This document shows positions 1 to 64,000 of a stretch of DNA of 64,000 nt, piece after piece. Under the pieces are notes generated by a model. The model had not been told where the DNA came from and searched no databases. It saw only the letters and a program-made list of their open reading frames with translations. The stretch spans positions 7,890 through 71,889 of the forward strand of contig CBFHUI010000002.1 in NCBI GenBank assembly GCA_965658725.1, written 5' to 3'. The DNA is from Alphaproteobacteria bacterium (lineage in GTDB: Bacteria; Pseudomonadota; Alphaproteobacteria; UBA7985). How positions within the stretch are numbered: position 1 is the stretch's first letter; each line of letters begins with the position of its first letter. The position numbers and the translations under genes are program-made.

Positions 1-48
1 AAAGCGGCGAAAAGGATCGACGCAAAGATCAGAAAGGAATTGCTCATC
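1..48 (-). CDS. 5' end of a minus-strand gene running out of the window (N-terminus MSNSFLIFASILFAA..., signal-peptide-like); product unknown
   Basis: Reverse complement of nt 1-48 starts with ATG and encodes a hydrophobic N-terminus. The fragment is too short for anything else to be said. Confidence 0.2.
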
Positions 49-227
49 GGCGAGACCTGCTGTGGACTAATTGGCTCTAATCCCCCAAAGGAAGATGAGA
101 GACTGGAATACGGTGTGTTGGATGGCCCAAGGGGCCGGAAAACGCAAGGGCTGCGACACCTCAATCGGGGTCCGCGAACGCCGGTGCAGGGTCACGGTTT
201 ATGCAAGCGAAGCCTTAAATCATTGGG

Positions 228-1073
228 ATGGAATACATGAAGGTCGCATTTCAGGGCGAACTGGGTTCGAACTCACACACAGCTGTTTTGCAGTTCTTTG
301 CTGATCAGGCCGTAGAAACGCTGCCTTGCCGCACCTTTGACGACGCCTTCAATGCTGTGCCGAGCGGCCAGGCTGACGCGGCGATGATTCCGATCGACAA
401 CTCATCCAACGGCCGCGTTGCGGACGTGCATCACCTGTTGCCGAAGAGCGGTTTGCACATCGTCGGTGAACACTTCCTGCCCATCCGGTTCCAACTCATG
501 GGCTTGCCCGGCACCCGGGCTGAAGACGCCCGGCAAGTGCTCAGCCACGTTCACGCGCACGGGCAATGCCGCTCAGTCATTCGGAAATATGGCTATGAGT
601 CTGTGACGGTGCACGACACCGCTGGAGCTGCCAAAATGATCGCGGAGGCTGGCGATCCGTCGCAGGTCGCGCTGGCGCCGGCGCTGGCCGCTGAGCTCTA
701 CGGCCTCGACATCCTGCAAGCCGACGTGAGTGACAACGAGGACAACACCACGCGCTTTGTCGTGCTGGCCCCTGAGCCCTACGAAATCACCGGGGCTGAG
801 CCTTCGATGGTAACGTCGCTGGTATTCAAAACCCGTTCCGTCCCTGCCGCGCTCTACAAGGCCCTGACCGGCTTTGCGACCAATGGCGTCAACATCACCA
901 AGCTGGAAAGCTACATCGTCGATGCGAGCTTTGCTGTGGCGCAGTTCTATGCGGACATTGACGGGGCAGCGACCGATCCCACGGTCGCACTGGCGCTGCA
1001 GGATCTGGAGTACTTCAGCGAGACCGTGCTGATCCTCGGCTCTTACCCCGCCAGCTCCTTTCGCGGCAGCTGA
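228..1073 (+). CDS. pheA: prephenate dehydratase
   Basis: 281-aa ORF. N-terminal 'KVAFQGELGSNSH' PDT-domain signature and a C-terminal ACT-like regulatory region. Start could also be the M at 237. Confidence 0.85.
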   Translation: MEYMKVAFQGELGSNSHTAVLQFFADQAVETLPCRTFDDAFNAVPSGQADAAMIPIDNSSNGRVADVHHLLPKSGLHIVGEHFLPIRFQLMGLPGTRAEDARQVLSHVHAHGQCRSVIRKYGYESVTVHDTAGAAKMIAEAGDPSQVALAPALAAELYGLDILQADVSDNEDNTTRFVVLAPEPYEITGAEPSMVTSLVFKTRSVPAALYKALTGFATNGVNITKLESYIVDASFAVAQFYADIDGAATDPTVALALQDLEYFSETVLILGSYPASSFRGS

Positions 1074-1096
1074 TCCGGCAGACTAAAGCGCAAAGG

Positions 1097-2161
1097 CTAA
1101 AGGGTCTCCGGTGAGGATTTTAGCCACGTCTCGATCATAAAGCGTGCAATCGAGTCCTTGCGTGGCAGGCGGAAATCGTCGGAGCCGCGCAGGTCGTTGA
1201 TCTGATCCCGCGTGTACCAGTCGGCCCGCTCCAGCTCGTCAAAGTTAACCGCCAGTGTTGTATCTTCCGCCCAGGCGAAAAAGCCGATCATCAATGAATT
1301 GCTGAAGGCCCAAGGCTGGGACGCCGCGTAGCGCACTTTTCCCACGGACAGGCCGACTTCTTCCTCGACCTCTCGCACAACCGTCTGTTCCAGCGTTTCC
1401 CCGGCATCGACATAGCCTGCAAGGATGGAGTGAATCGTGGGCGGGAAGTTATGGTTTCTGGCCATGACGCAGCGCTCCCCGCTGGGGTCTTGGACCAGCA
1501 TGATCGTCGCGGGATTGATGCGGGGAAACAGAAACTCGCCACAAGCCTCGCTGGTACACCGCCGCTCCAGCCCGGCCTTGGCCAGCGTCGTCTCGCTGCC
1601 GCAACGCCCGCAGAACTTGTGCGAGCGGTGCCAAGCCAGCAGGTGGCGGCCATAGGCGCCGACGCCGACGCGGAAGGGGTCAAGGTTCGGTCCGGTCATC
1701 CACGGATCGATAAAGCTGCCCTGCACCGGCCCCGCCACATCGGGCGCCTCGCCGTCGGCGCTCTGCTGGCTGGAGATGTCAGCGGCAAAGTACGGCACGC
1801 CGTCCTTGAGGCCGAGGAACACCACCGTATCGCGCTCTGTCAGCGCGCTGTTAGGCCAGTTGAGCAGGCTCTCCCCGTCCGCACTCATCAACACTCGACG
1901 CCGCCAGACCGGCATGATCACGGCGTTATCGCTGCGCAGCGCTTGAGCAATCGCGTCATCGTCCCGGCGATCCAGGCCATCACGCTCCAGCCCCTCAAAG
2001 GTATAGGGCAGACGGGATCCGGACAGGTCACGGGACGCGTCCTGAAACGCTCGCGGCGTCTGATCCCCCAGCTGAGCGCGGCGCGGAACCGAGCTGGGAG
2101 AGGGGTCGTCGCGGTCAAGATGCGCGGGCGAAAGGGGTCTGACTTCGTCGTCTGAGTTCAT
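1097..2161 (-). CDS. nudC: NAD+ diphosphatase (NADH pyrophosphatase), Nudix family
   Basis: Zinc-ribbon CGRCG...C..C followed by Nudix box GYVDAGETLEQTVVREVEEEVG. Long N-terminal region, so the true start may be an internal Met. Confidence 0.75.
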   Translation of the reverse strand: MNSDDEVRPLSPAHLDRDDPSPSSVPRRAQLGDQTPRAFQDASRDLSGSRLPYTFEGLERDGLDRRDDDAIAQALRSDNAVIMPVWRRRVLMSADGESLLNWPNSALTERDTVVFLGLKDGVPYFAADISSQQSADGEAPDVAGPVQGSFIDPWMTGPNLDPFRVGVGAYGRHLLAWHRSHKFCGRCGSETTLAKAGLERRCTSEACGEFLFPRINPATIMLVQDPSGERCVMARNHNFPPTIHSILAGYVDAGETLEQTVVREVEEEVGLSVGKVRYAASQPWAFSNSLMIGFFAWAEDTTLAVNFDELERADWYTRDQINDLRGSDDFRLPRKDSIARFMIETWLKSSPETL

Positions 2162-2199
2162 GCGTTATCTTGCAAGCCGCTCGGCTGTGTTCCATATAA

Positions 2200-2296
2200 G
2201 GTTTGAAGGTTGGGGCGGACGTGCCTCTCGCCAACCCGGTCAGGTCCGAAAGGAAGCAGCCGCAACGAGGTCGGCTCGGGTCGTTCCAATCTTCCC
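2200..2296 (+). ncRNA. ffs: signal recognition particle RNA (small/4.5S type)
   Basis: Contains the invariant domain IV motif GGTCAGGTCCGAAAGGAAGCAGCC at ~2239-2262. The 5' (gaaggttgg) and 3' (ccaatcttc) ends can pair. Sits immediately upstream of dnaX, as in the scr-dnaX-yaaK-recR arrangement. Confidence 0.65.
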
Positions 2297-2382
2297 TTGA
2301 ATATCATTCTGCTCCCCTGTGTAGCGTAAAATGTCCTCCAGAGCATTGCGCAGCCACGGCGAGAACGTGGATAAAGTGGCGA

Positions 2383-4302
<1,920 letters not shown>

Positions 4303-4309
4303 GCCCGCG

Positions 4310-4633
4310 ATGAAGAACCTCGGAAACATGATGAAGCAGGCTCAGGCCATGCAGGCCAAGATGGCCGAAGCTCAGGCACGGCTGGAGCAGATGACGGTCG
4401 AAGGCGCCTCTGGCGGCGGTATGGTTAAGGTCGTGCTCACGGGTAAGGGCGAGATGAAGGGGCTCACCATCGACCCCAACCTGATCGACCCGGACGACGC
4501 GGAAGTGCTCGAAGACCTGATTATCGCTGCGCACAATGACGCCAAGGCCAAGTCCGAAGAGATGATGGCCGAGGAGATGAAGGCTGTTACCGGCGGCCTG
4601 CAACTGCCTCCCGGCATGAAGATGCCGTTCTAA
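4310..4633 (+). CDS. ybaB: nucleoid-associated protein YbaB/EbfC
   Basis: 107-aa protein [22 protein letters not shown]... typical of the YbaB family. Conserved dnaX-ybaB-recR order. Confidence 0.9.
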
Positions 4634-4634
4634 G

Positions 4635-5240
4635 ATGATCCTCGGCGACCTCGAACCGCTGCTGAAGCTGCTGGGGCGCTTGCCGGGTGTGGGGCCGCGC
4701 TCTGCTCGGCGGCTAGCGTTGGAGTTGATCCAGAACAAGGATTCGCTCATGCGCCCGCTGGCCCACGCGCTCAGCGAGACCGCCGACGCGGTCCGGGCCT
4801 GTGACACGTGCGGCAATCTCGACACGCAAAGCCCTTGCCGCATCTGCCAGTCGCCCAGCCGCGCTGATGAGCAGGGTCGGGCGGTGCTGTGTGTGGTGGA
4901 AAGTGTCAGCGATCTTTGGGCGCTGGAACGCTCAGGCAGCTTCAAGGGGCGGTACCACGTCCTCGGCGGCACCCTGTCAGCGCTCGACGGGCGGGGGCCG
5001 GATCAGTTGCGGGTCGGCTCGCTGATGGAGCGGGTTCGGCGCGGGGAAGCGAAGGAAGTGATCCTTGCGCTGTCGGCGACGGTGGACGGTCAGACGACCT
5101 CCCACTACCTCGCCGAACGTCTGCGCGAGCTTGGTGCGGAAGTCAGCGCGGTGGCGCAGGGCGTGCCGGTCGGCGGGTCGCTTGAGTACCTTGACGACGG
5201 CACGCTATTGGCCGCGATGAACGCGCGGCGGTCTGTCTAG
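4635..5240 (+). CDS. recR: recombination protein RecR
   Basis: HhH motif LPGVGPRSARRLA, C4 zinc finger CDTCGN...CRIC and a Toprim C-terminus. Confidence 0.9.
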   Translation: MILGDLEPLLKLLGRLPGVGPRSARRLALELIQNKDSLMRPLAHALSETADAVRACDTCGNLDTQSPCRICQSPSRADEQGRAVLCVVESVSDLWALERSGSFKGRYHVLGGTLSALDGRGPDQLRVGSLMERVRRGEAKEVILALSATVDGQTTSHYLAERLRELGAEVSAVAQGVPVGGSLEYLDDGTLLAAMNARRSV

Positions 5241-5710
5241 GACGCGCCGCTCGCCGTGTCGGCTTTGGCCAGAACAACCGTGGTGCTGTCCACGTCCACC
5301 ACTTTGGCAAACGTTCCGACATCAAAGGTCTCGTCCGATTTGGCCCGCCAAACGGTGTCGCCAATACGAACCGAGCCGGAGACCCCGGCCCGTACGGGAC
5401 GATGAACTTCAACCACCTGCCCGATCATCGACGCGCCGCGATCGTTCAGGTCGTTGTCTTCACTCGAACTGAGGAAGCGTTTCCACAGGTTTCGGCCAAC
5501 GATCAAGCCAACCAGCGATGACACGCCAAACAGCAACAGGTTCATCATCGGGAAGTCACCGGGCAGCGCCCACGCCAGCCCGGCGGTCAGAATGCCCCCG
5601 ATCCCAAACCACAGCAGCACCGTCCCCGGCACCGTCAGTTCCAGCAGCAAAAATCCGAAGCCCAGAGCCAGCCAGAACCACGGGGCGGCGAAGAGTTCAA
5701 AGAATCCCAT
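5237..5710 (-). CDS. NfeD-family membrane protein (short form, OB-fold C-terminus)
   Basis: Two TM helices plus a C-terminal beta-rich domain. Immediately downstream of the SPFH gene, with RBS GGGAGGG before ATG 5710. Start chosen to avoid overlap with the SPFH ORF. Confidence 0.6.
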   Translation of the reverse strand: MGFFELFAAPWFWLALGFGFLLLELTVPGTVLLWFGIGGILTAGLAWALPGDFPMMNLLLFGVSSLVGLIVGRNLWKRFLSSSEDNDLNDRGASMIGQVVEVHRPVRAGVSGSVRIGDTVWRAKSDETFDVGTFAKVVDVDSTTVVLAKADTASGAS

Positions 5711-5726
5711 CGGGTCAGGCCCTCCC

Positions 5727-6671
5727 TTACTTGCTGCTCTGATCGAGCGATGCTTTGGCCAGCTCGGAAATGCCACCAATGGCACCGATCACACTGGACG
5801 CTTCCAGCGGCATGAACACCAACTTGCCGTTGTTCGACGCTGCGATGTCCTTCAGCGCAGTGATGTAGTTGTTGGCGACGAAGTAATTCACGGCCTGCAC
5901 GTCCCCTTCGGCAATCGCCTTAGAGACCATTTCAGTTGCGCGCGCTTCTGCTTCAGCTTCACGCTCGCGTGCTTCTGCATCGCGGAAAGCGGCTTCGCGG
6001 CGGCCTTCGGCTTCAAGGATGAGGGACTGCTTCTCACCCTCGGACTTCAGGATCTCTGCCGCCCGGAAGCCTTCAGCCTCCAGAATATTCGCCCGCTTTT
6101 CCCGCTCAGCCTTCATCTGCCGTGCCATGGCGTCGACCAGATCGCGCGGTGGGGTGATGTCCTTGATTTCCACACGGGTTATTTTCACGCCCCAAGGGTC
6201 GGATGCGTCGTCTATCACGCGCATGAGCGACTCGTTGATCCGGTCACGGTTGGACAGTATTTCATCCAGATCCATGGAGCCGACAACCGTACGGATGTTG
6301 GTCATGGTTAGGTTGACGATCGCCCGCGTGAGGTTGCGGACCTGATAGGAGGCGCGCGGGGTATCAACGACCTGGTAGAAGACAACGCCGTCCACGGTAA
6401 CCATCGCGTTGTCTTTGGAGATCACTTCTTGGCTCGGGATGTCGAGCACTTGCTCCATCACGTTCATTCTGATGCCAACGCGGTCAAAGAACGGGACGAT
6501 GATGTGCAAGCCCGGATCGAGCAGGCGGGTGAACTTGCCGAACCGCTCAACCGTCCACTCGTTCCCCTGCGGCACGGCCTTAACCGCCCCGGTGACGAGG
6601 AACACGATGACGAGGAAGACGGCAATAATGACGATCGAGCCGAAGCTCATGAAAACGCCGAACAATTCCAT
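5727..6671 (-). CDS. SPFH/band-7 (stomatin/paraslipin-like) membrane protein
   Basis: N-terminal TM followed by an SPFH domain and a C-terminal coiled-coil rich in E/A/R. Paired with NfeD. Confidence 0.85.
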   Translation of the reverse strand: MELFGVFMSFGSIVIIAVFLVIVFLVTGAVKAVPQGNEWTVERFGKFTRLLDPGLHIIVPFFDRVGIRMNVMEQVLDIPSQEVISKDNAMVTVDGVVFYQVVDTPRASYQVRNLTRAIVNLTMTNIRTVVGSMDLDEILSNRDRINESLMRVIDDASDPWGVKITRVEIKDITPPRDLVDAMARQMKAEREKRANILEAEGFRAAEILKSEGEKQSLILEAEGRREAAFRDAEAREREAEAEARATEMVSKAIAEGDVQAVNYFVANNYITALKDIAASNNGKLVFMPLEASSVIGAIGGISELAKASLDQSSK

Positions 6672-6858
6672 TGTTTAGTCCCTTCTTTTCCGCTGATTTT
6701 GACACGCATTGACGCTAAGCCTTGCGCATAACAGATATGTGAACCCAAAGGCGAGTCCGCAAGGGGTTCCGCCCCTCGCCTGACGCCGGTTGTCAGGGCC
6801 GATGCGCGGCGATACCTATGGCAGCACATCGTTATTTTTCTGACAAAAAGAGGCGACC

Positions 6859-7398
6859 ATGGCGGTTCTGCCCATTCTCATCGCGCCACACCCGACGCTC
6901 AAAGCCAAAGCCAAGCCGGTCAAGGAGGTGAACGACACCCTCCGCACCCTGCTCGATGACATGTTGGAAACCATGTACGACGCCCCCGGTATCGGGTTGG
7001 CCGCGAATCAGATCGGCTCGCTTGAGCGTGTGCTTGTCATGGACTGCGGCTCACGGGAAGACGACGAGGCGCCGCGCCCGATCAAGATCATCAACCCTGT
7101 GATCACCGGCGTCTCTGAGGAGCTTTCGACCTATGAGGAAGGCTGCCTGAGCATCCCCGAGCAATACGCCGACGTGGAGCGACCTGCTGCGGTACGGGTG
7201 AAGTACCTCGACGAAACCGGTGCAACGCAGGAGCAAGTCTTTACTGGACTGGAAGCGACCTGCGTGCAGCATGAGATCGACCACCTCGACGGTATCCTGT
7301 TCGTCGATCACTTGAGTAACCTCAAGCGCAACATGCTGATGAAGAAACTCAAAAAGCTGGTGAAGGAACGCGAGGAAGGCGTCGAGCATGACGACTGA
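6859..7398 (+). CDS. def: peptide deformylase
   Basis: Motifs GIGLAANQIG, EGCLSIP and HEIDHLDG. RBS AGAGG upstream. Confidence 0.9.
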   Translation: MAVLPILIAPHPTLKAKAKPVKEVNDTLRTLLDDMLETMYDAPGIGLAANQIGSLERVLVMDCGSREDDEAPRPIKIINPVITGVSEELSTYEEGCLSIPEQYADVERPAAVRVKYLDETGATQEQVFTGLEATCVQHEIDHLDGILFVDHLSNLKRNMLMKKLKKLVKEREEGVEHDD

Positions 7399-7849
7399 AG
7401 CCGCCGCGCGCTGGGCTCACGATAGCCTCGAGATCACCGATGCCTTCGGCCGTGTCGTCCCGATCTCCCTGCGCTACAACACCGGCTTTCTCGATGCCGC
7501 TGTGCGGGCGAGCGTGCAGGACTGTGTGACGTTCTTCTGGCGCTTCGAAGAAGACGCACTCATGGGCGCAGGCGGACCGTCGCCTGAACTGGAAGCTGGG
7601 TTGGCTGAGATGGAAACCGCATTGATCAGTGCAATTCCGGGTGATGGCGGGTCGCTGGTCGCGGTGCGCCTCGGGAACGGCATGGTCGAATACGCCGTCG
7701 CTTTTTTCTCCGAAGCTGCGCACGAAAGCTTTGCAGAGGCCTTTGAGCCGCCCGAAGCTTTCTTCAACAAATTCGCCGCGCAGCAGTTCGCGCACGGCCA
7801 CGAATTCTGGCCCGAATACCTGCCACAAGGCTTTGAAGCGAAGGGGTAG
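7388..7849 (+). CDS. hypothetical acidic protein, translationally coupled between def and fmt
   Basis: 153-aa ORF whose ATG overlaps the def stop by 11 nt; its stop lies 4 nt before the fmt GTG. Codon usage is coding-like. No family recognised from sequence alone. Confidence 0.55.
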
Positions 7850-7853
7850 GGCG

Positions 7854-8765
7854 GTGCGTCTGGTCTTTATGGGAACGCCCGAGTTTTCCGTTGTTGCCCT
7901 GCAAGCGCTGATCGATGCAGGGCACGAGATCGCCTGCGTTTATTCCCAGCCGCCCCGACCCGCAAAGCGCGGGCAAAAGGAGCGACCGAGCCCCGTTCAC
8001 GCTCACGCTGAGGCCAATGGTCTGCCCGTTCGCACGCCACTATCTTTCCGAGATCCAGCAGAGCGGGACGCCTTTGCAGCGCTCGACGCAGACGTTGCGG
8101 TGGTTGTTGCTTACGGTCTCATCCTGCCTCAAGCGGTCCTGGACGCGCCGGCTCGCGGCTGTCTGAACATCCACGCCAGCCTTCTCCCCCGTTGGCGCGG
8201 CGCCGCGCCAATTCACCGCGCGATCGAGGCGGGTGACGCTGAAACAGGAGTGGGGATCATGCAGATGGAAGCGGGCCTGGACACGGGTCCGGTGCTGCTC
8301 GAGGAGCGGCTGAGCATCGGGGCGAGCGAGACGACAGGGCAGCTGCACGACCGCCTTGCTGCGCTGGGCGGGCGGTTGATCGTGTCCGCGCTGGCCCAGC
8401 TCGAGACTCTGATCCCTGCACCGCAGCCCGAGACGGGCGCTAGCTACGCCCACAAGATCGACAAGGCAGAGACACGCATCCTCTGGGCCGATGCCGCATC
8501 CACGGTTGCGCGCCGCATCAATGCCTTCAGCCCCTTTCCCGGCGCGTGGTTCGAGTTGGGCGGGGAGCGGGTCAAGGCGTTGCAGGCAGAGCCTGCCAAT
8601 GGCTCGGGCGAACCGGGGGAAGTGCTGGCGGGCGACGGTCTAATCGTCGCTTGCGGCGAAGGGGTCGTGCGGCTGCTGACTGTGCAACGCGCGGGCAAGA
8701 AAGCCGGGTCTGCCGAAGACTTCCTGCGCGGCAATCCACTTGCCCCCGGCACGGTCCTCGCCTGA
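7854..8765 (+). CDS. fmt: methionyl-tRNA formyltransferase
   Basis: [12 protein letters not shown]-terminus (GTG start), [14 protein letters not shown] motif and a C-terminal domain. The stop overlaps the truA ATG. Confidence 0.85.
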
Positions 8766-9535
8766 TGCCCCGCTTCGCGATCAAGCTGGAATACGACGGC
8801 ACACCATTCATGGGCTGGCAGTATCAGGAGCATGGTCCCTCAGCCCAAGGCGTGGTTATGGACGCGTTCCGCGCGTTTACCGGCGAAGACCTGACGATTT
8901 ACGCCAGCGGTCGCACCGATGCCGGGGTGCATGCGCTGGGGCAGGTGATCCACGTGGACATCGCCAGCGACCGCTTTGACGCCAATCGGGTGCGCGAAGC
9001 CCTCAACGGCTGCTTGCGCCCGCATCCCGTGGCAGCGCTGGAGGTGATGGAGGTGGATGAGGCGTTCCACGCCCGGTTTTCCTGCATCGGCCGCGCTTAT
9101 CGCTATGTCATCGTGAACCGTCGACCGGGGCTGACGCTGGACCGAGACCGGGCTTGGCTGGTTAAGTCGCGGCTGGATGCTGACGCCATGGACGAAGCGG
9201 CGCAGGCGCTGATCGGCAACCACGATTTCACGTCGTTCCGCGCCATTCTGTGTCAGGCAAAATCGCCGGTGAAGACGCTGGACTCTCTGCGCGTTTGGCG
9301 TACCGGCGAGCGCGTCATTGTCGAAACCGCTGCTCGGTCCTTCCTGCACAATCAGGTGCGCAACATGGTCGGCACGCTGGTCGAGGTCGGCGCAGGGCGA
9401 AAGCCGGTTGAGTGGGTGCAAGAGGTGCTGGAAGCGCGCAATCGGCAGGTCAGCGGCCCCAAGGCACCGGCCTGCGGGCTCTATTTTCTCCGCGCAGTTT
9501 ACCCGGAAAAGTACCGCTGGAGCAGTGAGGCGTAG
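8765..9535 (+). CDS. truA: tRNA pseudouridine(38-40) synthase
   Basis: [19 protein letters not shown]..., catalytic RTDAGVHA. ATG overlaps the fmt TGA. Confidence 0.9.
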   Translation: MPRFAIKLEYDGTPFMGWQYQEHGPSAQGVVMDAFRAFTGEDLTIYASGRTDAGVHALGQVIHVDIASDRFDANRVREALNGCLRPHPVAALEVMEVDEAFHARFSCIGRAYRYVIVNRRPGLTLDRDRAWLVKSRLDADAMDEAAQALIGNHDFTSFRAILCQAKSPVKTLDSLRVWRTGERVIVETAARSFLHNQVRNMVGTLVEVGAGRKPVEWVQEVLEARNRQVSGPKAPACGLYFLRAVYPEKYRWSSEA

Positions 9536-10638
9536 ATCCCGGTCAGCGCATCAAGGTCGGCGACGTCCACGCGCTCATCGACTTTGTGCATGGTCTGCCC
9601 GACCAACCCGAACTCAGCGACGGGGCAAATGTCCTTGATGAAGCGCGCGTCGGAGGTGCCGCCTGCGGTCGAGTATTCTGGACGACGGCCCGTGCACTCT
9701 TCCACCACATCCGCGATCAGTGCGCCAAAGGCTTCGGGCGGATAGATGAAGCTCTCCCCCGAAATTCTGTAGCGGTAGGAAACGTTCGCTTTGAACGGCT
9801 CCACCGCCGCGTCAATCCGAGCGCGCAGGCTGTCGCTGCTGTGCTCATCGTTGAAACGGAAGTTGACCGTCGCGCTGGCCTTTGCGGGGATGAGGTTGTC
9901 TGCACTGTTGCCGACATCAAAGGTGACAACCTGCGCGGAAGATGCCTGAAAGTGCTCAGTCCCGCTGTCCAGCGGCTCAGCGGTCAGCGCAGAAAGCACG
10001 CTTAGCAGCGGGTGCACAGGGTTGTCGGCCAGATGTGGATAGGCGACGTGGCCCTGCGTGCCAACGCTCTCAAAGTACGCGGTGACGGAGCCACGCCGTC
10101 CGATCTTGATCGACTCACCCAGCACGGAAGGGTTGGTGGGTTCGCCTACGATGCAGACGTCAGGCCGCTCGCCTACTTCGGCCATCCAGTCGAGCAGGGC
10201 GCGGGTGCCGTCCGTGGCTGGGCCCTCTTCGTCGCCGGTGATGATCAGGGAGATCGCGTCGCCCTCGGCGCGTGCGGCGAGGACTTGTTCGACGGCTCCC
10301 ATGAAGCACGCCACGCCAGACTTCATGTCCACCGCGCCGCGCCCATAGAGCACGCCATCGACCACGTCCGCGCCAAAAGGCGGGTGGGTCCAGGCCGCTT
10401 CATCGCCGACCGGCACGACGTCCGTGTGACCGGCAAAGGCAAAGTGTCGGCCATTGCTGGCACCGCGGTTGCCGAACTTGACGAAAAGATTGGGCGTGCC
10501 GTTGCGGTCAACCCGCTCGGACCAGCCGCCCAGCCGCTCCGCCCACGCCGCGATGTAAGCCAGCGCCCCGCCTTCTACCGGCGTCACCGACGGGCATTGG
10601 ATCAGGGCGCGGGCGTGGTCGAGGGCAGGGCTGGACAT
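9499..10638 (-). CDS. dapE: succinyl-diaminopimelate desuccinylase
   Basis: M20 peptidase motifs (HTDVVP, GRGAVDMK, EEG). Start at the internal Met MSSPALDH.... The 3' end overlaps the convergent truA by about 37 nt. Confidence 0.85.
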   Translation of the reverse strand: MSSPALDHARALIQCPSVTPVEGGALAYIAAWAERLGGWSERVDRNGTPNLFVKFGNRGASNGRHFAFAGHTDVVPVGDEAAWTHPPFGADVVDGVLYGRGAVDMKSGVACFMGAVEQVLAARAEGDAISLIITGDEEGPATDGTRALLDWMAEVGERPDVCIVGEPTNPSVLGESIKIGRRGSVTAYFESVGTQGHVAYPHLADNPVHPLLSVLSALTAEPLDSGTEHFQASSAQVVTFDVGNSADNLIPAKASATVNFRFNDEHSSDSLRARIDAAVEPFKANVSYRYRISGESFIYPPEAFGALIADVVEECTGRRPEYSTAGGTSDARFIKDICPVAEFGLVGQTMHKVDERVDVADLDALTGIYASLLQRYFSG

Positions 10639-10645
10639 GGGTCGA

Positions 10646-11479
10646 TCAGTCCCGCAGCAGTTCGTTGATGCCGGTCTTCGAGCGCGTCTGCGCGTCAACC
10701 CGCTTGACGATGACCGCGCAGTACAGCGACGGACCGTCGCCCGTCTTGGACGGCAGCGCGCCCGGCACGACAACCGAGTAAGACGGCACGCGGCCCATGT
10801 GCACTTCGCCGGTCGCGCGATCGACGATCTTGGTCGACGCTCCGATGTAAACACCCATGGAAAGAACCGCGCCTTCTTCGACGACCACGCCTTCGGCCAC
10901 TTCTGAGCGCGCGCCGATGAAGCAGTTGTCTTCGATGATCACCGGACCCGCCTGCAATGGCTCCAGAACCCCACCGATCCCCGCACCGCCGGAGATGTGG
11001 CAGTTCTTGCCGATCTGTGCGCAAGAGCCGACGGTCGCCCAGGTGTCAACCATGGTGCCTTCGTCCACGTAAGCGCCCAGGTTCACGAAAGATGGCATCA
11101 GCACCACACCCTTGGCGATGTGCGCAGAGCGGCGAACCACCGCGCCCGGAACGGCACGGAAACCGGCGGCAGCGAACTGCTCCGGGCCCCAATCGCCGAA
11201 CTTGAGCGCAACCTTGTCCCACCCCGGTGCACCGCCGCAAGCGCCGTCCATGACGGCCATGTCATTCAGGCGGAAGCCAAGCAGAACGGCTTTCTTCGCC
11301 CACTGATTCACGGTCCACTGGCCCACGGCCTGCTTCTCCGCAACCCGGAGCGTCCCATTGTCCAGCGCGTCGAGCGTCGCGTTTACAGCGTCCCGCACTT
11401 CACCTTGGGTCGAGGCGTTGATGTTGTCGCGGTCATCGAAGGCAGCTTCGATCAGGGTTTCCAGACGAGCGAGATCCAT
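10646..11479 (-). CDS. dapD: 2,3,4,5-tetrahydropyridine-2,6-dicarboxylate N-succinyltransferase
   Basis: Hexapeptide-repeat LbH protein, 277 aa, in a dapD-dapE tandem. Confidence 0.9.
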
Positions 11480-11523
11480 GACGTTCTCCTGAGGCCAAAA
11501 AAGATAAAGTTGAGGTCTGTGCG

Positions 11524-12198
11524 TTAGAGACTTGAATGCACGGTGTCGTTCAGAAACGCCGTCAGGTCCAATACAGAATGGTCAATGAAGCCATCCCCAT
11601 CCTCAAGGCCCATGTTCCCCCAAGCCGTATCGGTCACAATGTGGGCGGTCGCCATGCCCAGTGTCTTTGCCGTCCGCAGGTTCTTGGGGCTGTCTTCAAA
11701 GAAGATCGAGCGGGTCGGATCGACCTCGTGCTCCGCAAAGAAAGTCTCAAAGGCGATCGGGCGCGGCTTGGGCTTAAAGTCGATGGTTCGGATGTCTGCG
11801 ATGGCTTCAAAGGCATCGGGCTTGAAGCCGAGTTGGTCGAGACAGGCCTCCGCGTGTTCCTTGAAACCATTGGTAAACACCAGCACGCGGCCCGGCAGTC
11901 GGTCCACAGCGTCGACGAGCGCGGGGCTATGCGGAATGCGGCCGTAGTCGACCTGCATCAGAAACCGCGCGTAAGCGTCCACGTCGATCCCGCACTCGGC
12001 CACCAGTCCCGACAGCGTGGTCCCGTATTCGAGGAACAAGCGCCGCTGCTCCAGCTTTGCGTCAGCCAGCGGGATATCCATGGTCTCCGCCACATAGAGG
12101 CCCATGCGCTCTGCGATCTGCGGGAAGAAATTCGAACTCGCGGGATAGAGCGTGTCGTCGAGGTCGAAGACCCACGTGTCAATGGTCGAAAAAGGCAT
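11524..12198 (-). CDS. HAD-superfamily hydrolase (pyrimidine 5'-nucleotidase-like)
   Basis: DxDxT motif FDLDDTLY, and conserved K...DS/N motifs. Confidence 0.7.
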
Positions 12199-12340
12199 GG
12201 TGCGCGTCTCTGCTGCTTCTGTCTGCCTTGGATGAACGCTCTGCTTGCATTTGCCAAGTCCAAGGGACGGGAAAATTAATCCCCGACTCTGCGATTTTTG
12301 GTCGCTCGAATCGGCTAAATGCTTTAAATTATGCGACTAA

Positions 12341-15300
12341 TTGCGACAGGAGACGGTTTTGACTGAATCGCGTTTGGATAGTTCGCTCGGTTTTTGGAGC
12401 GGATGGCGGCGGTATGCGCTGGCCTTGGGGGCTTTGCTCTTCCTGTTTGCTCTGTTGTTTTGGGCTTTTGCAGAACTAAACCGCCACAACAAGAACATCC
12501 AGACCGGGGGTAACAACTCGCCTTTCTGGCGCATCGGCGAGGTCGAAACCGCTCTCTTGCGCTACATCAACGCTATGGATCTCTATCGCTCGCTTGACCC
12601 GGAAAGCTCCCCGGTCGCGGTGGTGGACTCCTACGAAGTCCTGCTCAGCCGCGTCTCCCTGTTCCAAAACGCCGAGAACATGCGCGCGGTCGCTGAGATC
12701 GACGGCGCGGCGACTTCTTTGAACGCGCTCTATGGTGAGCTGATTAACTTGCAGCCGCAAATGGAGCTCCTCGCCGCCAACGGCCTCACGGGCGGACAGA
12801 TCAAGGCCGTGCGCGAGTCCATGAACGGGTTCGCTTGGGAGTTCAGCGGCTATCCAAGAGAGGCTATGGCGGTGCAGGAGCGGTTGATCACCGACGTGCA
12901 GCGCAAGGTGCGGAATACCTACAACCTACTGGCCATCATCTTTCTCTTCATTGTCGCGACGGGCGGCATCATCGCCTTTTTCGTTTTCCGCGAACGCAGT
13001 CTGGCGATCGAGACGCAGAACTATCTGGCTACCGCGATCGAGACCATGCCTGATGCCTTCGCGCTCTACGACGCGGAAGACCGCCTTGTGCTGTCCAACC
13101 AGCGCTTTCGGCAGAATCACGGCATGACGTTGGATGAGGCGCAAAGCGGTCCGGCCTTCACCGCGTTGCTCAAGCGCGATCTGGCCGCTCAGCGGTTCCC
13201 CGCTGCCGCTGACAACGGTCAGGCGTGGCTCAACAAGCGTGTCGCTCGACACACCAATCCAACCGCTCCTTTCGAAGAACCCTTCATGCGCGATCGTTGG
13301 CTGCAAATCGCAGAGCGCCGGACGCGGCGGGGAGAGGTCGTCTCGATTGCCACGGACATCACCCAGCTAAAGCGTCGCGAGTTTGAGCTGGAGGAATCCA
13401 CCCTGCGCTTCCGCCAGCTTGCCGAAGCGTCTTTTGATGGGATTGTCGTCGTTGAAGACCGCCGGATTAGCCGCTTTAACGACCATGTCAGCGATATTTT
13501 CGGCTGGGAGCCGTCGGCGCTGCAGGGGGAAGTGATTGACATTCTTTTTGCGCCCGGCGCTGAAGAGGTCTGGAACACCGCACTGGACAACGAGGCCTTA
13601 CGCACGCGGGAGACGCTCGCCAAGCACCGCGACGGGCACGTCTTTAACGTCGAACTGTCCTCTCGCACGATTATGCAGGGTGAAGATGGGTCAGAGATCG
13701 TCTTCTCCATCCGCGATATCTCCGAGCGCAAGCAGGCAGAAACCGAAATGCGCGCTGCGAAGGACGCTGCCGAGGCTGGGTCACGCGCGAAATCGGACTT
13801 CCTGGCCATGATGAGCCACGAAATTCGAACGCCGATGAATGCCATCATGGGCATGACCACCATGCTGATGAAGTCGGACCTCGACCCTCAGCAGAAAGCC
13901 TTTGCAGCCACGGCGCAAGATTCAGCGGAAGGCTTGCTGGTCATCCTCAACGACCTGCTCGATCTCTCCAAGCTCGAAGCCGGCAAGCTGAACTTCGAAG
14001 AAGCGAACTTCGACCTGCCCGAGCTGGCGCGCGGCGTGATGGAGTTGCTTTCCTCGCATGCGGATGAAAAGGGCCTGGCGGTTCATGGCGACTGGCACGA
14101 CCTATCCCACCCGCGGGTCAAAGGCGATCCGACGCGGGTGCGGCAGCTGCTGCTGAACCTGCTTGGTAACGCGATCAAGTTCACTGAAGAGGGCAATGTC
14201 ACCCTGCGGATCAGTCAGGAGACCCCGGCTGAAACCGGTCGCATTGGAACCTTTGTTGAAGTGATCGACACCGGAATTGGGATCTCGCGCGAGCAGCAAG
14301 ACCGGCTCTTTGTGCCCTTCACTCAGGCGGATGAAACCGTCAGCCGCCGCTTTGGCGGGACCGGGCTGGGTCTGGCGATCTGCCGACGATTGGTCGATGC
14401 CATGGGTGGTGAGATCGGTGTTGCGTCCGAAGAGGGTAAGGGCGCGACGTTCTGGTTCCGCTTGGAATTCGACGCGGCCACCGGCGAAACGATCACAGCG
14501 GTAGCCGAGGGCGAGCACGACCATCTCAAGTCCGCTGCCCGCTCAACCACCAGCGTTCAGCCTACCGCAATGGCCGCTAAGCCAAGGGACGCAGCACCTG
14601 GGCTAAACCGCGTTCTCCTCGTCGAAGACAGCCCCACAAATCGCAGCGTTGTTGAAGCCTTCCTCGAAGGTCTGCCGATCGAGTTGGACATGGCCGAGAA
14701 CGGCAAGGAGGGTCTCGAGAAGGCGGCCGAGACGGTCTACGATCTGATCCTGATGGACATGGCCATGCCGGTTATGGACGGTCTGACGGCGGCTCAAGAA
14801 ATTCGCAAACTGCCGGGCCAGTCCGGTAAAACGCCGATCGTCGCGTTGACCGCGAATGCCATGGCGAGCGACCGGGACCGGTGCCTTGCCGCTGGAATGA
14901 ACGACTACTTGGCTAAACCTCTGAAGCTTGATGCGCTGGTGCGGCTGGTCTCGCAATGGCTGGCGCTGGACGAGGATCAGAGCGACGAGCCGACGGCGCC
15001 CGTTCCCGCTGACCGCGGCGGTTGGGATGCGTTGGAAGAGACAGCGAGCGATGGGGTGGAAGAGGCAGACCCCGCCGAGGCTCGCGGGGAGATGGAAGCG
15101 GGTAAGCCGTCTAATAATGACGGTTACGACCTTGAAATCCGCGCCCGTGCCGAGCGTGCAATCGCGGCGAGCCTGACCCACGCCACAGCCAGCGACGGCG
15201 CCGGCACGCCTGAGTCTGCTGCTGAGATGCTTATCGACGAAGCCGTGCTCGACCAGATGCGCGCAGACACGGGCGACGACATTGTCAGCATGCTGGTAAC

Positions 15301-15592
15301 GTCCTTCCTCGAAGAACTCAGCGACCGCTTGCCCAAGGTGTCGGAGCTGTGTGAAGCCGAGAATTGGACCGAGCTGCGTCATGAAGCCCATACCATTAAG
15401 GGTTCCGCTGCGACCTTTGGCGCGGCAGCACTCTCAAAAGCAGCGAAAAGAATCGAGGTTGCTTGTGATGACCGTGAATTTGACGCGGCGAAGCGCGATG
15501 TTGAGGCCTTTCCTGGGCTGGCACAAAAAACCCGCGATTCGCTGATCAAGACCCTGAAATTGCAGCTTCCGAGCAAGAAAGCTGCAGCCTGA
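12341..15592 (+). CDS. hybrid sensor histidine kinase/response regulator with C-terminal Hpt domain
   Basis: 1083 aa. Two TM segments flank a ~150-aa periplasmic domain. Then PAS repeats, HisKA ([14 protein letters not shown]), HATPase_c (GTGLGL), REC ([11 protein letters not shown]...[13 protein letters not shown]), an acidic linker and Hpt ([11 protein letters not shown]). TTG start; the exact start is uncertain. Confidence 0.85.
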
Positions 15593-15758
15593 TTCTTTGA
15601 AAGTGGCGTCTTTTGGCGCCAGATTGCCGAAAATCAACGCCTTTACTTCGTTTTTCTCTATACCACTTCAAGGATGATCCCGAGTGAGATCGCAGACACA
15701 GGATGCCAAGCGGCCCCTGACTGTCAGACCTCCACGAACAAAATAGGGGCCTCAGGAA

Positions 15759-16427
15759 ATGGCACCTCACGAAAGTGCAGCTCTGTACGACCATGATTTG
15801 GAAATCGTTGATGACATCAGCGATACCGGCGAAGCGCACAATGTTGTTCCGCTCTCATCCCCGTCACAACCGGGCCGTACCGAAGCTGAAGCGGCGGTGA
15901 AAACGCTGATTTCTTACACCGGCGAGAATGCTGACCGGGCGGGTGTGCTCGAAACACCCAAGCGGGTGGTTAAAGCTTTCGACGAGTGGTTTGGCGGCTA
16001 CAAAATCGATGCCGATGGGCTCCTGTCCAAGACTTTTGACGAGGTCGAGGGCTACCAGGACATGGTTTTGTTGCGTGACATCCCATTCCACAGCCACTGC
16101 GAGCACCACATGGCCCCAATCGTGGGTAAGGCGCACGTTGCCTACATGCCCAAGGGCCGGGTTGTTGGTATTTCCAAGTTGGCGCGCGTCGTGGACGCCT
16201 TTGCCCGTCGCTTCCAGATCCAGGAACGCATGACCGAAGAAGTCGCTAAGACAATCGAGCGTGTGTTGGAACCGCTGGGTGTGGCTGTGGTAATTGAAGC
16301 TGAGCATCACTGCATGACCACGCGCGGGATTCACACCCATGACACGGTGATGCACACCAAGCACCTTTCCGGCGTGTTCCGGGAAGACAGCAATCTGCGC
16401 CGCGAGTTCTTCGACGCGCTGCGTTAA
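15759..16427 (+). CDS. folE: GTP cyclohydrolase I
   Basis: Conserved HSHCEHHMAPIVGKAHVAY and CMTTRG motifs. Confidence 0.9.
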   Translation: MAPHESAALYDHDLEIVDDISDTGEAHNVVPLSSPSQPGRTEAEAAVKTLISYTGENADRAGVLETPKRVVKAFDEWFGGYKIDADGLLSKTFDEVEGYQDMVLLRDIPFHSHCEHHMAPIVGKAHVAYMPKGRVVGISKLARVVDAFARRFQIQERMTEEVAKTIERVLEPLGVAVVIEAEHHCMTTRGIHTHDTVMHTKHLSGVFREDSNLRREFFDALR

Positions 16428-16458
16428 GGTTGCCCTCCGCTCCATCCGACTCTAATGT

Positions 16459-16482
16459 CCGGCCCGTGTCTAACGGGCCGGG
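16459..16482 (+). terminator. GC hairpin after folE (weak terminator candidate)
   Basis: ccggcccg-tgtctaa-cgggccgg, an 8-bp stem with no clean T-tract. Confidence 0.25.
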
Positions 16483-16491
16483 AGCGCCACT

Positions 16492-17937
16492 TTGGATCTG
16501 AGATCCGTTGCCAATATCGTCGGCTATCTGCTCGGTATTCTCGCGTTCGCCATGCTGGTTCCTGCCGGCTACGAACTCGTGCAAGGCAGTCCGAATTGGA
16601 CCTCCTTTGTCATATCAGCGGCGATCACCGGTTTTGCCGGCATCACGCTGAGCCTGACCACCCGCACCAAAGCCCCCGTATTCTCGGTCCGCCATGCCTT
16701 TGTCTTTACGACTGTGGCGTGGGCGGCGGTCTGCTTGTTCGGGGCTCTGCCCTTTGTCTTTGGCGATCTGGGGCTGACACTGGGCGAGGCGGTGTTTGAG
16801 TCCACGTCCGGGATTACCACAACCGGTTCGACGGTGATGACGGGTCTGGACCTGCTCTCACCCGGTTTCCTGCTGTGGCGCGCTCTGCTTCAGTGGCTGG
16901 GTGGGGTCGGTATCGTTGTCACAGCAATGAGCCTGCTCCCTGCGCTGCAGATCGGCGGCATGCAGCTGTTCCGAACGGAGTCGTTTGAGCAGACGGAAAA
17001 GCTACTGCCGCGGGCGGGTGAACTGTCGCTCAAAATTATTCAGGTGTACGTCTTCCTGACTGTGCTGGCCGGAGTGACCTACGCCATCTTGGGCATGTCG
17101 CCCTTTGACGCCGCCGTGCACGCCATGACGTCGATCGCCACCGGGGGTTTCAGCAATCATGACAGCAGTTTCGCGCACTTTGAGAGCGCGGCCATCGAGG
17201 GCGCAGCGATTGTGTTCATGTTGATGGGCTCGCTGCCCTTCCTGCTCTACATCCGGCTTTCAAGACGGGAGCTGGGTGCTCTGCGCGGGGACAGCCAGAT
17301 CTGGACCTTCTTTGCGCTGGTCGCCGTGGGGGTTGCGCTGCTGACGCTTTGGCAGGTTATCACCTCGACCGCACCGCTGCCGCAGGCTCTGCGTCACGCC
17401 GCCTTTAACACCACATCGATCATCACCGGCACGGGCTATGCCAGTGCCGACTACTCCGCCTGGGGCGCGTTCCCGAATGCCCTGCTGCTCGTGGCCATGT
17501 TCATCGGCGGCTGTGCCGGGTCCACGTCTTGCGGGATCAAGATTTTCCGGTTCCAAGTGCTCTACATCACCTCCGTCGCCCAGGTCCGCCGTCTGGCTGA
17601 GCCGCGCCGGGTCCGGGTGACCTACTACAACCGTAAGCCGCTCACCGACGAAGTCGCTGAGTCCGTGCAGGTGTTCTTCTTCCTGTTTATTCTGACTTTT
17701 GGCGTGCTGGCTGCCGCCTTGGGATTCATGGGGCTGGATATGGTGACGGCGATTTCTTCGGCCGCAACCGCCGTTGCGAACGTCGGTCCCGGACTGGGCC
17801 CAATGGTTGGCCCGTCCTCGACCTTTGCTGGGCTGCCCGAAGGTGCGAAATGGCTGATGGCAGCGGGCATGCTGCTGGGGCGGTTGGAGCTGTTCTCGGT
17901 GCTTGTCCTGCTGGTCCCAAGCTTCTGGCGCGAGTAG
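16492..17937 (+). CDS. trkH: TrkH-family potassium uptake protein
   Basis: Multi-pass membrane protein. The N-terminus MDLRSVANIVGYLLGILAFAMLVPA aligns with E. coli TrkH MQFRSIIRIVGLLL..., which supports a TTG start. Confidence 0.85.
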   Translation: MDLRSVANIVGYLLGILAFAMLVPAGYELVQGSPNWTSFVISAAITGFAGITLSLTTRTKAPVFSVRHAFVFTTVAWAAVCLFGALPFVFGDLGLTLGEAVFESTSGITTTGSTVMTGLDLLSPGFLLWRALLQWLGGVGIVVTAMSLLPALQIGGMQLFRTESFEQTEKLLPRAGELSLKIIQVYVFLTVLAGVTYAILGMSPFDAAVHAMTSIATGGFSNHDSSFAHFESAAIEGAAIVFMLMGSLPFLLYIRLSRRELGALRGDSQIWTFFALVAVGVALLTLWQVITSTAPLPQALRHAAFNTTSIITGTGYASADYSAWGAFPNALLLVAMFIGGCAGSTSCGIKIFRFQVLYITSVAQVRRLAEPRRVRVTYYNRKPLTDEVAESVQVFFFLFILTFGVLAAALGFMGLDMVTAISSAATAVANVGPGLGPMVGPSSTFAGLPEGAKWLMAAGMLLGRLELFSVLVLLVPSFWRE

Positions 17938-17941
17938 CGGC

Positions 17942-18865
17942 TTACTGCAGCGTGACGTCGAGGTCGTCGGGCGTGAAGGCGTAGGTGGTGTTGCAGAACT
18001 CGCACGTGGAGCGCACCGCACCATCGACAAAGCAATCCGCCAGCTCTTCCGCGCTCAGCGACAGCAAAACCGTCTTCAAACGATCCTCTGAACACTGGCA
18101 ACTGTGCCGTAGAGCTTGCGTCTCTGACACCCGCACGCCGTCTTCGTGGAACAGGCGGTAGAGCAGGGTTTCGGCTGGCAGGTTCGGGTCCGTCAGCTCC
18201 TCCCGTTTGACGGAGCCGATAAAGGCCAGCGCCCGGTCCCACGCTTCGCGCGCCGCTTCGCCATCCGCCAGTTCCCCTTCGCCGCCGATCTCGGGCAAGC
18301 GCTGGGCGAGGATTGCTCCGGCGCGCCACTGTCCGGCCGGATCCTGATCAGCCGCAACACGAACGATCATGTCAACTTGATCGGATTGGGCAAAATAGTG
18401 CTGGATGCACGCGGCGAGGGTGTCGCCGCTGAGGTCTACGATCCCTTGATAGCGCTCGGTATACTGGCCCTGATCAACGGTGAAGGCGATGTAGCCGGTG
18501 CCGACCAGCGAGCGGAAATCGTGCATGCTCAGCGCGGCGTAGGCCTCTTCATCGAACTGCGCATAGCCACGCAAGTCACCGTCGGTTGTCACGTCAGCGA
18601 CCAGCATGCCAACGGGTCCGTTGGACTGAGTCTGCAAGATCAGCTTGCCGTCAAACTTCAGCGAGGACGCCATGGCCGCCGCCAAGGCCGCCGCTTCGGC
18701 CAGCAGCGCCGCAATCGGGGCTGGGTAGTTGTGCACCGACGCGATGCCGTCCACGGTGGTCCCCAGCCGTACAACCCGGCCAGAGATGTCCGTGCCGTGG
18801 ACCATGTAGGGCAAGGCCATGTTGTCGGCCAGGCTGGCGTGCGGGTCCAGGCTGATGGAGGTCAT
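17942..18865 (-). CDS. hslO: redox-regulated chaperone Hsp33
   Basis: C-terminal zinc centre CQCS...CEFCNTTY. Start placed at MTSISLD by alignment with the E. coli Hsp33 N-terminus. Confidence 0.85.
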   Translation of the reverse strand: MTSISLDPHASLADNMALPYMVHGTDISGRVVRLGTTVDGIASVHNYPAPIAALLAEAAALAAAMASSLKFDGKLILQTQSNGPVGMLVADVTTDGDLRGYAQFDEEAYAALSMHDFRSLVGTGYIAFTVDQGQYTERYQGIVDLSGDTLAACIQHYFAQSDQVDMIVRVAADQDPAGQWRAGAILAQRLPEIGGEGELADGEAAREAWDRALAFIGSVKREELTDPNLPAETLLYRLFHEDGVRVSETQALRHSCQCSEDRLKTVLLSLSAEELADCFVDGAVRSTCEFCNTTYAFTPDDLDVTLQ

Positions 18866-18906
18866 GGGGCTTTCCTGCTTGCTTGTCAGTGCGTGCGTTA
18901 GGGGCG

Positions 18907-19812
18907 CTAGCCGAGCGCGCCCATACACCAGGCGAGAACAGCTTTCTGTGCATGTAAGCGGTTTTCCGCCTCATCAAAGACCACCGATTGCGGACCATCC
19001 ATGACCGCAGAGGTCACCTCTTCTTCCCGGTGGGCCGGCAGACAGTGCATGAAGATCGCCTTTGGGTCCGCCTGCGCCATCAGTGCATCGTTGACCTGAA
19101 ACGGGGCGAGCATGTTGTGGCGGTTTTCTGCGTCGGTGTCGCCCATACTGACCCACGTGTCGGCAAAGACAGCATCCGCGCCGCGCACGGCGTCTTCCGC
19201 GCTGGTCGTCAGCGTCACAGCATCGCCAGCGTAAGCGACAGATTCGGCGGGAGGGGTCAGCTCCGGGGGTGTGCCGATGCGGGCGTGAAAGCCGAACTGC
19301 CGCGCCGCTTCCATCAGCGACACCGCTACGTTGTTGCCATCCCCGACCCAGGCCAAAGTAGACCCGGCAATATCGCCCTTGTGCTCCTCATAGGTCATGA
19401 CGTCGGCCATGAGCTGACAGGGATGCGAGCGGTCGGTCAGGCCGTTGATCACGGGCACAGTCGCATGCTCGGCGAGGTCCAGCAGCATGTCGTGCGAGAA
19501 GCAGCGGATCATGATGGCATCGACGTAGCGGGATAGCACCTTGGCCGTGTCGTGCACGCTTTCACCGCGCCCGATCTGCATGTCATTGGCGTTGAGCACC
19601 ACGGCTTCACCGCCCAGCTGCTTGATCGCGCACTCAAAGGATACGCGCGTCCGGGTGGAAGGCTTCTCGAAAATCATCGCCAGCGTTTTGCCGGCCAGCG
19701 GTCGCTTCTCAGAGCCAGCCGCACGGGCGGCCTTGATGGTCTTTGCGCCCTGAATGATGGAACGGAGCTCGGTGGCGTCGACATCCTTGAGGTCGAGGAA
19801 ATGGCGGGTCAT
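18907..19812 (-). CDS. argF: ornithine carbamoyltransferase
   Basis: STRTR, HPCQ and HCLP motifs. Confidence 0.9.
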
Positions 19813-19869
19813 GTCATGCCCTTTTTCGTTGGGTCGTTTCGGTTCGTTTGGCTTGGCTTGGCTGAAGTC

Positions 19870-21078
19870 TTAAGCACGCAAGTCAGCAGCAACAGCGCGG
19901 AAAGCATCCACGGCGCGGTCAATCTCCGCATCGCTGACAATCAGGGGCGGAAGCACGCGCACAACGTTCTGACCAGCGGGGACGGTGAGCACGTGGTGGT
20001 GGTCGCGCAAGCGGTTGACGACCTCACCGCACGTGTGGGGGTCTGCGACCTTCACGCCCTGCATTAAACCCGCGCCACGGCGCAGGCTGTAGGCGTGGGG
20101 GTTATCCTCCACCACGGTGCCCAAAGCGTCCCAAAGGCGGTTCGACGCGGCGTAGACGCGCGCCATAAAGCCCGGCTCGAGGATCACGTCGAGCACGGCA
20201 CAGCCGATCCGACTGGCCAGTGGATTGCCTCCATAGGTCGTACCGTGCATGCCCGCGCTGATCCCTGCCATGGCTTCGGTTGTCCCCATGAAGCAGCCGA
20301 GCGGAAAGCCTCCGCCGATGCCTTTGGCCACTGCGATCAGGTCAGGGTCAGCGGCGCCGTCTGCCCATTGGTGCGCAAACAGCCGGCCGGTCCGGCCCAC
20401 GCCGCATTGCACCTCGTCGTAGATCAGCAGAATGCCGAACTCGTCGCAGGTCTCGCGCAGGGCCTTGAGGTAAGCGAGGTCGGCCGGCGCGATGCCGCCT
20501 TCCCCCTGAATTGGTTCAACCAGCACGGCGGCGGTCTCTTCGGTGATTGCCGCACGCAGTTCGTTCAGGTTGTTGAAGGCCACGTGGTCAAAGCCTTCTA
20601 CCCGCGGCCCAAAGCCTTCGAGATGCTTGGCGTTGTTGCCAGCAGAGATCGTCGCCAGCGTGCGGCCATGAAAGGCACTGTTGGCGCCAACGATCCGATA
20701 CTTCTGCGGGTTGCCGCGCAGGTGATGATAGCGCCGCGCCGCCTTGATGCAGCCTTCCAGCGCTTCTGCGCCGGAATTGGCGAAGAACACCAGATCAGCA
20801 AAGCTGTTCTCGACCAGCCGCTGGGCCAGCGTGCGCTGGTGCGGAATCTCGTAGAGGTTCGAGGTGTGCCAGAGCTTTGCGGCTTGGTCCTGTAGCGCCT
20901 CGACCAGCACCGGGTGCGAGTGCCCCAGCGCGTTCACTGCGATGCCCGAGCCGAAGTCCAGGTATCGTTGGCCGTCCGTGCTCACCAGCTCACACCCTTC
21001 GCCGCGTTCAAAGGCAATCGGCGCGCGGGCGTAGGTCGGGGCAATGTAGGGCGACGGGGCGAGGGAACCTTCGGGCAT
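19870..21078 (-). CDS. argD: acetylornithine aminotransferase
   Basis: Class III PLP aminotransferase; Lys-containing motif ...DEVQCGVGRTG. In tandem with argF. Confidence 0.85.
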   Translation of the reverse strand: MPEGSLAPSPYIAPTYARAPIAFERGEGCELVSTDGQRYLDFGSGIAVNALGHSHPVLVEALQDQAAKLWHTSNLYEIPHQRTLAQRLVENSFADLVFFANSGAEALEGCIKAARRYHHLRGNPQKYRIVGANSAFHGRTLATISAGNNAKHLEGFGPRVEGFDHVAFNNLNELRAAITEETAAVLVEPIQGEGGIAPADLAYLKALRETCDEFGILLIYDEVQCGVGRTGRLFAHQWADGAADPDLIAVAKGIGGGFPLGCFMGTTEAMAGISAGMHGTTYGGNPLASRIGCAVLDVILEPGFMARVYAASNRLWDALGTVVEDNPHAYSLRRGAGLMQGVKVADPHTCGEVVNRLRDHHHVLTVPAGQNVVRVLPPLIVSDAEIDRAVDAFRAVAADLRA

Positions 21079-21112
21079 GTGTCGAGGACTTTCAGAACCG
21101 GTGGGCAAGGGG

Positions 21113-21146
21113 TAGAAAAGAAAAACCCGCTGCGCGAACAGCGGGA
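21113..21146 (-). terminator. intrinsic terminator, minus-strand orientation, in the argD/recX divergent intergenic region
   Basis: Minus strand reads cccgctg-ttcgcg-cagcggg followed by TTTTTCTTTTC. No minus-strand gene ends upstream of it. Confidence 0.55.
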
Positions 21147-21167
21147 GAAACCAGTGATTTCAACGTT

Positions 21168-21860
21168 GTGCCGAGCGCCCGTCCTTTGTCAAGCAGTGAC
21201 CCCTTTGCAGATTCAGACCCCGACTATGCGTCGGAGTCGCGCGTCGAGGCGTCCGAGCCTGACAAGCACCGCTCCAAGCGTCGCCAACCCCGCAAGCCCA
21301 AAAAGATCACGCCAGAGTATTTGCGCCGCGTCGCGCTGCACTACCTCGACCGCTACACGGCGACGGAAGCCTCCCTGCGTGCCGTGCTCCAGCGTCGCAT
21401 CCGCAAGTCGGCCAAGGTTCATGAACCTGACCCCGACATTCCCCAGTGGGTCGATGCGCTGGTCAAGGACATGAAGCGACTGGGGTTCATTGACGATGCG
21501 GCCTTTGCTCAGACACGCGCGGTTTCGCTGCACCGGTCGGGCAAATCGTCGCGCGCCATCGCGCAAACGCTGATCGGTAAGGGCATTCGGGGTGAAGTGC
21601 TGGACGATGCGCTGAACGCGGCCTCTGACGAACTCGGCCATGGCGAAGACCGGCGTGCCATGGATCGGGCGGCGGGGTTCGAGTTTGCTCGGCGGCGGCG
21701 GTTGGGTGTGTTCAACCCGGATGAAGCGCGCCGCACTGAGCGTCGTGACAAGGATATGGCCGCGCTGGCCCGGCGAGGGTTTGGCTATGACATTTGCCGC
21801 GCCGTGGTCGAAGCGTTCGACGAAGACGACCTCCGAGCGCGGTTGGAACTGGACGACTGA
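21168..21860 (+). CDS. recX: recombination regulator RecX
   Basis: Three-repeat helical RecX fold (YLDRYTATEASLRAVLQRR...). GTG start proposed at 21168 (alternative TTG at 21186); there is no in-frame ATG. Confidence 0.65.
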   Translation: MPSARPLSSSDPFADSDPDYASESRVEASEPDKHRSKRRQPRKPKKITPEYLRRVALHYLDRYTATEASLRAVLQRRIRKSAKVHEPDPDIPQWVDALVKDMKRLGFIDDAAFAQTRAVSLHRSGKSSRAIAQTLIGKGIRGEVLDDALNAASDELGHGEDRRAMDRAAGFEFARRRRLGVFNPDEARRTERRDKDMAALARRGFGYDICRAVVEAFDEDDLRARLELDD

Positions 21861-21876
21861 CGCCGCGCGCCGCTGC

Positions 21877-22278
21877 TTAGTTGACCGAGCTGTGCTCGTA
21901 CTCGCTGTCGAGTGAAAAGGCCGGTATCGCGACCATGAATTTCTCTTCTTCGCTGTCTTCAGCAAAGCGGAAGTTGTAGTGCCCGCGCATGATCCCACTG
22001 GGCGTCGAAAGCGGGCAGCCGCTTTCGTAGCTGAACCGCTCGCCCGGCGCGATCACGGGCTGGTCGCCAACAACGCCGGGGCCGCGGACTTCCTCGACAT
22101 TCCCGCGCGCGTCGGTGATTTGCCAGTAGCGGGAGATCAGCTGCACGGGGTCGTCGCCCTGGTTCTCCAGCTCAATGCGGTAGGCCCAGAAGTAGTGGTG
22201 TTCATCAGGCCGAGACTCGCTGTCCACAAAGAATGGTTCAGCGACGACACGGATGTTGCGGGTGATTGCCTCGTACAT
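21877..22278 (-). CDS. apaG: ApaG (DUF525) protein
   Basis: 133-aa protein with conserved ApaG signature (GRGVVGDQPVIAPGE..YSSG). Confidence 0.85.
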   Translation of the reverse strand: MYEAITRNIRVVAEPFFVDSESRPDEHHYFWAYRIELENQGDDPVQLISRYWQITDARGNVEEVRGPGVVGDQPVIAPGERFSYESGCPLSTPSGIMRGHYNFRFAEDSEEEKFMVAIPAFSLDSEYEHSSVN

Positions 22279-22542
22279 GGGGGCCTTTTGCCCCCTTTGC
22301 CGAGGTTGGTAAAGGCTGGATTTTCCGGGCCCTCATGGTTGCGAAGGTCATGGCGTGGATTGTCTCATCGCAGCCCCAGACCCCGTAGAACAGGCATCCT
22401 TGACCACAGCGATTGCACCGTCCTCGCCTGACCCCGTGAAAGCACCAAAATCGTGTCGCAAAACGAAAGACGCTGCTTGCTCACCATGCTAGGCGAAAAC
22501 CAAAGTTCCAGACCGGAACGCGTGCTTGAAGGAGGAGCCGGA

Positions 22543-23538
22543 ATGAAAGTTGGATTTATCGGATTGGGCAATGTCGGGGGTAAGCTGTCGGGCAGCCTTC
22601 TGCGCAACGAATTTGACTTGACGGTCCGCGATCTGGACCGCGACGCGGCACAGCCTTCTCTCGACAAGGGCGCGCATTGGGCGGATAGCCCCAAGGCCAT
22701 GGCCGAGGCCGTCGATATGGTTATCACGTGCCTGCCCTCTCCAGCGGCCAGTGCGGCGGTGATGGAAGCTGAGGATGGTATCCTCGCAGGTCTCAAGCCC
22801 GGCACGATCTGGGCTGAAATGTCCACCACGGACGAAAGCGAAGTCCGCCGCTTGGGCGCGCTGGTGCAGGCCAAGGGTGGCGAGCCGATCGACTGCCCGG
22901 TTTCCGGTGGCTGTCACCGCGCTGCGACGGGCAACATCTCGATCTTTGCCGGGTGCAGCCGCGAGACCTTTGAACGCGCCTTCCCGGTGCTGCGCTCGCT
23001 GGGACGGCGTATTTTGCACACGGGCGAGCTGGGCAGCGCATCGGTGCTGAAGGTCATGACCAACTACCTCGCTACTGCCAACCTCGTCACCCTGTGTGAA
23101 GCACTGGTGACCAGCAAGCTGGCCGGAATGGACTTGAACACGACCTATGAAGCAATCCGTATTTCCAGCGGTAATTCCTTTGTCCATGAAACCGAAAGTC
23201 AGGTGATTTTGAACGGTTCGCGGGACATCAACTTCACCATGGATCTGGTCCGCAAGGATATCGGCTTGTTCCAGTCGATTGCCGAGCGCGCCGGGCTGGA
23301 TCTGGAAGTCTCCCCCTTGCTCAACGCCATCTTTGCCGACGGCGAAGAGCGCTATGGTCCGCGCGAGTGGTCGCCGAACATCATCAAGCGTTTGGAAGAC
23401 GCCGCGGGGATCAGTGTGCTCGCTGACGGCTTCCCGGATGACATGGTTGACGATGAGCCGGAGTTCCCCGGCTGGGAAGTTGTACCCAAAGGCCTGAACC
23501 GAACCCCATTGGTCGCGCCACCCGAAGGCGTTGAGTAA
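22543..23538 (+). CDS. NAD(P)-binding oxidoreductase, 3-hydroxyisobutyrate/6-phosphogluconate dehydrogenase-like
   Basis: Rossmann motif GFIGLGNVGG. About 40-aa C-terminal extension. RBS GGAGGAG upstream. Confidence 0.7.
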   Translation: MKVGFIGLGNVGGKLSGSLLRNEFDLTVRDLDRDAAQPSLDKGAHWADSPKAMAEAVDMVITCLPSPAASAAVMEAEDGILAGLKPGTIWAEMSTTDESEVRRLGALVQAKGGEPIDCPVSGGCHRAATGNISIFAGCSRETFERAFPVLRSLGRRILHTGELGSASVLKVMTNYLATANLVTLCEALVTSKLAGMDLNTTYEAIRISSGNSFVHETESQVILNGSRDINFTMDLVRKDIGLFQSIAERAGLDLEVSPLLNAIFADGEERYGPREWSPNIIKRLEDAAGISVLADGFPDDMVDDEPEFPGWEVVPKGLNRTPLVAPPEGVE

Positions 23539-24026
23539 TGACGGAACCCAGCACGCCCGGCGTCGCGGCCTTTGCGGTCGAAGACCCCCGCGCGCCGGAT
23601 GTGCGCGTGCTGATTGAGGAGCTGGATGCTGAGATGGCGGCGCTCTCCGACCTGAGCCTGTGTGATCTGAGTACCGCGGAAGACCTGAGCGCGGACTACG
23701 TGCAGTTCCTTGTCGCTCGCTTCCATGGGCACCCCATCGCCTGTGGCGCGCTGGTGGTCAAGGACATCGACTGGGGCGAGATCAAGCGCATGTACGTGCG
23801 CCCAGTCGTGCGGGGCAAGGGACTGTCCAAAGCTCTGCTTGACCACTTGCTGGACATGGCGCGGCGGCGCGAATTGAGACGCTTGAGGTTGGAGACCAGC
23901 GTGCAGCAAGATGCAGCTTTGGCGCTCTATCGTGCAGCAGGGTTTGAGCCGTGCGCGCCCTATGCCGACCATCACAGCACCGATGCGGCGGCGGCGGGCG
24001 CGGTTTATCTGGAAGTGGCGCTTTAG
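23538..24026 (+). CDS. GNAT family N-acetyltransferase
   Basis: Acetyl-CoA binding motif RGKGLSKALL. ATG overlaps the upstream TAA. Confidence 0.75.
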   Translation: MTEPSTPGVAAFAVEDPRAPDVRVLIEELDAEMAALSDLSLCDLSTAEDLSADYVQFLVARFHGHPIACGALVVKDIDWGEIKRMYVRPVVRGKGLSKALLDHLLDMARRRELRRLRLETSVQQDAALALYRAAGFEPCAPYADHHSTDAAAAGAVYLEVAL

Positions 24027-24676
24027 CCCGGGTACTTGCGCTCACCGCGCCGAATTCGAGTTTGCAGCATGGCGAGGACGCCCGCCGACCCGTCCTCGCG
24101 GAAAGCACGCTCGATCGCCGAGCGGAAATCAGAGACCAAATTGAGCCCGAAGATCGATACGTCCCCGATTTTGGACACACCTTCTTCCTCAACCACCGTC
24201 CATTTCACCTTGTAGGTGTCACCGTGCGAGACCACGGTCGTTTCCATGATCATCGCGGTTTGCGACCGGTTCGGCCTGACACGATCGACGACGAAGGTGG
24301 TCTTGGGCTCGTAGAGCGCAAAAATGTCGAGGATGAATTCAGAAACAACGTTCTGGATCAGTACGTTGAACGTGTGCCGCCGGGACCGGCTGAAATCGTT
24401 CAGGAAAACGCCCCCGGCTTTCTCCCCCATCAGATTGGTCGCGAACCGCGCCTTGGTCACTTCTTCCGCCCACTGGCGGCGGGAAGACCAATCGTTGCTC
24501 ACTCCATTGAGTTGGCCAAACAGGTCAAAGGCACCCTCTGCAATTTCAGTGATGATTGCGGCGGGGTCTTCGTCGGGAGAGGCCAGCATCAAACCGGGCG
24601 CTGCACCAGCAGACACGAGGCCCGAACCGGTCAAAATCAGAGCCTGACGGCGGGTAAGGGAGAGAGCCTTGGTCAT
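24023..24676 (-). CDS. MlaC/Ttg2D-like periplasmic lipid-binding protein (Tat signal)
   Basis: Twin-arginine signal TRRQALILTG. Central and C-terminal segments resemble the MlaC pattern (FDF..MSR..LG...W; WKVxDVxxEGVS). Confidence 0.5.
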   Translation of the reverse strand: MTKALSLTRRQALILTGSGLVSAGAAPGLMLASPDEDPAAIITEIAEGAFDLFGQLNGVSNDWSSRRQWAEEVTKARFATNLMGEKAGGVFLNDFSRSRRHTFNVLIQNVVSEFILDIFALYEPKTTFVVDRVRPNRSQTAMIMETTVVSHGDTYKVKWTVVEEEGVSKIGDVSIFGLNLVSDFRSAIERAFREDGSAGVLAMLQTRIRRGERKYPG

Positions 24677-24817
24677 ACGATAATCCCGAATTCAACGTGC
24701 TTACACGCTCAATATGGTTCTACATGCAGCACTTACCAGCCAAACCCAAGGCTAAAATGCCAGATTGTTGGAGTTGTGAACGCCCCCAACTTAAGACGGC
24801 CGCAGGCAGGCGCTCAC

Positions 24818-25510
24818 TCAAGCTGTGGAGAGGAGTGCCTGAGCGGTGGCGCGGGGGTCGCTGCTCCGGGTCAGGGCGCTGACCACAGCGATACCGTCAA
24901 CCCGCGCTTCACGCAGGTGCGGCAGGGTCTGAAGACTGATCCCGCCAATCGCGACGATGGGCAGGGCGGGGTCCAGCCCTTCGATCACCGCGTTGATCCC
25001 GGCACTACCTAGCGCAACCCCCGCGTCCGCCTTGGTGCCGGTGGCGAAGGCTGGCCCGACGCCGATGTAGTCGATCAGCGCGGGATCTTGCGTCCGCAGG
25101 AGGTCCAGCCGCGCGCGTTCTTCCGCTGTACCGACGGACCAGCCAATCACGGCGTCCGGCCCCAGCTGCGCGCGCGCCTCTATTGGCGGCAGATCGTCCT
25201 GCCCCAGATGCACGCCATCGGCGCCCAACGCGGCAGCAAGGGAGACATCGTCGTTGATCAGGAAAGGAACGCCTTGCGCTCGAGCCGCCCGGAACGCCGG
25301 CTGCGCAGCGGCGACGCGGGTGTCTAGGGGGGCAGCGGCTGTCTCGGTCATGTCCCGCCACTGCACGCACGTCACCCCGCCCTCGACGGCAGCGTTGATG
25401 AGACCGGGGGCGCTGGCATTCGGGCGCAGGTCTTGCGGGCCGAACACCAAGTAAAGGCGCAGAGCGCGCTTAGGCAGTCGTGGCGCTGTAGAGGGCATCG
25501 AGGAAGGCAA
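24818..25510 (-). CDS. thiE: thiamine-phosphate synthase
   Basis: TIM-barrel ThiE motifs (LYLV, HLGQDD, IGGI). The 5' end overlaps the thiM stop. Confidence 0.85.
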   Translation of the reverse strand: MPSSMPSTAPRLPKRALRLYLVFGPQDLRPNASAPGLINAAVEGGVTCVQWRDMTETAAAPLDTRVAAAQPAFRAARAQGVPFLINDDVSLAAALGADGVHLGQDDLPPIEARAQLGPDAVIGWSVGTAEERARLDLLRTQDPALIDYIGVGPAFATGTKADAGVALGSAGINAVIEGLDPALPIVAIGGISLQTLPHLREARVDGIAVVSALTRSSDPRATAQALLSTA

Positions 25511-26209
25511 CTTTGAAACTGCCCGGTCCTTTGGCGGTCTTGGCCGCGTAGTCGGCAGCGCCGCTCATCAGGTGCAGGGCGGCGACGGCGGCGTCGAAGG
25601 GGTCTTCTGCAACCGCGAGGAAAGCCGCGCAGACCCCGCCCGCAACGCATCCGGTTCCCGTCACAGTCGCCATGAGCGCGTCTCCCCCGGTCAGGCGAAC
25701 AACCCTGTCGGCGGAGACGACGTAATCAGTCGCGCCGGTCATGGTGACAACGGTTTTGAACTTATCGGCGAGCAGGCGTGCCACCCCGGCGGCTTCTTCG
25801 GGCGAAGCAAGGCTGTCCACGCCTTCAACCACCCCAGCCTGACCGCCCAGCGCAAGGATCTCACCCGCGTTGCCGCGAATGATGGCGGGGCGGAGCGCAA
25901 GCAGGGTCTCGGCGATCTCGGTCCGCAGCGCACTGCCTCCAGCGCCAACCGGGTCAAAGACCCAGCGCTTCGCCGCTTTTGCAGCGGTGGCGTAGGGCTC
26001 GGTCCCCTCTGGCACTCCGATGTTAATCAGCACGGCATCGGCGGCACCCGCGATGGCGCCCACTTCTGCCTGTCCGCGCGCCATGATTGGCCGGGCGGCC
26101 ATGGCATTGAGTGCATCGGCAACGAACCCCATGGTCACAGGGTTGGTCACGCAGTGGACCAGCGGGCGGCGCGCCTGAAGCAGCGGCAAGAGGGTTCCGA
26201 CGCTCGACA

Positions 26210-26210
<1 letters not shown>
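25470..26210 (-). CDS. thiM: hydroxyethylthiazole kinase
   Basis: ThiM signatures (PLVHCVTNPV, GTGC). ATG overlaps the TGA of the upstream binding-protein gene (TGATG). Confidence 0.85.
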
Positions 26211-28768
<2,558 letters not shown>

Positions 28769-28799
28769 GCCAACAAGAGACGGCGACCCGCGCGGGCCG

Positions 28800-29303
28800 T
28801 TAGGCGGCGCGGGTTTGCAGGTCTTTCAGGACCGGTTCGAACCGCAAGCGGTCTTCTTCGGTCATAATCGACAGCATCACTTGCCGGAAGCCCGAGAGGC
28901 TGGCCGGATCTGCGCCTTCGAAGGCTGTGACCAGAAGCGTGCGCTGTGCGTCGATGAGTTCGTCGAGCAAGGCCTGTCCCTGCTCGGAAACCAACAGCAG
29001 CCGCTGCCGACGATCGCTCGCCCCGACTTTCTGTTTCACCAGCCCGCTGTCGATCAACCGGCGCAGGACTCGGGCGAGGCTCTGCTTAGTGATGTTCAGA
29101 ATCTCCAGCAGATGACCCACGGTGATGCCGCCGTTCGTGCCGATAAAGTAGAGCGCTCGGTGGTGCGCGCGGCCCAGATCATGGTCTTCCAGAATCCGGT
29201 CGGCGACGTCGGTAAAGTCCCGATAGGCAAAGAACATCAGTTCGATAGCCTCGCGCGCGGCGGCATCAAGGGATTCGGATGGAGCGGTTGGCTTTTCAGA
29301 CAC
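28800..29303 (-). CDS. MarR family transcriptional regulator
   Basis: Winged-helix MarR core (LLEILNITKQSLARVLRRLIDSGLV). GTG start suggested at 29303; the ORF extends to 29432. Confidence 0.65.
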   Translation of the reverse strand: MSEKPTAPSESLDAAAREAIELMFFAYRDFTDVADRILEDHDLGRAHHRALYFIGTNGGITVGHLLEILNITKQSLARVLRRLIDSGLVKQKVGASDRRQRLLLVSEQGQALLDELIDAQRTLLVTAFEGADPASLSGFRQVMLSIMTEEDRLRFEPVLKDLQTRAA

Positions 29304-29336
29304 AGGGTCTTCTCTTGGCTGAGGATGTGAAGAAAA

Positions 29337-29357
29337 TATGTCAGGAGTGTTGACATA
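29337..29357. promoter_or_regulatory. perfect inverted repeat TATGTCA-N7-TGACATA (candidate MarR operator)
   Basis: Seen in the marR/ilvE divergent intergenic region; overlaps a TTGACA -35-like hexamer. Confidence 0.4.
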
Positions 29358-29425
29358 AATCCAGCCCCCCTTTAGTGGCGAAGGGGAGGAATTTTCCAAA
29401 AATTGCGCGTGGTGGAGTCTGCAGT

Positions 29426-30298
29426 ATGGCAACCGTTCCGTTTGATAAGCTCGGTGGGAAACTTTGGTACAACGGCGAAGTGGTCGATTGGGATGAGGGC
29501 AAGCTGCACATCCTGAGCCACGGTTTGCACTATGGCTCCTGCGTCTTTGAGGGCGAGCGCGCCTATGGGGGAAAGATTTTCAAGCACCAGGAACACACGG
29601 ATCGACTGTTTAAGTCGGCTGAAATCCTGGGCATGGAGATCGGTTACTCGAACAAGGAACTGTATGACGCGGGCTATGACTCACTGCACGCGCAGGGCTT
29701 TGAAGACGCTTATGTTCGGGCTGTTGCCTGGCGCGGGTCGGAGATGATGGCGATTTCTGCCCAGCAAACGACGACCCACGTTGCGGTCATCTGTTGGGAC
29801 ATGGGATCCTACTTCGATCCTGAAGCGCGGATGGCGGGGATCAAGCTGCAGTGGGCCAAATACAAGCGGCCTTCGCCCGAGTGTGCCCCCGTTCACGCTA
29901 AGGCTGCTGGGCTGTACATGATTTGCACGGTCTCCAAGCATGAAGCTGAGGCCCAGGGCTTCAACGATGCGCTTATGGTCGATTGGCGCGGGTACGTGGC
30001 GGAATGCACCGGGGCAAACATCTTTTTCGTCAAGGACGGTGCGCTGCACACGCCGACGCCGGATTGCTTCTTGAACGGGATCACGCGGCAGACGGTGATC
30101 GAACGGGCCAAGGCCAAGGGGATCGATGTCATCGAGCGGCACATCCTGCCCGAGGAGCTGGTGGAGATGCAGGAAGTCTTTATCGTTGGCACCGCGGCGG
30201 AAGTTACGCCCATCAACCAGATCGGCGACGTTAACTATCAGGTCGGGGAAGTGACGCGCGACCTGCTCACGGACTACCACCACCACGTTCGCGGCTAG
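29426..30298 (+). CDS. ilvE: branched-chain amino acid aminotransferase
   Basis: Class IV aminotransferase (EGERAY; catalytic Lys region). RBS GGTGGAG. Confidence 0.9.
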   Translation: MATVPFDKLGGKLWYNGEVVDWDEGKLHILSHGLHYGSCVFEGERAYGGKIFKHQEHTDRLFKSAEILGMEIGYSNKELYDAGYDSLHAQGFEDAYVRAVAWRGSEMMAISAQQTTTHVAVICWDMGSYFDPEARMAGIKLQWAKYKRPSPECAPVHAKAAGLYMICTVSKHEAEAQGFNDALMVDWRGYVAECTGANIFFVKDGALHTPTPDCFLNGITRQTVIERAKAKGIDVIERHILPEELVEMQEVFIVGTAAEVTPINQIGDVNYQVGEVTRDLLTDYHHHVRG

Positions 30299-30431
30299 CG
30301 GCAGGGTGTCTGCGGTCGGCGCGCTACGCGCGCCGGCATTTTGCCAGCCTCGGGTGGCCTGCGGCCACACGCTCGGCCTGCGTGCCGGGCGCTGTCAGTC
30401 ACAGGCTCCAGAGCGGTATACCGACATCATG

Positions 30432-30465
30432 CCCGCTCAACACGCTCCGCTTTGAGCGGGGTTTT
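30432..30465 (+). terminator. intrinsic terminator after ilvE
   Basis: cccgctcaa-N11-ttgagcggg followed by GTTTT. Overlaps the pgsA stop. Confidence 0.45.
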
Positions 30466-31045
30466 ACGGCTTTGAGAGAAATACACGGACGTAGTCTGCA
30501 GCGCTGAGCCAGCTTGCCGCCACTGCCACCCAAAGCGGCCAGACCACCAGCGGGCTTGCCAGCGTTGTCGGTGCAGGGCGCAGGCCCAAGGCAGTAAAGC
30601 TGATGTCTGCCAACGCCATGGCCATAGCCATGCACTGCACCACCGTTTTCATCTTGCCCAGGCTGCGCACGTCCAGCCTCCAGTTCTGCGCCAGCGCCGC
30701 TTCGCGCAGACCGCCGACGAGAAGATCGCGGCTGATCAGCAGCAGTACGGGCGCCACCACGGCCAGCGTGGGCACCAGGATCGCCAGTCCGACCCCCGCG
30801 CACAGCATCAGAACTTTGTCGGCCACGGGGTCGAGAATAGCCCCCAGTGTGCTTTCCTGCCCCAGCCGCCGCGCCAGCAGGCCGTCGAGCACGTCGCTCA
30901 TGCATGCGATGGCAAAGAGCCCGAAGGCTACGGGCAGTCCTACAGCGCCCGAAACCGTTCCCTGCGCCACCAGCACCAGCAACACGCCAACCACGGGTGC
31001 GAGCAGCAGGCGGAGAAGGGTCAGGGTGTTGGGTATGTGCTGCAT
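30464..31045 (-). CDS. pgsA: CDP-diacylglycerol--glycerol-3-phosphate 3-phosphatidyltransferase
   Basis: CDP-alcohol phosphatidyltransferase motif D(x)2DG(x)2AR...G...DPVADK. Conserved uvrC-pgsA pair. Confidence 0.85.
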   Translation of the reverse strand: MQHIPNTLTLLRLLLAPVVGVLLVLVAQGTVSGAVGLPVAFGLFAIACMSDVLDGLLARRLGQESTLGAILDPVADKVLMLCAGVGLAILVPTLAVVAPVLLLISRDLLVGGLREAALAQNWRLDVRSLGKMKTVVQCMAMAMALADISFTALGLRPAPTTLASPLVVWPLWVAVAASWLSAADYVRVFLSKP

Positions 31046-31051
31046 GAGGCG

Positions 31052-33070
31052 TTATTCCTGATGGAAGTGGTCGTAGATTTTCTGCGCGACCGTCTCCGAA
31101 ATACCATCAACGCCTTCGAGATCGGTGACGCTCGCTCGGGAGACTGAGCGAGCGGAGCCGAAGTGCAGCAGCAGCGCCTTTTTCCGCCGAGGACCGATCC
31201 CTGGTACGTCGTCCAGTGGGCTCTTTTTGATGGCAGCAGAGCGCTTCGCGCGGTGCGTGCCAATGGCGAAGCGGTGAACTTCATCGCGCAGACGCTGAAG
31301 GTAGTAGAGCACCGGATCGCGCTCGGGCATCTGAAAGGCGGGCGCGTCGGGCATGAAGAATTGCTCTCGCCCGGCATTGCGGTCAGGCCCTTTAGCAATG
31401 GCGACCAGGGGTACGTCATCGATGCCCAGCTCGGTCAGAGTCTCGACCACGGCCGAGAGCTGCCCCTTGCCACCGTCAATCAGCACCAGATCCGGCCACT
31501 GTCCATGGTCGCGGTCGGGGTCTTCCTTGAGCGCCCGAGAGAAGCGGCGGTGGAACACCTCGCGCATCATGGCGTAGTCGTCGCCTGGCGCGGTATCAGA
31601 CTTGATGTTGAACTTGCGGTAGCTGTTCTTGATGAAGCCTTCCGGCCCGGCGACCACCATGGCGCCGACGGCATTCGCGCCCTGAATGTGCGAGTTGTCG
31701 TAGACCTCGATCCGTTCAGGCGGCGCGGACAGACCAAACGCTTCAGCAACACCATCGAGCAGGCGACGCTGGGTGGAGGATTCGGCCTGCCGCCGCTCCA
31801 GCGCTTCCCGCGCGTTCCGGGTTGCGTTGGCCATGACGTCGCGCTTGACCCCGCGCTGGGGTCGTAGCAGCTGCACCTTGCGTTCTGCCTTGGCGGACAG
31901 GGCTTCTGTCAGCAGGTCGAACTCCACCGGGTCGTGGCTCACCAGGACCAGCCTTGGCACCGGCTTGTCCGCGTAGAACTGTCCGATGAAGCTGGCCAGC
32001 ACGTCGGGGATTTCGTCGCTCTTGTCGTGACGGGGGAAGTAGGCGCGGTTTCCGTAGTTGCGGCCAGCCCGGTAGAAAAACACCTGCACGCAAATCTGAC
32101 CACTGGCGCTAAAGGCTGCGATGACGTCGGCGTCTTCGATCTCCCCCTGCAGGTTGACGTCCTGATGCGCCTGTACTGCGCTGAGTGCGCGCAGGCGATC
32201 GCGCAGCATGGCGGCGCGCTCGAACTGCAGGTTCTCTGCTGCTTCCTGCATGGTCACGGCAAGCTCATCTTGAATGCGCCGGCTTTCACCGAAGAGGAAG
32301 GCTTTCGCCTCTGCCACCAAGGCGTCGTAGCCGTCCTGATCGATCTTGCCGACGCACGGCGCGGAGCAACGCTTGATCTGGTAGAGCAAGCAGGGGCGTG
32401 TCCGGTTCTCGAACACAGAATCCGAGCACGAGCGCAGGAGGAAAGCTTTCTCCAGTGCCGTTACAGTCCGATTGACCGACTTGGCACTGGCAAAGGGGCC
32501 GAAGTAGTCGCCCTTGCGCCGGTGCGCGCCGCGGTGCTTCGTCACCTGCGCAAAGGCGTGGTCGGCAGTCAGCAGGATGTAGGGAAAGGATTTGTCGTCC
32601 CGCAGCAGCACGTTGTAGCGCGGCTGAAAGCGCTTGATCAGGTTGGACTCGAGCAGCAGGGCTTCGACCTCGCTGTTGGTCACCACGATCTCCAGCCCCT
32701 TGGTTTCAGCCACCATCCGGCGCAGACGGTTGGGTAGACGTTCCAGCTGGGTGTAGTTGGTAACCCGGCGACGCAGGTTGCGTGCCTTGCCCACGTAGAT
32801 CGGGTCACCCCGGCGGTCGAGCATTCGGTACACGCCAGGTGAGCTGCTCAGGGTCTTCACGCCATCCCGGAGCGTTTGCAAGCCCATGGCAAGGTCAGAA
32901 CCGACTTCATCAGGAGACGTAGGCTGTGCGCCGGGAGAGGCCGCGGCAGCGTCCTCGTAGTCCGCAGCGTCCTCGTTCAGGGTCAGAGCAACAGACTCAT
33001 GCGCCGGCATCGCGGCGCGCTTGCCGCCGGCGCTGCTGTCGTTTTCCCGAAGGGTTTTAGCGCGTCGCAT
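31052..33070 (-). CDS. uvrC: excinuclease ABC subunit C
   Basis: GIY-YIG ([19 protein letters not shown]), UvrBC domain, RNase H-like and HhH C-terminus. Start uncertain: ATG ~33070 (acidic N-extension), ~33010 or ~32887. The GTG at 33229 lies in AT-rich DNA and is unlikely. Confidence 0.85.
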
Positions 33071-33133
33071 AATGTGAAAACTTAACTTGCTTTTCTGGGT
33101 TTCCAAAGGAACGAATGAGTTAACCACGGTTTC

Positions 33134-33154
33134 TGTGGATAACCCTGTCGATAA
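33134..33154. promoter_or_regulatory. tandem DnaA-box-like sites (TGTGGATAA ccc TGTCGATAA)
   Basis: One perfect and one 1-mismatch 9-mer within the AT-rich 350-bp island upstream of uvrC. Confidence 0.4.
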
Positions 33155-33417
33155 TTTGTCACGCCTGACCGACTCTTCCCTGTTTTCAGTGTTTTGGCAG
33201 GGGGTGACCAAAACTTGTGCAGTTTCCACCCTAGTGATTTAAGGTGTTGAAATTAAATCGAAATTTTTGACCCTACAAAGCCTTGCTCACTGATATTGTT
33301 GGCTTTTTTGGCCTGATGCGGAGTCGCAATTTACTTTTGGCCGGACTGTAGACAATCCGGTCCAAATCCGCCGAAACTGCTGGAATCCCTGCGAATTTTC
33401 GGTGTGAGACAAAAAAA

Positions 33418-33780
33418 TCAGTTGCGACGCAAGCGCACCGTGACCGAAGCGCACTCAGCGTCGTCGAAAACGTCCAGTTTTTCGCCGCGAACTTCCAGAG
33501 TGATCATCCGCGGATCGTCGAACAAGCGGTTGGCCAACTCATCCACCAGCGTTTCCAGCAAGTTGAAGTGTCCCTCGGTGACCATGGTCCGTGCCGTCTC
33601 GACGAAGACTTCGTAGCTCAGCACCTTACTGAAGTCGTCAGACAGGCGCTCGGGCAGATCCACGTCCGCTTGAAACGAAAGCCGCACCCGCTGGGGGGCT
33701 TCGTGCTCGTGGGGGTAAATGCCGATATTGGCCGACACCAGCAGGTTATCGACGGAAATGCTGCGTTCTCGAATGATCAT
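33418..33780 (-). CDS. folB: dihydroneopterin aldolase
   Basis: 120-aa DHNA fold (MIIRERSISVDNLLV..IGIYPHE). Confidence 0.8.
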   Translation of the reverse strand: MIIRERSISVDNLLVSANIGIYPHEHEAPQRVRLSFQADVDLPERLSDDFSKVLSYEVFVETARTMVTEGHFNLLETLVDELANRLFDDPRMITLEVRGEKLDVFDDAECASVTVRLRRN

Positions 33781-33789
33781 TCGAAAGGC

Positions 33790-34569
33790 CTATTCGATGG
33801 GGACAGGCCGGTCTGGTGCAGGTGCGGCCCAGTTTAGGTGCTGACCGCCATCCAAAGCGATCATTTGCCCCGTCATAGACTGTGCGCCGAGGATGAAGTC
33901 AACCGCGTGGCAGATGTCCGCCAGAGGGGTGGCGACCTTCAGGGGGGTGTCCTGAACTTGTTCGTCGAAATGTTCCTGACTTTGGCGTGGTGACGGCAGA
34001 GTGGGGCCAGGGCCGATGCCGTTGACGCGGATGCCGCGCGGGGCAAGGGCGAGGGCGAGCTGCTTGGTTAAGCCCCACAGCGCGTACTTGGACGCGGTGT
34101 AGGAGATGAAGTGCTCCGTCAGGTTCCAGACCCGTTGGTCGATCATGTTAATGATCGCGCCGCCGTTGGCGTTTTCGGGGAACTGCCGGGCCAGCGCTTG
34201 GCTCAACACCAACGGCGCGCGCAGGTTCGGCTCCATGTGGCTGTCCCAAGAAGCACGGTCAGCGGTGTCGATGGAGTCGTACTGAAAGGCTGAAGCGTTG
34301 TTGATCAGGGCGGTGAGCGGCGCATCCAGTTGCGCGCTAGCGTGGGCGACCAAATCACTGACCTCAGCCTCGGCGCTCAGATCTGCCTTAACCAGTGCGG
34401 CGCGGCCGCCTGCCGCTTCTATGGCCTGTGCGGTTTGTTCCGCGCCGGACGCGCTGGCTCGGTAGTGCAGGGCGACAGCCCATCCCTGTGCGCCCAAGTG
34501 CTCGGCCATGGCGGCGCCGATGCGCTGGGCTGCGCCGGTGATCAGAACTGCATTGGAGGTTGAAGCCAC
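33790..34569 (-). CDS. SDR family oxidoreductase (pteridine reductase-like, upstream of folB)
   Basis: TGAAQRIG NAD(P) motif and YxxxK catalytic motif. Confidence 0.8.
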   Translation of the reverse strand: MASTSNAVLITGAAQRIGAAMAEHLGAQGWAVALHYRASASGAEQTAQAIEAAGGRAALVKADLSAEAEVSDLVAHASAQLDAPLTALINNASAFQYDSIDTADRASWDSHMEPNLRAPLVLSQALARQFPENANGGAIINMIDQRVWNLTEHFISYTASKYALWGLTKQLALALAPRGIRVNGIGPGPTLPSPRQSQEHFDEQVQDTPLKVATPLADICHAVDFILGAQSMTGQMIALDGGQHLNWAAPAPDRPVPIE

Positions 34570-34587
34570 GGGTCCAGCCCCTTGAGT

Positions 34588-35523
34588 TTAGGAAAAGCTG
34601 AAATAGAAATAGGCTGCAAAGACGCCGAGGAAAGCCAGACCCAGCCAGCGACCGATGCTTCGCCCTGCAACCAACAAACCAACGAGCGCGATCGATGAGA
34701 CGCCGAAAAGGATCAGGCTGCCGTGGTAGAGCTCGCCGGGAATTGAGACCGGTGAGATAAAGGCCACCAAACCCAAAACCAGCATAATGTTCGTCAGATT
34801 GGACCCGACGATATTGCCAATAACCACTTCCCGGTGTCCTTGCCGCGCTGCAGCGATGGAGGCGAACAGCTCGGGTAGACTGGTCCCGATGGCAACAACG
34901 GTCGCGCCGATGACGGCTTCAGGGATGTGGAGGGCTTCAGCGAGTTCAACGGCGCCGTAAATGAAGCTCTGTCCGCCCAAGATCAGCACCAGCAATCCGC
35001 CAAACAGCGAAAGGCTTGCCAGCCCCCAGCCCCAGGCGACGTCGGGGGCCTCTTCGACCGTCGAGCTGTCGCGACCGGTGCGGAAGATCACAACCGCGTG
35101 GACCACCATGGCCAGCAGCAGCAAAGCGCCGAACCATCGGGGTAGAAACTCCAGTCCATAAGCCAGCACCAGAACCACAAGCGTCGCTACCACAAGGATC
35201 GATCCGTCGCGGCGCACAGTGGCCGGTGCGCAGCAAAGCGGCAGAAGCAGGGCCGTAACACCACCGATCAGCAGCACGTTCGTGATGTTCGAACCAATTA
35301 CGTTACCAACGGCGACGTCCGGTACTCCGGAGAGCGCTGCACCCACGGTCACAACGACCTCTGGCGCGCTGGTGCCCCAGGCGACGACGGTCAGGCCGAT
35401 GATAAAGGGAGAGATGCCGATCAACCGTGAGACCGAGACGGCCCCTCGGATCATGAAGTCTGCCCCAAAACTCAACGCGGCCAGTCCGGCGATCAACAGG
35501 AGTGATGGGATCAACAGGTCCAA
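34588..35523 (-). CDS. Ca2+/Na+ antiporter (CaCA family)
   Basis: Two alpha-repeats (GTSAPE, GSNLTN). TTG start proposed, with SD AAGGACG. Confidence 0.75.
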   Translation of the reverse strand: MDLLIPSLLLIAGLAALSFGADFMIRGAVSVSRLIGISPFIIGLTVVAWGTSAPEVVVTVGAALSGVPDVAVGNVIGSNITNVLLIGGVTALLLPLCCAPATVRRDGSILVVATLVVLVLAYGLEFLPRWFGALLLLAMVVHAVVIFRTGRDSSTVEEAPDVAWGWGLASLSLFGGLLVLILGGQSFIYGAVELAEALHIPEAVIGATVVAIGTSLPELFASIAAARQGHREVVIGNIVGSNLTNIMLVLGLVAFISPVSIPGELYHGSLILFGVSSIALVGLLVAGRSIGRWLGLAFLGVFAAYFYFSFS

Positions 35524-35737
35524 AAGAAAATACGTCCTTGTGTTGGGCGTGTTGCAAGGGTGGGCGGTGGATTGGCGACACAGGGACACCGCGTGCACTT
35601 ATACTGATGAAATCTTGGCTTGCACGGGTTTGGTTCAAGTGGTCCTACCAAAAATTAACCGAGGGAAGCTGCGTTGCGTCCGCGCTAAGAAGGCCTAGAT
35701 AGAAGAGTCGCGGATTTATTCAGACGGGGAAGCTCGG

Positions 35738-37996
35738 GTGTCCATACAGATTGACCCAGAAACGCTGGTTCAAGCAGCACAGTCGGCGGTGCGCCTGCAC
35801 CCTGTAGATGGCACCCCGCTGGCCAATGACGTGCCGCTGGAAATCGTCTCCGAATACACCCCGGCAGGGGACCAGCCCCAAGCCATTAACGATCTTCTTG
35901 ATGGGCTACAGGGTGGAGAGCGGGACAACGTGCTGCTTGGTGTCACGGGGTCGGGCAAGACCTTCACCATGGCCCACGTGATCCAGTCGCTGCAGCGCCC
36001 GACGCTCATCATGGCGCACAACAAGACCCTCGCCGCGCAGCTCTATCAGGAAATGAAGGAGTTCTTTCCAAACAACGCGGTGGAGTACTTCGTTTCCTAC
36101 TACGACTATTACCAGCCTGAAGCCTACGTGCCGCGCTCTGATACCTACGTGGACAAGGAAGCGACGATCAATGAGCAGATCGACCGCATGCGCCACTCCG
36201 CAACCCGCGCACTGTTTGAGCGGCGGGACGTGATCATCGTGGCGTCGGTGTCCTGCATCTACGGTATGGGCGCACCCGAGACTTACGCGTCCATGACCAT
36301 GATGCTCGAAGTCGGTGCAGAGATTCCGCAGAAGGAAATGCTGCGCCGCTTTGTTGAGCTGCAATACAAGCGCAACGACGTTGCCTTTCAGCGCGGCATG
36401 TTCCGCGTGCGCGGTGATTCGATCGAGATCTTCCCGGCTCACCTCGAAGACCGCGCCTGGCGCTTGTCGCTGTTCGGCGATGAGATCGAAGGCATCTGGG
36501 AGTTTGATCCCCTGACCGGTGAGAAAACGACCGAGCTGGAAAAGGTTCGGCTCTACGCCAACTCCCACCACGTCACGCCCAAGCCCACGATCATGCAGGC
36601 AATCCAAAAGATTAAGTCCGAGCTGGGACTTAGGCTCGAAGAGCTGGAAGGCGAAGGCAAGCTGCTCGAAGCGCAGCGCCTGCAGCAGCGCTGCACCTTT
36701 GATCTTGAGATGATGGAAGCCACCGGCGTCTGCGCGGGGATCGAGAACTACAGCCGCTATCTCACGGGCCGCGCGCCGGGGGAGCCGCCCCCGACCCTGT
36801 TCGAATACCTGCCCGAAGATGCCTTGCTGATGGTGGATGAGAGCCACGTTTCCGTCCCCCAGATTGGGGCCATGTTCAAGGGCGACCGCGCCCGCAAGGT
36901 GACGCTCAGCGACTATGGTTTCCGCCTCCCGTCCTGTCAGGACAACCGCCCGCTGAAGTTCGAAGAATGGGACGCCATGCGCCCGCAGACCGTCTACGTC
37001 TCCGCGACGCCGAACAAGTGGGAGTTGGAGCGGACGGGCGGGGTCTTTGCGGAGCAGGTGATCCGACCGACCGGCCTGCTGGATCCGCCCTGCATCATCC
37101 GTCCGACCGAAAACCAAGTCGATGACCTCATCGCCGAGTGTCAGGAAACGGTGCAGGCGGGTTACCGCGTGCTGGTTACGACCCTGACCAAGCGCATGGC
37201 CGAAGACCTGACCGATTACCTCAACGAAGCGGGCCTGAAGGTGCGCTATATCCACGCTGACGTTGACACGTTGGAGCGGATCGAGATCATCCGTGATCTG
37301 AGGTTGGGGGTCTATGACGTGCTGGTGGGCATCAACCTGCTACGCGAGGGCCTCGATATCCCTGAATGCGCGCTGGTCGGGATTCTTGACGCGGACAAGG
37401 AGGGCTATCTCCGCTCGACGACCTCGCTGATCCAGACCATTGGCCGGGCCGCTCGGAACGTGGACGGGCGGGTCATCCTTTACGCCGACAAAATCACCAA
37501 TTCCATGCAAGCCGCACTCGACGAGACCGAGCGCCGGCGCATCAAGCAAGTCGCCTACAACGAAGAGCACGGCATCACGCCAGCGACGATCAAGAAGCAG
37601 ATCGGCGACATCATCAATTCCGTCTATGAAAAAGACCACGTCACTGTCGGCACCGGCGATGAAGACCTTGTGACAACAGGCGGCAAAGACCTCAAGGAGA
37701 TCATGGCCGATCTGGAAAACCGGATGAAGGACGCTGCCGCGAACCTCGAATTCGAGGAAGCGGCTCGCCTGCGCGACGAACTCAAGCGGTTGGAAGCTGC
37801 CGATCTGGGACTGGGCGGTGCTGTTTCAGTCAAGTCTGCTGCCGCCGCGCGCGACGGCAAGTCAGAGGGCAAGACCGCCGGTCGCAACCGCGCTCGCCGT
37901 GAGGCGGAAAAGGACTTCACCAAAACAAAAGGGGCCGCACTGGACCCCTTGTCTAAAGTCGCGGGGCCTCGCAAGTCCCCGCGCCGTCGTCGCTAA
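35738..37996 (+). CDS. uvrB: excinuclease ABC subunit B
   Basis: GVTGSGKTF, helicase motifs, beta-hairpin and a UVR C-terminal domain followed by a basic tail. GTG start with SD GGGGA. Confidence 0.9.
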
Positions 37997-38010
37997 CTGG
38001 TCCGCAAGCC

Positions 38011-39078
38011 CTAGAGCAGTTCGGGCCAGCCCAGCTTGTCGTTGTTGTTCTTGTCGAGGAAGACAAAGGTTTCCTCCAGCCGCGCGCGCAACTCTTCGAG
38101 CGTCAGGCCCTCAGCCGGGAAGCCCCGCCCGAGCAGCTTGATCCGCAGCAAAAGCGTCGGCGCTTCTGCGCGGGTCACAACGTCATCGTAATCAGCGTCA
38201 AAGGCAGCGTGCATGATGGTGAAGTAGGCCATCATTTCTTCTCGTGTCAGCGCACCGTCATTACCCCGGTCCATCTTGGCAAAGTGGCCGAGGAAAGAGC
38301 GGCGCTCGTACTGCTTGCGCAGCTTGGCTTTCTCTTCCGGCGTCATCTTGCGCACCCGCTCCAGACCGCTTGAGTCGCTTTCCAGCTGAACCAGCAGAAT
38401 GTCGATCTCCTCATCGCTCATGCTGAGGATGTCAGAGGACAGGTCACCCGTTCCTGCTGGGATCGTGGTGCTACGGGTGGTTGTGCCTGTGCTTGGGGTC
38501 GAGCGCGCGCTCTGGTCTTCGTCGCGATTGGTGGAAAGCAGTGGGAGACCTGCAGCCGGGTCGCTGTCCTGATAGGCTGCTGGAACCGAGGCAGCATCGC
38601 GAACCACCGCCCGCTCGGGCTCAGCAGCGAGCAGGTCTTGCAGATCCGGCGACGGCGCGGGTTGGACCACGGCCGTCGACGCGACTTCAGAGGTCGTGCG
38701 GTTGCTGTCGATCAGGGCCGAGGTGTTCGGCTCAATCGGTTTGATCTCGTCATAGCGCGCCAGCTCGATCTGCGGACGGATTGCCGGGATCGGCAGGGTT
38801 GCCAGCGAGGCGGCCAGTTCAATTGGCTCATCAATTGCTTGAATCTCCAGCGGCAGATCGCTGTCATCCCCCCGGTTCAGTGGACCTTCGACTGCGATTA
38901 AGCGCCCGTCTCGGTCATAAGTTTGCTGTCCGCGTGCCGAAGCGTCTAAAACGATTTGGTGAAAGTCCTTATCCGTACGGCCAAGGTTAAAGCTAATGCT
39001 CGGGACAAACCCGCCAGCGCACCCGGTTAAGCCAAAAGCCAGCACAGTTGAGAGGAGACCAATGCGATAGTCGATCAT
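38011..39078 (-). CDS. lipoprotein with C-terminal EF-hand-like motifs
   Basis: Lipobox LTGC; Pro/Ser/Thr-rich linker; DRGNDGALTREE and DKNNNDKLGWPE loops. Confidence 0.55.
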   Translation of the reverse strand: MIDYRIGLLSTVLAFGLTGCAGGFVPSISFNLGRTDKDFHQIVLDASARGQQTYDRDGRLIAVEGPLNRGDDSDLPLEIQAIDEPIELAASLATLPIPAIRPQIELARYDEIKPIEPNTSALIDSNRTTSEVASTAVVQPAPSPDLQDLLAAEPERAVVRDAASVPAAYQDSDPAAGLPLLSTNRDEDQSARSTPSTGTTTRSTTIPAGTGDLSSDILSMSDEEIDILLVQLESDSSGLERVRKMTPEEKAKLRKQYERRSFLGHFAKMDRGNDGALTREEMMAYFTIMHAAFDADYDDVVTRAEAPTLLLRIKLLGRGFPAEGLTLEELRARLEETFVFLDKNNNDKLGWPELL

Positions 39079-39201
39079 TCGTGGAAGTTCCGTTTCAGAG
39101 CCGCGGGCACATCGTTGGATTGCCCATTTGATTGTGATTTCTCATAAACCAACCAGAAAGTAAAGTTATCAGAGACTTGCATACTGATGCTGAAGTGAAA
39201 T

Positions 39202-39843
39202 GTGATTAATTTGTGGCTATTGCCGCTGCCGGCATCGCCGGTTGAGGGGTTCCGTAAGGGGCACATCTCTCTGCGGCCGTTTGAAAAATCAGATGTTAGC
39301 ACCATTCAGGCCCAAGGGAGTGATCCTTCTGTTGCGCATTGGATGATTAGCTTCCCTGTGCCTTGGCCGCGCTGGTTGGCGCGGCATCGGGTGATGCAGG
39401 CGCGCCGCGACATGGCGCGGCAGGAGGGCTTCCATTTCGCCATCATTGCCGAAGACTTGCCCACGCGGCCTATGGTCGGCGCGTGCTCTGCAGCCTTCAT
39501 TGGCGACCCCACTCGCCCGCCGGAATTGGCCTACTGGATCGCGCCAGCGTTTCAGCGGCAGGGACGGGCGCGGCAGGCCCTGCGATTGTTGCTCAGCTTC
39601 CTGTTCGAGCGCGACGAGTTTCTGACCGCCATCGAAGCCGCAGTGATCGAAGGCAACGACGCTTCGACCGAGCTGCTGCTTGGGCTGGGTTTTGCCTACC
39701 ACGAAGACGAATATGCTTCAGCACCGCTCAGCTGGAACCGCCCGCGCGAGGAACAGGTTCTGCTGCGGCGTCATCGATTGTGGCGCGCAGATTGGCTCGC
39801 GCAAGAAAACGCCCATATCTCTCCTGAAGATCTCGATCCCTGA
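39202..39843 (+). CDS. GNAT family N-acetyltransferase
   Basis: GNAT core QRQGRARQALRLLLSF. GTG start. Confidence 0.6.
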   Translation: MINLWLLPLPASPVEGFRKGHISLRPFEKSDVSTIQAQGSDPSVAHWMISFPVPWPRWLARHRVMQARRDMARQEGFHFAIIAEDLPTRPMVGACSAAFIGDPTRPPELAYWIAPAFQRQGRARQALRLLLSFLFERDEFLTAIEAAVIEGNDASTELLLGLGFAYHEDEYASAPLSWNRPREEQVLLRRHRLWRADWLAQENAHISPEDLDP

Positions 39844-39861
39844 AACAAGAAGGCCCTTGCG

Positions 39862-40269
39862 ATGACCGACTTCAAAGCCCTCACCGATGCCGACTGGAAG
39901 CAGCGCCTCACTGACGAACAGTTTCGTGTCGCGCGCAAACACGGGACTGAGCGACCCTTTACCTCGCCGTTCAACGATCTGAAGGATGACGGCACCTACG
40001 CCTGTGCCGCCTGCGGTCAGCCGTTGTTCACCTCAGCCGACAAGTTCGATTCAGGCAGTGGCTGGCCGTCGTTTACCCAGCCTTTGGCCGAGGATGTGGT
40101 GGGGGAGAAGACTGATCGTAGTTTCTTTATGACCCGTACCGAAGTCCATTGCGCCCGCTGTGAAAGCCACTTGGGCCACGTGTTCCCGGACGGCCCGGCG
40201 CCGACGGGCCTGCGTTACTGCATGAACGGGGTGGTGATGTCGTTTGAGAAGGACAGCGACGAAGCCTGA
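39862..40269 (+). CDS. msrB: peptide-methionine (R)-S-oxide reductase
   Basis: CxxC...CxxC zinc site and RYCMN active site. Confidence 0.9.
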
Positions 40270-40271
40270 AC

Positions 40272-40610
40272 CTAAGCCAATCGTGCGCCATTAGGGACGG
40301 GTTTATCCGGCGCGACCAGTACGACGTTGCCGTCGTCGTCGTGCAAGCCGAGGGTCAGAAATTCGCTCATGAACGGGCCGATTTGCTTGGCCGGGAAGTT
40401 GACCACGGCAATAACTTGCCGCCCGACAAGCGCTTCAGGCTCATAGTGTTGCGTGATCTGCGCGCTCGATTTCCGTTCCCCGATCTCACCACCAAAATCG
40501 ACCCAAAGTTTGATTGCCGGGCGGCGCGCCTCGGGAAAGGGCTCGGCGCGGGTAACGGTCCCCACGCGGATATCGACGGCCAGAAAGTCATCAAAGCTGA
40601 TCAGGGTCAT
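40272..40610 (-). CDS. tRNA-binding protein (CsaA/EMAP-like OB fold)
   Basis: Conserved DIRVGTV...VVNFP motif. Confidence 0.7.
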   Translation of the reverse strand: MTLISFDDFLAVDIRVGTVTRAEPFPEARRPAIKLWVDFGGEIGERKSSAQITQHYEPEALVGRQVIAVVNFPAKQIGPFMSEFLTLGLHDDDGNVVLVAPDKPVPNGARLA

Positions 40611-40703
40611 GACGGGTTTCTCCGCGCTGGGTCTCATGGGGGCTTTGGAAAGTGGTGGTCCCGGTCTAAGACTATTTCAGGCCAAAAAGCGAGGGTGAAC
40701 CGC

Positions 40704-41345
40704 ATGATACTTCTGACTTGGGTTCTGGTGGCAGCCGGGGGTTATTTGCTGGGGTCAATCCCCTTTGGCCTCGTTCTGGCGCAGCTTGCAGGCTATGGCG
40801 ATATTCGCAAGATCGGCTCGGGCAACATTGGCGCGACCAACGTTCTCCGCACGGGAAACAAGCCGCTGGCACTGGCTGTTCTCATTCTCGACGCGGGCAA
40901 GGGTGCGATTGCGGTGGCGATTGCCTGGGCGCTTGTGGGGTGGGAGTTTGGCGTGGTCGCCGGTAGCGCCGCCTTCATCGGTCATCTCTACCCCGTTTGG
41001 CTGCGGTTCAAGGGCGGAAAAGGCGTGGCGACGGGGCTTGGAACCTTTCTCGCGATCTCTTGGCCCATCTTTATCGGCATGGCGCTGGCGTGGCTGGCTG
41101 GGGCGTTTCTGTTCCGCCGTTCGTCCATGGGCGCGCTCGCTTCTTTTGCCGTCCTACCGCTGCTAACCGGGATCTTCAGCGCCCGCGCGGATGCCGCAAA
41201 CGTGCCGCTGCCGTACTGGTTCATCATTCTGGGTTTCGCCATCGCGGCGATCGTCTTCTACAAACACCGCGCCAACATCGTCCGCATCATCGATGGTACG
41301 GAGCCGAAGATCAGCTTTGGCGGTGGTGACAAGAAAGAGGGCTAA
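40704..41345 (+). CDS. plsY: glycerol-3-phosphate acyltransferase
   Basis: GSGNIGATNVLRTG motif and a multi-TM topology. SD GAGGG. Confidence 0.85.
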   Translation: MILLTWVLVAAGGYLLGSIPFGLVLAQLAGYGDIRKIGSGNIGATNVLRTGNKPLALAVLILDAGKGAIAVAIAWALVGWEFGVVAGSAAFIGHLYPVWLRFKGGKGVATGLGTFLAISWPIFIGMALAWLAGAFLFRRSSMGALASFAVLPLLTGIFSARADAANVPLPYWFIILGFAIAAIVFYKHRANIVRIIDGTEPKISFGGGDKKEG

Positions 41346-41347
41346 GC

Positions 41348-42205
41348 CTACTTTCCCGAAAGCTCTGCGTTCCGCACTTCGCCCGCTTCCATGGCCTCCG
41401 GGAAGAGGTCTGGAAGCCCACGGCTCGGTGCCATGAGCACGTCCAGCGCAGCCTGCGTCACACCGCCAGGGCTCGTCACTCGACGGCGCAACTCTGCGGG
41501 GTCTACATCGGGCTGTTGGCTGGCCAATTGCGCGGCACCCAGCACTGTCTGCCGGGCTGCCAGTTTGGCGTGTTCGGGTGACAGGCCGGTTTTCTCCGCC
41601 GCCGCCGCAATGCACTCGATCAGCAGGAAGACATAGGCTGGCCCGCTGCCTGTCACGCCGACCAGCGCGTCGATCTGCGCCTCGGTCTCAACCCAAATCG
41701 CCTCACCCACCGCTTCAAGCATGACTTCACCCAAGCGCGCGAGGTCAGCATCGACCGCGCCGTTGGCGAGCAGCAGGCTCATCCCCGCTCCAACCGCGGC
41801 TGGTGTGTTTGGCATGACCCGGATGATCGGCGTTTCCGTGCCAAACCAGGCCTCATAGGACGCCACCCCCACACCCGCAGCGATGGAGATCACGGCGGAG
41901 CCTGCGCTTTGCACGATGTCGATGTAATCAGCCGCGACGCCGGCCATGATCTGAGGCTTGACCGCCAGCATGACCATCGCTGGCGCACAGCCAGAGGGCA
42001 GGGCCTCAACGGACGCGAGACAGGCAACGCCAGCCGGCGCACTGCCCGCCTCGGCCATCACCGGGTCAACAATCAGAACCGCGTCAGGCGACAAGCCGGA
42101 ACGCAGCCAGCCATCTAGCAGCGCGCCACCCATATTGCCGCAGCCAGCGAGGATAAGGGGACGATCGGAACGGAAAGCAGATAAATCAGTCATGCCCTTG
42201 GACAT
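41348..42205 (-). CDS. proC: pyrroline-5-carboxylate reductase
   Basis: Rossmann N-terminus and P5CR signature VTSPGGVT. Confidence 0.85.
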   Translation of the reverse strand: MSKGMTDLSAFRSDRPLILAGCGNMGGALLDGWLRSGLSPDAVLIVDPVMAEAGSAPAGVACLASVEALPSGCAPAMVMLAVKPQIMAGVAADYIDIVQSAGSAVISIAAGVGVASYEAWFGTETPIIRVMPNTPAAVGAGMSLLLANGAVDADLARLGEVMLEAVGEAIWVETEAQIDALVGVTGSGPAYVFLLIECIAAAAEKTGLSPEHAKLAARQTVLGAAQLASQQPDVDPAELRRRVTSPGGVTQAALDVLMAPSRGLPDLFPEAMEAGEVRNAELSGK

Positions 42206-42232
42206 GCCAGACTGAAGGGGCGGGGAAAAGGC

Positions 42233-42742
42233 CTAAGCTTCGCCCTGGGTTTCCAGCAGGGACGCAGCGAGCGCATCCTGTGGGTCGCGGCCGCCCCAGA
42301 TGACGAACTGGAACGCCGGGTAGAAGCGATCACACTCGCCCACGGCCACATCGACCAGATCCTCGATCTGCTCGTGGCTGACACCGCCAATGCCGCGCAG
42401 CAGCAGGGTATGACGGAACATCAGCGAAGATTCTTCCTTGGACAGCTCAAAGTGACCGACCCACAGGCGGGAATTCACTTCGGCGAGCAAGGTGTTGATT
42501 TCCTGATTGAGTCGCGCGGGCGCGCGCATCTCAAGCATACAGGTGGTGTGCAGCGCCTGAACCTCACCTTGCCAGAAGCAGTGCAGCTGGTAGGTGGCCC
42601 ACTGGCCGGGGCAGGCAATGACGAGTTCGGACTCACTGGGACGAGCAATCGACCAATCGCTCTCGCCAGAGAGCATGTCTTCGAGCGCATCGATCGGGTT
42701 CAGGATCTCTTCGCGCGCGAAATCCATGCGTGAAAACGCCAT
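42233..42742 (-). CDS. YbjN-domain protein
   Basis: 169-aa acidic protein with a YbjN-like duplicated fold; often adjacent to proC. Confidence 0.6.
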   Translation of the reverse strand: MAFSRMDFAREEILNPIDALEDMLSGESDWSIARPSESELVIACPGQWATYQLHCFWQGEVQALHTTCMLEMRAPARLNQEINTLLAEVNSRLWVGHFELSKEESSLMFRHTLLLRGIGGVSHEQIEDLVDVAVGECDRFYPAFQFVIWGGRDPQDALAASLLETQGEA

Positions 42743-42789
42743 CGATTTAGCTCCCCAACAACTCTCGTTCTAACGGCACCCCAAAGGCA

Positions 42790-42809
42790 TTATCCACAGC
42801 TGTGGATAA
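42790..42809. promoter_or_regulatory. 20-bp perfect palindrome of two head-to-head DnaA boxes (TTATCCACA gc TGTGGATAA)
   Basis: Seen directly in sequence. A third DnaA-like box AAATCCACA lies ~30 bp downstream, and a CTTCCT-N7-AGGAAG repeat follows. Confidence 0.45.
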
Positions 42810-43046
42810 CAGCCGCGCTTTGCTGCGTTTAGGCTGTAAATCCACAAATACTTCCTAGCTATGAGGAAGCGTTATGCGATGGATATCGTCCTTTGTATCT
42901 CAAATCGTCGAGTCGAAGTCTAGAGCGGACGCATAATAATTTGCGCACAGGCTCTGTGGAGCGATGGCTAAAAATCCAATGAATCCAAACTATGCTTGGG
43001 GATAAGCGCAAAAAAACCAGTGAATTCGGCGATCAATTAAGGCGCG

Positions 43047-43307
43047 TCACTTCGCGTCTTTTTCTGAAAGTTTTTCTTCCAGCGCATCAAGCCGTTTTTT
43101 CAGTGCTTCGTTCTCTTCGCGCGCCGTTCGCGCCATCTCGCGCACCACCTCAAACTCTTCCCGCGGGACCACGTCCATATCAGCGAGGGCAGATTCCATG
43201 CGTTGTTTGATCAGAGTCTCCACCTCCGAACGCGCGCCCGCAATCGTCCCGGCGGCACCGTTAGCCAGGCGGGCAAGGTCGTCGAAGAAGCGGTATTGGG
43301 TCTGCAT
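43047..43307 (-). CDS. UbiK/YqiC (BMFP) family accessory protein
   Basis: 86-aa coiled-coil protein MQTQYRFFDDLARLANGAAG.... Confidence 0.6.
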   Translation of the reverse strand: MQTQYRFFDDLARLANGAAGTIAGARSEVETLIKQRMESALADMDVVPREEFEVVREMARTAREENEALKKRLDALEEKLSEKDAK

Positions 43308-43426
43308 GGCGTCAATCCTTGGAAAATGAGCGCGGTTCCGACCCTTCATATAGCATGATGCCTTCCGCTCGCCACAGCCTCGACATAGAACAGGGACAAA
43401 GCACCTTTGAGGTTTGTGAGACACCC

Positions 43427-44302
43427 ATGGAATTCCTGTCCGGCTGGACCCTGCCGCTCTTGGCTGAAATCCCCTTTCCAGCGATTGACCCCGTCCTGAT
43501 CAGCATCGGCCCCATCCCGATCCGTTGGTATTCGCTGGCTTATATTGCGGGCCTCATTCTCGGTTACATCTGGGTGCGACGAAACCTGAGCCGGACGACG
43601 AGCGTGGACGCAAGGGCCATGGATGATCTGTTCTTGTGGATCATCGTGGGCGTTGTTGCCGGAGGACGGCTGGGGTCAGTGCTGTTCTATGGGTTGCAGC
43701 AGGACCCGCAGCTTTATCTGAGCAATCCCATGGCATGGCTTGCGGTTTGGGATGGCGGGATGTCGTTCCACGGGGGCTTTCTGGGTGTGCTGCTGGCGGT
43801 CATTCTATGGTCGCGCTTCAACCGGAAGACCGGCTTCTGGGAAGTCACCGATTTGCTCGCCATTTCTGCGCCTATCGGTCTGTTCTTTGGCCGCATCGCG
43901 AACTTCATCAACGCCGAGCTCTATGGCCGCCCCAGCGACGTTCCTTGGGCCATGCGCTTCCCGCTCTATGACCGGCAGGGCGAGGTCGCGGCCTACACCG
44001 AGCCGCGGCATCCGAGCCAGCTTTATGAAGCGGTGCTCGAGGGGCTGGTGCTGTTCGTGGTGCTGAACCTGTTGTGGCGGAATGCGGCGATCCGGGCGCG
44101 TGCTGGGATGGTGACGGGGGGCTTCATGCTCGGCTACGGGTTGTTCCGCTTTCTGGTTGAGTTTGTGCGCAAGCCTGATGACGGGATCGAAGCCGGATTC
44201 ATCAAGGTGGCTGGTTTGGGAGCCTTCACCACGGGCCAGGAGTTGTCTTTTCCGATGATCATCTTCGGGCTGGCACTGGTCTTGTGGCGGCGGCGGGTGT
44301 GA
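43427..44302 (+). CDS. lgt: prolipoprotein diacylglyceryl transferase
   Basis: FPAIDPVLISIGPIPIRWYSLAY aligns with the E. coli Lgt N-terminus; conserved HGG and GR..NF..E..G motifs. Confidence 0.85.
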   Translation: MEFLSGWTLPLLAEIPFPAIDPVLISIGPIPIRWYSLAYIAGLILGYIWVRRNLSRTTSVDARAMDDLFLWIIVGVVAGGRLGSVLFYGLQQDPQLYLSNPMAWLAVWDGGMSFHGGFLGVLLAVILWSRFNRKTGFWEVTDLLAISAPIGLFFGRIANFINAELYGRPSDVPWAMRFPLYDRQGEVAAYTEPRHPSQLYEAVLEGLVLFVVLNLLWRNAAIRARAGMVTGGFMLGYGLFRFLVEFVRKPDDGIEAGFIKVAGLGAFTTGQELSFPMIIFGLALVLWRRRV

Positions 44303-44304
44303 CC

Positions 44305-45414
44305 ATGGCGCAGTCAGCGACCCCCCTTACCGACTCACTCAAGGCGCAGATCCGCGCAACCGGCCCGCTGACCGTGCCGGAGTTCATGACCCTCGCGCTT
44401 CAGCACCCCGAACACGGGTACTACACGCGCCAAGAAGCCATCGGCGCATCGGCTGACTTTGTGACGGCACCGGAAATATCGCAGGTGTTTGGTGAGCTGA
44501 TTGGGCTTTGGCTGGTGCAGCGGTGGATTGATCTGGGGCAACCTGGGCGGTTCCTGCTGGTGGAGTTGGGGCCGGGCAAAGGAACGCTCATGGCCGACGC
44601 CTTGCGCGCGGCGAGCGCCATGCCGACTTTCCTGCCCGCCATGGAACTGGTGTTGGTTGAGACCAACGAGACCTTGCGCGCCGCCCAGGCTGAAAAGCTC
44701 GCTGCCTATACCCCGCGCTGGCTGGACAGCTTCGGCGCGTTGGAGGCCGATGCGCCGCTGTTAGTTGTTGGCAACGAGTTCCTCGACGTTCTGCCTAGCG
44801 CGCAATTTGCTGTCGCTAAGGGGGCTTGGTTCGAACGGCTGGTGTCCATCGACGCGGAGAGCGGTGCGCTGAGTTTTGTGCTGGGACAGCCCAAAACCCC
44901 CGTTCTACCCCTGCTGCCTGAGCCGGTCGAAGGTCGGTTTCATGAGATCATGCCGTCGCTTCCCGGTTTCCTAAAAGACCTCTCAAGCGCTCTCAAGGCG
45001 CAGACCGGTGCCGCGCTGTTCATCGACTATGCCCACGAAGAAGACGCCTCTGCCTGGAGCCTGCAAGCCGTTCAGGCGCACGAAAAGGTAGACCCGCTGG
45101 AGGCTGTGGGCGAGGCGGATTTGACGACGCTGGTGGATTTCCGCGCCGCGAGCCGCTTTGCCAAAGAAGTCGGCCTGAGCGTGCCCGACCCGGTGTCCCA
45201 ACGAGACTTCCTGCTGGTACTTGGCGCGTGGCAGCGGTTTGAGATGCTGGCCGAAAGCGCCCCGGATGACGCCGCCGACCTGCTGCAAGCGTTGCAGCGA
45301 CTGGTGGGTAAGGCGCAGATGGGGACACGGTTCAAGGCGTGGACCTGCCACTTTCCAGAAACCCTTCCCGCGCCTGCGGGCTTCCCTACCAGCGGTGGTA
45401 CAGACCGTGGCTGA
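44305..45414 (+). CDS. class I SAM-dependent methyltransferase, MidA/NDUFAF7 (DUF185) family
   Basis: FVTAPEISQVFGELIG and LVELGPGKG motifs. Confidence 0.7.
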   Translation: MAQSATPLTDSLKAQIRATGPLTVPEFMTLALQHPEHGYYTRQEAIGASADFVTAPEISQVFGELIGLWLVQRWIDLGQPGRFLLVELGPGKGTLMADALRAASAMPTFLPAMELVLVETNETLRAAQAEKLAAYTPRWLDSFGALEADAPLLVVGNEFLDVLPSAQFAVAKGAWFERLVSIDAESGALSFVLGQPKTPVLPLLPEPVEGRFHEIMPSLPGFLKDLSSALKAQTGAALFIDYAHEEDASAWSLQAVQAHEKVDPLEAVGEADLTTLVDFRAASRFAKEVGLSVPDPVSQRDFLLVLGAWQRFEMLAESAPDDAADLLQALQRLVGKAQMGTRFKAWTCHFPETLPAPAGFPTSGGTDRG

Positions 45415-46195
45415 ACCCACCGCTCTGCCACCTTTCCTCACGGCGCCGACGCTGTCGCAGGTTGACGGACTGAGGCACGGCTACTTCAGCCGGCAAGGTG
45501 GGGTGAGCTGGGGGCGGTCTGATCTGAACTGTGGGCTGGGCGCTGACGATGATCCTACAGCGGTGCGCGAAAACCGCGACCGCGTGCGCCGCGCCATGGG
45601 AGCGCACAAGCTCGTATCGCTGTTTCAAGTGCACTCCGCTGACGTCGTCACCTTACGCGAAACCCCATCGTGGGAGCGGGGACCAAAGGCTGATGCGATG
45701 GTCACGGATGTGCGGGGTCTGGCGCTGGGTGCACTGTCTGCCGACTGCGGGGCATTGCTCGCCGTGGACCCGGAAGCAGGCGTGATCGCAAGCGCGCACT
45801 CTGGCTGGAAGGGTACAGCCCAGAACATCGCCCGCGCTACTTTCGTTGCCATGGAGGCCCTCGGCGCGCAGCGGGAGCGTATGGTGGTGGCCCTTGGTCC
45901 CATGATCCGTCAGGACAGCTACGAGGTCGGCCCGGACTTTCCTGCATTGTTCAAGGGCGCGGTCGCTGAACCGGAGCGCTTCTTCAAGCCCGCAACACGC
46001 CCCGGACACTTCATGGGCGACATCGCCGGGATCATTGCGGCGCAAGTTGCAGCCGAAGGGGTCGGGCGGTTCGAGGATATTGGCGGCGACACCTACAGCG
46101 ACGAAGCCCGATACTTCTCCGCCCGTCGCGGGGCGCACCGGGGTGAGCCAGACTATGGCCGTCTGATTTCATGCATCGCACTCTCCGACGCCTAG
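45395..46195 (+). CDS. pgeF: peptidoglycan editing factor PgeF (YfiH, polyphenol oxidase/laccase-domain)
   Basis: HGF..R.GG, SADC and HSGWKG motifs. GTG start overlapping the midA stop. Confidence 0.75.
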   Translation: MVQTVAEPTALPPFLTAPTLSQVDGLRHGYFSRQGGVSWGRSDLNCGLGADDDPTAVRENRDRVRRAMGAHKLVSLFQVHSADVVTLRETPSWERGPKADAMVTDVRGLALGALSADCGALLAVDPEAGVIASAHSGWKGTAQNIARATFVAMEALGAQRERMVVALGPMIRQDSYEVGPDFPALFKGAVAEPERFFKPATRPGHFMGDIAGIIAAQVAAEGVGRFEDIGGDTYSDEARYFSARRGAHRGEPDYGRLISCIALSDA

Positions 46196-47265
46196 CGCTG
46201 GCGTTCTCATGTGTGCTGCTGGGCAGCATCTCTCACGCGCAGACGGATGACGCAGCGCTGCACAGGCTTGCCGGGTCGATGATCCTGACTGGCTTCAGCG
46301 GCAATGACCCCTTCGATCCGGGCTTCATCCGGGTCCGGGACCAGCTGCAGCAGGGTCATATCGCTGGCGTACTGTTCTTTAAGCCTAATCTGACTGGTTC
46401 GGCGGGCACCGTTGCTACTGCCGCCGCGATGGCGGGTGTTCTTCGCCAAGCCAGTGGCGCCGGGAAACCGCCGCCGCTTCTCGCGGTGGATGAGGAAGGC
46501 GGTCGGGTGCAGCGGCTGCGCGATCCACGCATCGCCAGCGCCCGCGTTTTGGCTGGCATGGACTCTGCCGAGCAGCGCGCCGTCTTCGCTGGGCTGGCAC
46601 AGTCGGTTGCAGCAGCTGGGCTGACGCTCAACCTCGCACCCGTCGTGGATCTGCACGATCAACGCTCTCCCGCCATAGGCGCGCTGGGTCGGAGCTTTTC
46701 GGCGGACCCAGACCGGGTGGCCATACTGGCCGCTGCGATGGTTGAGGCCCACCGGGCGCAAGGGGTGGCTACGGCGCTCAAGCACTTTCCCGGCCATGGT
46801 CTCGCGCGGGCCGACAGCCACGCAGGCTTTGTCGACATCACCGACACGTGGCAGCCGGCTGAGCTCGAACCTTTCCTCGCCCTGATCCGCGCCGGACAAG
46901 CGGATATGATCATGACGGCTCACGTCTTTCATGCCGATTTTGACCGCCTGCACCCTGCGACCTTGTCACGGGCCGTGGTGACGGATTTGCTGCGCGGCAT
47001 GCTGGGGTTTGACGGGGTGGTGGTCTCGGATGATCTGACCATGCGCGCCATCGACGAGAGCTACAGCCTCGAAGACGCCGTTCTGCTGGCTGTCGATGCG
47101 GGCGTTGACCTGCTGCTCACGGGGAACTTTCAGCCCGATGCGGTCGATCAGGCCGAGCAGATGCGCATAATCCTCGTTGAAGCTGTGCAGTCTGGACGCC
47201 TGTCCCGTCAGCGGTTGCAGGAATCGCATGACCGCATCTTGGCTTTGCGGCAGAGGTTGCGTTGA
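46171..47265 (+). CDS. glycoside hydrolase family 3 beta-N-acetylhexosaminidase (NagZ-like) with signal peptide
   Basis: KHFPGHG motif and D...VVSDDL region. N-terminal signal-peptide-like MHRTLRRLALAFSCVLLGSISHA. Confidence 0.75.
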   Translation: MHRTLRRLALAFSCVLLGSISHAQTDDAALHRLAGSMILTGFSGNDPFDPGFIRVRDQLQQGHIAGVLFFKPNLTGSAGTVATAAAMAGVLRQASGAGKPPPLLAVDEEGGRVQRLRDPRIASARVLAGMDSAEQRAVFAGLAQSVAAAGLTLNLAPVVDLHDQRSPAIGALGRSFSADPDRVAILAAAMVEAHRAQGVATALKHFPGHGLARADSHAGFVDITDTWQPAELEPFLALIRAGQADMIMTAHVFHADFDRLHPATLSRAVVTDLLRGMLGFDGVVVSDDLTMRAIDESYSLEDAVLLAVDAGVDLLLTGNFQPDAVDQAEQMRIILVEAVQSGRLSRQRLQESHDRILALRQRLR

Positions 47266-47370
47266 CCCCGCGCCGCGAACTGAGCTAAACCACCGCCATC
47301 AAACACTTTCTTGGTGCCAGATGTCGCCGCCGTGTCGGGGGCGAGCATTCTCGGAGCCGGAGCACAGACT

Positions 47371-48312
47371 ATGCGCATCTTGAGCTGCAACGCCAACCGT
47401 CCGTTGGCGGAAGCAATTTCGCACTATCTTGACGTCCGACTGACGCAAGCCGAAGTGCGCCGCTTCAACGACAAGGAAATCTACGTCGAAATCCAGGAGA
47501 ATGTCCGGGGCGAAGACGTGTTCCTGATCCAGCCCACCAGCTACCCTGCGAACGACCACCTGATGGAACTGTTGGTTGCCATCGATGCCTTGCGTCGCGG
47601 CTCGGCGGGGCGGATTACGGCGGTGATCCCTTATTACGGCTATGCCCGGCAGGACCGCAAAAGCTCCCCGCGCTCCCCGATTTCTGCGCGCTTGGTTGCC
47701 AACCTGATCGAGACCGCTGGCGCGGACCGTGTGCTGACCATGGACCTGCACGCCGGCCAGATTCAGGGCTTCTTTGACATTCCTACGGATAACCTCTTTG
47801 CCGCGCCCATGTTTGCGCAGGAAATCCGCCGCGTGCACCGCGATGATTGCTCCAACGTCATGATCGTCTCTCCCGACGTCGGCGGCGTTGTTCGAGCGCG
47901 CGCGGTTGCCAAGGCGATCGAAGTTGACCTCGCCATTATCGACAAGCGCCGTCCGAAAGCCGGTGTTGCCGAGGTGATGAACGTCATTGGTGAAGTCGAT
48001 GGCAAGCACTGTGTGCTGATCGATGACATCGTGGATACCGCCGGAACGCTGTGCAAAGCCGCAGACGCTCTGGTGAAGAACGGCGCTCTGTCCGTTTCTG
48101 CCTACGCCACGCACGGCGTGCTTTCTGGCCCTGCGGTTTCGAACATCGAAGCGTCAGCGATCAGCGAAGTCGTCGTCACGGACTCCATCCAGCCGTCTGA
48201 AGCGGTCGTTGCTTGCGAGAAAATTCGCGCCATGACAACGGCAGAGCTGCTTGGTGAAGCCATCCGCCGCGTATCGAACGAAGAGTCGGTCTCGACCCTC
48301 TTCAACATGTAG
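47371..48312 (+). CDS. prs: ribose-phosphate pyrophosphokinase
   Basis: PRPP binding loop DIVDTAGT and a flexible-loop region. Confidence 0.9.
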
Positions 48313-48387
48313 GGACAGTCGCGAGCCCGCTCGCGCACCGATCCTGTTCCGATTGATTTTGAATTCTGTTTTCTAAGGAGACTCCCT

Positions 48388-49017
48388 ATGGACATCGCAA
48401 TGACCATTCCCGCCCAAGCCAAGTCCGGTGCCGGCAAGACCGCTGCGAAAGCAGCCCGTTACGCAGGCCTCGTTCCTGCCGTGATCTACGGTGGCAAGGC
48501 TGACCCTGAAATGGTTGCCATCGACCCGCGCCCCATCTGGAAGGGCCTGAACGAGCGTGGCTTTTTCGCCAAGGTGATCGCGCTGGAAGTGGACGGCAAG
48601 ACCATCAACGTTCTGCCCCGTGACATCCAGTTTGACCGCGTGACCGACCAGCCGATTCACCTGGACTTCATGCGCGTTGACAGCGACACGGTTGTCAAAG
48701 TGAAGATCCCTGTAGACTTCGTGAACGAAATGGAATCCCCGGGCCTGAAGCGCGGCGCGGTGCTGAACGTTGTTCGTCACTCCGTTGAAGTGCGCTGCAA
48801 GGCGGGTGAGATCCCCACCAAGTTCGACGCTGACCTCACCGGCCTGAACATCAACGACGCTGTGAAGTACTCCATGGTGCAGGTCTCCGGTAACGTGACC
48901 CCGACCATCGTGGGCCGTGACTTCGTCATCGCGACGGTAACCGCACCATCTGCTCTGAAGCGTCAGATGATGGACGCAGCAGCTGCGGCAGCGGGCGAGG
49001 AAGCGGAAGCCGAGTAA
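48388..49017 (+). CDS. rplY: 50S ribosomal protein L25/general stress protein Ctc
   Basis: Two-domain Ctc form with an acidic tail. SD AAGGAG. Confidence 0.85.
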   Translation: MDIAMTIPAQAKSGAGKTAAKAARYAGLVPAVIYGGKADPEMVAIDPRPIWKGLNERGFFAKVIALEVDGKTINVLPRDIQFDRVTDQPIHLDFMRVDSDTVVKVKIPVDFVNEMESPGLKRGAVLNVVRHSVEVRCKAGEIPTKFDADLTGLNINDAVKYSMVQVSGNVTPTIVGRDFVIATVTAPSALKRQMMDAAAAAAGEEAEAE

Positions 49018-49056
49018 GGCGACGCGCCAGAGCTTCGTCGGCAAAGGGCTTAGCGC

Positions 49057-49791
49057 ATGCAAGTGCTGGTTGGACTGGGCAATCCTGGACGGCAGTACGA
49101 GGGCCATCGCCACAACGTTGGTTTCATGGCCCTCGACCTCATTGCGGCGCGATACAACGCGCCCAAGTGGAAGGAGCGTGCCAACGCCCTTGTCTCCGAA
49201 GCTCGGATCGGTGGCGAGAAAGTCGTGCTGGTCAAGCCTCAGAGCTTCATGAACCGGTCGGGACAGCCCTTGCGGCACGTCCTCGACTTCTGGAAGCTCA
49301 AGGCGGACAGTGTGACGGTTTTTTACGACGAGCTCGACCTCGCGCCCTGCAAAGTGCGGATCAAGCGGGGCGGTGGCACGGGGGGGCACAACGGCATTAA
49401 GTCGCTGGACGCTCATATCGGCCAGAACTACCGGCGCGTGCGGATCGGCATCGGCCACCCCGGTCACAAGGACCGTGTCGCAGGCTACGTCCTACACGAC
49501 TTTGGCAAGGAAGACCGGGCGCGGCTGGATGTGCTGCTCTCGGCCATGGCGGATCATCTGCCGCGCTTGCTGGAGGACGACGAGTCCGGGTTCATGAGCC
49601 TGTCTATGCAGGCTGTTAACCCGGATCAGAAACGGCGCAGCGACCCCGCGCCCGGACCCAAGGCAGCGGCCAGCGGCAACCCCGCCGCCGCCAAGCCTTC
49701 GATCATCGGCAAAGGACCGCCCACCGCCATGGGCGCCGCGCTGTCACGGTTGCTCAACCGCGGCGCCAAGAAAGATACGGACAAGGACTAA
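49057..49791 (+). CDS. pth: peptidyl-tRNA hydrolase
   Basis: GLGNPG and HNGIKS motifs, plus a ~55-aa C-terminal extension. Confidence 0.9.
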   Translation: MQVLVGLGNPGRQYEGHRHNVGFMALDLIAARYNAPKWKERANALVSEARIGGEKVVLVKPQSFMNRSGQPLRHVLDFWKLKADSVTVFYDELDLAPCKVRIKRGGGTGGHNGIKSLDAHIGQNYRRVRIGIGHPGHKDRVAGYVLHDFGKEDRARLDVLLSAMADHLPRLLEDDESGFMSLSMQAVNPDQKRRSDPAPGPKAAASGNPAAAKPSIIGKGPPTAMGAALSRLLNRGAKKDTDKD

Positions 49792-49797
49792 AGCACC

Positions 49798-50895
49798 ATG
49801 GGATTCAACTGCGGTATCGTTGGCCTGCCCAACGTTGGCAAATCCACGCTGTTCAACGCGCTGACCGAGACGGCAGCCGCGGAAGCAGCGAACTATCCCT
49901 TCTGCACCATTGAGCCGAATACGGGCCGTGTTGCGGTGCCAGATCCTCGACTCGACCTGATTGCGGAGATCGCGCAGAGCGCCAAGGTTCTGCCCACACA
50001 GCTGGAAATCGTCGACATCGCCGGTTTGGTGCGTGGTGCGTCCAAGGGCGAAGGGCTGGGCAACCAGTTCCTCGCCAACATCCGCGAGACCGACGCCATC
50101 CTGCACGTCCTGCGCTGCTTTGACGGCGAAGTGACCCACGTTGACGGGTCCGTTGACCCCGTGCGGGATGCTGAAACAGTCACCACTGAACTGATGATCG
50201 CCGACCTTGATGCTGTCGAAAAGCGGATGGCGAAGGAGAGCAAGCGCGCGCAGGGCGGCGACAAGGAAGCACGCCTGCTGATGGCGGTGCTTGAACCGCT
50301 AGCCGCTGCTCTCACTGAGGGTAAGCCCGCGCGCACCGTGGAGTTTGCCCCCGAGGACATGCGCATTGTCCGGCAGTTGCAGCTGCTGACCTCTAAGCCC
50401 GTGCTTTACGTCTGCAACGTCGGCGAGGAAGATGCGGCAGAGGGCAACCACCACTCTCGCGCCGTCGAAGAAATGGCCGCCCGCGAAGGGGCCAGCTCGA
50501 TCCTGATTTCTGCCGCCATCGAAGCCGAAATCGCGGCCTTGCCGACTGAAGAAGACAAGCGCGAGTTCCTGGAGACGTTGGGACTGGAAGAAACCGGCCT
50601 GGCGCGGCTGATCCGTCGGGGGTATGGCCTTCTCGACCTGCTGACGTTCTTCACCGCCGGCCCAAAAGAAGCCCGCGCGTGGACCGTCCGCACCGGCTCA
50701 ACAGCCCCGCAAGCCGCGGGCGCGATCCACACCGACTTTGAGCGCGGCTTCATCCGTGCTGAAACCATTGCCTACGACGATTATATCGCCAGTGGCGGAG
50801 AAGCCGGGGCCAAAGACGCGGGGAAACTGCGGGTTGAAGGCAAGGACTACGTCACAAAAGACGGCGACATCTACCACTTCCGCTTCAACGTTTAG
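49798..50895 (+). CDS. ychF: redox-regulated ATPase YchF
   Basis: [10 protein letters not shown]-loop and a TGS domain. Confidence 0.9.
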
Positions 50896-50926
50896 GGCTG
50901 CAGCGGCACATGCGATTGCGCCCGGC

Positions 50927-51328
50927 TTAGTCGAGCCGGGACAGCGTGCCGGACCGGCACTGCCCCAGAAAACACGCTTTGAAACTCAGTGAGTTGTCGT
51001 TCATCGGTTCCACGGTTGTACGGAGTGCTGGAAGACGCCCGGTCGGCATCTTGAGATTGCCGATGTAGGAGCCGTCTGCTTGCACCTTGAGCCCGCGTAA
51101 GAGTTCGCTGTTGAGCACGCGGCCCGGGTCGATGTCTGGGCCCACGACGGCGGCGATCTTGGCGCACAGGGCGCTGTCTTCCTCGCAGTTGTAGACCTCT
51201 AGCACCGCCTGCATGCCCTCCAACGGATCATCCATCCGCCAAAACCCCTCCAGCCCAGTCGCATGCGCGGCTGGCGCGGCGCGGAGAAAAAGAGCAGCGA
51301 CGAGGAGGAGCGGGAGTAAATGGCGCAT
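50927..51328 (-). CDS. small secreted 4-Cys protein (DUF2147-like), paralog 1
   Basis: Signal peptide; conserved C..LCA and CFL..C motifs shared with paralog 2. Confidence 0.6.
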   Translation of the reverse strand: MRHLLPLLLVAALFLRAAPAAHATGLEGFWRMDDPLEGMQAVLEVYNCEEDSALCAKIAAVVGPDIDPGRVLNSELLRGLKVQADGSYIGNLKMPTGRLPALRTTVEPMNDNSLSFKACFLGQCRSGTLSRLD

Positions 51329-51378
51329 AGTTTGTAGGTTCCGCAGATTATCGGACTGTTAAATCAGCAGAATCCAGA

Positions 51379-51415
51379 AAGCAAAAACCGGGCCTTTGTG
51401 GTCAAAGGCCCGGTT
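51379..51415 (-). terminator. intrinsic terminator after paralog 2
   Basis: ccgggccttt-gaccac-aaaggcccgg followed by TTTTTGC on the minus strand. Confidence 0.55.
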
Positions 51416-51466
51416 GAGGTGTCGGCTGGGGAGGGAGACGCGCGCGGCGTCTCGTGCGTGCCGCGG

Positions 51467-51850
51467 CTACAGCTTCGTCATTGTGCCTTTGCAGACAGGA
51501 AGGAAACACGAGCTGTAGGAAATGGTGCGGTCATCGACGATTTTAATCGTGACGTTGGAGTCGCCCACGAAGCTGACCGGCGGGTTGATGATGCCTTTGA
51601 AGGAGCCATTGCGCTGTTGCTGAACGTTGCGGATCAGCAGGTAGTTCTGCTGCCCGGCAGCGAGTTCGCCCTGATAGGCTTTGACGATCCGGGCGCAGAG
51701 GCCGTTGCCGTCTTCGCAATCGTACATCTGGACCACGGCCTGAACGCCGTCCCAGGCCTTGTTGTCTAGCCAGAGGCCCCGCATTTCGAGGGCCGATGCA
51801 GACGTCAGAGACGCCAATGAAGCGATGATGGAGATGAGAAAGGCGCGCAT
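51467..51850 (-). CDS. small secreted 4-Cys protein (DUF2147-like), paralog 2
   Basis: Signal peptide; same Cys pattern as paralog 1. Confidence 0.6.
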   Translation of the reverse strand: MRAFLISIIASLASLTSASALEMRGLWLDNKAWDGVQAVVQMYDCEDGNGLCARIVKAYQGELAAGQQNYLLIRNVQQQRNGSFKGIINPPVSFVGDSNVTIKIVDDRTISYSSCFLPVCKGTMTKL

Positions 51851-51933
51851 GATATCCTCGCGTTAGAACTGCCCCCGCTGGGACAAGATCTAGGGCGCGC
51901 CACGCCTGCGACAATAGGGCCGATCTCGGGGAT

Positions 51934-52809
51934 TTAGCTCCCGTCGGAGAAAACCATGAACACGCCGCTGGCATTCCACGGGTCCACGATGTAGCCGCGA
52001 TAGCCAGCTTTGGCGGTGCGGTAGTCGAGGCCGGACTGGGCGAGGAACTGCCCCGTCTGGTTCAGATCGGCGACTTGGTAGACGATGGCCTCGGCCGCTT
52101 CCGTGCCGCCATACATCTGCTGCCAGTCTTCCTCCGTGTAGAACTCCAGATCCGCCCCAATCGGACCGTTGCCAGAGCCACCAAAGGCTCCGGAAATCAG
52201 CGCCTCATAGCCCGTGCCGAGGTTCTGGTCCTTGGGCATCATGATCTGAACCGCGCGAATGCCTACCGCGCCGTTGGCGTGGTCAAGGAAGCGTGGTGCC
52301 CAGACGGCTTCTGGGTTCAGATGCTCGCAGACGAACAGCGGAACCGGGCTAAATGGCCCGCGCTGGGGACGAACAAGCTTGAAGGATGCACGTTGCGCCA
52401 TGCCGGCGACCACTTGCACGTCGCGGTGCAGTGATTCGATGCCGAAGTGCTGGATCCCCTGCTGCTCAAAAGCCGCAGTAGCAAGCTCCGCCCGGCCCTT
52501 GAGTGCCAGTGAAAGCAGGCCCTCACCCTGATCTTCGAGGTGCTCGGCCAGTCCGTTGGTGCCAACGTTAGGGTCACGCACGCCAAGTATTTCGACGTAG
52601 TCGCCCTGACCGTCCAGCCCGCGTAGCATGATGCAGGTGTTTGCTGTGCCCCATCCGACGTGTGGGGTGATTTCTGTGGTGGTGAAGCCCAGCGTGTGCG
52701 CGCGCGCATGCTCGCTGTCGAGGTCCTGAACCGCGATGATGACGTGGTCCAGTCCGGTGATTGCCGCGTCTTCAGCAACGGCGGGGGTGTCGTTAGTCAC
52801 GGAAAACAT
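51934..52809 (-). CDS. two-domain VOC (glyoxalase/dioxygenase) family protein
   Basis: Duplicated beta-alpha-beta-beta-beta modules with H/E metal ligands. Confidence 0.55.
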   Translation of the reverse strand: MFSVTNDTPAVAEDAAITGLDHVIIAVQDLDSEHARAHTLGFTTTEITPHVGWGTANTCIMLRGLDGQGDYVEILGVRDPNVGTNGLAEHLEDQGEGLLSLALKGRAELATAAFEQQGIQHFGIESLHRDVQVVAGMAQRASFKLVRPQRGPFSPVPLFVCEHLNPEAVWAPRFLDHANGAVGIRAVQIMMPKDQNLGTGYEALISGAFGGSGNGPIGADLEFYTEEDWQQMYGGTEAAEAIVYQVADLNQTGQFLAQSGLDYRTAKAGYRGYIVDPWNASGVFMVFSDGS

Positions 52810-52907
52810 GCAGCTTTTCTTTCGCAGTCCCACGGATGGCTTTCAGGCGGCACCTTAGAGCAAACTGCGCGAAAATAAAAAGGCCAGAACCCAATGACTT
52901 GGGGACA

Positions 52908-52941
52908 ACAAAAAAGGCCACAGGGGTGCTGTGGCCTTTTT
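52908..52941 (-). terminator. intrinsic (bidirectional) terminator after petC
   Basis: A-tract, ggccacag-gggtg-ctgtggcc, T-tract. Confidence 0.6.
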
Positions 52942-52965
52942 CACGTTCATGTGTTGCAAAGCGCT

Positions 52966-53763
52966 CTAGTGCTCTGGATCCGGGCCGCCTTCGGCTTCCA
53001 GCTTCGCGTAGACCTTGGCGGCCACAACGCGGTAGGCGAGGAAGGAAATGATCGTCAGGGCCAGCATGTAGAGCACGACGATAATGCCCCACTGGTGACG
53101 GTCTTCGAGGAACGGGTCGGCGGTCCAGTTCAGGAAAGCCGTCACGTCGCGCGCCTGCTGCTCCAGCGTGGGCACGGTGCCGTCGGGGTATTCAAAGTCG
53201 GACATGTCTGCCGGCCATGGGTTCGGCATTTTGATGACCTTCATGACCTTGTTGTAGTAAGCGCCCTCTGGCTGCTCATGGGCGTCGTCGTAGCCCGTCA
53301 GCAGCGCGTAGATGTAGTCAGAGCCACCCACCCGCGCACGCGCCATGGTGGAAAGGTCTGGTGGCGCCTTGCCGTAGGTCGCGGTTGCCCGCTTTGGGTT
53401 TTCCAGCGCCCAAGGGAAGGTATCGTTCAGCGTCCCCGGCCGGGTGTCGGCGTCACCATCGTCGTTGATGTAGGGAATCTCGTAGTTCGATGCGAGGTTC
53501 TTCGCCACGTCCTCGCTCACGTCCATCCCAGTCAGCGAGCCAAAGCGAACGAGGCCCAGCGAGTGACAGGACTGGCAGCGCGTCTGGTAGACATAGAGAC
53601 CGCGCTGGAGCTGAAGCTCATCGTAGTGACCCAGCGGACCGGTGAAGGTCCAGGATTGAGAGTCCACCGGACCGGCGGATTCAGCGGAGGCAGGGGCAGC
53701 AGCGGCAACGGCCGTAACGGCGGCAGCGGCGCTGAGTGTTTTCAAGAGTGTTCCGAAACGCAT
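52966..53763 (-). CDS. petC: cytochrome c1
   Basis: CQSCH heme site, C-terminal TM anchor and a signal peptide. Confidence 0.85.
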   Translation of the reverse strand: MRFGTLLKTLSAAAAVTAVAAAAPASAESAGPVDSQSWTFTGPLGHYDELQLQRGLYVYQTRCQSCHSLGLVRFGSLTGMDVSEDVAKNLASNYEIPYINDDGDADTRPGTLNDTFPWALENPKRATATYGKAPPDLSTMARARVGGSDYIYALLTGYDDAHEQPEGAYYNKVMKVIKMPNPWPADMSDFEYPDGTVPTLEQQARDVTAFLNWTADPFLEDRHQWGIIVVLYMLALTIISFLAYRVVAAKVYAKLEAEGGPDPEH

Positions 53764-53838
53764 GAAGGATGCTTTCTTTAAAGAGGTCTGTCTGCGGCGG
53801 ACCGGAGAGGGCGGGTCGGCCCCCTCCGTTGGAAGCGG

Positions 53839-55176
53839 TTAAGCCAGCACAGGCTCGCTGATCGAAGCCGGCAGCTGCTTGGGCTTCTCGAACAGGCCGA
53901 GCACAGGCAGCAGCACCAGGAAGTAAGCGAAGTAGTACCCCGTGAAGAGGACTCCCCACTGCTGCGTCGATCCCCAAACGAACCCATTGGCCCCTTCAAA
54001 GCCGAGCGGAATACGGCCCAGCGGGGTTGGGATGAAGAACGCCTCACCCGACGTTTGCGCGCCAACCAGCGCGAGGATCAGGCAGCAGACCACAAAGCCC
54101 CAGAAGAAGAACTTGAACACCGGACGGAAGCGACCGGAGCGAACCGGCGAGGTGTCCAGCCAAGGCAGCAGGAACAGGATGCCCAGTGAGCCCGCCATGG
54201 CGAGCGCGCCCAGCTGCTTGCCGGTGATCACCAGACCGAAGATGTTCAGATCCCAGGTGAAGACCTTCAGGATCGCGTAGAACGGCAGCAGGTACCATTC
54301 CGGCACGATGTGAGACGGCAGGTTGTAGTCGGTCGGCTGGTTGTTGATCGCCTCTGCCAAACGCTCTGGAGCCCACGCAACAACGGCGAGGTAAAGCGTG
54401 AAGAAGACGGACAGGCCGAAAATGTCCTTGAAGGTGTAATACGGGTGGAAGGACACCGTATCTTTCTTGGACTTCAGATCGATGCCAAGCGGGTTGTTCG
54501 AGCCCACGGTCTGCAGCGTCAGAATGTGCAGGATAACCACACCGGCGAGCACAAACGGCAGCAGGAAATGCAGCGCAAAGAAGCGGTTGAGCAGCGCGTC
54601 GTCTACGTCTTCGCCCCCGCGCAGCAGGATCAGAATGTCGTCACCCAAGATCGGAATTGCGGTGAAGACCTGCGTGATCACTTCCGCTGCGGCAAAGGAC
54701 ATCACGCCCCAAACCAGCGAGTAGCCGAGGAAGGCAATGCCCATCATCAGGATCAGGATCACACAGCCCAAGATCCACAGCACTTCGCGTGGGGCCTTGT
54801 ATGAGCCGTAGTACAGGCCCCGGAACATATGGAAAATCACGGCAATGAAGAAGAACGATGCCCCGACCGCATGCATATAGCGTAGGAACATCCCGCCCTT
54901 TACGTCGCGCATGATGTGCTCAACCGAGCGGAACGCCTGGTTGATGCCGTACTGGTCTTCTTGCACCGACGGCTTGTAGTGCATGGCGAGGAACAGGCCG
55001 GTTACGATCATCACCACCAGCATGATGCCGGCGATGGAGCCGAAGTTCCACCAGTAGTTCAGGTTCTTGGGGTAGGCGTGGGCGGTCATCGAGTGATGCA
55101 CGGCACGCAGAATCGGGAGACGTTCGTCGAAGCCCTTGAGCAGGGGGTTCTTGAACGGTGAACGAGAGCCAGCCAT
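53839..55176 (-). CDS. petB: cytochrome b
   Basis: Conserved His ligands and the NYWWNFGS motif. Confidence 0.9.
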   Translation of the reverse strand: MAGSRSPFKNPLLKGFDERLPILRAVHHSMTAHAYPKNLNYWWNFGSIAGIMLVVMIVTGLFLAMHYKPSVQEDQYGINQAFRSVEHIMRDVKGGMFLRYMHAVGASFFFIAVIFHMFRGLYYGSYKAPREVLWILGCVILILMMGIAFLGYSLVWGVMSFAAAEVITQVFTAIPILGDDILILLRGGEDVDDALLNRFFALHFLLPFVLAGVVILHILTLQTVGSNNPLGIDLKSKKDTVSFHPYYTFKDIFGLSVFFTLYLAVVAWAPERLAEAINNQPTDYNLPSHIVPEWYLLPFYAILKVFTWDLNIFGLVITGKQLGALAMAGSLGILFLLPWLDTSPVRSGRFRPVFKFFFWGFVVCCLILALVGAQTSGEAFFIPTPLGRIPLGFEGANGFVWGSTQQWGVLFTGYYFAYFLVLLPVLGLFEKPKQLPASISEPVLA

Positions 55177-55181
55177 CGGAC

Positions 55182-55730
55182 TTAGGCCTCCTTACCAATC
55201 ACAATCATTTCGTCAGAAGCGAAGAAGTACTTCGGCACAGGCAAGTTCGCAGGCGAGGGGCCTTTCCGGATCCGGCCGGAGGTATCGAACTGCGAGTTGT
55301 GACACGGACAGAAGAACCCGCCGAACTCGCCCCGCTTTTCACCCGCAGCCGTGCCCTGTGGAGGGCAGCCCAGGTGTGGGCACTGCAAGCGCAGCACCAG
55401 CCACTCAGGACGCTGAACGCGCTCGGCGTCGGTTTCCTGATGGCGCAGGTTTTCACTGTCGCCCGCAACCGCAGCTTCAATCTCAGCAGCAGTCCGGCGG
55501 CGAACGGAGTATTTCTTCCGGCCCGCCGTTGCGACGATGCCTGAGCCTTCCGCGATGCCTTCAAGCGACACTTCGATCACACCGCCACCCGCGACATCGC
55601 GGGTTGGGGTCATGGTGCGTACCAGAGCCACACCGCCAGAGGCGACACCGATGCCAGCCATGGCCATGGTTGACAGCACGATGAAGTTTCGGCGATCCGG
55701 GTTTGCGACGTCGGTCGGCGTTCCAGCCAT
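55182..55730 (-). CDS. petA: ubiquinol-cytochrome c reductase Rieske iron-sulfur subunit
   Basis: CPHLGC and CPCHNS boxes. Tat-like N-terminus. SD AAGGAC. Confidence 0.85.
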   Translation of the reverse strand: MAGTPTDVANPDRRNFIVLSTMAMAGIGVASGGVALVRTMTPTRDVAGGGVIEVSLEGIAEGSGIVATAGRKKYSVRRRTAAEIEAAVAGDSENLRHQETDAERVQRPEWLVLRLQCPHLGCPPQGTAAGEKRGEFGGFFCPCHNSQFDTSGRIRKGPSPANLPVPKYFFASDEMIVIGKEA

Positions 55731-55957
55731 TGGCGAAGTCCTTCTACATTCATACTGAGCAGCACAGACCGAGACGGCGCAGGCTGCTTCGAGGCGGGGC
55801 AAAAACCGAGCGGTCTTTTGCCCCATTAATCCAGTTGTGAGACGGCTATACCCAAGCCCCTGTTTAGGGTCTAGCCCCGCTATTCGATAAGCTGTTATTC
55901 GAAGTTACTCACTAATCCACTGACACCCCCTTGCCTCACCCCGGAGGTGGACCGCTT

Positions 55958-56467
55958 TTGTCCTTGATTCAGCCCTCTATCGCCTTGTTTGAACCGGATA
56001 TTCCGCAAAACGCTGGGTCGATCATGCGCCTATGTGCCTGCCTTGATCTACCCATGCATATCATTGAACCCTGCGGCTTTTTGCTCGACGATCGCCGTCT
56101 GCGCCGCGCTGGTATGGATTATCTCGCCGGTGTCCGTCTCGACCGGCACGCAGATTGGACCGCGTTTGTAGAATCGACGACGGGTCAAGGCCGCTTGGTG
56201 CTTGCTTCCGCGCATGCTGAAACGCTGCTCCCCGACTTCCGCTTTGAACCCGGTGACATCATCGTCATGGGCCGAGAAAGCGCTGGCGCGCCGGACTATG
56301 TTCATGAGGCGTGTCAGCGTCGCGTGCGCCTGCCTCTGGTTCCGGGGCAAAGATCCATAAATGTTTCTCAGGCAGCGAGCATTTTTGCCTTCGAGGCGTG
56401 CCGCCAGCTGCAATGGTTCACCCACTTGGGAGACGACGACCGTGTCGAACACCGCGAACAACAGTGA
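55958..56467 (+). CDS. trmL: tRNA (cytidine/uridine-2'-O)-methyltransferase TrmL (SpoU family)
   Basis: [19 protein letters not shown] aligns with the E. coli TrmL N-terminus. TTG start; alternative TTG at 55931. Confidence 0.7.
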
Positions 56468-56498
56468 AGACCTGCCCTGGTGGCGTGGCGCATCGGCC

Positions 56499-57365
56499 TT
56501 GCCCGATGCCAACGCGCTGAGCGCCCGGAAAACCCGCGCCGAAGACTGGTTCCGTAGCCTCCGCGACCGGATTTGCGCTGACTTCGAAGCGCTGGAGCAT
56601 TCCTGCGACCTCGACCACCCGCAAACCGCTGGCATTGCACCCGGTCAGTTCCAGCGCACGGCGTGGGACCGGCCCCAGGGCGGGGGCGGTGTCATGTCGA
56701 TCATGAAGGGCCGCGTTTTCGAGAAAGTCGGCGTAAACATCTCCGTTGTCTCCGGTACCTTTAGCCCCGAATTCGCCAAGAACATCCCTGGCGCAGCGGA
56801 AGACCCGACGTTTTATGCTGCTGGGATCTCACTGGTCGCGCACATGCACTCGCCGCTCGTTCCAGCCGTGCACATGAACACGCGGATGATCCTAACCACG
56901 AAGGGCTGGTTCGGCGGTGGAGCCGACCTGACGCCGATGCGCCCCCGCGCGAGCGATACAGCGCACTTTCACAGCACGTTGCAAAACGCCTGTGACGCGC
57001 ATCACGCCGATTACTATCCGGCCTTTAAGGAGTGGTGTGACCGCTATTTCTTCTTGCCGCACCGCACTGAGCCGCGCGGCGTCGGCGGGATCTTTTATGA
57101 TTATCTCGATACTGGCGATTGGGAGGCCGACTTCGCTGTGACCCGAGATGTCGGCGAAGCCTTCCGCACGGCCTACGTGCCGCTGGTCGAGCAGCACTAT
57201 CAGACGCCATGGACCGATGAAGATCGGCAACACCAGTTGTTCCGACGTGGCCGCTACGTCGAGTTCAACCTGCTCCACGATCGGGGCACTTTGTTTGGGC
57301 TCAAGACGGGCGGCAATGTTGATGCCATTCTGATGTCACTGCCCCCCGCCGTTGGCTGGGACTGA
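56499..57365 (+). CDS. hemF: oxygen-dependent coproporphyrinogen III oxidase
   Basis: The [25 protein letters not shown]... stretch aligns with the E. coli HemF N-terminus, which supports a TTG start; there is no in-frame ATG. Conserved [16 protein letters not shown] and GTLFGL motifs. Confidence 0.8.
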
Positions 57366-57368
57366 TCA

Positions 57369-57409
57369 CAAAAAAAGGCGACCCCGATCCGAGGTCGCCT
57401 TTTTTCTTT
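57369..57409. terminator. bidirectional intrinsic terminator between hemF and the LysR gene
   Basis: AAAAAA-ggcgacc-ccgatccga-ggtcgcc-TTTTTTCTTT. Confidence 0.65.
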
Positions 57410-57435
57410 GATGCTCGAGCGCAGGAGCGCGTCGC

Positions 57436-58323
57436 TTAGAACTGCGAGGCACGAACCTTTTCCAACAGGAAATCGCGGAAGACGTTGACGCGCTGGGTCG
57501 AGCGCAGTTCTTCCGGGTAAACGAAGAACGCCTGAAACGACGGGCCTTCGATCTCTGGCAGGACGCGAATGAGCTTGTCCCGGCCTTCAACCATGTAATC
57601 CGGGATCGCCGCGATGCCGGCGCCGGCTTCAACAACGTTGCGGATCGCGAAGATGTTGTTCAGCGACATGGCGGGACGACGCTTGCCGGTCTCACGGCCA
57701 GCCGTTTCCAGCCAGTTCAAGTCTGGAACCGGTGGGCGCGTGTCTGTGCCGAAGATGATGATCCGGTGCTGGTCGAGATCGGTCAGCGAGGACGGCGTAC
57801 CGTACTCATCCAGATACTCCGGTGATGCGTAGATGTGGCTGTGTGCCTCAAACAGCGGACGCTGGATCAGGTCTGGCTGATGCGGCGGGTACAGACGGAT
57901 CGCGATGTCAGCCTGACGCATGGACAGGTCGAGTTCCTTGTCCTCCAGAATCAGGTGCAGCTCGATTTCCGGGTACTTGGCCATGAACTCAGCCATGAGG
58001 GGGGCCAGCCAAGTGCTGCCGAGCGCGACAGTCGCTGTGACGCGCAGGTCACCAGACGGCGAGTCCTTAGAGTCGCGCAGACGCGCCTCGACCAGCGACA
58101 GTTTGCCAAACACCTCGTGCGCTGTGTTGTACAGCAGCTCACCCTGCTCCGTGAGGATCAGGCCGCGGGCGTGGCGATGAAAGAGAGTGGTGGAGAGGCT
58201 TTCCTCGAGCGCAGAAATCTGCCGGCTGACGGCGGATTGGCTGAGGTTGAGGTCTTCACCAGCGTGCGTGAAGCTCCCGGCTTCTGCGACTGCGTGGAAA
58301 ACGCGGAGTTTGTCCCAATCCAT
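57436..58323 (-). CDS. LysR family transcriptional regulator
   Basis: N-terminal HTH (LRVFHAVAEAGSFTHAGEDLNLSQSAVSRQISALE) and a LysR substrate-binding domain. Confidence 0.8.
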   Translation of the reverse strand: MDWDKLRVFHAVAEAGSFTHAGEDLNLSQSAVSRQISALEESLSTTLFHRHARGLILTEQGELLYNTAHEVFGKLSLVEARLRDSKDSPSGDLRVTATVALGSTWLAPLMAEFMAKYPEIELHLILEDKELDLSMRQADIAIRLYPPHQPDLIQRPLFEAHSHIYASPEYLDEYGTPSSLTDLDQHRIIIFGTDTRPPVPDLNWLETAGRETGKRRPAMSLNNIFAIRNVVEAGAGIAAIPDYMVEGRDKLIRVLPEIEGPSFQAFFVYPEELRSTQRVNVFRDFLLEKVRASQF

Positions 58324-58656
58324 GGGCAATCCTTCAAAACTCAATACAATTGGATAGATTAAAGCGTTAGCTCTGCCTTTTTTGCATGGCTTCATGCCCT
58401 GAAGTCAAACGTAAAACACCTTTTTGCGGGCCAAGTGTCATGTTTTTGTCAAGAAAGAACCGGTCGCTGCATCGCGAATCAAAGAATCGGGCCTGTTTTT
58501 CCCGAATATTGCAAAAGTGCTTTGCGCTGAGGCACTTATACTAAGGCGCTAATATGCTGGGTTTTTGGATGGTTTTCTTTGCTCATCCAAAAGAACAGGG
58601 TCAGAAGGCGTGCTCCTAACCCTGCTATAATTCTCAGTCGTGGTCGAAAAGACGGC

Positions 58657-59130
58657 TTAGAGGCTCAGAGCTTCCAGCGCACCTTCAGTATCATCGATTT
58701 CATTACCCGACAGGGCTTTCACCAAAGCGTAGACCCGGCGGCGGACGATGGGGTGGTTGATCTTGTAGTAAGACCGAACCAGCTCGAGCGTTTCGCGCTT
58801 GGCAAAGGGGTCTTGGCCGTCGGGTGTGTCGTGGTTGTGCTCGTTCTCGTCCGGGCGCTTACCGCCGATCACTTCGTCAGTCATACCCTCATAAAAATAT
58901 GAGACGGGGACGTCCAGGATGCGTCCGAGTTCATAGAGACGGCTCGCGGAGATCCGGTTGGTCCCGCGTTCGTATTTTTGGACCTGCTGGAAGGAAAGGT
59001 TCAGTTCATCACCAAGCGCTTCTTGCGACATGCCCAGCAAGGTGCGGCGAAGGCGCAGTCTCTCCCCAACATAAGCGTCAATGGCATGAGGGGATCGGGC
59101 AGAGACGCCCTTACGTGCTGCTTCGTTCAT
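58657..59130 (-). CDS. XRE-family helix-turn-helix transcriptional regulator
   Basis: Cro/C1-type HTH (RLRRTLLGMSQEALGDELNLSFQQVQKYERGTNRISASRLYELGRIL). No S24 peptidase domain, so it is not LexA. Confidence 0.7.
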   Translation of the reverse strand: MNEAARKGVSARSPHAIDAYVGERLRLRRTLLGMSQEALGDELNLSFQQVQKYERGTNRISASRLYELGRILDVPVSYFYEGMTDEVIGGKRPDENEHNHDTPDGQDPFAKRETLELVRSYYKINHPIVRRRVYALVKALSGNEIDDTEGALEALSL

Positions 59131-59411
59131 CTTTGAGTTCCATATTTACTGATGCGCGTGCACCTATCGGGTTAATCCCCTTGACCCGAAACGTGTTTGC
59201 GCCGAAAGACTTAACCTCTGCGTGCATCAGGCTTTAAAGCGTTCGCGCAAGTATTAGTCGTGCGACGTGTTAACCTTTGCACCCATGGGCCGCAACTACA
59301 TAGTTATATAAATTTGGATTGTGCGGTAAAAATTTTTTACTAAACACGCTCTATTTGAGGCTAAATTCTCTCTTTGGTGGGTTTATTGCGTTAAATTGAC
59401 TGTTGAAGGAA

Positions 59412-59500
59412 TATTTGTTCAATATTTTTTAGAACAAAGAAGCAACTTTTTATGTTGACCAAAGGCCGAATCGTTCAATACCTCTGGTGAGAACAAAGCG
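59412..59500. promoter_or_regulatory. two related palindromes (tTGTTCAATAT-N-AGAACAAAG) flanking a TTGACC -35-like hexamer upstream of imuA
   Basis: TGTTC-N11-GAACA at ~59416-59436 and CGTTC-N14-GAACA at ~59472-59495, seen in sequence. Confidence 0.35.
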
Positions 59501-59570
59501 TGGACAAAATTCTGAAGCCACAGCTTGAATGTGAACCAGATCTAAAGCGAGACGAGAGAGCGGCCAGCGA

Positions 59571-60614
59571 ATGCCCAAATTGCCCCCTGACTCCGGACTG
59601 GAGCGACCGACACAGACCCTGCAATCCCTGCGGGAGATGATTGCCCAAGTCGAACGCCGCCCGCCGCCTCGTCTGTCCCGCCCGGTTGCTGAGCAAGTGG
59701 CGACCGTGGGGGAGGAGCACCTGTCCTTTGACGTCGCCGATGTCGATGCGGCGTTGCAGGGTGGGCTGGAGTACGACGTCTTGCAGGAGGTTCTGCCCGC
59801 ACGCACGGAGTGGGACGACGGCCTGACGACGGCGTTCAGCGCCAGCTTGCTTGCCCGCCGGCAACAGCAGGACCAGCACCGCGACCCTGGCCGCAATCAA
59901 ACGTCCCCGCTGTTTTGGATCGCCCAGCACGATACCACTGGTGCCGGGCTTTCGGCGCAAGGGTTGGTGAGCATGGGACTGGACCCGCAAGCCCTGTGGC
60001 TGGTGACTGTTCGCAGTGATGCAGAAGCGCTCTGGGCCTTTGAGGAGATCCTCGACCATCCCGATGCGGTTGGGGTGGTGTGTGAGGTCTGTCATCTGGA
60101 ATTGGCGCAGTCGCACCGCATCAACCTCAAAGCTGCGGACACGGCGCGGGAGGATCGTGGCCGCTTGCTGATTGCGCTGCGTCGGCACAAGGGCGCGCGC
60201 CGCCCGCAGGCCAACCCCACTGCCGCCGCTACCCGCTGGCGGCTGGCGTCCATACCGCCGCATCTGCTGGCCCCCAATGGGGACGGCAAAGGCCGCACCG
60301 CCCCCACGCGTGAGTTGCGCCGCCCGGCACGCGATGCTGCTGCGCTGAGTCTTGGTCCGCAGGATGTCGGAGCGGCCGTGCATCCTTCGCTGCAGGAGGC
60401 TGCGGCAGACTTCATCCCACAAACCCCCTCACCCCGCAGCGCCGCTACCCCGCCTGCGGTTCACCATCCGCTGCGGCAGGTGCGCTGGCGCGCGGAAATG
60501 TTCCGTCAACGCGGGGGTGCCCCGGCGTCCTGGCTTCTGGAGTGGTCCTATGAAACGCATCGTTTCCGTCGTTTGTCCGAGCTTTGCACTGTGGGCACAG
60601 CCGCACCCAGTTGA
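59571..60614 (+). CDS. imuA: ImuA (SulA/RecA-fold) protein of the error-prone polymerase cassette
   Basis: Position and N-terminal similarity to ImuA (..DVADVDAALQGGL..), with a long Pro/Arg-rich C-terminal region. Confidence 0.7.
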   Translation: MPKLPPDSGLERPTQTLQSLREMIAQVERRPPPRLSRPVAEQVATVGEEHLSFDVADVDAALQGGLEYDVLQEVLPARTEWDDGLTTAFSASLLARRQQQDQHRDPGRNQTSPLFWIAQHDTTGAGLSAQGLVSMGLDPQALWLVTVRSDAEALWAFEEILDHPDAVGVVCEVCHLELAQSHRINLKAADTAREDRGRLLIALRRHKGARRPQANPTAAATRWRLASIPPHLLAPNGDGKGRTAPTRELRRPARDAAALSLGPQDVGAAVHPSLQEAAADFIPQTPSPRSAATPPAVHHPLRQVRWRAEMFRQRGGAPASWLLEWSYETHRFRRLSELCTVGTAAPS

Positions 60615-62307
60615 GCCGCAAGGTGCGGCGGCATCGGGCCAACCATGGGTTCTGACCGTTGAGCGCCGCAACCTCGTGGTCGTGCACGACGCCAACCCCG
60701 CTGCCCGCGCTGGTGGGGCGGTTCCGGGGCAGGCGCTGACCGATGCACGTGCACTGGTTCCCGGCCTGCGCTCCATGACTCTCGATCCTGCACGCGTGGA
60801 CCACGCCTGGCATCGGCTGGCGCACTGGTTGACCCGCTACACCCCACTGGTTGCCCTGGACCCAGCCAGCCCGCCGGTGGATCTGGGCGGTGCCGGGGGG
60901 TTCCTGCTCGACGTCTCAGGCTGCGCGCACTTGTTTGGAGGGGAAGAGGGGTTGATGACCGATCTGGCTGACCGCTTGCACCGCTGGGGCCTGCCAATCC
61001 GCGCAGCAATGGCAGACACACGGCTCGCCGCTTGGGGGCTGGCCCGGTACAGCGAGGCGCCGCTGACGTGCGTGCCTGTGGGGGAAACCCTACCTGCCTT
61101 GCGTGCGCTGCCAGTGACGGCGCTGAACCTGCCAGGCCGAACGATTGAAGCGCTTGACCGTCTCGGCTTGCGGCAGATCGGTGACGTGCTGCGGCTGGAT
61201 CGGCAGGCGCTGGGTCAGCGGTTCTCTGACAAAGTCTCTGCGCTGCAGGCGGCGCAGGATCGGGTGACGCCTGAACGCCTGCTCGAAGCCCTGGATCGCG
61301 CACTGGGCAAGCGCCCTGACGCGATCAACCCCTTGCTCCCTGCTGCATCTTACGCCGCGCGCAAGCTGTTTCATGAGCCGATCGGTACGGCGGCAAGCAT
61401 AGAACAGACGTTGGTGGACCTTATGGCCGTGGTCCTGCCCATGGTTAAACGTGCAGGGCAGGGGGTGCGGCAGGCGACTGTTTCGCTCTACCGCGTCGAT
61501 GGTCGTCGCCGGGACTTTCGGCTGCGCTGCCACCGTCCAACGCTGGATCCGGGATTGCTGCAACGACTGTTCAGTGAGCAGACCGAGACCCTCGACGTCG
61601 GCTTTGGGTTGGACGCCGTGGGCCTGTCGGTGCAGCGGGCCGAGACCATGGCTGAGAGCCAGGACAGTCTCCTCACCCACAGCGCTCCAGACCGCCATCA
61701 CCCGGTTCTGGACCGCCTGACCAACCGGCTCGGACCCCGCGCCGTCGCTCAACCCGGCCTGCGCGCACGCCACGACCCGCGTGAGGCGGAAGCGCGGCAC
61801 TGCGTGGAGCTTGCCAGCGGGCTCGGCGATGGGGGGCAGTCGGTCATCGAGCTCACACAGCAGCGCAGCGCCGCCGCACTGGATCAGGATTTGGGCGACC
61901 CGGAACTGGCGCGGGAAGCGGGTCTGAACCGCCCCGCTCAGCCGCGCCCGGTCGTGCTGCTGCCCGACCCCCAGCCGATCACCATCGAAGACCCGCACCC
62001 CTTCGCCAGCGGCTTACGCCCGCCCCGCCTGTTCCAGTGGCGGCGCCAGCGCCACCGCCTTGTGCGCTGGAGCGGGCCGGAGCGCCTGACCCCTGCGTGG
62101 TGGGACCGGCCCAATGGACATCTGGGCCACTTCAGCGATGACGCACGGTCCACTCCACTGACGAAGGACTACTTCCACGTTGAGGACGAGGAGGGGCGGC
62201 AGTTCTGGCTCGCGCGGAGCAGCAGCGGCCCTACAGCGCCCTTTGGTGACCGTACAGGGCAGGCGGCCGGGCGGACAGAATGGACGGTCGAGGGGCTGTT
62301 CGCATGA
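60550..62307 (+). CDS. imuB: ImuB, Y-family polymerase-like protein
   Basis: N-terminus MKRIVSVVCPSFALW and a UmuC-like palm domain. Overlaps imuA by 65 nt; its stop overlaps the dnaE2 ATG (ATGA). Confidence 0.8.
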   Translation: MKRIVSVVCPSFALWAQPHPVEPQGAAASGQPWVLTVERRNLVVVHDANPAARAGGAVPGQALTDARALVPGLRSMTLDPARVDHAWHRLAHWLTRYTPLVALDPASPPVDLGGAGGFLLDVSGCAHLFGGEEGLMTDLADRLHRWGLPIRAAMADTRLAAWGLARYSEAPLTCVPVGETLPALRALPVTALNLPGRTIEALDRLGLRQIGDVLRLDRQALGQRFSDKVSALQAAQDRVTPERLLEALDRALGKRPDAINPLLPAASYAARKLFHEPIGTAASIEQTLVDLMAVVLPMVKRAGQGVRQATVSLYRVDGRRRDFRLRCHRPTLDPGLLQRLFSEQTETLDVGFGLDAVGLSVQRAETMAESQDSLLTHSAPDRHHPVLDRLTNRLGPRAVAQPGLRARHDPREAEARHCVELASGLGDGGQSVIELTQQRSAAALDQDLGDPELAREAGLNRPAQPRPVVLLPDPQPITIEDPHPFASGLRPPRLFQWRRQRHRLVRWSGPERLTPAWWDRPNGHLGHFSDDARSTPLTKDYFHVEDEEGRQFWLARSSSGPTAPFGDRTGQAAGRTEWTVEGLFA

Positions 62308-64000
62308 GCCTGCCGGATGCTCCTTCTCAAGCGGCACCCGCCGCTCTTCCTACCTCGCCGCCGCTGGGGCCGGTTCAGGACGATGACATTGTACTCCTGC
62401 CCAGCCGCCGAATTGCCTATGTCGAACTGCAGGTGAGCTCGAATTTCTCCTTTCTCCGCGGGGCCAGTCACCCCGACGAACTCGCGCTCGCAGCCGGGGC
62501 GCTGGGGGTGCGGGGCTTTGCTGTCACCGATCGCAACACTATGGCCGGCGTGGTGCGGGCGCACATGGCTTGCAAGGATGCCGGACTGCCTTTCATCGTC
62601 GGCTGTCGACTCGACCTGATCCGGGATGCCCGCCCGGAGGTTGAGGGCAAGCGTCGCCTCACCCGCGTCTCCCGGACTCAGGCCCGCAAGCCTTCAGGCA
62701 CGCAGCGGGATGCGACTGAGGCCCTGGTCGAGCCGCGCGACGCCCGCCCCGATGGCAGCTTCCTCGCCTATCCCACCGACCGCGCAGCTTATGGCCGTCT
62801 GTGCCGGCTGCTGACCCTCGGCCGCCGACGCGCGCCCAAGGGTGAGTGCTTCATCGATCTTGAAGACCTGCGCGCGCATGCGGACGGGGTGATCCTCATC
62901 ACCCTGCCGCCGCCGGTGCCGGATCAGAGCTTCATGCTGCGGCTGCTTGACCTGGCGCGGCAGTGGCAGGGGCGGCTGTACCTTGGCGCGCATCACCACC
63001 TCAGCGGCGACGACGCCCCCCGCCTGAGCCAGCTCGCCCGCATCGCTGCGCAGACGGCCGTGCCGATGGTCGCGCTCAACGACGTTCACTTCCACGCTCG
63101 CAGCCGCAAGCCGTTGCAGGACGTGCTGACCTGCATCCGCCATGGCTGTACCATCGACACGGCAGGGACGCGCCTGTTCCCCAACGCCGAGCGCTGCCTG
63201 AAGACACCGCAGGAGATGGCGCTGCTGTTTGCCGACTACCCCGACGCGCTGGCTCGCACAGAAGAGATCGCGGCGCGCTGCCAGTTTTCGCTTGATGAAC
63301 TGCGCTACGAATACCCCGATGAGCTGACCCAGAACGGTCGGAGCACCGCCGAAGAACTCCGCCACCTTGCCTATGAAGGCGCGCGCAGGCGCTATGGCGC
63401 GACTGTGCCCGAGCGTGTGGTGAAGAGCATCGAGCACGAACTGGCGCTGATCGGTGAGCTGCAGTACGAGCCCTACTTCCTGACCGTTTACGACATCGTC
63501 CGTTTTGCCCGGTCGCGCGGGATCCTGTGTCAGGGGCGGGGTTCCGCGGCAAACTCGACCGTTTGCTTTTGCCTGGGCATCACAGCGGTCGATCCGGCGC
63601 GTGTCGATTTGCTGTTCGAACGCTTCATCTCCGCCGCCCGCGACGAGCCCCCTGACATCGACGTGGACTTCGAGCACGAGCGGCGCGAAGAGGTGATCCA
63701 GTACATCTATACCAAGTACGGTCGGGACCATGCTGGTCTGGCGGCAACGGTCATCAGTTACCGCACCCGCGGCGCTGTGCGAGACGTGGGTAAGGCGCTT
63801 GGACTGTCCGAAGACGCCATCGCGGCGATCAGCTCGAACATCTCCGGCTGGAATGAAAGCCGCAGCTCGGTCAAATCAGACGACGACACCGACACAACCT
63901 CAGTCAGCGCCGCCCCCGACAAGCGCGTACTGGCGCAGGAGCGGCTGGTCGAAATGGGGTTGGATGTGTCTTCGCCCCGCTTGGCCATGGCGCTCGATCT
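62304..64000 (+). CDS. dnaE2: error-prone DNA polymerase DnaE2 (ImuC), 5' part; continues beyond the window
   Basis: Manual translation gives a PHP domain (YVELQVSSNFSFLRGASHPDEL, FAVTDRNTMAGV) and pol III alpha motifs (GRGSAANSTVCFCLGIT, PDIDVDFEHERREEVIQY). The open frame runs to the window end. Confidence 0.85.
   Translation, partial: MSLPDAPSQAAPAALPTSPPLGPVQDDDIVLLPSRRIAYVELQVSSNFSFLRGASHPDELALAAGALGVRGFAVTDRNTMAGVVRAHMACKDAGLPFIVGCRLDLIRDARPEVEGKRRLTRVSRTQARKPSGTQRDATEALVEPRDARPDGSFLAYPTDRAAYGRLCRLLTLGRRRAPKGECFIDLEDLRAHADGVILITLPPPVPDQSFMLRLLDLARQWQGRLYLGAHHHLSGDDAPRLSQLARIAAQTAVPMVALNDVHFHARSRKPLQDVLTCIRHGCTIDTAGTRLFPNAERCLKTPQEMALLFADYPDALARTEEIAARCQFSLDELRYEYPDELTQNGRSTAEELRHLAYEGARRRYGATVPERVVKSIEHELALIGELQYEPYFLTVYDIVRFARSRGILCQGRGSAANSTVCFCLGITAVDPARVDLLFERFISAARDEPPDIDVDFEHERREEVIQYIYTKYGRDHAGLAATVISYRTRGAVRDVGKALGLSEDAIAAISSNISGWNESRSSVKSDDDTDTTSVSAAPDKRVLAQERLVEMGLDVSSPRLAMALD

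Follow-up and report, generated by a model that had tools for sequence, protein, structure and literature searches.

What does a perfect head-to-head pair of consensus DnaA boxes do directly ahead of ybjN and proC? The pair lies in a 64-kb stretch of alphaproteobacterial DNA, referred to below as the window, whose closest relatives are uncultured marine Alphaproteobacteria MAGs labelled Geminicoccus sp., Rhodospirillaceae or Alphaproteobacteria. It is located in the 304-bp spacer (42743-43046) between two minus-strand genes, ubiK and ybjN. The original prediction had placed it upstream of minus-strand ybjN-proC, and this placement is borne out by the matches of the two gene products to the Pfam YbjN and TIGR00112 families. 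The gene order ubiK-ybjN-proC is widespread: of 80 related loci, 71 have ubiK ahead of ybjN and 68 have proC behind it on the same strand. Comparison of YbjN with solved structures gave no meaningful match. The answer developed below is that the pair would be a conserved DnaA operator in the ybjN-proC leader, linking the output of the operon to the replication cycle; judged from sequence comparison, this reading is reasonably probable. The features on which the argument draws are listed here in order of position.

41348-42205, minus strand: proC (TIGR00112, 8e-62), starting 27 nt past the ybjN stop.
41348-42742, minus strand: ybjN-proC operon, the presumed regulated genes, from family matches and an intergenic gap of 27 nt.
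42233-42742, minus strand: ybjN (Pfam YbjN, 6e-23).
42740-42759, minus strand: ybjN ribosome-binding region (GTTGGGGAG) and ATG, invariant in 11 genomes.
42790-42809, no strand assigned: inverted (head-to-head) pair of consensus DnaA boxes, TTATCCACA-GC-TGTGGATAA, read directly from the sequence, with the ybjN ATG 47 nt downstream.
42810-42837, minus strand: hairpin P2, of variable sequence (ACAGCC...GGCTGT in the window), separating box 3 from the pair.
42838-42846, plus strand: third DnaA-like box (box 3), AAATCCACA, with two mismatches; on the gene strand it reads TGTGGATTT and precedes the pair by 28 nt.
42851-42869, minus strand: hairpin P1, CTTCCT-N7-AGGAAG, conserved in structure and not in sequence.
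42895-42924, minus strand: near-invariant 30-nt block (24 of 30 columns in alignment A1, 11 genomes), TCTAGACTTCGACTCGACGATTTGAGATAC on the gene strand.
42933-42961, minus strand: sigma-70-like promoter candidate, TCCACA-N16-TATTAT (9/12 in a consensus scan), its first hexamer inside CTCCACAG.
42997-43005, minus strand: fourth DnaA box, TTATCCCCA, with one mismatch, located directly after ubiK and ahead of both promoter candidates.
End at 43047, minus strand: ubiK/BMFP, the same-strand gene upstream of ybjN.

The cluster of DnaA boxes in this spacer is far beyond chance. The palindrome reads TTATCCACAGCTGTGGATAA in full, and each half matches the consensus at 9/9 positions. Its presence had been predicted, together with that of a two-mismatch box about 30 bp away and of the CTTCCT-N7-AGGAAG inverted repeat, and all three are found in the sequence (for the repeat, CTTCCT at 42851-56, seven nucleotides, and AGGAAG at 42864-69); the box TTATCCCCA had been overlooked. 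DnaA-like boxes within 216 bp therefore comprise two with 9/9 matches, one with 8/9 and one with 7/9. When only boxes with at most one mismatch are counted, the spacer contains three, compared with 0.04-0.08 expected, a number reached in none of 5000 shuffles, and it is the densest such cluster of the 64-kb window. A palindrome with 18 specified bases is expected about 1e-6 times in 64 kb. The lower GC content claimed for the region of about 300 bp is real, at 47.0% versus 61.6% for the window, but the description as an AT-richer island does not hold beyond that, since the folB-uvrC spacer of the same window, at 43.8%, shows this to be ordinary intergenic composition.

Conservation of the palindrome was assessed in an alignment of the spacer (A1) comprising the window and ten genomes (L001-L009 and L013) whose YbjN proteins are 92-98% identical. 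The inverted pair keeps its position and its 2-bp spacer in all ten relatives, while the surrounding leader is highly variable; 12 of the 20 columns of the pair are invariant, versus 28% across the whole spacer. The TCCACA of the left half is identical in all 11 genomes. Variants of the half-sites include TTATCCACA followed, after two nucleotides, by TGTGGGTAA, TGTGGAAAA or TGTGAACAA, as well as CTTTCCACA-nn-TGTTGATAA, and the substitutions strike one half at a time. The relaxed consensus of the E. coli DnaA box is TTWTNCACA, and several of the half-site changes, such as A to T at position 3, fit it. The core of box 3 (GTGGA or GTGGG) is retained in 7 of the 11 genomes, and the box TTATCCCCA is invariant in all 11. 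The distance from TTATCCCCA to the pair is 194-196 bp in 10 of the 11 genomes despite the highly variable sequence between them, which hints at a phasing or looping constraint. Read in gene orientation, the conserved blocks of the spacer are TTATCCCCA, CTCCACAG, the 30-nt block, CGCATAA, the GTGGA of box 3, the pair and the ribosome-binding region.

The association of ybjN with DnaA boxes extends well beyond these close relatives. In 32 Rhodospirillales loci with YbjN proteins about 50% identical, from Magnetospirillum, Phaeospirillum, Telmatospirillum and others, 249 kb of sequence contains exactly 32 perfect TTATCCACA boxes, one per locus, where about 2 would be expected. Each lies 27-29 nt upstream of an invariant CTTGC, which resembles a -35 element and is followed by a -10-like TAGnCTAC ahead of ybjN. 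The box is single and non-palindromic in these loci. A single, non-palindromic 9-mer upstream of a promoter-like element fits DnaA and does not fit a dimeric palindrome-binding protein or an RNA element. No perfect box was found upstream of ybjN in Azospirillum, Thalassobaculaceae and Nisaea; consequently, the link between DnaA and ybjN appears to be specific to certain lineages.

The geometry of the pair was followed independently of ybjN by scanning metagenome contigs for TTATCCACANNTGTGGATAA. At least 120 stretches matched, and 80 loci were read. Among these listed matches, dnaA starts within 160 bp of a perfect inverted pair in 39 of 80, mostly at a distance of 16-85 nt, a range that includes the 47 nt separating the window pair from its start codon. 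Eight of the ten flanking open reading frames scanned among the matches listed encode DnaA, and a ninth encodes DnaN. The recurrence of the pair at dnaA in 39 of the 80 listed loci argues that this geometry is a natural DnaA operator. The operators of these dnaA leaders share with the window the arrangement of two opposed boxes, the 2-bp spacer and a position tens of nucleotides before a start codon; they control dnaA, whereas the window pair adjoins ybjN-proC and is without a third tandem box. Autorepression of dnaA through such boxes is established in E. coli and B. subtilis. A third tandem box is present in 53 of the 80 loci among the matches listed, exactly 3 bp away in 46 of them, and is combined with an adjacent dnaA in 36 of the 80, a layout similar to the DARS core but with a 2-bp spacer. 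In the window, the flanks of the pair (CCGCGCTTT and ACCCCAAAG) match such a box at no more than 2/9 positions by inspection. The three-box form, TTATCCACA-NN-TGTGGATAA-NNN-TGTGYGTAA, occurs directly upstream of dnaA in many unrelated bacteria of 30-67% GC; examples from the loci read (L082-L161) are L125 at 4041-4072, L090 at 5552-5583 and L101 at 7137-7168. None of the 80 metagenome loci among the matches listed encodes YbjN or ProC, and the scan thus added no further members of the ybjN locus itself.

The leader of ybjN also contains RNA structure, and the manner in which paired positions change distinguishes this structure from the palindrome. In alignment A2, all five pairs of hairpin P1 are compensated, with both sides changed, and its covariation score is reached in none of 500 shuffles. 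Hairpin P2, judged by eye and from single-sequence folds only, has a differing self-complementary sequence in each relative. Treated as a hairpin in that alignment, the palindrome has compensatory changes in 0 of its 8 pairs, and four of the pairs depart by mispairs alone; for pairing of box 3 with the distal half-site, the count is 0 of 7. In the group of L005, the palindrome is unable to fold (0.0 kcal/mol) and is still conserved in place. The contrast between 0 of 8 pairs in the palindrome and 5 of 5 in P1 suggests that the palindrome consists of two half-sites for protein binding and does not form a hairpin. The hairpin reading was consequently rejected for want of compensatory changes, and so was the pairing of box 3 with the distal half, in which box 3 is complementary but no change is compensated. 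The covariation of P1 suggests that the region is transcribed, and the palindrome is therefore probably situated inside the ybjN leader, not upstream of its promoter. As a separate matter, an intrinsic terminator was rejected: TGCCTTTGGGG follows the palindrome and provides no U-tract, and a terminator scan of the region was empty.

Against this background, several other explanations of the palindrome have to be weighed. One of them assigns it to RNA only: the palindrome and box 3 would be alternative hairpin arms controlling translation or attenuation, and the match to the DnaA consensus would be incidental. The leader hairpins are indeed under structural selection, and in minimum-energy single-sequence folds the distal half pairs with box 3 in 5 of 9 leaders and with the ribosome-binding GGGGAG region in L005 and L006. 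Such pairings of the distal half are a consequence of the inverted arrangement, which makes the boxes complementary from the outset. One compensatory change, CGCA/UGUG to AGCA/UGUU in L005, L006, L007 and L013, ties the proximal (right) half-site to the upstream CGCATAA block (A2 columns 23-27 with 104-108, in the window about 42794-42798 with 42875-42879). In addition, ybjN leaders of other Rhodospirillales clades (L014, L015, L016, L020, L029, L065 and L076 among them) share a CCACAAnAT(C/G)T motif about 100-150 nt upstream, which in Thalassobaculaceae takes the form of a CCACA-N3-TGTGG palindrome flanked by covarying-looking hairpins, to be compared with CCACA-GC-TGTGG in the window. Nevertheless, every substitution within the palindrome, or between box 3 and the distal half, breaks pairing, the agreement of the TTAT/ATAA flanks with the DnaA consensus exceeds what pairing would require, and the boxes upstream of the promoter, TTATCCCCA here and TTATCCACA in the distant loci, cannot act as RNA. 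Rfam gave no match at E up to 1 over 41500-44500, and no family matched at the gathering threshold in the leaders of eight related loci. The RNAalifold consensus of the leader is weak, at only -4 kcal/mol, with clear covariation in P1 only. An explanation by RNA alone is accordingly unlikely, although the same sequence may have an additional role at the RNA level. In Magnetospirillum moscoviense (L074, 1164-1388), an ordinary tandem glycine riboswitch, unrelated to this leader, is located about 2.6 kb upstream of ybjN. It is still less probable that the palindrome serves a different dimeric transcription factor, one recognising TCCACA-N2-TGTGGA. A perfect 20-bp dyad would be usual for an operator bound by a homodimer, and the invariance of TCCACA in the left half would agree with one. 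However, the same 9-mer recurs singly and without dyad symmetry at ybjN in the 32 distant genomes and again, as TTATCCCCA, within this spacer; unrelated bacteria show the identical 20-mer geometry concentrated at dnaA; and the two halves drift independently.

If DnaA is accepted as the binding protein, the site may be compared with those known from other bacteria. In E. coli, ChIP-seq has shown that DnaA prefers tandem pairs 2-3 bp apart, not inverted ones, and that many single consensus boxes are unbound (PMC11317965). The E. coli double DnaA box (Stringer et al. 2024, PMC11317965) likewise consists of two 9-mers 2 bp apart, a spacing that points to a DnaA dimer as the binding unit; its boxes are direct repeats, whereas those of the window pair are inverted. 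The tandem case in the window is the pair at 33134-33154 upstream of uvrC. DnaA roadblocks are mentioned in the same work, in which the guaB site was not confirmed by ChIP-seq (PMC11317965). As at the roadblock sites of asnC and guaB in E. coli, the boxes in the ybjN leader lie downstream of a likely promoter, and by analogy DnaA bound at the pair could stop an elongating RNA polymerase. The asnC and guaB cases involve single, orientation-dependent boxes. A further comparison is offered by DARS1 of E. coli, TTATCCACT-attcc-TGTGGATAA-cca-TGTGTATTA, in which boxes I and II are 5 bp apart and box III follows box II in tandem after 3 bp (PMC6868365). Boxes I and II are oppositely oriented in the cores of DARS1 and DARS2, which is also the orientation of the window pair (PMC6868365); the window pair differs in its 2-bp spacer and in having no tandem box III. 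The datA locus of E. coli and the clusters of B. subtilis are also non-origin, intergenic sites with several boxes. Compared with these, the cluster ahead of ybjN has fewer boxes, a fixed placement close to the gene and, in distant relatives, only one box.

The window also contains an element in which the geometry of the DARS1 core is reproduced. In the folB-uvrC spacer, at 33120-33154, TTAACCACG-gtttc-TGTGGATAA-ccc-TGTCGATAA presents an inverted box, 5 bp, a perfect box, 3 bp and a tandem box, with the uvrC ATG at 33070. The E. coli DARS1 core is located upstream of uvrB, the three-box element of the window upstream of uvrC. Five relatives keep the tandem pair. The complete arrangement of three boxes was also seen in L207, L208, Azospirillum sp. 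Vi22 (L211) and Pelagibius litoralis (L212), but not in the three closest relatives. The element may be a counterpart of DARS in Alphaproteobacteria, or it may serve as a conserved operator through which DnaA acts on uvrC. The presence of a second conserved cluster upstream of uvrC indicates that boxes of the E. coli consensus type are in use in promoter regions of this lineage. We know of no DARS or datA equivalents in Rhodospirillales-type Alphaproteobacteria.

These comparisons bear on two further explanations, in which the site would serve replication itself. In the first, the spacer is a locus controlling the DnaA cycle, either by titration, as at datA or the B. subtilis clusters, or by nucleotide exchange, as at DARS, and regulation of ybjN-proC is secondary. 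The four DnaA-like boxes in 216 bp with their conserved spacing of 194-196 bp would suit such a locus, and the head-to-head orientation is that of boxes I and II in DARS1 (TTATCCACT-attcc-TGTGGATAA, PMC6868365). On the other hand, the spacer is 2 bp and not 5, the tandem box III is absent, the single box of distant clades is too few for titration, a far better element of DARS geometry stands 9.6 kb away upstream of uvrC, and the fixed position relative to promoter and start codon fits gene regulation. A primary role in the DnaA cycle is therefore rather improbable. A broader version of the idea, for which the chances are similarly slim, holds that the ybjN spacer and the uvrC element, 9.6 kb apart, are both non-origin DnaA-cycle loci of Rhodospirillales-type Alphaproteobacteria, or that YbjN is a replication or cell-cycle factor under DnaA control. 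In the second explanation, the spacer is part of a chromosomal or cryptic replication origin, a possibility that the original prediction had already considered much less likely. It has in its favour a cluster of boxes in an AT-richer spacer and a divergence of gene orientation about 300-650 bp away, between ubiK (minus) and lgt (plus). However, GC skew keeps its sign across the site, at +0.019 for the 20 kb to the left and +0.016 for the 20 kb to the right, and the cumulative skew within the window rises through the site with no switch. Searches with DnaA and DnaN by tblastn found neither dnaA nor dnaN in the 64-kb window, the spacer at 47% GC is no more AT-rich than the folB-uvrC spacer, and distant relatives have a single box here. 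Due to the absence of a skew switch and of dnaA and dnaN, an origin was rejected, and it is to be regarded as extremely improbable.

Two promoter candidates are present upstream of the pair. The TCCACA-N16-TATTAT candidate is tentative: CTCCACAG, which contains its first hexamer, is invariant in 11 genomes, but its -10 hexamer is poorly conserved in the relatives. The second candidate, CTAGAC...GATACA, lies inside the 30-nt block at 42895-42924, which is better conserved than the DnaA boxes themselves. A consensus scan and the alignment of relatives revealed no conserved canonical -10 in either candidate. The 30-nt block may be a promoter with a constrained spacer, the site of another factor, or the 5' end of the leader, and it is possibly the counterpart of the promoter-like TTGAAC/CTTGCG...TAGTCT elements of other Rhodospirillales.

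DnaA-dependent control of the downstream genes, as proposed in the original prediction, has gained comparative support from the ten close relatives, the 32 Rhodospirillales and the geometry linked to dnaA. From the sequence, conservation, substitution pattern and dnaA recurrence observed, we infer DnaA binding, the sign of its effect and the position of the transcription start. In the proposed mechanism, two DnaA molecules would bind the inverted pair, probably aided by the weaker box 28 nt upstream. DnaA bound at the pair would then lower transcription into ybjN-proC or stop it altogether, through a roadblock or through occlusion, in the manner known from dnaA, so that the effect of the operator is probably repressive. 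The box TTATCCCCA, or the equivalent TTATCCACA in other Rhodospirillales, would form a second DnaA site upstream of the promoter, which could either stimulate transcription or hold one end of a DnaA-DnaA loop to the pair. The output of ybjN-proC would in this way follow the level or activity of DnaA, that is, the replication cycle. Several observations were counted against this operator: neither promoter candidate is clean, most of the dnaA-linked pairs among the matches listed carry a third tandem box that the window is without, E. coli DnaA prefers tandem pairs and leaves many single consensus boxes unbound (PMC11317965), and the distal half is paired in folds while the right half shares a compensatory event with CGCATAA.

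The ybjN-proC operator is most likely a fresh case of a known type of control, not a replication origin. A full-text literature search returned no report of ybjN-proC in the DnaA regulon, none is known to us, and nothing useful was found in the literature on YbjN in connection with DnaA or with Alphaproteobacteria. If the reading is true, the DnaA regulon would include ybjN-proC as a conserved member throughout Rhodospirillales-type Alphaproteobacteria, and this would provide a first functional clue to the widespread YbjN-domain protein encoded between ubiK and proC. The head-to-head pair with a 2-bp spacer would then be a recurrent natural operator, used at dnaA in many bacteria; it would involve no new principle and would be useful for predicting DnaA regulons in uncultured bacteria. 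Among the metagenome matches listed, the pair also occurs in other contexts, including a gene for the small subunit of ribonucleotide reductase and a recurrent AAA_22 ATPase. The latter is found in soil metagenome contigs with no dnaA nearby, where a perfect pair is located 120-285 bp from a gene for an AAA_22/AAA_16 ATPase of about 425-460 aa (L088, L104, L128, L134 and L157).
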